Below, piece after piece: positions 1 to 64,000 of a stretch of 64,000 nucleotides of DNA (position 1 is its first letter; every line of letters starts with the position of its first letter). The position numbers and the translations under genes are program-made. The stretch lies in contig OX597814.1 in assembly GCA_951406725.2 (NCBI GenBank), positions 43,710,001 through 43,774,000 on the forward strand. Reading direction: 5' to 3'. The DNA is from Octopus vulgaris. Its lineage: Eukaryota. The notes under the pieces were generated by a model. The model was not told the DNA's origin and did no database searches. It saw nothing but the letters and a program-made list of their open reading frames with translations.

Positions 1-29
1 CTTTACATAGATCTGAGAACCTGTGTTTA

Positions 30-525
30 CATTCAAATCAATCATATCGCGGAAAAGCAATTTACGAACATGTAAAACTGCTAAATTAAGTCTCGTTGAG
101 CAGCCGTGAGCTGATCCATGATATAGCTCAACTGCTTCCTAGTTAGTGAAACTATTCCAATACAAACAGTAACTGATGAAGGAAGAAATGCAGTTAATTC
201 CACATGTGGCTGTTATTTCAAGGAGAGCTTCTTGGGTGTTTTTTGGCCAACGCTAGCCACAATATCCTCGTTCTCGTTCACCTAGAAATGTTTGACCCAA
301 CCACGTACTGAGAAATTTAAACGGTGAAACAACATACATTACAAGATCAAGAAATTTACGAAAGAGAAACCCAACACTGCCTCCTGAAACCGGTCTACTC
401 GGAGATGCAAATATCTTGTAGGCATGGAAAATAAGAAGGCTGGAAATTCTGGTCGCGATGATACCCAAAACATTTATATGAAGTGTGCTGATATCATTGA
501 GCATGCGTATTTATTTCGAAGGTGA
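30..525 (+). mobile_element. Possible decayed MULE/Mutator-type transposase fragment
   Basis: Frameshifted translation ITRSRNLRKRNPTLPPE..LGD.NI..WK...NSGRDD resembles the 'R.R..PPEP..L..I.IP..W...DSG.DD' region of animal MULE transposases. It has many stops, and the similarity is weak and judged by eye. Confidence 0.25.
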
Positions 526-1596
526 GAGCCGGCTAAGATCACTTACATGGCGTTGTTTGACAAATAGGTGAATGTAGAAGGGCCATTAATCGGAAAGAAG
601 GCGGTCTGTTATTCTGATGATTTTTTTTTAATGTTTTCCTCAAATACATTCTAATAATTTCTTTTGTTTCCCATTCTTCGGAAATTTCTCGTTCCTTCGT
701 GATATATAGAATTTATGCCATTGTTTGCTTTATGTTTTATTTTGAGAATTTATGCATTTGTACGTTATCTAGCAATGTATTTAGACGCTGTGTGTAATGC
801 TTGTATATAAGGGTCGTTATTTCTTTCTTCTTTACGTTTAAGGTCGTGTAATTCAAAATCCTCTCTGCGTGTGTTTGTGTTCAGATTAGGTATCGTTCTA
901 GTGTCTGCGGTGTCGGCATATTCTTGTAGTGGTGATTGTAGTTTTGATGGTGTTGATAAAGTTGTTGGTGGTGTTGTACTGCGATATATTCTCCTTCTCT
1001 AAAATCTCCCAGCTTTCTGTGAGGGTAGTCTTGTTTTGACATATTTCTTGTTACCTTTCGTAAAGAAGATCTTCTCAATTTTTCATCTTTATCATTTCTC
1101 ATTACCGGATATGTCTGAATGACTCGAACATAGAAAAGCATTCTTCTTTTGCTACGTTCGGGTTGGTGGATTCTGTTGCTCACGCTGTTGATGTTGTTTC
1201 TGATTTTGTTGTTGTTATTTCGTCATGACTGCTTCTGTCACTCCTTAGGTGCCGCTTCTTCTGTTTTTATTCATGTTGTTTTTGCTGTTGTTGCTCATGT
1301 TCATTCAGCGAAGCCATTGTTGTTGTTACTCTCAAAATATGCACACTAAGTTTGATTTTTGTCTTTTAATGTGAATCAAAATACAAAGCCCAAAAAAATC
1401 GTTCCCAGAAAAGGGCGAAAGCAAAACGGAATTGACTACTTCCTCAGGAAGCAGATGAGTTTAACGAGAAACGCAAATCAAACATTTCAACCTTACTCTT
1501 TTTAAGACAGTTAAAACTGACAAAAATTAAGAATGATTTAAAGGGAAGTCATATCCATTCACAACTATAACGACCACAAGAACAAAGACAACAACA

Positions 1597-1708
1597 GTAA
1601 GTAGTAGTTGTAGTAGTAGTGGTGGTGGTGGCGGTGGTGGTGGTGGTTGTGTTAGTTGTAGTAGTAGTAGTAGTAGTGGTGGTGGTGGTGGTGGTGGTGG
1701 TGGTAGTG

Positions 1709-1740
<32 letters not shown>

Positions 1741-1741
1741 T

Positions 1742-1784
<43 letters not shown>

Positions 1785-1882
1785 TAGTAGTAGTAGTAGC
1801 AGCAGTAAGAGAAGGAAGAGGAGGAAGAGGAGGAGGTGGAGGAGGAGGAGGAGGAGGAAGAGGAAGAGAAGAAGAAGAAGAT
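1597..1882. repeat. Compound trinucleotide microsatellite (GTA/GTG/GAG/GAA)n
   Basis: Directly visible; explains the poly-V/G/E ORF at 1619-1900. Confidence 0.97.
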
Positions 1883-2859
1883 ACGCTGTTTCTAATTTAG
1901 GTAAAAAACCGGCAATTTTAAAGAGGAGCGTTTAGTGAATGTGATCATCCATACTCCTCGTCAAGGCGGATGAATGAAAAGTTGATCTTGACAAAAAATG
2001 GAAATCAGAACAAGAAGATATGAAAAATAAGCAATACTGTCTTATGTTGCTTTTGTAGTAGTGGTGGTGCTGGTGGTGGTCGGGTCGTGGTGGTGGCGTT
2101 GATACAGGCCTTGGTGGCGGTCTTGGAGGTATTAGTGGTAGGCAGCATCATTGTAGAGAAGCAAAATGACAAAGGAAAATTTCGAAGGAAATCTATGAAG
2201 TCACATTTTTCCGTATTTTCTTTTCATATGTCGACATTGTTTTCTATTGGTTATCATATTGATAATCATTTATCATCGTATTTTTTTTTTAAACTTCGCT
2301 CCTGTGAAGATATAAACGACTCTCTTAATCGAAAGAGCTGTTGCAGGAAATTACAACCTATGAGAAGAAAATAATGAAGTAGTGTGAAATACAAAAGCTA
2401 TAAATGTTTCTTTACACAATATCGCAAATGTTTGATTATATTATTTATTACATTCTTCTTTCTGAGGAACCAGGTCAATGGTCGAGTAGGTCGTCAGAGT
2501 AAAAGAAGAGGCACTTGCCCTAAAGAATTCTGAACCTGACAATTTATATCAATGCATATGCAGTTTTTTCCTATTATATTGATTATCTTTCCTTTTTAAT
2601 ACTTGTAGCGTAGCTTTCATGTATTTGCGAAAGCAAAATACATAACAGGTCGAGTGGAAAGTGCGTTGTCAGGAAGAGCTCTCTCATCTATACTCTAGCA
2701 CGTTAGATCTTTTCCTCTAGGTGCATTAACAACGCTGTGCATGAAACAATCACTATTTGCATTTAGTGAAAGAAAACTATGCATATTACTTGTTAATATA
2801 TACATACGTATGTGTGCATGTGTGTATGCTTGAGCGTGCGTGCGTGGGACCGTGTGCGT

Positions 2860-2925
2860 ACACATGCACATATAGATACATATATATATATACATACACA
2901 CACATAGATATATGTGTATGTATAC

Positions 2926-3015
<90 letters not shown>
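2860..3015. repeat. (TA)n/(CA)n microsatellite, representative of many similar tracts
   Basis: Directly visible. Similar tracts occur at about 5070, 6210, 10780, 14040, 16210, 33230, 34050, 37210, 45230, 56340, 58710 and 58960, and they explain the YIYI/HTHT ORFs. Confidence 0.97.
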
Positions 3016-3019
<4 letters not shown>

Positions 3020-3039
3020 GAGTGTTTATAATTATCAAT

Positions 3040-3568
3040 AAATTATTTATATCCGTTATTTTACGATACGGTATATAATATGGTGTAATATTTCCTAACT
3101 TTGAAACTGCAATAGAGAATTAACCTTTTATTTCTAAATTGTGGATTTTATATGCCATGTCGTTCGTAGATAGCTTTATGAGTGATAATATGTGTGATAA
3201 TAGTGGTTTTATAGTGGTTTTTTAGTGCTATTTCTAAACATGTAAGAGTTTTTGCAACCCACTTCGTTATAATTGTGATTTTTTTTCATCATTATAAGCA
3301 CTCTTCTTTTATGTAATTTATTGTAACATATTATTTACATTATTTACATTTGACGGATATTTGTCCCCATCTCGTTTGTTATTAACCCAACGTTTCGGCT
3401 GATATACCCCCCCCAGGATTTATCAGGTGTCTTAGGGAAATATCGAATCTGGTTAAGATGTTTTTCGATGTTGTTATCATCATTTTTACTATTATTATTG
3501 CTGTTGTTGTTGCTGCTATTCGGGTCACTACCTGGAATAGAACTCGGGAGCTTGGGATTAGTATCCCA
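3040..3568 (-). mobile_element. Penelope-like element terminal (pLTR) fragment with hammerhead-like motif
   Basis: The minus strand carries a minimal hammerhead-like motif at 3383-3431. It is preceded by a decayed 'IL....EFYSR' resembling a GIY-YIG C-terminus and is bounded by TA tracts. Confidence 0.5.
3383..3431 (-). ncRNA. Degenerate minimal type I hammerhead ribozyme
   Basis: Minus strand reads gacac-CTGATAA-a-tcctg..loop..cagcc-GAAA-CG-TT-gggtt. This has stem I, a core one base from CUGAUGA, a partly broken stem II and the palindromic ACGT stem III typical of PLE hammerheads. Confidence 0.6.
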
Positions 3569-3569
3569 C

Positions 3570-4032
3570 ATATATATATATATATATATGTAAATATAAA
3601 AAAATACAAACTGGGACAAGAACGTGAAACATTTAGAAGACGATACAAAAAACACGGACGGGACATTCGAAGCCTTCAATCTTCAGTCAAGAACCGGATC
3701 ATCTTCGCAATTTCGGCTGATTAATCTTGAGATTGCTCCGATCTGGCCAGCCCCAAAGGAAAATCTAAGCCAAGCGCATTAGATTTCCTTGGAAGAAAGC
3801 CTCGAATGTATACAACACAAGGACGGAAAACGGACAATGTTACACGAATAAAAATACAAAAATACGTAAAAGCAATAATGATAGCACGAATAAGAATACA
3901 AGAATACGTAAAAATAATAATGATAATAATAATAACAACAAAAACAGGACGTCACGGACAAGCGTATTTTCGACAGGACGAGTACATTTTTGAGCTGGCG
4001 TTAGAAGAAAGCCATAGGGCTACAGAGAGACA
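3570..4032 (-). mobile_element. Second Penelope-like 3' end with highly structured UTR
   Basis: Minus-strand translation SSNASSKMYSSCRKY resembles the PLE 'LLN.RSE..S.CRH' terminus. It is followed by a multi-helix structure closed by a 15-bp stem (3663-3677/3795-3809). Confidence 0.45.
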
Positions 4033-4040
4033 ATATATAT

Positions 4041-4086
<46 letters not shown>

Positions 4087-5065
4087 AAAATATATATATA
4101 TGCTTTTTAATGTAAGAGCTATCACCTGCAATTCAAAAGCACTGGATAAACAACTAATTGCAAATTACCAAGTTCATAATTCCCTTGAAATGATGATAAT
4201 CCATAGAAAGGCCATGTATTTCATAGAAGTGAAACTGCTTGGTTAGATTTTCATACGTATTTAGATACATAGCCACCAAGCAGCTTCAAACGTGAAGTAG
4301 AGGTGAGGGGCTCACTGACGTACTGTATACCAATACATCATTTCATTACTCTTCACTAAGTGATGATATAGTCCTTAACTTACAGGGCACGTCAAATACT
4401 TAAGCATTTTTTCAGGCTAAATAAAATTTTATTCCAGTATCATCAATGCATGTGTCCATTCAGCAAGATTGTAAATAATGACATGGTTGAACAATTTTAT
4501 TGCAAAAAATCAAAGCAAAGTGTGTTTTTTATTGATTTTTTTAAAGAAGTCAGTAACGTGTTCTAAAAGATTCTGGTGACGTTCTTCGTATAATTTTCTA
4601 TAAAAATTTCTGTATAAAAGCATCCCTGTAATTCACAGTGTTAACAGGTGTCCCTGATACGAAGCCGATTCATCTGCGAATTTTATAATAACCTGCCAGT
4701 CTTATGAAAATATTGATCAAGGTGTATAAATATTTATCAAAGAGAAATTCTAAAGTTAAACAAATAATTGTGGGAGTACTCTTTTGAACATTTTTATCAG
4801 TTTAGGCCATTATGGCATTATAACTTTAAACATTGGTTACTAAATGCTGCTACATACAGCCAGACATATACACACAAACACTCTCACACACACACACACA
4901 GAGACACACACATACACATACACACATATATATATATATACAAAGAGAGGGAGAGGGAGAATGAGAGGTAGAGAGAGGCATAGAGAAGCGACGCAGACAG
5001 AATGCAAATGTATTCTCCCTCTGTAGTATATATATATATATATACCTGTGTTTGTGTGCGCGCGC

Positions 5066-5150
<85 letters not shown>

Positions 5151-5502
5151 GATATGTACATATATATATATCAGTTGAATAAAGGTAAAACAGTCTGGTT
5201 TTCACGTTTTTTAATATGGTATTTTAATATTAAAAACAATATTTTGTAATGCCCATAAAGATAAGTTAGCGCTTTCATACATAGATCTTAATCTTTAAAT
5301 GAGTTCCCTATTTTTATAGGGAATTCCGTTGAGTATACACTTTTCGTTCTCCCGTGTCTCTTTTATATGTTAGTTTTGTTTTCAGTTCGTTTGTGGAAGC
5401 AATGAAATTGCTTTAGTTTGTATGCTCATCATGAAACGTCGAATGAATAAATGCATAAATAAATTAAGGTTAGCTGCATAAAGTTTACAACATATATACA
5501 TA

Positions 5503-6120
5503 TCGATACCACCTTAAACTACTGCAGCGTTTCCATCAAATGTGTCTCAGACGGATCTATGACACTAAGTGGGAGGACCGCATCAGGGATCTTGAAATAT
5601 TGGAAGGCTCTCGGTGCGAAAGTATAGAGGCTCTTGTGTTAACGCAAAGGCTCAGATGGAGTGGTCATCTGGTCAGGATGAAGGATTCAAGAATGCCAAA
5701 ACAACTCTTTTATGGAGAGTTAGCTAAAGGAGAAAGACCTCCACATAAACAAAAAGAGAGGTATAAGGACTTGTTGATGGCTTCCTTAAGAGATGCTTGC
5801 ATCTTTCCTGGCACATGGGAGGGTATAGCTATTGATCGTGGAGAAGGATTGTGCACGAGGGGACAGCTATATTTGAGAAATCTCGAGTTGCGCATGAGAA
5901 AGTAAGAAGGGATGTCAGGAAGCGCATCGCTGTTACACTTCCAGATGGGAAGGGTCTTCCTATGATGCTGACATGCAGTGTCTGTACAAAACCCTGCCTC
6001 AGTAAAGCTGGACTCAAGAGTCATCTTCTCAGTCATAAAGCGAGACAGATGAGTGACAACCTGGCCACTGATGGTGGTGTTACACACCATCCTAATCATA
6101 TTTCTCAGGCATGACGAAGA
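5503..6120 (+). mobile_element. RTE-clade LINE 3' fragment (post-RT region plus C-terminal C2H2 finger)
   Basis: FHQMCLRRI..KWEDRI.D.EIL...LRWSGHLVRM.DSRMPKQLFYGEL..G.R...Q..RYKD and CSVCTKPCLSKAGLKSHLLSH are characteristic RTE motifs; one frameshift near 5840. Confidence 0.9.
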
Positions 6121-6206
6121 GAGTGTAATTCGGCAGAAGGACTTAAAATACATGCAAAGGTACATGAAGCCCAGTTATAACTACAGCCACCTATTACCGG
6201 TAAATG

Positions 6207-6263
<57 letters not shown>

Positions 6264-6276
6264 TGTATATGTATGA

Positions 6277-6380
<104 letters not shown>

Positions 6381-6869
6381 CTGTGCAAAAGTGTTTATAT
6401 GCAACGAAAGCCAAAATGAGAGGGTCCCTCATGGAGGCTGCCGTTGTATTGTGTGTTCTAACACAACATACAAGTGAAGATAAATATTACACTTTGGTAT
6501 TAATACTGCTTCTGTCGCTAGTAATTATTAATCAATAAGCCCACTTACTCTTTGCGACACCATAGCCTCTTAGGCACTGTGATTCTATGTATAACACTAG
6601 CAGGTACATCACTGCTATCTACTATCCAAAAGACCAGTGAAGGCCGACATAACAAGGACGGGTAACCTCGCCGATGACGATGGCTATAGACTTATCTACT
6701 CACTAGCGATGTAGATAAGTCTGATATGCACCAAAAGCTAATATGAGAGCTTCTCTCATAGTTCTGGGAGTATTGTATCTAACATCACATACATTTTATG
6801 AGAGGATAAATAATTTGTGTGCGTGTGGGCGTGTTTGAAATATTCACAAAATCAATAATTTTAGCTGCA

Positions 6870-8038
6870 AACAAGTTTTATTGACATCAATGAGTTTGTA
6901 TTAAACTAGCATTTGTCAAAATCAAGTTTGGAAAACAACATCCATTACGTTGTATCCGTTTTCATTGATACATTTCTGAAGGCGTTCTTGGAAGTTGCGG
7001 CTTAGGCGCATACACACGTGTTTTGAGGTATCTCCACAAGAAATAATCACACATGGACAAATCAAGGGACCGAGTGAGGCAAGGAATATCAGTAAACCTG
7101 GAAATGGGGCAGTCACCGAAGAGAGGGCGAAGAGTGCCCATTGACGTTGTGGCTCTGTAGGCCGACGCCGCTTTATGCTGAAATCACATACGTCGAACAG
7201 ACATACGTTTACATCGTAATTCAGGCACAAAGAAGTTGTTTATCATCTCGATGTAACACTCGGAGTTCACAGTAACAGCATTTCCATTATCGTCTTCAAA
7301 AAAATAAGGACCAATGATGGCAACTTTTCCAACAACACGGCAGACCGTAACTTTTGGGGTGTGCACTGGTTTTCCTGCGGTTTTCTCGGATTTTCAAGAA
7401 CCCAATAACGACAGTTCATTCGATTCACCATGCTACTGAGATGAAAATGGGCTTCATCACCTATTAACAAAATGAGGATGTCATTGGCGTCAAAAATTGC
7501 TCCATTTGACGGGTGAATTTAAGCTGCTGTGCATTGTCCAATGGTTTCAACTGTTGCCCAGTGATCAATTTGTACAGGTGGAAATTCAGGTGTTCGTGCA
7601 AAATACGCCTTACCGATCGATAATCGATGGTAAGTTCGGTGGAATGCCTCCGAGCAGAGCGATTCGGATTCCGTATCAAAGTTTGTCTGACGCATTCCAC
7701 ATTTTCCTGGCCCCTCAATATTATCCTATTCATTTGTTTACTCGTGTACGAAGTGCATTCAACCAAGATTGTGTTGCTGGTGGGAAGAGCCGAATTTCGG
7801 TGTATGTTGAAGTGGCGCCGAAACTCACGCTGAACTGCTGTGATAGGTTCGATGTACTTCTCGTAACTGCCCTAGGCAAAGACGCGTTGCTCTATCGTCT
7901 ATAGTGCCATGGCTTCAGATGAAAAGAACAAAAAATACTAAGACACCACGGACAGAATGTTACCTGTCAGACATACGTACCTTTCTTTGGGGCTGAGTAA
8001 TCACAATCTCAAAAACAACCTTTCTTTCAGCACCCCCT
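6870..8038 (-). mobile_element. Decayed Tc1/mariner transposon, DD41D/rosa-like transposase
   Basis: Frameshifted motifs: ENVECVRQTLIRNPNRSARRHS (HTH), GDEAHFHLSSMVNRMNCRYW, KVTVC..IIGPYFFED and RSLDLSMCDYFLWRYLK. Confidence 0.85.
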
Positions 8039-8164
8039 CTCTCTCTCTCTCTCTCTCTTTATATATATATGTGTGTGTTTGTGTGTGTGTGTGTTTGTGT
8101 GCGTGTATGTATGTATAATATGTGTACATGAGGTGTGTAGGAGTGAAGGAAGAAGAGGAGTCAG

Positions 8165-9272
8165 ATGAAGAGAGGAGTGTTGAGCCCATGTGACGTAAAG
8201 GAGCGACGAAAGAAGATTAATTTATGTTCACGTCGAAGACGGGAGTCTAGATGACCTCTGTGAAAAAACAGTTCGAACACAGAATTTGTAGTAAATGAAG
8301 AGTAGAGCAGTGATGAGGCGAGACCTAGGTGTCTTTGCCGAGATGGATTTCTCTGAGGTGCTCTGCCAACCGGTCAACCAAGCAGCGCCTAGTTTGACCA
8401 ATGTACAGACAAGAGCAGAAAGACTAAGTGATGCAGTAAATGAAGTGCAGGTAAAGGAGTCTGTGATGTGATAGAGACGATGATGGGTGCCTATGCGGAT
8501 GGTGGTGTTAGAGAGGTAGGGCCAAATAAGGCAGCGTGGGCGGGAGCAAGGGAACGAGCCAGTTTGGGAGGTGGGCTTAGCAAAGAGACTGTGGTCCAGA
8601 AGGTCCTGCAGGTTGTGGGCTCGTTTGAAGGAGGAAAGTGGTTGGTTGGAGAAGATGTGCGAGATGGTGGGGTCGGACTTGTGTTGCGGAAGGCTCGGAG
8701 ATTGGAGCGTTTGAGGGTGTTGTGGAAGGGTGGTAGGTGACGGGAAAACGCAAGATGGGAAATGGCTGTGCAGGTGCGGGAAGAAAGAGCAGAAGCACGC
8801 CCCACGAAACATGCCCTGGCAAGGGTAGTATGGGTATTGGTGAGGGGATATCGATGAAGGATGAAGTGGTGAGCCATGAGTTGAAACTGAGTCTCAATGC
8901 TATGTGTGTCACCGTAGAGCTTGGGGATGGAGAGCTTGGTGCTAAATAGAGTGGGAAACGGAGAATTTAATGCAGGAGTGCGAGTCTGTGTGTTTGTAGT
9001 GGATGGAGGTAGTGAGACCGGAGGATGCATACTGACAGACATGTCTAAAAGTGCGACGGAAGAGTTAGAAATAGGGCAGGAGAATTCGAGGGCAGGATGG
9101 AATGATTGGGCAAAAGAGTGGAATGAGTTTAGTTATCCACGGGATAGTGAGGTTGCACCGATACAGTCATCGATATAACGACCTTATAGTTCGGCAGTGG
9201 TACCAGTGAATCGTGAGAACATTTGGGGCTCAAAGTATCCAAAGAACTGATTCGCATAGTTGGGGCTCATAT
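8165..9272 (-). mobile_element. Penelope-like retroelement, 5'-truncated (RT C-terminal half plus GIY-YIG endonuclease)
   Basis: Minus strand gives PNYAN.F.GYFE, GRYIDDCIG, FHPALEFS, CSRPRC..., YHITDSFTCTS, CLYIGQT.R.L.DRLAEHLR and REHKLIF...HGLN, with several frameshifts. Confidence 0.9.
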
Positions 9273-9329
9273 TCGTTATACAGTTACAAAAGAAAATGGA
9301 GATAAGGTAGTTAACAACAATTTATTAAG

Positions 9330-9900
9330 AAATTGGTCACCATCGCCTTCTCACCCTCTCACCCTTTCGTTTTTCCTCTCATCCTTTCTCTAATTCTGTT
9401 TTCTCCCCTACATCGTTTTCTCTCTGTCCCTCTCTCTGTGTCTCTCCCTCCCTCTTTCATCTTTACTCTCTCGTTGTTCACACGTGACCATCATCCATCT
9501 TTGTTTTCCAAAAGTTTTCAACTTTCTTTTCTTCCGGTCTGTTGCACAGAACAGACGTGTTCTTGTCTGACTCCTCTCCTATCTTTTCTCCTGTCAAAGA
9601 ATGTCCCTCAGCGTTCGCCCGTCTGGCTTAGCAGCCCTCACTATTTGTTTCACTGTCCTGCTTTTGTTATCAAATTTGACCTTCTGCAAAATCTCAAATT
9701 TTATGTTGGTTTACGGGAGCAACTGTTTTCTCAAAGGCACATATTGTCGTGAATTGCTCGAAATGTGGAGTAGATAAAGAGTCGTAAACCGATGTAGAGT
9801 CGTTCTTTATGTTACTTGTCTTACTTTCCATTTGTTTGTCTCATTGTTCCCAAAAATAATGGCTCACCACTTCATGCCCACATATATTTTATTTATATTA
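9330..9900 (+). mobile_element. Probable PLE pseudo-LTR in inverted orientation at the 5' truncation of the adjacent Penelope copy
   Basis: Pyrimidine-rich UTR-like sequence containing a hammerhead scaffold at 9702-9796. Inverted pLTRs at 5' ends are typical of PLEs. Confidence 0.5.
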
Positions 9901-10855
9901 TTATATGATTGAACGCAACGCCTCCATTTCCTATAATTATATGTATATATATGCATATGTATATGTGCATTTGCATACGCATTATCCAGATGGGTATTAC
10001 AAATCCTTCTCTTTCCTCTAAGCTTTGCTGAAGAATAAAATATAAATTAGTTCGCAATAATTATATTAAGCCTATTGATGGATTTATATCAGGCAGTGCA
10101 GTTTCTAAATCTGGTACACTACAATTATTTTGGATTAAACATTTATTTTGCTCCAAATCATATATCTATTGAAATGATTAATTCCAATGCAATTATATTC
10201 AATTAATAAGGCAACTGACTTTTAAAATGTTTATTCTTTCTGCTTTTGTTTTCTAATGGCAAAATTGAGATTCAATATGAAATAAGTGGTTGAAGGCGAC
10301 TTGAAACAGTTTGAGAAATTAAAGGGAATAGTAGTTACACTATAATTCCACCTCATGTTATGCGATTCATTTGTTACAAATTGTATATATTTTAATTAAA
10401 TATCAATATAACTTTCCCTTATATTGTTATATATGATTGAACCTACGAGGGTGTATATACCTGGAGGGATTGAGTATCATAATACATGGGGGACGTCGTT
10501 TGCACTAGATTACGTGAAAAGTATTAATTATTTAAGGAAATTCACATTTACATACGTAGCACGATACTGAAACGTAACAGTCTACTTCCAAGAATAAATT
10601 GGAAGCGGAGAAACGCAACATAGAAAATTAAGATCGCTATTTGAAAGAAAATATTCAGCAGCTATTTATTCATGTCCAATTATAGTTCTTTATTGTAATT
10701 TAGTATTTTAGTCATTATTCTATTTTTGATGAATTTAAATCATCTCCAACCCTTGAATATAAGCAGATACGCGCTCACACACACATACACACACGCGCAC
10801 ACACATGCATATATATACATATATACATACAAAGACGCACATATATACGTGCATA

Positions 10856-10906
<51 letters not shown>

Positions 10907-10941
10907 GTGCATATGCATACAAGTGTGTGTATAGAAATGTA

Positions 10942-11004
<63 letters not shown>

Positions 11005-12984
11005 TTACATACATACATAATTTTTCTAAAATCTATTTACATACTCATTTTAATTGTCTCTTTACAATATCCGAAAATGCTATTCATTCTAAACTTTCCA
11101 GTGAATTCTCTATTAATTTCCTTCTACATTATTTTCCACCATCCGATATAAATTTCTATACTACCAACATCATTAATGATGTCATCATTTTCAGCAACGA
11201 AGAGCAAACGTATGCTTGTATACGCCACCTTCATAAAAATCAACAAAAATTACTCAATTAGGTGAAATTGCAATGTCCTGTGATAATACGGAACACAAAG
11301 GAACGACATATTTGTTTCTGTACATAGACTATTATAAACCTATTGTGATGTATAAACACATTTGGCATAATTGAATATACGCTCTTTTAAGAAAATATGA
11401 TATCCGGATCTAGGCAGTGTGCTAATATAACGAGCACAATGAAATAACAAAATAACAACTCCATGCAAATATAATAAACAGACTAAAATGATAAATCAAA
11501 ACGTATCCGTTGCATTCGAAACTACGTAATTCGCAAACCCCAGTCCCGCCAAGAAACAAAAGAATTCCGTACAGTTCAGTATATCATCTGTATTTGTTTT
11601 TCGTTAGCACCTCCAGATGTCAAGAATTCATTCATCAATTCCGTACCAATCACACTGCGCCCAAACTAATTAGATGTAGGAAACTTAAAATAATTAAAAT
11701 AATCATATAAAGAAGCTGAATAGTAACGCTGTCAGTTTGAGCTGTATGCCATAATTATACATACATACATACATACATACATACATACATACATACGTGT
11801 GTATATGTGTATGTGTGTGTGTGCCTACTTCTATATATAGATAGAGAGAATTTCAGTGACGCCTAGTGATACAGATCTTTGTTAAACAGGATTCCTGCTA
11901 CTCAAATTCATCATGTGAATGTTTACAAGAGATAATGGATGTTCCTTTTGTTGAGAAACAATTAGATTCAGAGAGTTTCTGAGAACACTATATTTTGAGA
12001 GTGAATCATAGGACTGAACTTTATGTATCAGAAGTCTGATTGGCCTCTTAACAAACGTCCGAGATGTGTACATTGTACGTCTGTCCAATCAGCGCTTCTT
12101 TCCAGCTGTGTATTCTGCAGTAAGGTGCTATGCAATATGTTACGCTGTAATTATTTGCCGTCAATGTTGCGAATTGACTGTGCCTCTAAAAGGTGTATGG
12201 AACAATTTGCTTGATTCTACCGGGTTAGTTGTTTGTACATCGTGGTTGTACCGCTGTCTTGTGCATCGAACTGAGGATATTTATTGGCTTAGATGACTGC
12301 AAATTATTTTGGAGCCTTTGAAAATCGTAGTAAAGCCTTGAAGTGAGAGGTCTTAACATAGTCGATTAGCAAAAAAAAAAAGAAAACGAAAGTTACGATG
12401 CATTAGAGCATTAATTGCCGAATAGCCATAACAGGAAAAAGATTAAAACTTGGAAGAATGGTATATGGTGTGGGTGAGTGTGTGGAGTGAATATCTATGT
12501 ATGAGTGTGACTGTTCGGTTGATAAATCGAGTTCGGTGGTATACAGAATCCTGCACACTGAAATTATTTTTGTCGGAGAAGAGAAAATAAATTATGCATT
12601 TTCTTCTCCTTCTATGAAGTCCAGGTCCTAGTTGTAGATGCTGTTGAGATGGAGGAATTATGCAAAGAATATTTGTGACAAGGTGAAGTAAAGATAAACG
12701 TAATAAGCTACTTTAATAGTGAGTTAATAAGATTGTAGGACACTTACGTGGAGAATTGAACGCTTAGGACTGAGAAATATAACTAAAGGTGGGAAATAAG
12801 AATTATATTGTTACAGAGTGAAAACTGGCGATATGCGAAACGAAATGTTTCAGGTGATCTCTCTTGCACGAGGGGATGCCAATCACAGTCCAGATTTGAA
12901 AACTCAAACATAGACTCTAAAGTAGATATGAAATACTAAGACTAAAATATTGACAACAAACAGAATTGGCGTAACCTTAGTGAA

Positions 12985-13683
12985 TGTAGACATGCATTGA
13001 TCTTCTCTCTTTGTTCCTTCGTGCCACATGGACTCACCTAACCTCTTTTCTTCATCTGATACCAACCTCACCTTCTCTCTTTATTTGACACCTATCGCTC
13101 ACGGATGACCACACCTCCCATATTCAACTGCCCCATACACCTAAAAACCTGTATACCGCCCATCTCAGTACCTTTGCCCACACGTACTACTATACACACA
13201 CCCATACAAACTGTTCAACTCGCTACTCACTTTGCACTCCATTACACACACACCCACTCCGAACACACAAGCACTTACCATTTCTCAGCACTCACACCAC
13301 ACACGATTATTGACACACCAGAACACATATTCAATAGCGTCATTACACATAACACTAAACGAACAGCCACACACACTGTTTAACACAGTACACATACCAC
13401 ACACCTTCATACACACTCCCACACCCACAGAAGCACTTACTATCTAAACAGAGACAATATATGTACACACACGCTACACTCATAAACACACGTTACACAC
13501 ATAGAGAAAAATAACTTTCGCCCACATTCATACACTATACACATGAACACTATTTGGTTATACACACACACCACGTGGAAAAGGACACATCAGCTGCTAC
13601 ACACAACACTCACGCACACACACTTGAAACTCACTCGTCCCCATTCACGCATACACAATTACGCTCTCACACACATCATTATT

Positions 13684-13724
<41 letters not shown>

Positions 13725-14033
13725 CTTGCACACATTACCTTATTTGGATCGCCACCACTATTATTATCTCCCTTATATTCAACCTCTCTTTATTATTACC
13801 TTCTTTTCATTCACTCTCTTTTTTCCAATGATACACCACGTTGGACCGCTGAACTCTACACGTTTTTTTCTCATTCTTTCTTTCTATTTATCTTATCTTA
13901 TTCGTTTCAGTCGAACAACGTAGGCTCGAAATGTAAAAGACTCTTCCATTTTTCCCGAGCATCAAATTTGCTTGTTGTTCCTACACTCGTCGTCGGCTTT
14001 TTTATTATTCTTTTTTTTTTTTTGATAAATTTG

Positions 14034-14035
<2 letters not shown>
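12985..14035 (+). mobile_element. Penelope-like 3' end: GIY-YIG C-terminus, long CA-rich UTR and hammerhead-like motif
   Basis: ECRHALIFSLCSFVPHGL..PLFFI* matches REHKLIFFRRSFTSHGLNTPLFI* of the 8165-9272 copy. The motif at 13904-13939 and its downstream sequence recur at 37080 and 56002. Confidence 0.7.
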
Positions 14036-14096
<61 letters not shown>

Positions 14097-16221
14097 GTGT
14101 GTGTGTAGAGAGAGAGAGAGGGAGGAGAGAGCGATAGATAGAAAGAGAGAGAGAGAGGGAGGTTTTAAATGTTGATGTAACCATGTTGATCTGATGATCT
14201 CTTGAGCTATCTTCCATTATTTGCATTAATGTGTGAATATATAACGGTATTGTTATAATGCTGAGAATATATGTTTAATGCAAACATATACACATGATTT
14301 TTGCATACTGAATTACAGAATTGATAAGATATTTAGACTATTGCGAAACGCCTGTAACCCTATGGAAGTTACTTGGTTATGTAAATATATATATTCACCT
14401 CTGACATCTCATGACTTTATGTTCACAAACACACAGGCACACACATACACACATATATATAGGAACTCTGTGTACGCGTATGTATGTGTATGTGTCTGTA
14501 TGAGTGCGTATGTGTTTATGTGTTTATGTGTGTTGATGTGCGTGTGTGTGTGCGTATGTTTGTATTTATGTGTTTGTGAATGTGCAGTATAACTGACATA
14601 TCGAAATTAAATATGTATGACATGCAAAACTGAAATAGTTGTCGGTTACTGCATGAAGGGTTACTTAGAATCAACAATTCTGCATATAATGTTGTATTGA
14701 ATTGCCGTTACTATATCGGTGATTTTATGCTGTGCTGATTCTACACAATACCTCAAACCTTTCACAAACCTTTCATCAGCTCGAATCTAAAGAGCAAAGC
14801 ACTTGCCTACGATATTCCTTTTTAAATATATTCTTGACAATAATGTGTTTTAAAACTCATTTTAATTTACTTCTACTCTGTTACGAAAAACGATATCAAA
14901 ATTTCGACTTAAAGAGTATGGTGCTTCATAATACACAAATACATTATTTTGACATGTATTCCTTCCTCAGAATCGTCTTACCGAAGCTATAACACATAGT
15001 GCCAAAGAAAAGAATGTAAATAGCTGATGAATACGTTAAATTAAACGTTCGAAGAAAACTTTGTTTTAATTATATTTATATCTTTATATTGTTCATATCC
15101 ATGCATATATAGGCATATATATTACTGTAAATATCAAGTAAAGTAGTTTAATATGTAAAAGGTAAAGTCTAACGTAAAGCAAGGGTGAACCAAATCTATG
15201 ATAAATTGAGGTACTTTATCTACAGCTACAATACATTTTAACTCTTGGTACCATTGTTTTTTGTTTCGTTTTTTTGACCGGTTTAACTCTACTATGTGTC
15301 TTTGTACTTATAACTGCTATTTTTCTATGTAACGAATTTTAAAATACTTTTTGTTAGGATATGAAATCAGTAGTGAATTTCAAATTTAGTTTCTTCTCTG
15401 TCGATTCCTTAAAATGCGCTCAATTAATTTATATCAAACACAATGGGTATTTTTATTGGAGTTATTTGAATTGATCCAATAAGTGTATCTAATATTTCGT
15501 TTATTGCACTATATGTACATTATTTATATTTTCAATAACCAGTAATGAAATGCAAACGCACACAGGCCAAATTTGATTTCAGGACGTATATGGATACAAA
15601 TGCAGATAATAAAGCACTTTTCGATTAATTCAGGCAATTCACAAAGCAAATTTCAATTAATTGGTGAAAAGTCTGAAGATAAGATTGTATATTTCTTTCA
15701 TCTCCTTTGAACTCTTAATCGTTTTTACGTCTCACCTGTTACTCAACATAAAAATTTCAGTAAGAAAACCGATGCATTTATCTTTCTGTAAATCTAATAT
15801 TGGAAAATGAGTTGTGTTCAAAGAAAGATGAATAATATAACAAATGGAAAATAAAGAAATTACTTTTTGCCACGAAATATATATATAGTTTGTAGAAGCT
15901 TTTCTGAAGCAGGTTCAATAAAAGTATTTTTCAACGGTTTCTATATTTATCCTTTGTTTATAGTAAACATCAAATTTTACAACTAAGATCTACGTCTAAA
16001 CAGATTTATACTACAGCGAAAGCAATATAACATTGTTAAGTAGAAATACTGATATGATGAATTATTTCTCCCATTGAGGTATACATTTCTATACCCTCCA
16101 TAGCATCTATCAATGTCTCGACGTCCATGGTGAGATACATACTGCGAGCTAATATCTTTTAAATTTCTAACTCAATAGATCATTTCTGTATACACAAACG
16201 TACAAATATATATATATATGC

Positions 16222-16289
<68 letters not shown>

Positions 16290-16358
16290 GGATCTACATA
16301 CACACACACTCTCTGTCTCACACACACACACACACGCATGCACTCAAACGCACGCGCA

Positions 16359-16606
<248 letters not shown>

Positions 16607-16992
16607 CAAACATAAAGGCAGGTAGCCGGATAGGTAGATTACTTTGGTTTTTCTTGCAAAAACGGATTATTTCTTATGTCTGAAATTTTTTGTGATTACA
16701 GTATGTTCATTGAATCTCTAAATGTTTAACTGTCCAGCTGACAGTAGATTATTTTTAACTAGAATAGAACACAATAGACATCATGCGTTTTTATCGATTT
16801 ATAGAAGCTCATATAGGTATTATTCATATCATATCTTTCGAAACAGCCATACCTGTGGATAAATACTTTTCCATGCAAATTTAAGTGATAAAGATTAATG
16901 TCTCATAGACATGATTAGTAAATCGAGGCCCGTAATATTGAAACCGAAGGTAGTAGATATCACGAAAAGGGTAAGCACCCAATGTAAGCAAC

Positions 16993-17646
16993 GAAAAGCA
17001 ATTTGTCAATCATGAATTAGATTTACATTTACTATGATTCCAATATCATTCTGCGCAGAGTAGTGGGGGTATCTCTTGGATATAGCAAGAAGTGAAATAC
17101 CAGGAAAAATATTAAAATATCCCTAATGAAATGGTGTAAACAATATTTGTTTCAGAAAAATAACAAAAGGAAACAAGTTTAAGTTCAGTATAAAGATTTC
17201 AAGTATCCGGACCAAAGTATATAAGTGATTATATTGAAAACGTTGGTACTGAAGTGTAGCCTCTGCTAACCCTCGATTATCGAATAATTTCACTTCAATG
17301 AGTGGAATATTTTAATAGAATATTTTCAAGTATTAAGTAAATACGCACAGAAGCAAGTTAATACATATACTAAAAGTACGTTTGCACATTGCATATGGAA
17401 AAAGTTTTTACAATCATATACATAGTAAGGAGAAAAAAAAACGGAAACAAAACTACAAAAGGGAGTGACATATGATTGGCGAGAGGCGTCTTTTAGAGCC
17501 TCAGTTATATCTAAGCTTAAACCACTAACAACATCAATAATTTTTTAGATGCCTTATGAAATAATTCATATAATGTATCCAATGAAAAGCAATTAGTCAA
17601 TCATGAATTAGATTTACATTCACAATTATTCCAATATCATTCTGCG
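16993..17646 (+). repeat. Dispersed direct repeat of about 63 bp (16993-17055 and 17584-17646)
   Basis: gaaaagcaattWgtcaatcatgaattagatttacatt...ttccaatatcattctgcg is present twice with few mismatches. Confidence 0.85.
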
Positions 17647-18347
17647 TACAATATCTAGAAAAATCTATATGAAGCAATAGTTTAAACCCTAAGTATCGAT
17701 GCAACAGTTATAATGAGGATGCACAATTAAGATTATGTTAGTAATCGAAAATTATTATAGTTTTACATTGGTTAATTTTGCAGAAAGTTGTAATCACAAC
17801 TGTAAAAATAATGAGGAATAATTAATAACTTGAAATTAATGATCTCTTTATTCATTAATGAACTAATTGTGTCAAAGCGTATTATCGTGATTAAGCAGAA
17901 ATGGGGTGCTAATGAAATTCAGCTGTGATTCACGATTTGATAAGCATAAAGAAATGTCAAGTCGCCCGATGTAATTCACATCGGCTCCGATATGGAAATT
18001 GTTATATGTATCTATATGTTATATGTATCTTTCCATTTCATCCTTTCCGGGACGATAAAAGAAGTATCAGTCGAGGACTATGGGTGATGTAATTGATTTA
18101 CTCCCTATCATCATGTTGCTGCCCTTGGGACAAAATTTGAAATTATTATTACTAGTCATATTTTTCTTCTTTCAGTCATGATTCTCTTTTGTTTTGAGAG
18201 TCTTCCTTGTAACTCAGGTTTTGCTGGATCTTCTGGAGTTTTCATGCGTTACGAGCTTGCTCCCACAGCCTAGTGTACCGTGTTGTGTTCTTCTCAGTTA
18301 CCTATCTCGATTACTTTGGCCGTGCCTTGGAGGCAAAGCTTTTGTAA

Positions 18348-18416
<69 letters not shown>

Positions 18417-18452
18417 AGTCAAAATTGAACGAAGAGTGCCATTGTTATCGAA

Positions 18453-18493
18453 TGAACGATATTTCGACATCTTGTGTGTCTTCAACTGGTTCA
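18453..18493 (-). ncRNA. Minimal hammerhead-like motif with variant core
   Basis: Minus strand reads tgaac-CAGTTGA-a-gaca-cacaaga-tgtc-GAAA-TA-TC-gttca. Stem I is a perfect 5 bp, stem II is 4 bp, stem III is the palindrome ATAT, and the site is AUC. Confidence 0.6.
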
Positions 18494-18527
18494 AAAAATA
18501 AATTTGTCAATCCACTTCCTTTTGGTT

Positions 18528-18703
18528 AATATGGAAAGGATTGAGGTAAATCTTCCTGAAGATATAGAGTCAAAATTCAAAGAAGAGTGCCATTGTTATC
18601 TAGTGAACGATATCGAAATATCGTTCACTAGATAACAATGGCACTCTTCTTTGAATTTTGACTCTATATCTTCAGGAAGATTTACCTCAATCCTTTCCAT
18701 ATT
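18528..18703. repeat. Perfect inverted repeat: 86-bp arms, 4-nt loop (cgaa)
   Basis: 18528-18613 is the exact reverse complement of 18618-18703. Confidence 0.95.
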
Positions 18704-18749
18704 GTTGTTGTTGTTGTTGTTGTTGTTGTTCTTCTTCTTCTTCTTCTTC

Positions 18750-18822
<73 letters not shown>

Positions 18823-18852
18823 CATCATCATCATCATCATCATTATTATCAT

Positions 18853-18909
<57 letters not shown>

Positions 18910-18910
18910 A
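18702..18910. repeat. Compound (TTG)(TTC)(TTA)(TCA)n microsatellite; (ATT)n also at 18348-18413
   Basis: Directly visible. Confidence 0.97.
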
Positions 18911-19499
18911 ATTGTTGTCGTCTTCATTATTAATGTCATGTTCTAATTAGCACGTTTATCATAACATATCTTTTACTATTTTTTGTCTCCTAGGTTTTTA
19001 TAGCCATTAAAATGCAGTGAAATTTACTGATGATTTTGTAATGAAATTTACGCCAATTCAGGGATTTGGCTTTATTCGTTACACTATTCCAAGTACTGTA
19101 GCACTTCGTTATTGATTCATTATTTTTTCTTAAGAAATTATTAGAATTTAATGAAAAATGCATGAAATCCAGTAAGTGCTTCCTGTCATTTTCGACAGAA
19201 GGAAATTAGTGGATAGGAAGCAATGAGGGCAAACAATGTCATTGACATCAATACTACTTTATAATCATCACTTTTAATCATATACGGATTACAGAATTCG
19301 CATCACCATTTTCTGTAATTGTTAGTAAATAAACTATTACAATTGCAAAAAAGAGCTGCAGAAGCAAAAGTCAGGGGCAGCTCAAGATATCTGTCGTTTC
19401 CATGTGCTGAGAGGAACAGAGCTGAACAGCCTCAATGCACCGACAGCTGCAATCGAATATTCATTCATCATAAGAAAATTTCAACAAAAGCAACTTTTC

Positions 19500-22183
19500 T
19501 TGTGCAGAGTTAAACAAATGTTCTTTCGAACAAATTACTCTTGCTGCAAGGACGGTAGGACTTAAAGTACATCTCATGCTTTAGACATTGAAGATACTGA
19601 ATACTGAAAGAAATCATGAATAGAATATAATGAAAAGGCTGAAAAAGGAATAAGTGATATGTATAAGAGATATAATTTAAAGCTAAACAGCATCGCTTTG
19701 GCTGTACCAAAACACAGCAACCGAAATTGTGCAGCCCGATATTCTAGAAAAGCTATTAATTAACAATAAAATGCATTTCAGTGTTCATAAGAGCGCAGTA
19801 AAGAGGAGTTTGGGTTAAAACGAGCTGACAAAATAACTTCAGCAAGTAAAATTATAGCAACATGGCAGTATTTGCAAAATAAGCTACCATACATTTAATA
19901 ACGATAACGCAAAACTACACATCCTTTGTAATGAATTAAACTAGAACTAAAGTGAAACAATTTACCTGCCCATGTTAAGCAGCTATGGTGTTTAAAACCA
20001 CTTTGGTTCATCCCATATTGGAGGCGTAGTTGTTCTCTTTCGAAAATCAAAGCTACAGCTGGGCACGAGAAACACGATCATGAAATTTACTAGCAGCGAG
20101 TTTTCTTTACAGGATACTGACCGCTTTTAATCCCAGACAGATTAGACTGATGTCTAATATTCTTGAGGTATTTTATGAATTTTGTAGAATAAAGATAGCA
20201 CAAAATCATGGGAAACCTACTCTAGCACTTTCGATTGTCTGACTCCATTTCCTTAATGCTCCTATGAAATCTTAGACAAACTGCAGTCGCATCTATGTCA
20301 AGCTTAGAGTTCTCGTTGCCTTCAGCTATAGATTAGTATGCGTGCGTTATCCAAAATTTAGATATCCGCTTACATAGAACGGTTATTTGTAAAATGTAAA
20401 TAAGAAAATATCACGAAACACGCTCCCAAACTAACATGATAACTAACATTATTTTCTTAATGTGAAGAAATATATCCGTTTAAAGTATTTGGAGGGACAC
20501 GAGAAATGTCATCATTGATAACAGGTGATATAGCACTATAGCCCACTCATGACAAAAATTACATCGGCATTCATAATTTAGGTAAAAAGTATACATAGCT
20601 ATAGAGAATAAAGAATAGGAGTAGATTAGAAGAGACGCATATATCTGTATAGGACGCTCCCGCTGGGAGTGTCCTTCAGTATTTCCATCGTGGTAAACCA
20701 CGTGGGATATGTGTTCTATGTGACGAAACACGAATTGACGAAAGTTTTCCTCTGGTCTTGGTGAAAGAGAAACAGCGTGTGCAGCAAACTATGTCATGGC
20801 ACCTACCTGTCTGCTGTGTTCACATACTAATTTCAACTATCCATGCAATATTACTTTTTAATAAATATGTCTGATGAATTGTGATGAATTGGCGTGTGAA
20901 GTGCGATTATGTCATTGAGTGTCTGCTGCTATAATAGAGTAAGGACGTTGATCATTGTGCATACGTTAAGCTTTCGATAAAAGCCGGGAACACTACTTAA
21001 CCACTCTTCGCTCTTCTAAACACAAACTATAATTATATCCGTCTTCAAGGATTGTATCAGTAATCGGTTTTAATGACACGTCGTTTCACACCGCAGGATC
21101 AGTCACAAAATGACGTCCCTTCAATCGCTAGTTTTGCGAAGGTTGAAAACTTTGTCAGATCTATTTCAAACTGATGACAAGATAATATTGTTTGCATATG
21201 TAACTGCCTGACGATGCAAATCTTGGATATCGAGGTAGACGGCAATACCCGAAACAATAACTCATATGTAACTGAACTCAAACAGACAATGTCCATTTTG
21301 GCTCGGAAAATCCGTATCAATGTTTTATCCTAGCATCAAGCCTATAAAACGGTTTTGTTCCATCGAATAAGAAAGCACGAATACTAAGTATCTTGTGTCA
21401 AATAATTTTTCAGTCACAATATTACCGCTAATATGTTCACTATGATAACTTTCTTAAATGTCACTTCAGATATCAACTATGTTGAGCGGCAACCAACTAA
21501 TCTTTTACTGTTTATTTTCTGAAATCTGTCGATTGCATACTACAATCTCACAACAGAATTGTCGGAGTTACAAGCCTAACAATATTTCTGATACGAATCG
21601 AAACATTGTTTTTTCAGGCAAGAGATTATGCGCACAATCCCAGCAACAGTTATCTTACAGGGACCAGGGACCCGGTAAAGGACTAAAAATCAGATTCTCT
21701 GACTCTTCTTGAAGAGAGGGAAATGAGAAATAAAAGGTAGCAGTGTGGCCAGTCTCACTGAAATGGGCTGGGAGAAATTGACCGCGGAGAAAACGACAGA
21801 AGTGTCATTGACGTATATATTTGTCTGTGACTTACTGTCTGAGCATCAGTCTTTATCTAAGACGGTTATTTTTCTTCTAAACGGGAGCAGGTACCACTCG
21901 CAAGGAAACCTATCGGTTGTCAACTACATCTACCTAGATGTAGCTGGTTAGCGTTGCTGATGATGCACAGACAGGCACTCATAATAAGACATTGACCGTG
22001 ATTGGATGAAATCCATTCTTCGGACATTTTGTTTTACACGTATGCTCCCCATTTAATGGTACGGTTATCTAAAGCACGGCTGTTTCATCGTATTGCAATC
22101 CAAAACCCAGTTTGGACATTTGACATTTAAAAGCTAAGCAACGCAGTCGATCTGATAGTAATCTTGAATCCTACTCTAGGTTA
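19500..22183 (-). pseudogene. Decayed Methuselah-like/adhesion-type (family B-like) GPCR: extracellular region plus 7TM
   Basis: Ordered remnants with stops and frameshifts: Cys-containing ectodomain pieces (SDRLRCLAFKC, CKTKCPKN, LSCHQFEIDL), hydrophobic TM1-like WAIVLYHLLSMMTFLVSLQIL, VLCKRIS (TM3 Cys), ISLICLGLKAVSIL (compare YSLICWGLP), LRLQYG...HSC (compare RP.YG...C in ECL2), FALSLLNV, RISGCTISVAVF and FFSLFIIF. The family call is by eye. Confidence 0.5.
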
Positions 22184-24643
22184 GACTGTACAATAATGAT
22201 TTTACTACAGAGAAGAGAGCATCATTTTCTGGAAGTGTTTACCATACATAACGAAAATTAACTCTTTTTTGCATAAAATGACTCCAGCGTTTCGTAAAAG
22301 GTATATGTTTTTACTAGAAAGTGGGCCGTCACTATACGGTATGTTTTTGCAAGAAAGTGGACAGTTTCTCTGAAAATAACATTTTTCCTCGATTTAAAGC
22401 GAGTTTTCTGCAAAATGGGCTGTTATTGATAGTAAATGGGTTATTCAAGTCGTTTATTGAAGGAAGAACATCTATATTTTAGTAAAATATTTATGCTTCT
22501 TTCTATGTATGGCATCAGCTCTAACTCTCTGAAGAAACCAGGAAATGTCAGCTAGCATGGCGGAACTCCAATTCCAGTTACACCGAGTTTCCATTTGACT
22601 TATGTCTTGGTTGAATCTCTCACAGTGTTCGTCGCTAACATCTGCTTCAGTTTGAATAAATAAAGCTTGATGGGAATGCAAATAGCGAACTTTTAACAAA
22701 ATATCACACCCTAATGATTTGTTACAAATCAATCAACTTTTCTATAAGTACTTATAGTTGACTGCTCTGTGCTTCCCGAGTAGACCGTTTCATACATTTC
22801 TGAAACTTTGCCATGCATCCAATTTCAATACATTTAAGGTGTTTTCAAAATTATCGTCAGTCAAAAGTTGCCGAATTAGGGGATCGACAAACCCCCCGTT
22901 TTGATTTTCGCATGGCTTAATTTGGGAAACTTGGTTTTCAAATACAAAAACGGTTTCTCTTCTAGATCTAACTGTTTGACTTGCAATGGAGGCAACATTA
23001 TTTTCTCCCTAGCAACAACTGGTTCACGTATAACGTTATGTGAACCTATATCTGATTCATTACTCAATGGCCATTCACTACAGGTGTAATGCTCTTTCCG
23101 GGCATGGGCTGTCCCATTGACACAAAAGCATACGTCCTTAGTAAACCCAGCATGTAAGTCACTTTCAATCGCTACATCTTTCAAGTCTGGCCAAATCATC
23201 CGATTACGCTCATTATATCTTATACAACCTGATATGAACGACAAATTTTCGTACGTTTATTTTAGAACAACAGAATAAGCTGCGGGAAATGTCGGAAGTG
23301 TATTACCTATGTGCGGTACCACAGCTTGAGTACTATAAACCGAAGCGTCTATGAATAGCCTACAATCACTACGGTCGTATATTAAGCCAAGCTCTTCAAA
23401 GCGCCCCGGTACGTGGTTACAATAACACAAACTGACATTCAATTCAATTTTTTCTATTAAACCATCTATACGGTTTCTAAATTTTGTAATACTGGCATCT
23501 TTAGTTACTAAGTTTCTTTCCTTTAACCTAGAAGCCAGTAACTCGCTCTGCATTTTCGTTCATTCCAAATCCTGAACAAGAGCGTTTAACTAATCCTATG
23601 CTAGGGGTTCTGATCTGGACTGTTCTGATGTATGCACATACAACTCATCTTCTTCACAATTCTCTTCTGATTCACTAGTATCGGATAAAACAACATTTAC
23701 TGGTACCACAGGTATCCGAACGCTGACCGAATGAGGTAGAGGCCAAGTGGCGGATTTCAGATTCGGATACACTAATGATGACGCACTCTTCGTTGATATA
23801 CCTGTTAAGAAAATAACTTATATTATAGCATTTCCTATATTTAATGTATCGAATAAAAATTAATATATTTAGATACATATATGATAGGCTTAATGCAAAT
23901 AAAAACACACCTTTAACATCTACAAGACAGAAATAGCACTCAGAATGGTGGTCTTGAGGTTCGCGCAAAATCATTGGAATGCCACACTGCTCACTTCTTG
24001 ACTTTCCCAAAACCTATTTTGAAAGACCATTGGTACATGTTGCGCAACAGATATGTGGTGCCCAAAGTTTATCTTGGTCTCCTATCTTGACACCAAAATA
24101 TAAGTTATGCTGGATTTTTATTTTATTTTACCTCGGCGTAATGTTCCTAGCATTCTTCTGGAATGTTACCACACCATAGATATAACAACATATGTCAGGG
24201 TGATTTCTAAACTGCGGTCTTGGCATTTTAATGCAATTTTTATTCTAATTAAAGATTTAATTAAATATTTGTAATACCGCTTTTTTTTTTACCAACGGCG
24301 TAATGATCCTAGCATTCTTCTGGAATGTCACAGTACCACAGATATAGCAAAATTTGTCTAGATGATTTGTACACTGACCTGTTGTCATGTTAATGCCATT
24401 TTTATTCTAATTAAAGATCTCATTAAATATTTATAGGTATTTTGTAGTTCTTTTTCCTGTGAAAATCTGCACATAAACATAAAAATTTTAGAAATACCCT
24501 AATATTAAAAAGACGAATTACCATAAACTAGAGTCATTCTGTGAGAAGCGGTTGCTATTTTCGTGATCTACGCATAAAACTACCCAAGAAAATGCTATTC
24601 TAATCTCTGTAGTCGAAATAATGTTCATGTTTGTTGTACAGTG
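22184..24643 (-). mobile_element. Chapaev (CMC-Chapaev-3-like) DNA transposon, full-length but decayed
   Basis: Termini (c/g)actgtacaa...ttgtacagtg with TTA on both sides (22181-22183, 24644-24646). Transposase motifs: NH.D.FCYICG, YFGVKIGDQDKLWAPHICC, PMILREPQDHHSECYFC, SELLASRLKERNL, RLFIDAS, SDEHCERFNQDISQME. Confidence 0.9.
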
Positions 24644-24702
24644 TTATTGGAAGCTAATACACGACTAGAAATTCCTTGAAGTATAGATCGATACAACTCT
24701 CT

Positions 24703-25083
24703 TCACTGAAACCCATGTGTCTCGTAGAAGAATTTTAGCGATTTGTCGTTGAAGGCGTTGAGCTCGAGAATATCTAAATATGTCAAAGGAGATAGCGATG
24801 AAAGAATACGCTGTTTGATCGTGTTGTTATCCTGCAATGTATCAGTATAATATGTTGAGCATTTGGAGCTGGTATTTCGTCTGAAATATTCAGTTAGAAA
24901 CTTGAAATGCCGGTTTAAGCAATGAATGGGCGTGTGGATACCAGCTTCTTCGGTTTCCGAGGTTACTTCATAATAATAATCGTCTTTATCTCTAACGCTT
25001 GTTGCAATCTCAGCCTCGAGCCTTTCAGTTAATTTCAATATTACTGCACACACCACTGACACTAAAAGGATCCTATTATACAT
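24703..25083 (-). CDS. 126-aa ORF with N-terminal signal peptide; N-terminus of the interrupted GPCR-like locus, possibly a truncated secreted protein
   Basis: ATG start, hydrophobic ILLVSVVCAVIL segment, NTS and NNT sequons, non-repetitive composition. The frame continues past the stop and across the Chapaev insertion site. Confidence 0.5.
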   Translation of the reverse strand: MYNRILLVSVVCAVILKLTERLEAEIATSVRDKDDYYYEVTSETEEAGIHTPIHCLNRHFKFLTEYFRRNTSSKCSTYYTDTLQDNNTIKQRILSSLSPLTYLDILELNAFNDKSLKFFYETHGFQ

Positions 25084-25121
25084 TTCTTCAAACAGTCTTT
25101 AAATATGATCCTTCTGCTCCG

Positions 25122-25127
25122 TTTATA
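25122..25127 (-). promoter_or_regulatory. Possible TATA box (TATAAA) about 40 bp upstream of the ATG at 25083
   Basis: Motif and position only; such motifs are common by chance in AT-rich DNA. Confidence 0.2.
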
Positions 25128-26229
25128 TGGTGACACACAAGTACTATGCAGAAGAATTTCATCAATTCAAATGGAAAATATTTAGCACCAGTACCCTCAA
25201 GCAATGAAAAAAGAAATTATTTTAATTGTGTTTAAAGATTTTGTTCTGTTGAAAACTGTAACTTGATTAATGGTTGTGTTTCACGCTCGTTTGTTTTATT
25301 TGTTGGTTTGTTCTTTCTTCTAAGTTCTATGTGTATCTTAACATACTTTGTTGAAGAAAAGTATTACAAGTATTACAGATGGGCTTTCTGAAAAGAATTC
25401 CCTTCATTTGACCGAATGTGCAAACACGTATATGCATTGTGCAAATGAGACAGATGATTGTTTACCAAAATCTACCACACTGACGCATGGTGAGTGAATG
25501 GTAACATTACCTGATCATTTCTAGAGCATGGGGACTTTCCTTCTCTCATCAACAGAATGTTTTCAGACAGCTATCTCAGACAAAGGTGGAAAACACATTT
25601 ATTGAAAGTGTTGCAATCTATGGTAACATGTGTGTCATCAATTTAAAATAAGATCACTAACTCAAATATTACAAGGCGCATCTACATATAAACTGCCTAT
25701 GTAAACTTTGTGAAGTTCAAGGGCAACCATAAATAGTATTTTGATGAAATTAATTCCGGGTTCGAATTCATGATCAAGACAAATATCAACCATAGTTTCT
25801 AATATTCAGAGATATTAGTCTTAAGTTGGTGGAATTCATTATAAGTATATTAGCCCCCAAGGTACCAAAAATCTTCAAAGTTGTCCCCGAGTTATGGTCT
25901 GTGTATATTGATAATGACTAAGCATTGAGAACAAAACTAACCTCACAAGTAACAGTGAAAGTGGAAAAAATAACAGCCAGAAAAAATACCGAAATGCAAC
26001 TTCTAAATATGCTAGGAACAATTCTTTTAAATGACCGAGGAACAATTCTTGAGTCGGCAGGAAAATCGCCTCATTCTAATTTCTCCGAAGCAACAGAGAA
26101 TATAAGAAACTTCCTTCCACAACCACTACTTGGTGTATTAGTATAGAGTGGGTGTGTGTCTCACATTAACAGATACAGCAGCGCGAAGGGAAATACATTG
26201 AAGACCTCACACACAGCCTGCCACACTAC

Positions 26230-26500
26230 CTAATTGTAAGAATAAAATACGGTCACAGAGATCTATAAAATTATCTGAACGCAGCTGCTTAATGGTAGGG
26301 TCGATGTAATCGACTGACCTCTGCCCTGGAGATTGCTGGCTTTCTGGCAAAATGTGTTTAGATCTGCTATGTAAGGGGGCAAGCTGGTAAAGTCGTTACC
26401 GTTTAAAGCAAAACACCTAGCAGTATTTCTTCCGAATGTTCTCAGTTCAAATACTCTCGAGGCCATCTTTGATTTTCATCCAACCACGGACAATAATATA
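26230..26500 (+). mobile_element. Degraded fragments of a second tRNA-derived SINE family (OR-like)
   Basis: Shares gggtcgatgtaatcgac and agttcaaat...gag..c..tt.catcc blocks with 39440-39600, 61440-61805 and 18030-18145. Confidence 0.55.
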
Positions 26501-27483
26501 TAACAGAAGTCAACTACCGTGAATGATGCAATGAACGTAAAGATACTTCTTTTCTGCCAAAATTTGACACCATTATTATTGATAATGTTAATATTAGCAG
26601 CGCACTGTGTTTTAGTTTTACAAATTCTACTGTACATTCTGAAGTCTACTTAGTATGCGACCAGTCGTAGTAGTTTTATATTCTGTTTATTTTCAGTCCA
26701 GTCTCTTTGCTATGTGTTTCTATATTTTGAAATCTATCAAAATATTTTTTGTACAACCAGAGAATATCTATTCGAGTCTAAATTTAACATAGTGGATAAA
26801 TGCACCTGAGTCAACAGAACAATAGAGGAGAGAGAAAGATAATGAGGGAGAGAGAGACGTATCTAGGAATATTGCTATTCTACAGGAGGGGTAGTTCCTT
26901 TCTTTTTATAATTGCGTCGATTTTGTCTTCATATTTCTTTCCCATTTACTTATAACCTGATTCGTATACCTGTTTCTCTCGGTATTTTAAAATTATATAT
27001 CCTTCAGTTTGCATTTTACAGAGTTAATTACTTTCAATTTATAATATTCCGCAGGCGTTTCTTTGATTTTTAAATTCAGTTATATTTTCATATATGGATA
27101 TTTCCGTTCATTTCTTACTGCCATCAGTCTAAATCTATGCAGAACATTTCAAACTTTCAGGAGACATTGCGTCTTATGATAAAAGCTTTCAGCTGAAAGT
27201 AATTTTTAAAATTAACAATATTTCTTTTTAGAATACAACTGAAAGGCCTTGCACAGATATACGCGTGCACAAACTGATACTCACACCTACTCATATGCAT
27301 AATAATATAAAGATTTATGTTGTCTCTTTCCCTCACTCAATTTCTCTCAATATGTGTGTGTATGTGTCTTTGCGTGCGTGTTTGTGTTTCGGTGAATATT
27401 ATAGAGGGTAATGTTTGTGTGTTTTACTTGCATATACAGAAAAATATCTACGCATCACACATACGTACACACACACGCACACT

Positions 27484-27533
<50 letters not shown>

Positions 27534-27799
27534 AACATGTATATACCATTGTGAATGTATACTTCCTTTTGCGAATTTATGCATCTTAGTTTATTAATTG
27601 ACGTAAGGTGTGTATGTACGTCATCTTCTTACCTTAGCGTATACGTTCGCAAATAGATGCTTATGAAAACATTAAAAACGTACAGTTTAGAAGAGGGAGA
27701 GTGTATTCAGTACATGATGTAAAGTATATTGGCGGCTTAAAAAATGTCTTATAACAATATGTACTTCACGATAGAGCTAAGCTACAAGCGACTATATTC

Positions 27800-29870
27800 A
27801 AAATCTATTTAAAATGGTTTATATATGTGCGTATAGGGTTATTTTCCTATCTACACCCATCGGTTTTACTTGCTAGGTGTTAAATACTTTGATATATGTT
27901 GATGCGTTGATATTTTTTTTTCATTCTCTTGTGTTATGTGACTCTAGGAGCTGAAGGGCTGAATTCTTCGCGACGTTTCTCTGCTGCTAAATTGTGTTAT
28001 ATTTGGTTCCTTTATGTGCTTATTAGTTCTTATTGGTTAATTCTTCGATGTTTGCCAATTTAATTATTGATGTCCTGTTTCGTTTCATTGGAAAATTCAT
28101 CTCTATCTCAATTTTAGGCGGTAAAGTTTATTAAATTTGGCTTCATTATACTGTTGTTTGTTTTATATCTGCATTGTCACTAGATCTGAGATGGTTCTAG
28201 CTCATGTTGTTAAATATTGTATTTTGGTTGTCGATTTAATATTTATTGCATCCAGTATTGCTAAATAGTAATTATTTTCATTCGTAATATTGGTACTCTG
28301 TTCCTACTGACTTTCCGATCTAAACTGTTGTACTTTTAGGATTGGTATTACTATGTTTTAACTCTTAACTTTACTCCAATTACATCATACATATATAAGC
28401 ACTATGTGCTATCTATAATCGTTTATAAAAATTAATTTATTCAGGTGTTTGCAACGTGACATTATCCCATTTTCTCTGCAGAACAATATTTGTGTTTGTG
28501 TATAGCTACTTCGATACATGTTTCCAAGACATTTGCATGCAGGACAGCACTATCTTTTCTTTTCGTTTAATGTATTCGTCTCAAATGGGCTTCCTCAAAG
28601 ATGTTGCATTGTTTCTGCATTTAAAGCAGAACGATTGCTTAACTTGTAAGCAGCCATCATTGCTTGTCTAACTTACTGGTTCCAAAGAGGATTTTAATGT
28701 ATTGCCATCTTTAAATACAGTAAATCTCTCATATATTTCAGATTTTAAGGCAATTTCTCCTCATTAGGAAACATTTTTTTCTGTTGCAATAGTTATATTT
28801 TCCGTACGGAAATTTAGATACTCAGTTATCTATAATGTGGGTGACATGTATTTACTTTCATATACTGCTGCATTCAATGTTCCTTTTTGTTTCAATTGTG
28901 TAGTTTATAGTAATATAATCGGTTAATGCACTTTTGTGAGTTAGAACCATTTATGGATACATTTCCCGCATATTTCGATACAATTGCAGGGAAAAATTTC
29001 TTCAAATGGATTAAGATTCTTCTTTATAACGGTCAAAACGACTTCTATTTTGGGAACTTGCTCATTGTTAACCTTAAAATTTAGAATGCTTGAACTTACA
29101 TGGATATTCAATTTTCGTATGATATAGTGGGAATTCTTTGTTTTATGTTGCTGACTCTGTTTTTACTTATCTACTATATGAGATTAAGATGCTCGTACGT
29201 CATATTCATTGGCTCTATGAAATTTTAAATCTTTGGGTTGTTTTCTATAACAAATTTGCAGTCACCTACCATCTAATTTTACCAAATGTAATAATGATTG
29301 TCCACTCAAATATAACCAGCCATTCGAAACTAAGATACCGGTTGGTTGTATTTTGGAGTGGAGTGACATCTTTCTTAGTACTTCTCATTGGTATAGATCT
29401 AAAGCATTGTATACATTCGTTCAGTTGTTAGATCGCTTGCTCACACCGAAACATTGCTGCTTTTCTTTATGTGACTATGTTATCGCACACAAGTAGCTTA
29501 AGAGTAGCTTAAGAGATTTCGTTGTATAATTTTGTTTACGTGCACGTTTTCTCTGACATACATAGTGACTTGTCATCTGATATAAGTGATTCTTGGAGGG
29601 GGGATCGATAGTTTTTTAATCTGACATCCTTGAAAATAAGTTTCACAATTAATTTTAATCTTTCTGTAATCCTAAAGTGTCATAGACTACAGCAGGTTCG
29701 AATGGCAATTTTTTTCGCCTGAATGCATCATTGTTGTCATTTTGGTGCGAACATATGTACCGATTACGTTTGGTTAAATATTACCTCTGGAAGACGGTTA
29801 CCATTATTTTTACGAAAGAGAACTAATCTTTGATAGATGGCCATGTGTATTTTGATTCTACATTAAATAG
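27800..29870 (-). mobile_element. Highly decayed LINE-like sequence (possibly L1/Tx1 ORF2)
   Basis: A-rich coding-like minus strand with faint motifs (LNNDG.., LHANV resembling LYADD); many stops. Confidence 0.3.
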
Positions 29871-29989
29871 TTTTCGAATCAGTGAAAAGTATATAATAAT
29901 TTTTCCGGTTTATAAACCGAAGCATCTTATAATATTTATGCTTATCATTGCGTTACTAAGACCATCAGTAATAGTTTCGTATGTTTAAA

Positions 29990-30825
29990 GAAAAGATAGG
30001 GAGAAAGAAAAGAGGAAGAGAGAGGCGTCCATGACATGAGGTAGAGGGAATGTAATTGTAACGCTTTCATGTGATTACTTGAAAGGAAAGAAAGGAGAAA
30101 GTAAAATGAGAGGGAAAAAGAACATTAGGCGAAGACTGAGACAGAAAGAGGGACTAAGAAGATGAGAGCGAAAAAGACGGAGTGAAAAAAATGAGAGAGA
30201 GAGAGAAGCGCCCATGATGTGAGGTAGAGGGAACTTAAACATTTTAGCGGAGGGGTGATGTTCTGATGATAAGATTATAGAAGGAAAGAGCGAGAGGAGC
30301 GAGAGTAAGCTGGAGAGAGGGGGGGGGTTATTGTTGATGTTGTTGTTGTTGTTGCTGGTGGGTGGTGACGGTGCTGAGTGCGTAGTGAAAAGTGAATTGT
30401 TTTTAATTGAACAGTCTTTTACATTACCTCTGACTTAACGCATGCGCATAAGTGCAATTTCGTGAAATATCCACGCTTACTTACGTGGCAGATATATGCA
30501 GTTTAACTAAAGGTTACACGGGATGTTCTTGTTTATGGGAAAATGGAAAAATAAAATTGAATGTTTATCTTAAGAGTGCCATGTATTAAGTCTATAAAAC
30601 TGCATAAGTTGTATAAATTTTATATGTATATATATATATATATAAAGTGCATTAAATAATCATGATATTCTAATTTCTTTCATTTTTCAAAGAGTAGCAG
30701 ATGAGTAACTACCTTTCCACACAGAGACATTACAGTATACGCTTTAAGGTTTTTTGGGTAAAGTTTTCAGAAATAACCTAATAGGTTTACCCTTAATTCC
30801 GTGAAATGCTCACGGGTCCCTTAGT
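29990..30825 (+). mobile_element. Non-autonomous Helitron-like element (3' end)
   Basis: Hairpin ccgtga-aatgc-tcacgg (30799-30815) followed by TTAG/T, resembling the CTRR/T terminus. The left boundary is uncertain. Confidence 0.45.
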
Positions 30826-31305
30826 AATTATATATTACATTATTTTGTGATTTGGTAAACGTACCGTTTCTAAATAAAGTTGGAGATGTCTAAAACAAAA
30901 ATATATATATAACGGTATTGAAGGCTATTACAACGCCATTTCAAATTGAAAAGACAAATCAATCAGCTATAGAAAGAGCAACAATCAAAGGACATCACGA
31001 TAAGAAATTAATATTTAATAACTACACAACAAAAAGAAGACACCATACAGAGCTATAAAACTGACAACAAACGGTATCTAGGGTCAGCTTCAAATAGCGA
31101 CAATAATGTGGCGGAAATTATCTACCTCATGAACTTCTATACACATATACATTCATACATACATACATATATACACACATACTCACACAGATATATACAT
31201 TTATATTTACATATATATATATATGTGTGTGTATGTGTAAAAATGTATGTATATATTTGTATGTGTGTATGTGTGCATATACATATATATATATATAGAA
31301 CCATA

Positions 31306-31465
31306 GACGTAGGAGTGGGTGTGTGGTAAGTAGCTTGCTAACCAACCACATGGTTCCGGGTTCAGTCCCACTGCGTGGCATCTTGGACAAGTGTCTTCTG
31401 CTATAGCCCCGGGCCGACCAATGCCTTGTGAGTGGATTTGGTAGACGGAAACTGAAAGAAGCCTG

Positions 31466-31521
<56 letters not shown>

Positions 31522-31733
31522 TTGTTTGTGTGTCTGTGTTTGTCCCCCTAGCATTGCTTGACAACCGATGGTGGTGTGTTTACGTCCCCGCCATTTAGTG
31601 GTTCGGCAAAAGACACCAATAGAATAAGTACTGGGCTTACAAAGAATAAGTCCCGCGGTCGATTTGCTCGACTAAAGGCGGTGCTCCAGCATGGCCGCAG
31701 TCAAATGACTGAAGCAAGTAAAAGAGAAAGAGA
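31306..31733 (+). mobile_element. tRNA-derived SINE with CORE-like block and internal microsatellite
   Basis: A-box (gtgtggtaag) and B-box (gggttcagtcc) head, cttggacaagtg block, internal (TA)(TG)n and aagtaaaagag tail. Multiple copies occur in this window. Confidence 0.88.
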
Positions 31734-32466
31734 AAACTTGGTTCTACACATCAGTGAACACGTGCTATAGAGCAAAACGTCAGTTGGTTTCAGAGCGGTA
31801 GTAAGAAATTGAAATGAAAACAGAATAAGGAATTGTCATGAATGCCATTGGCTTATAGCACTTACTGCTATTGATACTCTGCACTAATATTTGAACGCTT
31901 AGGTTTTACTGTATAGCAACATCAGGTATTCAAAAATGAGAAGCAGTTTTATTTACGAATGTAAATGCTTTCCCAAATACAATCGGGAATTTTTGAAGTT
32001 CCGACGAAGCTATAGAGCGATACACAAGTATTCAAATATGAGTGCATTGCATCTTACAGCAGAAACAACTGAAAGCTAAAGAAGTTCATGATTAATTTCT
32101 TATTCCCCTCTCAAATTAATTTCTTAAGTATATGTGTGTGCGTGTCTGTATGAGTTTATGTCTGTGGGCATGTATGTGTATATTATGTCTTTATTAATGT
32201 ATGCACTTCAAATAACTATATATTAGAGCTGTGATGTGTATAACATTATAACGTATATGCAAAGAGAAAATGGCATGTGGCCTTATTTGCTATTTTTTCG
32301 TGATAAACAGTGCCGATGAATCAGAAATAACGAGAAATATATTTGTTCCACTATCAATATCACATAGGAAATATCAATAAATGCTAAACAGATTAAATGA
32401 GGTCGAAGTACCGTGTCCGACGATCGGTTCACCACACTCTAAGCGTGATCTGAGTTTTTAATTATA

Positions 32467-33006
32467 TTGGGTTGTCCGAAAACTTCGTGCCGATTTTTAA
32501 AGGAAAGAAAAAGGTCAATAAATACTTGCTATTACATTTTTAATCAACCAAATATGAACCATTTTGTTGCACAATGCGTCCCCATCTTTTCTTTAACTTG
32601 AAAATACCCTCTTACCAGAACTGAGGTGGTTTCATGGCAAATAATTCATCAAGGTATCTTTTTACGTAATCCAAGGAATTCTGCAGAGACCTGAATACGT
32701 GGAAATCTGAAGGAGCAACATCTGGTGAATATGGAGGGTGGGGTAACTCATCCCAGCCGAGCTGTAGCAAGTTTTGTCTGGTTCCCAAACATCAAGTGCT
32801 GAAAATGAACTTTCTTATCTTCCATTTTAAAGAGTTACAGAATTAGAATAGGTTATAGGAAAATAAACCTTCTTCCATGAAAAATAGCTTAAAATGTGCT
32901 CTAAATGGACGTGTAGTCATGTCCTATTTTATGGATTCAACCATGTTCTAAAATAGGTCGAAAGTTAAGCTGCTATAAATCCGCACGAACATACGCGACA
33001 ACCCAT
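32467..33006 (-). mobile_element. Internally deleted mariner (DD34D-type) element
   Basis: TIRs ttgggttgtc..ttcgtgc.gattt / aaatccgcacgaa..gacaaccca, flanked by TA. Minus strand encodes GWDELPHPPYSPDVAPSDFHVFRSLQNSL. Confidence 0.88.
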
Positions 33007-33226
33007 TAGAAGTCTCTTTCAGGAAGTTCTCAGGGACAAAATGTTAACAGCTGGTAAACTTTCTATGCGACTATAACAAACTGTACACACCTGCGCGCGT
33101 CCATCTTCATATACGTGTATGTATAGCAATTAAATATATAGATCTATGCATAGTTATCTAGATATATTGATAAATGTACACACACACACACATACTTTTT
33201 TGTATATGCATACATATATATATGTA

Positions 33227-33331
<105 letters not shown>

Positions 33332-33334
33332 GAG

Positions 33335-33668
33335 ACCTCCTTTGGTCATGAATGGCCATGGGATTGCACCTAGAAAGTTAGCCTTCGAGGCATGAGTCCG
33401 GGCAAGTTTGTCTTTGTGCTAGGCCAGTAGTTGCACATGCATACAAAGCCCCCTCACCACACCACTAATATTATCCAAGGGAAAGGTAAACGACAATGCA
33501 GCTTGGCACCAATGATGTCACAACTCATTTCTACAGCTGAGTGAACTGGAGCAACGTGAAAGAAAGTGTTTTGCTCAAGAACACAACACGCATTCCAGTC
33601 TGGGAATCGAACTCGCAATCTCATGATCGTGAGCTCGACACCCTAACCACAAACCCATGCGCTTTCAC
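33335..33668 (-). mobile_element. tRNA-derived SINE, third family (partial copy also at about 35235-35385)
   Basis: Minus-strand head gtggttagggtg...gagttcgattcc, then the ttgagcaaaacact / cactcagctgtagaaatgagt block. Confidence 0.75.
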
Positions 33669-33744
33669 AAATATATGTATATATATATATAAGTGTGTGT
33701 GTAAATATGTGTGCATTTATCAATATATCTTTTATTTTTATCTC

Positions 33745-34047
33745 TTTGTTTGTGTCAATCATTTTACTGCGGCCATGCTGGAGCACCGTATTTAGCCGAG
33801 CAAATGGACCTATTATTTGGAATTTTAGTACTTATTCTATCGGGCCTCTTTACCGAACCGCTAGGTTACGGGGACGTAAATACCAGCAACATTTGTCAAG
33901 CGATATTGCAGGGCAAAAACGCACACACACACACACACATACACACACATACACTCACACACACACACACCCACACACACACGCACACACATATATGATT
34001 TTGATTTTGATTTTTCCAGTTTCAGCTCATGAGCTGTGGCCATGCTG

Positions 34048-34122
<75 letters not shown>

Positions 34123-34135
34123 GAGAGAGAGATAG

Positions 34136-34176
<41 letters not shown>

Positions 34177-34400
34177 TATACATACATACACACACACACA
34201 TATATATATGTATGTATGTATACATACATATATATTCGACGAGCTTGTTTCAGTTTCCGCCTACCATATCCACTCACAAGGCTTTGGTCGGTCCGATGCT
34301 ATAGTAGAAGACAGTTGCCCAAGTTGCCAAGCAGTAGGACTGAACATGGAACTGTGTGGTTGGCAACCAAGCTTCTTATCACACAGCCACTTCTGCGCCT
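33745..34400 (-). mobile_element. CORE-like SINE copy, diverged and interrupted by microsatellites
   Basis: Reverse-complement similarity to 31306-31733. Confidence 0.8.
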
Positions 34401-34668
34401 ATATATGTATGCAAGCATGTATGTATTAACGTGAGTACATATCTGTGAGCGCGCGTGCGTGTGTCTGTGCTTACATGTAGTACTACTGAATAAAATTGAC
34501 TGAAGTATATACAACTAGTAAATTTCCATCGCAGAATCAATATTGAATTACGATCTAATTGCTACATGACAATGTATTACTTTTCATTTCATATCTAGCA
34601 CACAAATACTTCTATCGTTGGGGGAGTAGATAGCAATAGAATTTGCCAGATAACATCGATGCAGTATA

Positions 34669-34713
<45 letters not shown>

Positions 34714-35439
34714 GTACACACATACGTGACTTCCGAATTTTGTCTTTTATGAAGAAGACTTCGATAGCATCATTTCAGATCTAGTTCTGGATGTGAATCA
34801 ATCAACTATAATATCTGCCATTATGTGTTACCATTCATTAATATTAGAAATAAGATGAATTTGGCTGATGACTGAATTATTGTTGAGTCGGTCACATTAA
34901 TATGAATCATTACGTCTTTTTGTATCTAATAAGCCTGGCTCCCCATCATTCGCCTCGTCTTCAAACATTCGAGTAACTAGTTCCTTAAATAGTTCCACAT
35001 ATCTCTGATCAGTTAGCGTAAATTATAATAGTTATAAATTGATTAAGATATTCATTGATATATTGAAATACACATTCTACAGTAAGATTCATACGACCCA
35101 CAGAAAAATAGTGCCCATATTCACAAATAAAAAGAAAACAATTATCAACTGTCTTTACCTAGTCATGGCTTCATACGGTCGGTTTCCTGCATTTTCTGAT
35201 TCATATATTCTAACACATCCCTCCACTGGATGAGACGCCGGTCTGTAGCATGAGTACTCATTTTTGTCGGCTGAGTGGACTGGAGAAACGTAAAATGAGG
35301 TATTTTTAACAAGAACTCAACGCATCACTTGGTCCGGGATTTGAAACCACAAACTTAGGATCATGTGTGCAACTCACTAAACATGTATCTGCAACAACAT
35401 ATTTGTAATTATGCAGTTTCAGAAAGGAATGCTAAAATG

Positions 35440-36090
35440 GGAGAGAGAAATAGTTACGAGCAGCACAAGTACAGGCATTGAGAACCAACTGAATAAAAGC
35501 TTAGCTAAACAACAATCAGGTAGACTGACACCGTAGATTATGGAAATCAAAGGAAGGAAGTTTTACTCTTATAGCTAGTGAATGTAGCATGCTGGAACAG
35601 AAGAAATAAATAAAAGACATCATAACTCTTGGATATTAATCTACAGTGAGTTATGTAGAAAGGTAAGATCTGACCATACTGATAAATTGTATGAACGTTA
35701 ACCTAATAAAATGCTAGCAAGTAAGAGATAAAAAATGTGGTGGTATTTTAAGATTCAGGCAAGCAGCCTACTAGAATCTAGTATAGTAGAATGCCCGATA
35801 TAGTAGTAGTAGACAAATACGATAGGTGACAGACAATTAAATCTACAGTCTCAAACGATGAGTAAGTCAATATTAAAGGTATATAGAAAGTAGTAAATTA
35901 CCAGGACGTAGCCCCTGAGTTATATAGGCTATGGATAATGCAGATAAAGTGTAAGCGTTTAGTTAGAGGTGCATGAGATTTGAACAGACGGTTAGAGGAA
36001 AATTCTTTGTTTAGTGAAGAGCGAGAAAATTTTATTATTAGCGACATCTTGGATACTTGGGAAATTTCTTAGCACCTAAGGTTACATGCT
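35440..36090 (+). mobile_element. R4/Dong-like LINE C-terminus (CCHC knuckle plus restriction-like endonuclease), decayed
   Basis: AAQVQALRTN, RRLWKSKEGS..IASECSMLEQ...KRHHN, PDIVVVDK, KVVNYQDVAPELYRLW...LVRGA. Confidence 0.75.
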
Positions 36091-36151
36091 GTACTCTTAT
36101 GTTACGAATTTTTCCTTCCAATAGTCTCAAATGTTTTGTGGAAATGAAATG

Positions 36152-36152
36152 T

Positions 36153-36220
<68 letters not shown>

Positions 36221-36420
36221 TTGTTGCTACTACAACTACTACTACTACTACTGCTGCTGTCATTTCTATTACTGATGATGATGAAGATGATGCTGATGAT
36301 GATGATAATGATGATGATGACAACGACGACGACGACGATGTTGATGATAAGAATAAGTCGAATAATAATAAGTACAATAGTAATAAATGTAATAGTAACT
36401 TGGATAATGATAATAACGTC
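36152..36420. repeat. Compound (CTA)(CTG)(GAT)(GAC)(AAT)n microsatellite
   Basis: Directly visible. Confidence 0.95.
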
Positions 36421-37079
36421 GCCACAATCCGGAACTTCGGCGAAATTCGTCATTTCAACATTTCAAATAAAATTTTCACATAGTACGGTGCTTTAGTATT
36501 TTAATATTCATACTTATATTTTACTTATCTGCTTGTGTGGTACATGTCCAACTGTACTTCGCAAATATGAGTAAGGCTAAATTAAATGCGGCATTTTCAG
36601 ACATTGTATACAGGTTCCCACTTTATTTGGAATATTTTATATCATTTCACAAATAATCCTCCTTAATATTGCAAACTGCAGGTTTCATTATTTGTGAAAT
36701 ATATTGCACATATGTTTCTATAAATATTGTTATATTTCCGATTTCCATTACGAAGCCGCAGCAATAAAGCTTCAATGAATGTATAATGCCATTAATTTGA
36801 CATATTTCATAATATAATATGGCGAATCCTGGTGAATGTTGATTCCCCTTCTCATATAATATATCCAATGCCTGAAATGGGTGGAACATAAAGAGTGGAT
36901 GTCTGTGTGGGCGTACATGCTCTGCATGCATTATAAACACACGAAAATAGTGAACAAAATTTCAATGCTCAAATGGTTCATATATTATTATTCTACTCCA
37001 ACAAACTCCAAAAGCAAAATGAAATAGGTCGGTAGCCACTATACAGAATATGTTTCTCTCCTTGTTTCTTTCTGTGTTC

Positions 37080-37115
37080 CTTTCTGTGGAAGAGCGTAGG
37101 CTCGAAACGTAAAAG
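37080..37115 (+). ncRNA. Minimal hammerhead-like motif (core CUGUGGA) in a solo PLE terminus (about 37050-37195)
   Basis: cttt-CTGTGGA-a-gagc-gtag-gctc-GAAA-CG-TA-aaag. All stems are intact, stem III is the palindrome ACGT and the site is GUA; only A6 deviates. Confidence 0.7.
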
Positions 37116-37208
37116 ACGTATTCAATTCCCGAGCGTTATACTAATACATCTGTTTGTTCTCTACACCACCTGTCTTCGTGAATTCTCCCTACATATATAC
37201 ATATATAC

Positions 37209-37264
<56 letters not shown>

Positions 37265-39439
37265 TTTAAGTATGCACATTTGCATGTTCATATGTATGTA
37301 TGTAAGTATGAACATAGGTTTGTACACAAATATATAACATGCTTGAAAATTTAAAATATAACGCCGCTTGTTTGTACTCAGTGTGGTGCTGAGCGAAACT
37401 ATATACTCTGGTTCTATTTCTATTCACAATTTAACCTATCTATGATAAACTGATGCAAGACGCCACGTTTCATTATTTTGTTCATTGTATATGTAAATAC
37501 TCTCCAATGTGAGATGCCTATTTTAAAATGACAAGCCGGGATCATTTCACTTATGTTTCTCGCAGGCGCAGAGATCATCAATAGTGTATCTCATTGTCCT
37601 CGGTAGTAGTTCGCTCATTTGAATGATGCTATTTATCTTTTTGATAATGGCAAATATATTGCCGATATATGAGAGCTATTTCATCTAAACTTGAATGTAT
37701 CTCATATTTGCTTTCATTTTTCGAAGGACGTAGCACCTTTTCATCGGAGTATAAAATTACGTATAGTTTACTGATACAAAGTTTGCATGATTGGGAAAAC
37801 TACTTATTGTAGTGGAAAGTGTAATATTTCAATGATATGGAAAAAAAAAGTGAAGCAATAAAACTGCAAAATTCATGTTTTTTTTTTGTTGGCCAATACA
37901 CGTGATATATGTAAGCTGCTTATTGTAAACAGCATTAGAACTACGACGGACTTAGTAATGATTATGATAGAAATGTTAAGTCATCGCTATGCACGTAATT
38001 TCTTAGGATTTTTCCAATTTATTGAAAGAAACTTCCTTGAGGAGGAAATATATATTGGATAACTATAATTCTGGGAGGATATATTTAATGCATCTACAAT
38101 ATGAAAGAGCTAATGATATTACACGAAATATGTTCAGAACCACCCTACCCGAGATTTTTAAAAGTTCATTCCTCCGTTAAAATCATCCACCAGTTAAATC
38201 GTTCACTCAGAAGTACCATATTCAGTGATACTACAAATCTAATAATTTAATAATCTCTTATTCATTAGTATAATGTCGAAAGGCCTCAATAGTTAACTAT
38301 AATATTAGACATAAAGTCCTAAATCGCCGTCCCCTAAGCATTACAATATGGCATAAATATTCTCGGGTATTTTTGTAGTTAGTTGTCTTGGCAAGTATAA
38401 ACAATATGCATATGAAAAAAAGCAGCGTATTAATGAAATAATGGAAGGTTAATATGTTTTTAATAAAATTATGATTGTAGTGAAAAACCAATTTAACACA
38501 ACCGGCCCATGAGTCATTTTCGTTATGTTATCACTAATAGTGGCATTCAAATACTTTTCTATCCCGGTGGAAGCGATTCCGTTGCTACTGTGTTTTACCT
38601 TCCATGTGTCCATGGAATTTATCAACATAAGTATCGAATGAATATATTATTTCATTGTTATCTGCCGTTTATATCAATATAGTTCTAAACTCCGGAACAC
38701 TCTGACAAAACTGTCCTAAAGTATTTTCTTCTTGCAGAGCCTTTTTCTGAATTACATGTACTGCTGAATTCTTTTCAGTCTGTGATGGTATAAACTTGGC
38801 AAGTATATTTGCTTCAAACATATTACGGAAAATGTCTTTAAGATGTATGTATCAACAGCAGCTTCCTTTTTTCTGACATGCTACCCTCACCTGAAGATCT
38901 TAGTTCTCACTTCGGTAGACTAAGTACAGTTAGCTCATGGCAAGTTAGCACCGGAAAGATAGATGATAAAAGATTGATATATATGATAACAAATAGATTC
39001 GTATCAGTTCAGGATTGTAAAATGTGGAATGGTCAGTTATTTTTTGCTTCATCTTTGGAACGGCATACTTCTTTTACCCTCTGTTTACCATCCTTCCAAA
39101 TTGCGAATTAAAATTGCTATAAAAAGGAAGCATTTGTTACAGTTATTCATCATCTTCGTTTGTAACCGTTATTTATATCTCTATATCATCAAAATATATT
39201 TCATCTTTCTATTTTCATCGAAAAGAAAATGAGAACTGATGCTTCACCTTCGCCGAATCCTTCAAATATTTAATAATTTGCTATAACATTAGAGTAACAA
39301 CTTACCTTGAATAATCTTGAACAGATAGAGTATCTTCAACAATTTTGAATTGTATTCGCATAAAATAATCTTCTATAATTATTACATCATCTTCTCATCA
39401 CTGAAATGCTTACCCGCTTAATATTAGATACTCCTCCAA

Positions 39440-39600
39440 GGCGTCGAGCCGACAGAACTGTTAGTAGGCCGGGCAAAATGCTTCGCGGCATTTTGTCTGT
39501 CGTTAGTTCATATTCCGCCGAGATGGACTTTGCATTTCATGCTTTCTGTGTCGATAAAATAAAGGCTAGTAGAACACTGAGTCGATGTAATCGACATATC
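39440..39600 (+). mobile_element. OR-like tRNA-derived SINE
   Basis: ggcg..gagc.g.cagaa head, agttca.attccgccgag block and gtcgataaaataa...gtcgatgtaatcgac; repeated elsewhere in the window. Confidence 0.7.
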
Positions 39601-40344
39601 AAATTTTGAAGTCAATATTAGATATTTGTACCAAATTTTGAAATCAATATTAGATATTTCTCCCAAACTACACCGAGGACTAGTCTAAAATTTTTGCAGT
39701 TTGAATCAAAATGGAAAAAATATTCTACAGAATATATTTATTGTGGGAAATGAAAAGAGTATATTGATGAAGAAAAATAATCGGTACTTGATCTGAACGC
39801 TTGTCGAAGTGGAGCAAAAACATTAGGTTCACAATAGAGATTACACATTATTCACAAGTTGCAATGCGTCACATGAAAATTATGGCGGAATATTTATTAC
39901 ATTTTGCTTGTATGAATAAGAATTGCCAAAATCGCAATTCATACAACGTTAACATCGTTAAGACGCCAATAACAACGCATAAGTTTGAAATGATTTATAA
40001 GGTATAAAAATATGCTTAAGAAATCAAAAACTACGAGAATACATGCAGATTAGAGTGTCAACATACAAAATGTACGTAGTGAAAATTTTTCCCTTTAAGA
40101 CAATTTCTCACCTTGAATGAAGTAAGAAAAGGATATATATCACTTACAAGGAAATCACAATATATATATGGAATAAACATACAGAAGGGCTCGAAATAAT
40201 ATTTATATATATATACACAGAATTTGAGGAAGCAATACCCCAATAAGGGGATGTTAACAAACAATACAGATGCCAAGTGGGTTTAACCAAATATATTGAT
40301 AGAAAGTTCCTCAATATATATATATAAACAGTCTCATGAATTTA

Positions 40345-41020
40345 AAAAGTCAATAAAAGAAAATGGATAAGGAAAATATAAAAGATGCTTAGTTCATATT
40401 ATTTGTATCACAATTGGAAGAGTAATTCAAATTAAAAGATTAAAAGGCATACCTATAATAACAAGTAGAAAAGGAACCACGTCAACATAACACCCCAAAG
40501 AAATTCTACATATGTTTCAATCCAGCAGTATGTTTGAATCATCAATAATTGGAACTTCTATAAATGTATCAAAACATATATTATTAGATCTCTTTAGGAA
40601 ATTATGTATATTTTTCGGTCTTGAGTTATGAAATGATGAATTTGAGAACTATGTTTATGAAATTTGAAATGTAAACAATCTACATATTAGGACGCAGAGT
40701 TCATGTTCTTAGAAATCTATCATTTAAAATTTAGCTAATATTGAATGTCGAAATTTGGTTAAAACATCAAATTTATTTGAAAAATATATTAATATATTTA
40801 AATTTAAGATTGATTACATTTATTTTTCAAGGTTTATGTGAGGATGATGGTAGAAAGACGGATGTAACTTATCAGGAGGGGTGAAATATACAAAGAATTA
40901 GATTGGGAAACGTAAATAAAAATTGGAGGAATAACATTGGTGTTATTTAGGATTAATTTGGTTATGATACAATTTCCGGTGTTCTAAGACAAAATATTTT
41001 ATATTTAAAATATTATGCCT
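40345..41020 (-). mobile_element. Penelope-like 3' fragment (decayed GIY-YIG region plus hammerhead-like motif at 40502-40550)
   Basis: Diverged inverted copy of 41348-41835. Translation ICRLFTFQIS...NSSFHNSR resembles C.LC..E....LNSR.E. Confidence 0.55.
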
Positions 41021-41032
41021 ATATATATATAT

Positions 41033-41071
<39 letters not shown>

Positions 41072-41347
41072 TAGATATAGATATAGATATAGATATACAA
41101 TTGAAAAATAGAATAAAATCTTTATAAGAATTTATCAAGTAGTTACCGTGAAAAACCTCAGAAGGGAAAAATCCATCATTATTACTCTTAAATATATGTA
41201 TTTATATTAAGGACATTACTATACGCTAGGAGGGACGTTTAAAGTCAAAACTACCATAATAAATAAACACACACACACACACGCACACACACACACACAT
41301 ACACACACACACATATATATATATATATAATATATAATATATATATA

Positions 41348-41835
41348 GTTCACTCCTCATAAGTTACATCCGTCTCTCTACCATCTCACTCACATAAACC
41401 TTTATAAATAAATGTTTTCAAATAAATTTGATATTTTAGCAGAATTTCAACGTTCAGTATTAGCTAAATTATAAATGATAGTTTTCTAATCACATGTGTC
41501 CTAAAATGTAGTTTGTTTACATTTGAAATTTCATGATCTGAGTCCTCAAATTCGTCATTTCGTAACTCAAGATGGAAAATATACATATTTTTCCTGAAGA
41601 GATCTAACAATATATCGGCTATTACGTTTATAGAAGTTACAATTATTGAAGATTCATACATACTATTGGATTGAAACATATGTAGAATTTCGGAGGATAT
41701 TTTTTGTTTTTTGTACTTGTTCTTATAGGTATATCTTTTAATTTGCATTACTTCTCCAGTTGCGATGCAAATAATATGAACCAAGCATTTTTTTACATTT
41801 TTCTTCTCCATTTTCTTTTATTGACATTTTAATAT
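41348..41835 (+). mobile_element. Penelope-like 3' fragment with hammerhead-like motif at 41641-41689
   Basis: KCSLFTFEIS.SESSNSSFRNSRWKIY, followed by aatt-a-TTGAAGA-ttca..tgga-tt-GAAA-CATATG-TA-gaatt. Confidence 0.55.
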
Positions 41836-41854
41836 ATATATATATACACTTTCA

Positions 41855-42213
41855 CTCTTTTACTTTTTCAGTCATTTGACTGCAGCCATGCTAGAGCACC
41901 GCCTTTAGTCGACCAAATCTACATCAGGATTTATTCTTTGTAAGCCTACTATTTATTCTATCAGTTTCTTTGGCCGAACCGCTAAGTTACGGGGACGTAA
42001 ACACACCAGTATTGGTTATCAAGTGATGCTGGAGGGGCAAACACAGACAAACATATACACACACATACATATATACGACGGGCTTCTTTCAGTTTCCGTC
42101 TACCAAATCCACTTGCAAGGCTTTAGTCGGCCCGAGGTGTCACGCAGTGGGACTGAACCCGGAACCATGTGTTTTGTAAGCAAGCTACTTACCAAACAGC
42201 CACTCCTGCACCT
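41855..42213 (-). mobile_element. CORE-like SINE copy with a small internal deletion, followed by (TACA)n at 42260-42390
   Basis: Reverse complement of the 31306 family. Confidence 0.88.
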
Positions 42214-42761
42214 ATGTATGTTTATATGTATGTATGTATATGCGTACGTACGTACGTACGTACATACATACATGCATACATACATACATACATACATACA
42301 TACATACATTCATAGATACATACATACATACATACATACATACATACATACATACATACATACATACATACATACATACATACATACATGTATACAGTTC
42401 ACTGGAAGAAAATAAGAATGTACTCTTAGAAATAACTATGTAAATCATTGAAAATGTCTCCAGTTTCAACTGTCAGTACTGATAAGAAACATGGATTACC
42501 TCACGTAAAATGTGTGTACCGATTCATTTACAAAAGATCTCTTCTACTATCGTGGAACACCAACCTATCATTTATCATTAGTAGCATAAGCACAACCATT
42601 CGAATTCGTAAATATTTTGTGTCGTAAGATTCCTCTGCTTTTTCCTTCTTTTAATATATTTTTACAATTCAGCAAGCGCGATTTTTTCTCGAACACTTTA
42701 ATGTGATACACACACTCGCTCCAGCACACACACAAACACACATACACATACATATGTATGT

Positions 42762-43167
42762 ATTCTTGGACGTAATTTATAAATGTTTTAAATTTAAAGC
42801 ATTGCAACAGGCGTTTTCACAAATCACGTCTCTTCAGATCACCGTCCATATTCTGGAATGATTACACTGTAGTCCAAATTATACGTGGGCATCGGGTAGA
42901 TAACCTTCATGGATACATTTCTTCATGAGATATAGAATTAGTGGATGATTCACGTAGGGTTCAGAAGCTATAAATAACCTTCAGTTCATTAATGCTATAT
43001 CGCTTGAAGAAATGAATCCATGAATGGTATCTATTCGATGCCCACGGATACTACAGACTACACTGTAATCGTCACCCGGAACACGTAGAGTGATTTAAAG
43101 AGACATGTGATTTGTGGAAACGCGCGTTGCGATACATTAAAACATTTATAAACTCCATCCAAGGAGT
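42762..43167. mobile_element. Foldback MITE of about 400 bp with about 185-bp imperfect arms
   Basis: ttcttgga..tttataaatgttttaa..cgtgggcatcg..ttcatgga.catttcttca is mirrored by tgaagaaatg.tccatgaa..cgatgcccacg..ttaaaacatttataaa..tccaagga. Confidence 0.8.
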
Positions 43168-43389
43168 GTTATTATTATTACAATAGTTATCCTATATTAT
43201 TTCAGTGCAATGCGATACAACCCCACAAAAACTGGTTCATGAATCAGCGTCATTAGACTTGGCCGGTATAACGGAATAGGAGCTCTTTTTGACTTGCATA
43301 TTCAAAACGTTTCCCTTAAATTTAAGATATAAACACACACAAATATATATATATATATATATATACCTGTGTGTATATGTGTGTAATTA

Positions 43390-43430
<41 letters not shown>

Positions 43431-44964
43431 CCATATATATATTTATGCCTGCACGTGTGTGTGTGCATGTATATGCTGCGAGAGAAAGAGAGAGAGAGAG
43501 AGAGAAAGAAACATACATGTTTCGGTGCGTATGCATGAATTGGCAGGTGTATAGCTTACATTGTAGGAAAAAAATCGAGTATTCCACCTTTTGACGAAAC
43601 AGTTGCGAATTTTTTCATCTCCAATTTTAGAGATTTTCTTATAATCAATGAGAGGTAAAAATATTTATGTTTTTAGATTTAAAATTATACGAGGTATCTC
43701 TTAAGTATATTTATTGTATTTCCGAAGCTCAGAATTTTACAATCATAGTTTGTAATGCAACAGATTCTGTGTATAAGACTAGTACAGTTATATCATCCAG
43801 CGTATTACTGATGATGTTCTACAAAGCAGAAGTCATCAACATTAATCTGTGCTAAAAATAAAGTTATTAAAACTCTAGTATTTGTCTTCTTTAGGGCAGT
43901 CAGAACGCTGACAATGCTTTTGATAATATAGGATTTTCTGAGGTTGTTAATGCAATGAATTATCGAGGAAATATATTTCTTTTAAATATCCTATAGTATT
44001 ATATACGTAATTCATGTAGAAAACAGTAAATATTGATGAAATTGTCGAATATTTATCTCCTGATTATTAGGTTATGGCGTAATATCTAGCCACTGAATAT
44101 CGTTTTTGTTTGTGATAGATTACACTGAATTATATATTAGCTTCGACAATCGATTCTAGAGTTCCGACGAGAACCAATAAATTTTAAATATTTCATTTAA
44201 AGGAACATCCATGAACTGTATACTATATTTATTTATATACATTACAAGTCTTGTGTTATATAGAATTGATTCCACCATATCACTATCGGTGGGGTGAGAA
44301 CAGCAGAGGAAAATATTCACGGGGAAATATTATAGGCTTTGTGACGTTTCCATTTCCTGAATTATATTAACTTCATTTAATTTGATACTAATAGGGATAC
44401 AGAAAATGTATAAGTAACTTATATCAAAAACATAACTAAAATGTAATATACACGTTGTAATTATTATTAGACAAAACAAACGTATCCAAATATATTGTTC
44501 CCAGGATTTGATTTGGAATATGTATGTCAAACAAAAAAAATGTTTCGTACAAACTTTTGCAATTTTATTTAATATTGCAAAGTTGATATGAAAAAACTGA
44601 GATTAGGTTTTAGCTTTTGATTGAAATGTTGGTATTGACATTTGCCCAGTGTTACTTGAATTTATTTTGTTGTATATTTAATGTATAGTTTCTGAACACT
44701 CTGTTATTGGTTATTTATTCAGCTTGGCTGCGTATGCGCCAATTTCATTGTGCTGCGTCAATAAATATTTTAAAAACTGTTACTCGCTTACATATATTTT
44801 CTAGATGTACACACATATTTACATAAAGATCCTCCCTTTACTAGTTCCAATGCAGCCAACAGATATACAAGAAAGTTCAGCAACATACTTCGAAATATAC
44901 CATCACTTTCTTCGAACAAGAAGCAGGTTTGACCAATATTCATTTTTATCTTTTCTATTACTTC

Positions 44965-45226
44965 TTACTTATATCAGTCATTAAATTGCAACCACGCTGG
45001 GGCACCTCCTTCACGAATTTTATTCGTACGAATCGACCAAATTACGTTTTCTTCAACCTGGTACTTATTCTAGCGAAATATTTTGCCGAACTGCTAGATT
45101 ACACACCAACGTAAACAAACCAGCACTGGTTGTCAAACGGTGGTGCTGGGATAGACAAACAAACACGCATGCACGCACACACACACAGTCATATATATAT
45201 ATATGTGTGTGTGTGTGCATACATAC

Positions 45227-45297
<71 letters not shown>

Positions 45298-45370
45298 ACG
45301 GGCTTCTTTTCGTTTCCGTCTACCTAATGCACTCACAAGACTTTGGTCGGCCTAAGGTTATAGTAGAAGT
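44965..45370 (-). mobile_element. Diverged CORE-like SINE copy lacking its head
   Basis: Similarity to the 62715-63111 copy (ttttgccgaac.gcta, gacgggcttcttt..gtttccgtctacc). Confidence 0.7.
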
Positions 45371-45570
45371 CTTTCTTCTCTTAATTAATCAGTTAATTGA
45401 TCATATTTTCCGAGTGGCCACAATTGAGAGGCATTTTTCTTTATGTAAAAAAAAGAAATACAGAATCATTCTCCCTCGATTGTCTTTTCACAATCTTCTC
45501 ACTAATGGATCGCCCATTTTGAATATCATTGTCTCTAACTTTATCCTACTTCTATTGATAATCGTGTATA

Positions 45571-45769
45571 CGAGAGAGTGCTGTAAATCTCTTGATTCTA
45601 AGAGCTTCGCGAAATGCCTTGTTGGTGGCTTCCAAGCTCTTAGAAAAACTGAAGGACCGCTGCAATAAGTGTGTGAATCTTAGAGGGGAATACCTTGAAT
45701 AAAATTATAATTCACTGATCCTCATATATTTTCTTTTACCCAAAGCTAAGAATGTTTCAGTCCCCTTCG
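45571..45769 (+). mobile_element. Mariner-derived MITE of about 200 bp
   Basis: TA-cgagagagtgctg...cagtccccttcg-TA imperfect TIRs. It encodes the mariner C-terminus LEKLKDRCNKCVNLRGEYLE*. Confidence 0.7.
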
Positions 45770-47099
45770 TACACTAGGCACAAAGCTGTGCATTTGGGAG
45801 AAGGTCTGGCTGATTAAACCAACCGCAGTAATTTTCTAGCAATTTCAACGATCGAATCAATAGCAAAGTTAAATTACATAACAGCCCGCGAAATTCACAG
45901 TACTTTTTGCCAATTCTGTCACTGATAACAGGCACATTATTGTAAGCATCCCCGAAAAGAACTTGATTTCGATGATAGTTGCCAGCACACATTTCCGTGC
46001 ATTAACTGTTACAACTATATTGATAAAACTATATTTAGAGCATTTATGCTACGTATAATAGTTTTCCAAAATCACATTAATTTTTGGAAATAAAGTTAGA
46101 GAAATAACACACTTCTTATGATAAATACTTTTCATGCAATGGGTTTCCATTTCCACGGCATATTTTGGATATATTTGGAGCACTAATTCCAAAACCAATA
46201 TCCATTTCACCTCTTCGCATTAATTTATTAATTAGTTAATTTCAATACTTCAACCTTACGAAAAAGATACAAACAAAAATGTAACTACTTTCAGCTCATT
46301 CTCTGAGCACGGAAGCAGCTATCTTTGATGGTTGTAGATAAGATAACCTATGGAAAAGATTAGATATCAATCATTAAATTTTAACTCTATGTCCTTTGCA
46401 TAGTATTAGTTTGTTGTCGTTGTCAGGATAAATCTCGATAAACATTAAGCAGTTAACTACTCTAAATTAATAGATTACGTTGTCTCTAAATTTAATAAGC
46501 CTTGCGGAACAGGAGCATCAATTATATCAGTAGTCACTTAGATTGCATTCCTGAAAAGTTTCGTAATCTAATCGAAGAATAAGTAGAACTATTTCATTGG
46601 ATTGCACTCAGGATGACAGGGAGGTACAAGAATAAATACGACACAAACATGATATTCGTTCTGTGATAGATTAGTCAATATATTTGAATGACAATTACTT
46701 CTTTGATCATATAACGAATTAAAAGAGTTAGTGCTGTGTTTATTTTCATATCAAAATAGCGGATCTTTGAATAATTAGAGATGATAGTGGAAACTCAGGT
46801 TTCCAAAAATATATCTAGAATTTGAAGCCTCCTGAGCAAATACATTCGAAGCTATACTTTACTTCTAAAGTGTAATTTTGATATCTAATGATATTATGAT
46901 AGTGTTTACTATATATATGAATGTGTAGGGAATAACTCCAAAACATGGAAAAGATATGCGATATTGGTGGTGTGTTTAGAATCTGTGATAAAAATACATA
47001 GTACCTCTTAGAAAAAGAATAGCATTTAAACACCAAAATGCATATTCTTATTTTATTTAGTTAGCCAAGTTTGTTATACATTCCCTGATACTCTTTCAT

Positions 47100-49290
47100 C
47101 TGCTGTGGAAAATGAAGCAGAGAGAAGGTGACAGCTGGCCAGAGAGAGACAAAGGCGAAGAACAGCCAGTCTTACTCAGGAAAATTTAAAATATATAATT
47201 AAGTCAATTACAAGAAGTGAGAAAAGAGAGAAAAGCACAAGATGCAAGACGACAGGCTCGAAGACGTTAAAATGAAAAGTAGAACCTCATTGCACAAAGA
47301 AGAGATTTCCAATGACAGAGAGCAGCACAAATTCGCGAAGATTAAAGAGAACAGGAAACAGTAGAGAGGGAAGAGGGTCTAAACATCAGAGCATCACAAA
47401 GGCTCCAAGATGCAACGGAAGAGCAAATAAGAGAGAAGATAGACTTAAGAATAAGAACATTGCAAATGCGACAAGACGAAACGGGAGAGCAAGCATCAGA
47501 GAGGAGAGAATATCTAAGAATGAGAGCATCGCAAATGCAACAAGATGAAACGGAAGAGGAAGCAGCACAAATGAGAGAAATCGAAAGAGAGAGAATATCG
47601 CAAAGGCACCAAGGGGACACAGAAGAGCAAACAGCAGAGAGGAGAGGGGGGTCTAAGAGAGAGAGAGAGAGAGAGACTAAGACTAGGGAATGAAACTGAA
47701 GAAGAATCAAATGTTCGCAGAGAGCGAGTGAGAAGAATAGAAGATTTAGTTAATACTGAAACGAGAGAGCGAAAAATAATCGAAGGCAGCGGAAAGCGAA
47801 CTCCATGAGAGTTGTGCCAAGAGTTGGAATTCATGTAAATTTAGTAAATGACCATACTTATAATGGAGAGAATGTTCAGGTTTATAACGACTGGGACGTG
47901 AACACATTATGTAAATTTTGTAGAGCCAAACAGTTTGCTGCAGAACGGCTATCAGACAGATACCTTTAAAATTGCTGCCATAAAAGGAATGCCCCGCCTC
48001 TGATTAGAACAGAATTAGCTCCATACTTACGATCTCTGTTGTCAGACCCTCAACATCCACATTATGTTAACTTCAAAGAAAACATTAGGTCTTACAACTC
48101 TGGTCTATTTTTTGCATGAATAGGTGCTCACAAAGACCAATTCCATACTGCTTCATAGTGTACGGCCGAGTTTATCACAGGAATTCGCATCCTGTTGAGG
48201 GCCAGCAGAGGCAATTTGTGCAACTATATGTTGTTGTTATCGTTCAAACTACCGCAGTGTTATCTCAAAATCCAGCAAATGAAATATGTATACCTGAAGT
48301 GAGGCACAGATTGGATAGGATTATCAGAGAGGACAATGTCCATGTTACATCTTACAGGACATTACGAGAAATAGATCTGCTTGAAGAGCGTCATGTACAA
48401 CAGGCAGTAAAGCCTATGTCAGTCGTAAATTTAGTCTTCAACAGGGATCGCCCTGCTGATAGGCGGAATACAATGTTCCAATAGTTAATTTAATAGCTAT
48501 TGTCTTCAGCAATACTGACGGCAAGCCACCATTCAACAGAGATTTCAAGATTTACCCAAGAAACAATGAAGTCTCTGTAATCTGTCTGTAATATTCTTAG
48601 CCCCAGCCTCGACCCAATGACGTATGTATTGTTCTTTCTATATGGAGAGCCAGGCTGGCAACCACATGATTGGTATAGAAATATAGCAAACTCAAGGCAA
48701 AATTTTGCAATGCTTCAATATTAAGTATCTCTTACAGCAGTCAGAGATGGTGAGTTCAACTCAGTTATCCACAAAGGCAAGCTCTTCCAGCGATCACCAG
48801 TAGATTCTTCCCTGCAAGTCGAAAGTAACAATACAAATTTTGTAAAGGACCATCAACAGAGATTAAAAGTAGAATAATACCGTGGTCTTGCAGATAATTT
48901 ACAAAATCTTGCTAATGCCACAATTGAGAGGTTTCTCATTTGGACCTGGATCTTAGTGTTGTCCATCAAGGATTTTTTCATTCATAGAAAAATACTTATT
49001 GCATCAACCTCCGCTCTAGTGAGACAACTCTTACCGTTATTATGAGTAGAAGACAGTTTCAGCATTTGCAATGACTATAAACATATCACGAGGGGAGAGC
49101 GTCAGTAATGTTGGCATCATCCTACCATCAGCAGTATTCAGCCATGGACAACTTTATACTGCACTGAGTAGAAGTACAAACAGTAATGCAATTAAAATGT
49201 TGGTAAAAGACCATCCAAAACAAAGCGAACTCATTGGTGGTAGGGTTTTCACTAGAAACGTGGTGGTGAAGCTGTTACTAACGTAAACGT
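47100..49290 (+). mobile_element. Internally deleted Helitron RepHel pseudogene
   Basis: 23-aa repeats; CKFCRAK.F..E...CCH; FKENIRSYNS; YCFIVYGRVYHR; QFVQLY; DPMTYVLFF.YGEPGW; GKLFQ..VD...VE...QQRLKVE.YRGL. These are joined to the Pif1 C-terminus [20 protein letters not shown]...[18 protein letters not shown]. Confidence 0.9.
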
Positions 49291-49374
49291 TGTAATCTTT
49301 TTTAATTTAAATTTTATTTCCGTATATTTCCTGAGTCTATCAAATTCTTTATATTTTCATCAAACATTTTATAA

Positions 49375-51400
49375 CCGTATTGTGCAACTTCGAGAGAGGT
49401 ATTAAGTCTAGACAAAAGCTGATTGGTGATAGAGAATCACCCTGGAAAATGCCACATGAAATTCTTACATCTCCAGCTTTCAGAGGTTCATTGTCAATGT
49501 TCAAATTCATGTGGTTCTCCATGATCTCATACTTACAGACAAAAGTTTCGCAGAGTAAGGGCTATTTGATACGTTTTCATGCATTTCTTAATCCAGTTAC
49601 ATAGTAGACTATCAAAGATGTTTTGTAAAGTCTATCCAGGCTATCGTTTATGACAATCTTCCATGTTCATCGTATTGATGAGTAGCTGATCTTTACAACC
49701 ATAGGACCACGTTTACAGCATTTTTGCTCATCAGGGAATATGCCATTTTCTATTTTTAAAAAAAATTGGTATATTCAGTCAAAACAGTTGTTTGCATTTT
49801 ATACATTGCTGTTAAGCAGGTTATGGGACTATAATTTTTTGGTTCATTTGTTTCTTCACTTTTTGAAAATAGGAATGTTACACCATTAACTAGCCTAGTA
49901 GGAATCGTATTAGGTTTTTGCAAAACATTATTGTAAAATTTTGGTAGCAGTTCCTGGCTCTCTGGGAGGGCATTCAACCAGAAGTTTGGAATTTTATCGT
50001 TTCCTCGAGACTTCCATTTGTTGGCCTCCTGAGAGCAGTTCTTACATCCTCAACATTGATACCTCCCACTTTGAGTGTTTTTTTCTTTTGTCCAAATTTT
50101 ATTCCAAAATTCCTGCGCTTCTTATTTTGATGGGAGAGATTTTACTGTAACTAGTATTTTCCCAATCTGCCAGTAAAAAATTTGGGGATTAATTTTGAAC
50201 ATGCTGTTGTACTTGAATAATCTAATGCGCTTTTCATACCTTGCTATGAGGATAGCTTTTGCACATAGCTTTTGCTTGATGGTTTCTATCGTGGTATCGA
50301 TGGCAAATATAGTTTTCGTATTCTATTTTTCTTTAATGTTCGGAATGTTGTTAGTTTGATAGTCTTGTCAAACTTAAGGTTTTTTAAGCATTCTGTCAGA
50401 CCAAAGTAGCTGAATTTGATGTTGAATACACTTTTGTCAAGTTTGCTTTTTGTGCAAATGTTGTCGTTTTCTAATCTTTTCACCACATAGAATCGTTGAG
50501 ATGTTGATGTATGCATAATACAGGTGGCTAAGATCTGAACATCTGAGTATCAACATCATTATCTGAAATTTTATCCTTAATTGAGAAGCTGATTTTAGAA
50601 ATTATTTTAAGATTTTGGTTAGAATTGCGATTTCTTGGATGAGTGCCGCGTTGATTCATACTGGTTTCTTTAATTTTCAGCCATTCAATCATTATTTGAT
50701 ATTTAGATTATGTAGTTCTGTTGGCTCATGTAATTACTTCATGTATTTCATTTTCATCAGCCGTAGTGTTTATGGTTGGTTCAGAGAGTGTTTCACTTTG
50801 CTTATCATTAACATTAACTCTTTCAATCATTACGGTATTTTCATCAAGCCTGGGCTGGTCTATAATTATTTCCTCTGTAGTATTTTCTTTAGCTGCAACG
50901 CCGTTCCTTTTATCCATTACTAATTGTTTAATTTGGTCAATTTCTAATTCAGTTAGTAATTTCTTTTTCATAATGTTTCTTCTGACTTTGGCGAGTTTGT
51001 TATTGTCTAAGTAGGGTGTTACTTCAATGTGTTTCTCTCTCCAGTTTAAGTAGGTTTGTTACAGAATTAGATTTATTTGTTGGGACATATATGGCATGAT
51101 AGAAGGCCATAAGAACGTCTTTATTATCTCCCCTAGATCATTTATCTTTTGGTTATTTGATGACGAGCATGGATGACCAACTGTTTGAATATTCCGGTTG
51201 TGGGGTACTTCAAGCTCCTGTTTCGATTTGAACCAGTAGCTCAATTTTCGTTTCGAACCCGGTTCATTATTCGACTACACCATCCTTTGTGTTCCGAGTG
51301 ACGACGGATCTCGTTCGCATTCTGCTTTGTCTTCATGAAGGCGTGACGAGCTTGAACGTTGATATTAGGGGATGGATCTGTCTGTTTAGGGTTAATTTTT
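49375..51400 (-). mobile_element. R4/Dong-like LINE (N-terminal region plus RT), decayed
   Basis: LAKVRRNIMKKKLLTELEIDQIK; GVTFLFSK..TNEPKNYSPITCLTAMYK; SYGCKDQLLIN; AWID; GIFQGDSLSP..FCL.LIPLS. Confidence 0.85.
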
Positions 51401-54400
51401 TGAGACAACACTGCTTCTGAGTTCTCTACATGTAAACATCGCTCGCAACGTAGCTTCTTAAGGCTAACAGATTTGTATTTTTTTTATAGATTTATCTCCG
51501 GACATAGTGTTTTTGTGGTATTTTTAAACTTATAAATTATTCACTCTCTCTTTGTTAGTTCGAAAATAAAAGAAAATGTTTTGTTTTGTTTGTTTTTTTA
51601 CATCGTTTGTGACACGTATTTTCATATGCGTGTATGTGTGTCCTTAAAATTCCGTGTAGCTGTGAAAACATTTGTATGTATGTGTAGTCATATGGGTATT
51701 AAATTGCATATATACTTGTGTAGACATTCGAGTGTGTGCGTAATTACTCAATTTATATACTTACTGTTTTGTTCCATTTATATTTTATAATTTGTAAACT
51801 CTCCGGTGTTTATTTCGCGTGTGCATTTCGCACATGTTCCGTTGACATATCGTGCATACGAGAAACTATTCTTTGTATGGCAGTACAATTTCGTTTTTGT
51901 GAACATTTTCTTTAACAGACCGCCTCCTTCAAATCTTCCACATGTTCCTTTATCCCATTCGACCTATGTTATTAGATTAGATTTGTTTTTGAATGGAGAA
52001 CCCGTTGTAGCACATCCATGTTATTCAGCGAGGAGCTCTTCCTTCTTATTCAGCGTGAAGCTCTTCCTTCTTAGTTGAGCAATGCACTCATCTAGAATTA
52101 GTACATACTGTACATAATACCGTCGGTGATTTTAGTTATATATCTTTCTTGATATTGACTTTCATCACCACGGCATCATTGAGATGCGCAACAATGAAGT
52201 ACAAACGTTACTTTAATCGAATGAGATATCTACACTATACATTAAATAAATTTCTATCATGAGAAATCTACAATTGGAAGGTCGATGACCGAATAGATAG
52301 AGAGCCGTAAGAAATTATCATTAATCTGGAGAACTATTCCTTTTCATCTGAGTACAAAATCGGCTAGTCGTGATATAGTCCCTTCAATATTTCCCATAAA
52401 CATGACATTTAAATATTTGGGTCCATTATATCGATTTACTCTTCAAAATGTTAACTTTAATAAATATCTAAACGAAAACATTGTGGTATATAATACTTTC
52501 AAATCTTATATCATATATTCATCCGTATGTTGTGTACGTTCGGAGACGCGTGTACAGGAACTATAAATTAATTTTTATAATACTAACAAAAGCATTAATC
52601 ACGTCACAAATCCTACATGGCATTAAATTGCTATTTCTAATATATGAGGTTCCTTGACTTTGTAAAATGAAATGATACACAGTGAAACAATCCTTTCTAC
52701 GTTAGGCACAAATCCTGGAATTTCGCAGGAGTGGCTCATCGATTACATCGGCTCCAGTAAAAGACTGGTAATTTTCTCTTCTAACCCGAAAGGGTGCAAC
52801 CAAAATCAGTTTCGGCTATATAAGTTATTGATGCGTATTATTCTGTGGAAAATTTCCAAATACTTGAATATATATACGGAAGAAAATGTGAGGCAATATA
52901 GTCCATCGTAGTAATTAATGTCAGATAACGATTTTTACAAACTTGTATCTTTCAAATACACATCTGTAGCATAACGGAATTTATTTGATATCAAACTTAT
53001 GATGAATTTAATTTCACGTTTTCATAGCGAAATCCAAGAAGCCTTTCCTTATTTTATAAATGTGTCTTGCAATGCAAATTTACATGTTATCTAAATACAT
53101 TGGGATAGATTCTTGATTGCATAGGACGCAGAAGCTTTGTGCCAACTGGTTAATGTTTCGGTTTTTCAAAGCTTCATAAGCAACTATTTTGGCCGTTTGC
53201 TGTTTAAACTTAACAGTTAGTTTTTTAAACACAACAGTTACTCACAATACAATTTTCACGACATTCAGAGTACGACACACTTTTGCATTAAAATACTCAA
53301 TCGGAAAAGCCACATTAAAAAGATATTTTAAATTTCCGGTGTTAATCCTTAAGTGAGTTTGTTCTCTTTGATATGGAATTTAATTGTTGCAAATATTCCC
53401 CATTATTTTTGTAACCATTATTAAAGCGTCGGCTCTTTAATTTCAAACACCGGGGACTAATATGGGAATGTAGTGCCAGTCTAATACAGTTCCTTTAAAA
53501 TTAAAGGTATTATACCTAAATTTCTCAGTCAGCTTCTCATTTTTACAGTTGCTCCCGGGCACTCCCATTATTATATTACTTCATGTCACCTTTTTCGTTG
53601 CGTAACTCGACACAAACTTCGTCGTCATAGATGCATTTTTAGTTATATGATAATTTCGATGCGTTACTGATAATTTTTTAATTTCAGTTGCATTACATTT
53701 GTTAGAATTGAGCACCAACAAATAAATGCATTATTTTATTCATTAAGCTGAAATAACATGCCCAATTTTCCGTGGAAAAATGATTACCATCGTGACTGCG
53801 TGTGGTGTTTTACAGCTTATTCTTTTATTTTATATTCAGATTACTCTAATATTTGTGAAGTGAGAAGTAGTATTTTCTTTGGTAACATGTGCTGGTATTT
53901 ACATTAGAAACATTACATCCTGATTTTAAATTTCGTTAGTAGTTATCAAAGTATAAGCTAAATATCATTCAGGTAGTAAAGGCGATGACCTCGGAAAGCC
54001 CGCCTGCAAATCAAGATTACTTCTTCCTCAAAATGAGAATTTGCAAGTCATTCTTATGTTTGTGTGATATTCCATATAATTATATGATAAGATGCGATAT
54101 CTACAAAGTTAACTATATTTTACTGACTGTATATCTTTAAAACACTTAAGAAAGCTTATGAATACTGCTATACCTTACCCATTTTTATATCTACTTCTAT
54201 AAAATTTTAATCCCCCTTGTCCATTCAAAGATACCTTTCTTAATATCATTAAGGTGGTCATAGAGTAATGATCAACAGACTGTGGCAAAGGTATCTAGTA
54301 TATTTAGTTTCGTTCATATAAATTGCGTGTAATAAATTCACTAATCTTAAATTAGTTTTCATCACTCCTCATTCGATTTAATAAATACTACTCGTCGTTT

Positions 54401-55854
54401 CAAAATGATTTAATCGATTACCTTACATGTTTTCGAGTGTGCTGTTGTACGGCAACTTTATTATAATGAATACCAGTGGTAATAGCAATATAAATAAGAA
54501 AAAGAAAAAAATCATCAACAGAATAAAAAGATCCTGCCTGTATTTTTAAAACGAAAAAGAAAAGAAAACATTAAAACGAAAATAATTAATTGCGCTACAG
54601 TAAAATTCTCCAGATTTAGCAATTAGTAATTAGACAATCAGAATCTGAAATGACCTTTAGTGAATAAGAGTCATTGATATTCCATAAAACATTCCCACGT
54701 GATCATTAGCTAGGAATTGGTATTCCATAAACCTTTCCCATTTTGGATCATTAGCAACAAATTCTAATCTGCAAATATAAGGCAAACGACACAGCTCTCA
54801 CAACGAATGGTTCTCATTAATGAGATCAACTTAAAGTGACAAATATTATATCATTCATCAACTGGTCAGCATTTCGATTTCTACTAAAAATCAAACTAGA
54901 AAATTGGAGGTTTGCTTTCCAAATTTATGCTGTAGTAAATACATATTAAATGAATATTTCTACGGCACAATTAGCGTAACATACACGACGAAAATACATG
55001 ATGGCATTTCGAGTAAATTATTACAATAAGTTGATATGTGAAGCTGATTGCGCTAAAAGCAATAAGTACATGTACCTTTCGAATTGATCTTGTATAGTTG
55101 GGTTTGAAGAGAGAAGGAGTCGTTTCACGACTGTCCAAAACTGATTTAGGTGGAGAGAAAGATGTATAACTCTTGTGTTCTTCAATCAGGAAGGGACAAA
55201 CAGTCATGTGGATACTTTTGTTCCAAGAATTGTCACGGATTGGACTACGCTAAATTACGTCAAAATCTCGGTGAAGATGTTCAGTCACGTGATGCTTGAA
55301 AATGATTTCCCCTTAAAACGTTGAAGTGAATACTTTCGGTTTAAACAAGGTGTTCAGCAACATTGTAGAACCTGAGGCCATGTGATTCTCAAGTGAACTT
55401 AACTGCATCACGATGTCAGCAGACTCCGCTGTGGGAATGTATTAACATAATGCATTCATTTTTGATTTCGCTCATATTCATATGTCAACATTTTTGTGCA
55501 TCGTAATATATTCAGTGCAACAGTGGAACTTTCAATATTTTTGGTAATCGAAAATACTTAGGCGTTGATATATACACTAAAGCAAAAACGAAATGTGCAG
55601 ATCAACACATTATGTTGTGTGCAAAATTCTTGAGAATATTTAAGCTACTGCATATAAATTATTACACAACGGGTATATCGGATTCTACACCTAGTGCGTT
55701 TATTTCAACAACTTCGACTAATATATTACTTGTGCCTTAAATTTCATTCAATGCTGTATTTATTGACTGTAATATACTAACTGTGATCTACATGAAGTTA
55801 TCACACACACTCACACAAACACACACACACACACTCACTCGCATATACACACAT

Positions 55855-55954
55855 GTAAGTATGTATGTATGTATGTATGTATGTATGTATGTATGTATGT
55901 ATGTATGTATGTATGTATGTATGTATGTATGTATGTATGCATGTATGTATGTAT
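55855..55954. repeat. (TATG)n microsatellite
   Basis: Directly visible. Confidence 0.97.
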
Positions 55955-55974
55955 GACCGCTGAAATTTGCAAGT

Positions 55975-56090
55975 TTTCTCAATCTCTCTATTTATTTTAT
56001 TCCTCTATGTCGAAGAGCGTAGGCTCGAAACGAAAGATTTTCACTTTTCCAGAGCGTCAAACTGATACACCTGTTTGTTTTTCATACATA
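55975..56090 (+). mobile_element. Solo PLE terminus with damaged hammerhead-like motif (56002-56036)
   Basis: ATGTCGA-a-gagc-gtag-gctc-GAAA-CG-aaag (site dinucleotide missing), then gagcgtcaaact.atac as in the 37080 copy. Confidence 0.6.
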
Positions 56091-56339
56091 TGACTAAAAG
56101 TGTAATAGTCCCAATGCTGGCTGAATGTAGAAAATTCAAGTTAAAATAAAATATAAAACCCCAAAGTAATAAAATAGGACAAATAAAATAAAATTTAAAA
56201 CAACAATTTCTTTAATCCCTCACTGTTTCTGTATGTGTGTGTGAGTGCGTGTGTGTGTGTTTGAAATCCAAGTGGAGAATGGTGGTTTATTCACATCCAA
56301 AACTTATATCGTTTATTGACTGCGGTGCCATATATGGGA

Positions 56340-56386
<47 letters not shown>

Positions 56387-56387
56387 T

Positions 56388-56426
<39 letters not shown>

Positions 56427-56470
56427 TTATAAATAAGGGCTAAAGAAAAATATTTCTCTGCCAATATGTA

Positions 56471-56538
<68 letters not shown>

Positions 56539-58276
56539 GGTGTCACTTTCACCGGACATGTTAGTCTTCTTTCCACCAATACCTGTGATGAGAAAAGGTG
56601 CTATTTCAATCTACGTATTGACACAGTCTGAAATAATCTTTGGGGAAATTTTCTGTCATACCACTAACAATTTCAAACTCTTGTAATTCGATTTGTCAGG
56701 TTTCTCTCCTGTTTGACACAATTTGATTGCTCCTCACGAATTCTCTCATCAAAGTTTAAGTTTTGCACACACTGCATCGTATATTACATCAACGTATTTT
56801 CCAAAAACACTGTCTCTCATTGTCACACAAACAATGCATAATCATATAACATCAGGAATTTGCAGCTTTCATGGTAAACGCCATCAGTACATACTCACGT
56901 AGTTATTGAAATTATTTCAAACGGAATTGGGACTTAATCTGGAATTCAATTCTCAATAAAATCTACTGCTTGAGTTAATATTTTAGAAGAAATGAATGAA
57001 ATTAAAATTTAACAAAAATAGCTGAGAGGAGCACACGCTTTCTGTGTGTCACCTTGGCCTATATGATGACAGATGTACGTTCAGATATCCATATGTTTGT
57101 GCATATTTTGTATGAGTAAATCATACGCAACGGTCGATCGTAATATGCAGATACTTATATTACTTACAATGAATGAATTTTAATTTCAAATATTCATAAG
57201 TATCAGTGATACATACGCAAGCGGAAAGAACTACAGCGACACACACGCATACACACACATACACACACACACACCCACACACACGCACACATACATGCAC
57301 GCATCATGGGCACACACACGACACACACATATGTGTGTTTGTTTGTATGCATATATGTATGTATATCAGTGTATGTATTAATGTACGCATAAATAATGAT
57401 GTACACACACATACATGATGCATATATAACACATTTTCAGGAAATATTTGTATACACATATAAACATATGTATGTATATATGTGTGCGTTTCTGTGTGTG
57501 TCCGTGTGTGTGTCCCCGCGTTTGTGAGCGTGTTTATGTGTTTTACACAGACATATTTGTCTGTAAAGGTGTATAGATGTATAGGTATACATGTGTGCCT
57601 GTGAGTATATGCATATGTCGTTTTTTTGTTTTGTTTTTCTTTTCTGTATATCAAACAAAGTAGAAAAATTGAAGAGGGACAGTTTCGCTTTTAGTTACGA
57701 GCAATTTAAATTCCAATTATGAGTGCTATTATTTTATAGCCTGACATCTTTATGAAGTGAGAAGTTATTGTCATTGTGAAAAGAGAAATATCATAATATA
57801 CACTGATAAAAAAATAAAAGACAAATGGAATGACAATATTATAGACACAAGCTGACAAGAAACAAACAGATGCACACAAGCACGCATACACGTATAGAAC
57901 AAGAACTCTATTAAACAATTACATAGTTTTTGAAAGAGGATTTATTGCTTCTGTTTTTACTAACACAATGTCGACTATAAATCAACATTTCACAGCATAC
58001 TTCTCCTCGCATCATGTAGCTTGTTTTAAATCAGTCTAACATTGCATCCTTCAAACTAACAACTTTTGATTCCAAACATCCTTTTATCTATTTACTTAAC
58101 TGCAGCCACCTGTTTCTTTTTCTCTATAAAAATACATGTCACTATCAATCTCTCCATGTATCCTTTCCATTGCAACAAGCTTACTTCCGAAACAAGTGTA
58201 GTTACCTTGGGCAATTATGTTCGGTCGGCCAAAGCATTTTGAGTGGATTTGATTGGAGGACAAAAGAAACGAGACT

Positions 58277-58310
<34 letters not shown>

Positions 58311-58337
58311 CAAGCACACATACATACATATATATAT

Positions 58338-58707
58338 ACTAGCAGTATCACCCGGCGTTGCTCGGGTTTGTAAGGGAAATAACTATAAAGCATTTTTAGA
58401 GAGTTATAGCCAAAAAATAGCAAAAAAATGGGAAAAAAATGATGGTAAATTTTTTTGAGAGTTAAAAAGGTCGAGTTGCGTCCCCTAGACAGTCTGTGGT
58501 TTGTGTTTCTGATTCTCGACCCCATGTCGAATTTATCGATTTTTTTCAGAACTGGGGGAACTTTTCAAAATTTTCGCCGCGTTAGTTTTGAATTATAACA
58601 TTGGGCTATGTGTGTGTCAAGTTTCATCAGAATCGGTTGAAAGCCGTGGTCAGGGTGAGGGTACAACCTAACAGACACACAGACACACACAGAGACAAAC
58701 TGCCGTT

Positions 58708-58710
<3 letters not shown>
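58338..58710 (+). mobile_element. Non-autonomous Helitron/Helentron (DINE-1-like) element inserted in a TA tract
   Basis: Starts actagcagtatcacccggcgttgctcggg (short hairpin). It contains gtcaagtttcatcagaatcggttga and ends acagacac..aaactgccgtttatata, echoing the start actagcagtat. Confidence 0.6.
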
Positions 58711-58788
<78 letters not shown>

Positions 58789-58960
58789 CAGTGAAACAAT
58801 TGTATGGGGTTAATGTATATTTTTATTATTTTTCATTTGTCTTGCTCGCTTACGTTCTTAGTGTGCTAAATTTTACTTGAGAACAATTCTTAGCGGTTGA
58901 GACCCTTGCGGATCTATCTCTAGCGTAAGAGCGCCCACATAGTGGATTCTCTCTCATATT

Positions 58961-59019
<59 letters not shown>

Positions 59020-59559
59020 CTATACACACGAACACCCGCATATTTATTATTATTTATTTGTTTTTAAATTTTATTGGGCACGCTGTCTTGAAGAATTTTC
59101 CATCGAATGAATCAATTCCAGTACATATATGTTGTAAACATGGTACTTATTCCGCTGGTTCTTTTCTCGAACCGCTAGGTACATTAGCGTAAACACAAGG
59201 TACCGCGCGGTTGGACGGACCTCGGAACCATATAGTTGGAAAGCAAACATGTTACTAGACAGCTGTGTGTTGGCATATATGTATATATGTATATATATAT
59301 ATATATTCATATATTGCACCCTGTAAAAAATAAAGTAAATAAACACTTCAAATTTTAAAATCAGTGCACGTTAAACGCACAGCCTCAGTAAAATAAACGT
59401 TACATTTTATTGCAAATTGTAGTAGGATGATAGAAGCCAACCTGATACTGAATTGGACATGTTTTGAAATAATTTTGATGACAATGTGTATCTAAATGAC
59501 AGAATCTTTGGGTATGCGTACGTTAGCAATTACAATCAGGAGATTTGTGTAGCATTTGT

Positions 59560-61250
59560 AAGTCTTTTTATTTTTCCGTGTGTGGGAATTAAATTTATTG
59601 TTTCTTGGTCTTTAAATGATAGTTTCGGTTAATCATTTGTGCATCGGACAAAATGCCAATGTTCGGGCTCTTTATGTCATGTCTTCAAATGCCAACACAT
59701 TTATTGCTTTTACACATTTTCTCTCGATAATAATATGAAGCAGCAGACAAGTGCTGGTGTTTATGCAATCGACAAACTACATTACTCTAAATTGCTAGTT
59801 CCGAGCCTTTTCTTTTTCAACCATTTGTCTACTTGTTATTATGCCAGGATTAGATGGCTAGATCCCAGCATTCTTCCCTCAGCCATAGATGTCGAAGTCT
59901 TCTCTAACGATCCTTGCAGTAAGAAGCATACAGACTTCCTCTAAAATCAGGAAATTCATCTTCAACTCATCATACAAGCTTATTCCAACTTTTCTTAAGA
60001 CTCCTATCAGAAATGGAATAGGGATCACTTTAAGGCAACTGTATATCAGTCGAAGATGTTATGACATTTTTGTCTTGTAATGTTCCTTCTCTGCCCATTC
60101 TTGTAACAAATTAGAAAAAGTTACATAAAGTAACACACACTTTTATCTTTATTGATACCACACGGTAAAAGTTCTTTCATTTATTCGTTGGAAATTTTAT
60201 ATCTGAAATAAAATTTGTCCACCCATTTTCCTGAATGTGATCTGTTTTATAGTCACATTTTAGTATATAATTTTCACAGATTGGTCATTACTGCAAAATG
60301 TTCACGCTTTTATTATTGTATATAGTTTTGAACAAACATTTTATATTCAGAGTCTGGCGTGCCACACACAACATACACCCGAATTACCTTTATTATCTAT
60401 ATGTTTCTCTTGTAAATGTTTTGGTCCTGTACAGCTGGAATTATATATTTCATTATTTTTAGTTACATGTCTTTTACCGTTGAAATGATTTCTGACATTC
60501 AAATCTTTCAGGATTTCACAATCTTTTCCTGTAATCTTTTCTGTTCATATCGTTGCTCGCCCTTTTTCCCGGACTTATTTTTTGTCTTCCTTCAGCAAAT
60601 ATATCATCTTACTGTTACCAACACTCCCAGACACTGTCAACCACTAATATCCTTGACCGTTCTATTTGCATTTCCACACAGTCTTCTACATTTAGGTTAA
60701 CTTCTGAAACGAAATCTCTCTGTTGCTGTAAGGACGTTTAGATTATCAACAGTTTCAAGCTTTTCTACACATTGTAATTTATACACAATATGCCTGGCTG
60801 CATTGATGTAGTTCACCCAGTCAGCTTGAAATATTTCTAACCCCGACACTTTCCAATGAGATAGTTTGAGATATTAATTTACCATAGACTCTGGAGTGGT
60901 TACCATGTTGATCTGTTGTTTTCTCTACCTTAGTTTGTTATCTAAATATTCTACCCAGTTCTCCTCATAATTGTGGATATCTTTCTTGCTCTATATTTCA
61001 ATCTAAAATATTCTGCAATTCACTGTATCTGTTCTTTTATCGTTATGTCATTTTACTCCTTCTAACTTTTCAAAGAATCAGTTGCGGTTATTTTGAAAAA
61101 AAACTTGTTTTGCTGAAAGAGACTTATTCTATTCGCATATCATTTTATCGTGCTCCTCTGCTGGTACTCTTTGCTACTCTTTGTTACTTTTTGCAGTATT
61201 GTTATAATATTTGTTCTTGTTTTGTTTTTTTTTCCTTTAATATATTCTCT
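59560..61250 (-). mobile_element. Highly decayed LINE, probably R4/Dong-like
   Basis: A-rich coding-like minus strand with a remnant knuckle MCWHLK..KEPEHWHFVRC; many stops. Confidence 0.35.
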
Positions 61251-61332
61251 TTTCTCTTTCGTGATTTAATGACTCATTCACTTTCCATTTGGTGTTCACT
61301 CGGCTTCACGTAGAAATTTCTTCTTTGTCGCC

Positions 61333-61361
61333 TTCTTCTTCTTCTTCTTCTTCTTCTTCTT

Positions 61362-61392
<31 letters not shown>

Positions 61393-61408
61393 TTCTTCTT
61401 CTTCTTCT
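61333..61408. repeat. (TTC)n microsatellite
   Basis: Directly visible. Confidence 0.97.
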
Positions 61409-61424
61409 TAGTGATATTCTTTCT

Positions 61425-61805
61425 GGTTCTTTACGTTGTAAGTTCAAATCACGCCGGTGTCGACATGGTATTACATATTTTCCTGTGTCGATAGATGTAA
61501 TACCAGGTGGGCAGAAATATCAGAATAATCGGCTAATATGTCCTCTGAAAAACTGTTGGATTTCTTCCAAAATTTGAAATGATTACTATCGGATATCATA
61601 TCTGCTTACGGCTGCGAATCAGCAGGTTCGTTTTCACGCTGTTGAAAATGCTTAGCAATATTTCATCCGTCTGTACGTTCTGAGGTCAAAATCCGCAGAG
61701 GTCGATATTGCATTTCATTCTTTCAGGGTGGATGAAATATGTGTTAGTCAAACATCGAAGTAACAGAGTAGCCCTCCCACAAGATTGCTGGCCTTGTACC
61801 AATGA
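61425..61805 (+). mobile_element. Two tandem degraded OR-like SINE pieces
   Basis: tacgtt.t.agttcaaatc.cgc.g.ggtcga block occurs twice; similar to 39440-39600. Confidence 0.6.
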
Positions 61806-62054
61806 TAGAAAAAATTATCAGTTATCGCCTAAGAATGAATTTAAAGTTTATTCTAAAAATGGGATGCTTTGTTGCTTTGTTGAAAAAAGATACAAGTGAC
61901 CACTGGATAAATATATATTTACCTTCTTCACCAAATTATTTATAATGCCGGTAAAATCTGAATGCATAGATTTGTGTTTGTAAATATACGAGAGTGTGTG
62001 CACGTCTATGTGTGTGTGTATTATTATGTTCAGAGAATCACTAATTAAATTATA

Positions 62055-62560
62055 GATTCTGGCAAACTCTAAGCTCCATCGTTGAGGAATACAAATTTGG
62101 AAAAGCAAGTGTCTTTACCATGGTTGAAGATTCGAAAGACAAGTTGGTCGGATCGGTCAGGTCCAAGCTGAAGATATACAAGAAATAATAAGGTGATGAG
62201 GCGACGTGGACCTGAAAGCAAAGCTTTTCGATCAGAAAGAGATTATATAAGTGATGAACACAAATACATTCTACATGGCAGGGAGCAGCAAAGAATGACC
62301 AGGAGCATATATGCCATATGGGGTGCGGGAATGGAGCCTTCTGGATAGTACAGATGATTATGAGGGCTCAGCAGATCTACAAAACAACCAGACATGATCT
62401 GCAAGAGTGGCCTGAAGCCAGATATTATATTCCATTCTAGTTCACCAATGGAACTGATTTTGATTGAAATCAACGTGCCGTTCTCAAATATATTAGAAGA
62501 AGCACATATGTTCGAAACAGAAAAATACACCAGTTATGAAAACGTAAAATCCAATTTTAC
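62055..62560 (+). mobile_element. Hero/NeSL-like LINE C-terminal fragments with restriction-like endonuclease
   Basis: LSSIVEEYKFGK...MVEDSKDKLV and LKPDIIFHS....LILIEINVPF...LEEAHMFETEKY. Confidence 0.7.
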
Positions 62561-62714
62561 CTGACTGGGTAATAGGTTTGAACTTGTTAACAAGACAACT
62601 ATTGATATTGCATAAAGGTATAAAGATTATAAGAATAATAGATTCAAGGGCACATTTATTCATTGTACCAAATTAACAAATTCAATTTCGTTTAGATTAA
62701 TTAATCTACATACT

Positions 62715-62910
62715 CTTTTATACTCTTTTACTTGTTTCAGTCATTTGACAGCGGCCATGCTGGAGCACCGCGTTTAATCGAGCAACTCGATCCCGGGTAT
62801 TATTCTTTTGTAAGCCCAGTACTTATTCTATCGGTCTCTTTTGCCGAACCGCTAAGTAACGGGGACATAAACACACCGGCATCGGTTGTCAAGCAATGCT
62901 AGGGGGACAA

Positions 62911-62941
<31 letters not shown>

Positions 62942-63111
62942 TATATACGACGGGCTTCTTTCAGTTTCCGTCTACCAAATCCACTCACAGGAATTTGGTC
63001 GGCCCGAGGCTATAGTAGAAGACACTTGCCCAAGGTGCCACGCAGTGGGACTGAACCCGGAACCATGTGGTTGGTTAACAAGCTACTTACCACACAGCCA
63101 CTCCTGCGCCT
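62715..63111 (-). mobile_element. CORE-like tRNA-derived SINE, well-preserved full-length copy
   Basis: Reverse complement of the 31306 family, with intact head (ggcgcaggagtggctgtgtggtaag) and (taaaagagta) tail repeats. Confidence 0.9.
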
Positions 63112-63905
63112 ACAGCATAGAATTTTATTATAAAAGTATTAATATGAAAACCATGTGCACATGGATCGAGTAACAAATAAATGATCGTGTTGACTAAATA
63201 ATTTTGTAATAGTTTTCTATTACATTTAAACATCAGGTATATAATATCATTAATAACATGTGCTTTAATAATACCTGCTACCTCTGAAAGTCGATGGTCT
63301 TTGCATTTTTAAAATGTCTCTTTGAGTCAAATGTTGATGTTTGTTATTCAAATACAAATTCGTTCCTTTAATATATCTTACATCATGACAATCGGTAAAA
63401 CGTAAATGGCAACGTTATAATTATGAAAAATTAAAATAAACTTGGTTTTATTCCAGTATTTCGCTGTATTAAGTAATATTTTCATGAGATTGGTTTAATT
63501 GCCTTGGAAGTGCGTTATGTGTGAGCTTCAGCTTGTGTGTGTTTGTTTGCACTTAAACTATAAACATCAAGCAGCAAGTAAAACATAGATGCTTCCATAA
63601 GTATGTAAACAGTTACGTAATTCTGCTAGACTCCAGTCTCTACCAACTATGCAGTTCTAAATCAATATATTTCAGACTATTATTTATAGATACACTCGCT
63701 TGCAAGCACAATGTTATACGATTTCTACGTGCATAATATATATATATATTTGTGCGCGGGGGCGCGTATGTGTACAGGAGCAATCGTGACTATATGTGAA
63801 CAAGCTTGCTAGGCGCATATTCCCCGTTTAACCCCATTACGTTGCAACTTAGATGAGTGTTTTCTACTCTAGCATCAAGTCGGCCAAAGACGACCTGGTA
63901 GGCAG

Positions 63906-63949
<44 letters not shown>

Positions 63950-64000
63950 TCAAAATGGCTGAAGATTAGCAACACACTTCAAACTAGGATCACCACTGAA

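Follow-up and report, generated by a model that had tools for sequence, protein, structure and literature searches.

The window, the whole stretch of 64,000 nt of Octopus vulgaris DNA that we analysed, contains at positions 37080-37115 a hammerhead-like motif whose core carries U instead of A at position 6 (U6). The motif lies in a short copy of a Neptune-like Penelope-like element (PLE), and decayed copies of the same family, as well as a motif of a second family, occur elsewhere in the window:

37080..37083, plus strand: stem I, 5' strand (CTTT)
37084..37090, plus strand: core C3 U4 G5 U6 G7 G8 A9 (CTGTGGA), with U6 at 37087
37091, plus strand: extra nucleotide (A) between A9 and G10.1
37092..37103, plus strand: stem II hairpin (GAGC-GTAG-GCTC), 4 bp, with G10.1-C11.1 and a tetraloop
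37104..37111, plus strand: G12 A13 A14 (GAAA), palindromic stem III half (ACGT, 37107-37110) and A17 (37111)
37112..37115, plus strand: stem I, 3' strand (AAAG)
37116..37190, plus strand: pseudo-LTR 3' tail, with conserved blocks at 37128-37135 and about 37166-37180
37020..37190, ends approximate, plus strand: 5'-truncated Neptune-like Penelope copy of ~170 nt, pseudo-LTR only, from the family alignment
37191..37261, no strand: (TA)n microsatellite, the insertion site; same junction in other family copies
13904..13939, plus strand: an older family member, decayed, that retains U6, with U4A and a disrupted stem II
56003..56036, plus strand: a decayed family member retaining U6, with C3A and the U16-H17 letters lost
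18453..18493, minus strand: hammerhead motif of the second family (151-nt tandem unit), C3 A4 G5 U6 U7 G8 A9, with U6 at 18485
18420..18700, no strand: second-family insertion, a partial tandem plus an inverted truncated copy beside a (TAA)n run; mapped to 18700

The layout that the first-pass annotation had given for 37080-37115, with its stems, core, extra A, GAAA and ACGT palindrome, matches the sequence letter for letter. By the hammerhead rule, the predicted cut falls between 37111 and 37112. The annotation had also claimed U6 in same-family copies at 13908 and 56007, and it is present in both, which are otherwise decayed; the U claimed at position 6 of an unrelated motif at 18453-18493 is found on the minus strand, in a different sequence with different stems. 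A relaxed hammerhead descriptor run over the whole window returned intact motifs only at 37084 and 18488.

An 18-mer comprising stem II and GAAACG has three matches with up to three mismatches in the window (0.00 expected). Across the 2.8-Gb genome it has 19,535 perfect matches, where the reversed control has 0. The motif is therefore not a chance occurrence. No hammerhead family of Rfam was found in the best 150 of 208 matches. Folding of the monomer is no better than that of shuffled sequences (z -0.55), so that the support for the motif is comparative rather than thermodynamic. At 37128-37135, ~17-25 nt beyond the cut, lies a conserved CYGAGC block that an A6 sister family described below also has. 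It might pair instead with the 3' strand of stem II plus G12, to which it is complementary, giving an inactive alternative. At 8173-9276 on the minus strand, the window also holds a degraded fragment of the reverse transcriptase (RT) and endonuclease (EN) of another PLE, 52-70% identical to the protein of the family; no hammerhead was found downstream of it.

The element carrying the motif

Most copies of the family are short, ending ~105 nt beyond the motif, where they meet a (TA)n run. In long copies, the region upstream of the motif contains a Penelope ORF with RT, linker and GIY-YIG domains. It is a single ORF of 968 aa from the first Met, with a Pfam RVT_1 match above the cut-off (E 8e-8) and, at its C terminus, a GIY-YIG domain just under the Pfam cut-off (E 4e-4), which is preceded by a C-X4-C-X2-C linker. 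A CX2-5CxxC linker between RT and EN is described as a feature of Neptune, shared with Nematis (PMC8557442). Pseudo-LTRs, 5' truncation and microsatellite targets are all present in the family, and in 9 of 20 loci picked for long ORFs the motif occurs in both pseudo-LTRs, 4,180-4,573 nt apart around the ORF. The PLE link that had been inferred earlier is thus borne out by the domains upstream of the motif and by its presence in both pseudo-LTRs. We assign the element provisionally as a Neptune-like PLE, a label that follows from its layout and microsatellite target as compared with the published description of Neptune (PMC8557442). Seven copies are 98.1-99.3% identical to the copy L185 over ~2.3 kb, indicating that the U6 lineage was recently active.

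In six of nine copies, the nearest match of each pseudo-LTR is its partner in the same insertion, with which it shares private variants; one copy gives a tie and two fail. A chimeric full-length copy, L184 (G000:C2:77.21 Mb), has pseudo-LTRs of different subfamilies with 62 differences between them, which suggests a template switch between two RNAs. Several independent internal-deletion derivatives were also found (L507 at G000:C8:18.60 Mb, L510 at C2:121.32 Mb, and L490, L491, L494, L511 and L539). In the deletion derivatives the 5' UTR/ORF is joined to nearly one point ~97 nt upstream of the cut, and two of them are arrayed: deletion units of ~492 nt (four junction matches) and of 468 nt form head-to-tail arrays inside single insertions. 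These arrays are retrozyme-like units arising from the autonomous element. At G000:C6:117391930-117400897, three junction matches ~4,470 nt apart mark full-length units arranged in tandem.

Fixation of U6 in the family

Among copies of the genome in which the rest of the core is intact, 15,954 read CUGUNGA (U6) and 184 read CUGANGA (A6). The first 90 matches listed for the stem II 18-mer yielded 89 distinct copies, positions 3-9 playing no part in the choice. Position 6 is U in 87 of these listed copies, A in one and C in one, while position 7 is U in 33, C in 24, A in 21 and G in 11, and position 17 is A in 70, U in 17 and G in two. U6 was likewise found in 36/36 family copies located through the element protein and in 18/18 hammerheads of nine full-length copies. 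The earlier view that U6 is fixed rather than a product of random decay is upheld by its presence in young full-length and protein-selected copies, and random decay of old copies can be dismissed as its source since the young full-length copies all have U6. As to whether young copies might show the canonical CUGANGA, they do not: they read CUGUUGA.

On a core-masked tree, 30 A6 copies are scattered among U6 copies of all subfamilies and share the N7 of their neighbours, as expected if A6 arose by mutation after insertion. The tree requires 22 changes for them, at least eight of which are forced by starred branches. A hidden A6 master subfamily is rejected, the A6 copies being scattered mutants among U6 subfamilies; a few A6 copies near the base of the tree possibly represent an old A6 subfamily. 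In contigs from four separate runs of four organisms, N7 and H17 are variable but no variant of position 6 reaches 5%, which disposes of an assembly artefact as the origin of U6.

A scan of metagenomes for U6 motifs recovered at least 119 stretches, five of them with both stems against 0.37 expected. Two of the five, L275 and L353, match the motif of Acropora Neptune, and in both the U6 arm is paired with an inverted A6 arm in the same locus. The A6 of the inverted twin marks them as sporadic U6 mutants. Two of the remaining three stretches with both stems are one element. A fixed U6 outside this animal group was not retained as a candidate, only sporadic U6 mutants having been established among the at least 119 metagenome stretches. 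L275 and L353, together with L314 and L266, are PLE-type minimal hammerheads in metagenome assemblies and probably derive from animal host DNA.

Conservation of the motif

In the 89 copies chosen by stem II, the core positions C3, U4, G5, G8 and A9 are each conserved in 85-89, N7 is four-way variable, the extra A after A9 is present in 88, and H17 is A or U in 87; the NUH site, GAAA, palindromic stem III and a stem I in the range of 3-5 bp are present. Stem II (GAGC/GCTC) is intact in 29/36 protein-selected copies. N7 tracks the flank tree and the subfamilies, with 19 changes compared with 46.3 after shuffling (0/200). On this poorly resolved tree, each of C3, U4, G5, U6, G8, A9, the extra A and U16.1 has between 0 and 4 changes, which are scattered. 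Only N7 and the cleavage-site base vary between subfamilies, as in a hammerhead under selection, and U6 behaves like a conserved position, unlike the free positions N7 and H17. No covariation was seen in the main family.

We compared the 16 stem I/core columns that are not fixed by the search pattern with the flanks. A second allele at 15% or more occurs in 0/16 of these columns and in 32/110 flank columns (Fisher p 0.006; p 0.02 with the 80 downstream flank columns alone). With the threshold lowered to 10%, it occurs in 1/16 stem I/core columns (p 0.01 against all flanks, 0.058 against the downstream ones). The comparison bears on the possibility that U6 is a neutral inactivating change that hitchhiked in one master copy and that the motif is now without function. 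A single master lineage can spread any change to thousands of copies, and the tree of the family is ladder-like. The allele comparison already weakens this explanation, however. Widespread change in the flanks along the ladder was not matched in the core and stem I, where only the two positions at which hammerheads vary freely were affected, and a second family bears the same letter at position 6. We regard neutral hitchhiking as very improbable.

An A6 sister family and the direction of change

The same genome contains 19,092 matches to the canonical A6 pattern, compared with 97 for the control. A sister family (4,488 exact copies) has stem II and the downstream block in common with the U6 family and keeps A6 in 97/100 among the matches listed. 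The outer pair of stem I is C-G in one and G-C in the other when the U6 family and its A6 sister are set in that order. A6 is also the state of the Acropora Neptune motif and of all 56 motifs in Fig. S3 of PMC4209133, where the descriptor requires it, so that a change from A6 to U is the likely direction; A6 is likely ancestral and U6 derived. Most of the first 100 canonical-A6 matches listed belong to another, very abundant family of canonical A6 minimal hammerheads (L095-L122), often found as inverted pairs at (TAA)n runs.

A second U6 family with a 151-nt tandem unit

The motif at 18453-18493 belongs to a non-coding unit of 151 nt that occurs singly, in inverted pairs and adjoining (TAA)n runs. 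In one array the unit is repeated 21 times at intervals of 151 nt, each repeat carrying a single type I motif. The sequence of the family is not meaningfully similar to that of the Neptune-like element (best E 1.2). U6 is present in 97/100 among the matches listed of 187, 16 of these rows coming from one array, and a subfamily of the unit also carries U4A (20/30). One stem II pair passes from G-C through G-U to A-U, with both sides changed in 5/15 distinct rows; covariation at this one pair is reached by 11/500 shuffles. The loci of the family contain no match to a PLE ORF, and a search for an autonomous partner at these loci found none. Two independent origins of U6 are likely, and an ancient shared origin in both families is possible.

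Copies of the 151-nt unit frequently adjoin pieces of another non-LTR retrotransposon close to (TAA)n runs, as at L064, L079, L083, L089, L205 and L206; the association is most simply read as a shared target. Descriptions of non-LTR retrozymes give them non-coding monomers of 150-450 nt in tandem, each of which holds one type I motif (PMC7229834; bioRxiv 10.64898/2026.07.22.740005). The second family resembles the metazoan non-LTR retrozymes of PMC7229834 in being a non-coding tandem unit with one type I motif each. It departs from their description in having a minimal and not a canonical hammerhead, with U6 and often A4. In contigs of runs presumed to be RNA, joints between its units would look alike whether they came from circular RNA or from tandem DNA.

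Start points of family copies

Cutting has left no trace in the start points of the family copies examined. We found no start at the predicted cut among 77 distinct young copies holding the junction of pseudo-LTR and 5' UTR, a set in which two rows are not anchored. Five of the junction-bearing young copies begin 3' of the cut, the nearest 4 nt off and with unmatched first letters. There was also no start at the cut among 50 tail-anchored copies read by eye (30 consecutive and 20 picked without the exact motif). Instead, starts gather around one site that lies ~95 nt upstream of the cut: 50/119 motif-bearing copies have their first letter no more than 10 nt from it, and the 5' end of the copy at 37020..37190 falls in this main cluster. 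The cluster (about window 37020-37030) lies at a conserved CGCCATG, which in the young subfamilies presumably matches the consensus of a YY1 site. The site is likely the 5' end of the RNA, from an internal transcription start in the pseudo-LTR. Copies starting there imply that their templates held an uncut motif. The upstream starts do not single out U6, however: in the A6 sister, too, starts cluster at one place, ~75-80 nt upstream of the core as read by eye, and an anole PLE with an active, protein-dependent hammerhead is reported to have no RNA ends at its cut (PMC11167929).

Published rates and the activity of the U6 core

Complete mutagenesis found all single changes of CUGA low in activity, except for the C3-G8 swap (PMC9901934). 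With A6C, the rate of one ribozyme at 0.3 mM Mg was 3.6e-6 per min in place of 0.3, a loss of some five orders of magnitude (PMC7151607), and a natural A6C ribozyme stays below 0.1 per min (PMC3088659), although natural C6 hammerheads do cut at slow but measurable rates (PMC3088659, PMC7151607). Canonical minimal PLE hammerheads are themselves already slow in vitro, and their monomers are not expected to cut (PMC4209133). The anole PLE hammerhead cuts only with the protein of the element, and its cutting is dispensable for insertion in vitro (PMC11167929).

It is conceivable, though we consider it improbable, that the U6 core is fully active owing to a compensating contact, the geometry of a dimer or another metal ion such as Mn. 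Position 6 has kept U specifically while N7 passed through at least four states, and it is U in two unrelated families; Mn, moreover, rescues A6C (PMC7151607). Against this, the core shows no visible compensating change when compared with the A6 sister family, and even canonical minimal PLE hammerheads are slow in vitro.

Another explanation, which we hold to be unlikely but worth serious attention, is that the motif no longer cuts and that its fold is kept for binding of the protein or for placing the start of reverse transcription ~105 nt downstream. Loss of activity on published changes at position 6 (PMC9901934, PMC7151607), the absence of copies starting at the cut, the addition of U4A to U6 in a second family that went on spreading, and in vitro insertion of the anole PLE without cutting (PMC11167929) are all in keeping with a dead fold. 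C3, G5, G8, G12 and the A16-type pair have nevertheless stayed fixed, and H17 has avoided G, through many subfamily changes. Nor do absent ends at the cut separate active from dead motifs, given the active anole element (PMC11167929) and the similar A6 sister.

A proposed weakened ribozyme acting as a dimer

The reading we prefer, in which we place about as much trust as doubt, is that the motif is a ribozyme weakened by U6, cutting only as a dimer and probably only together with the protein of the element. Two motifs would pair through the ACGU palindrome, and the dimer would cut slowly, likely helped by the protein. Occasional cutting at both pseudo-LTRs would free a unit-length RNA, which would close into a circle that is copied round more than once; the majority of templates would remain uncut. 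The matching pairs of pseudo-LTRs and the arrays of deletion units agree with a template that was circular or used repeatedly, but unequal crossing-over or template jumps may also have produced both. The low published rates at position 6, the lack of copies starting at the cut and the continued spread of the second family with U4A argue against activity.

More tentatively, and with rather less than even confidence, we propose that U6 may be a functional natural core reached independently by a Penelope element and by an unrelated retrozyme-like repeat. Protein or dimer would replace the role of A6, gating cutting to the particle of the element.

Relation to known hammerheads

The minimal hammerheads of PLEs are known to have an extra nucleotide after A9 and a palindromic stem III, for which a dimer model has been published (Cervera and de la Pena 2014, PMC4209133). 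The octopus motif resembles these metazoan minimal type I hammerheads in its location in both pseudo-LTRs, the extra nucleotide, G10.1-C11.1, the palindromic stem III and the short stem I. The motif of Acropora Neptune (Fig. S3 of PMC4209133) has nearly the same layout, with a 4-bp stem II, a tetraloop and ACGU. Unlike the 56 motifs of that figure, which all have A6 by descriptor requirement, the family described here has U6 fixed. The only core change reported among the motifs in the accessible text of PMC4209133 is U3-A8. A6 being a defining position, we file the motif as a variant derived from the PLE minimal hammerhead rather than as a plain member. This also qualifies the earlier suggestion of an undescribed system: a variant with an altered core stands, whereas an undescribed system does not, the extra A and the palindrome being already known (PMC4209133).

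A natural change at position 6 is shared with the hammerhead of phage Bcep176 (PMC3088659, PMC7151607). There the letter is C and not U, at a single phage locus with measured activity (slow in Mg, better in Mn), whereas the change here occurs in a high-copy eukaryotic retroelement. Like the anole Poseidon PAc (PMC11167929), the family has a motif in a PLE pseudo-LTR, copies ending internally downstream of the motif, and no ends at the cut. PAc differs in belonging to another clade and in having its cleavage shown in vitro, and the accessible part of that report mentions no change at position 6. Small PLE-linked hammerhead variants of Lunse et al. (cited in PMC6765202) are similar in their short stem III, dimer cleavage and association with PLEs. 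In the literature covered, which leaves the survey of Lunse et al., file 1 of PMC4209133 and the bioRxiv supplements outside its scope, we found no natural A6U hammerhead family.

The role of PLE hammerheads, and whether they need to cut, is treated as an open question in the accessible literature (PMC8557442, PMC11167929). In the octopus genome the two states come naturally matched, a U6 lineage that includes young full-length copies being accompanied by an A6 sister whose stem II is the same. Should U6 cut, nature would have a working substitute at a position that mutagenesis deems essential, and ~16,000 motifs of this one genome would escape current descriptors. If U6 is functional, position 6 would not be invariant in the hammerheads of retroelements, and searches bound to CUGANGA would miss whole active families. 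If U6 does not cut, an autonomous element has spread while conserving the fold of a dead ribozyme, which would imply a non-catalytic job for that fold.
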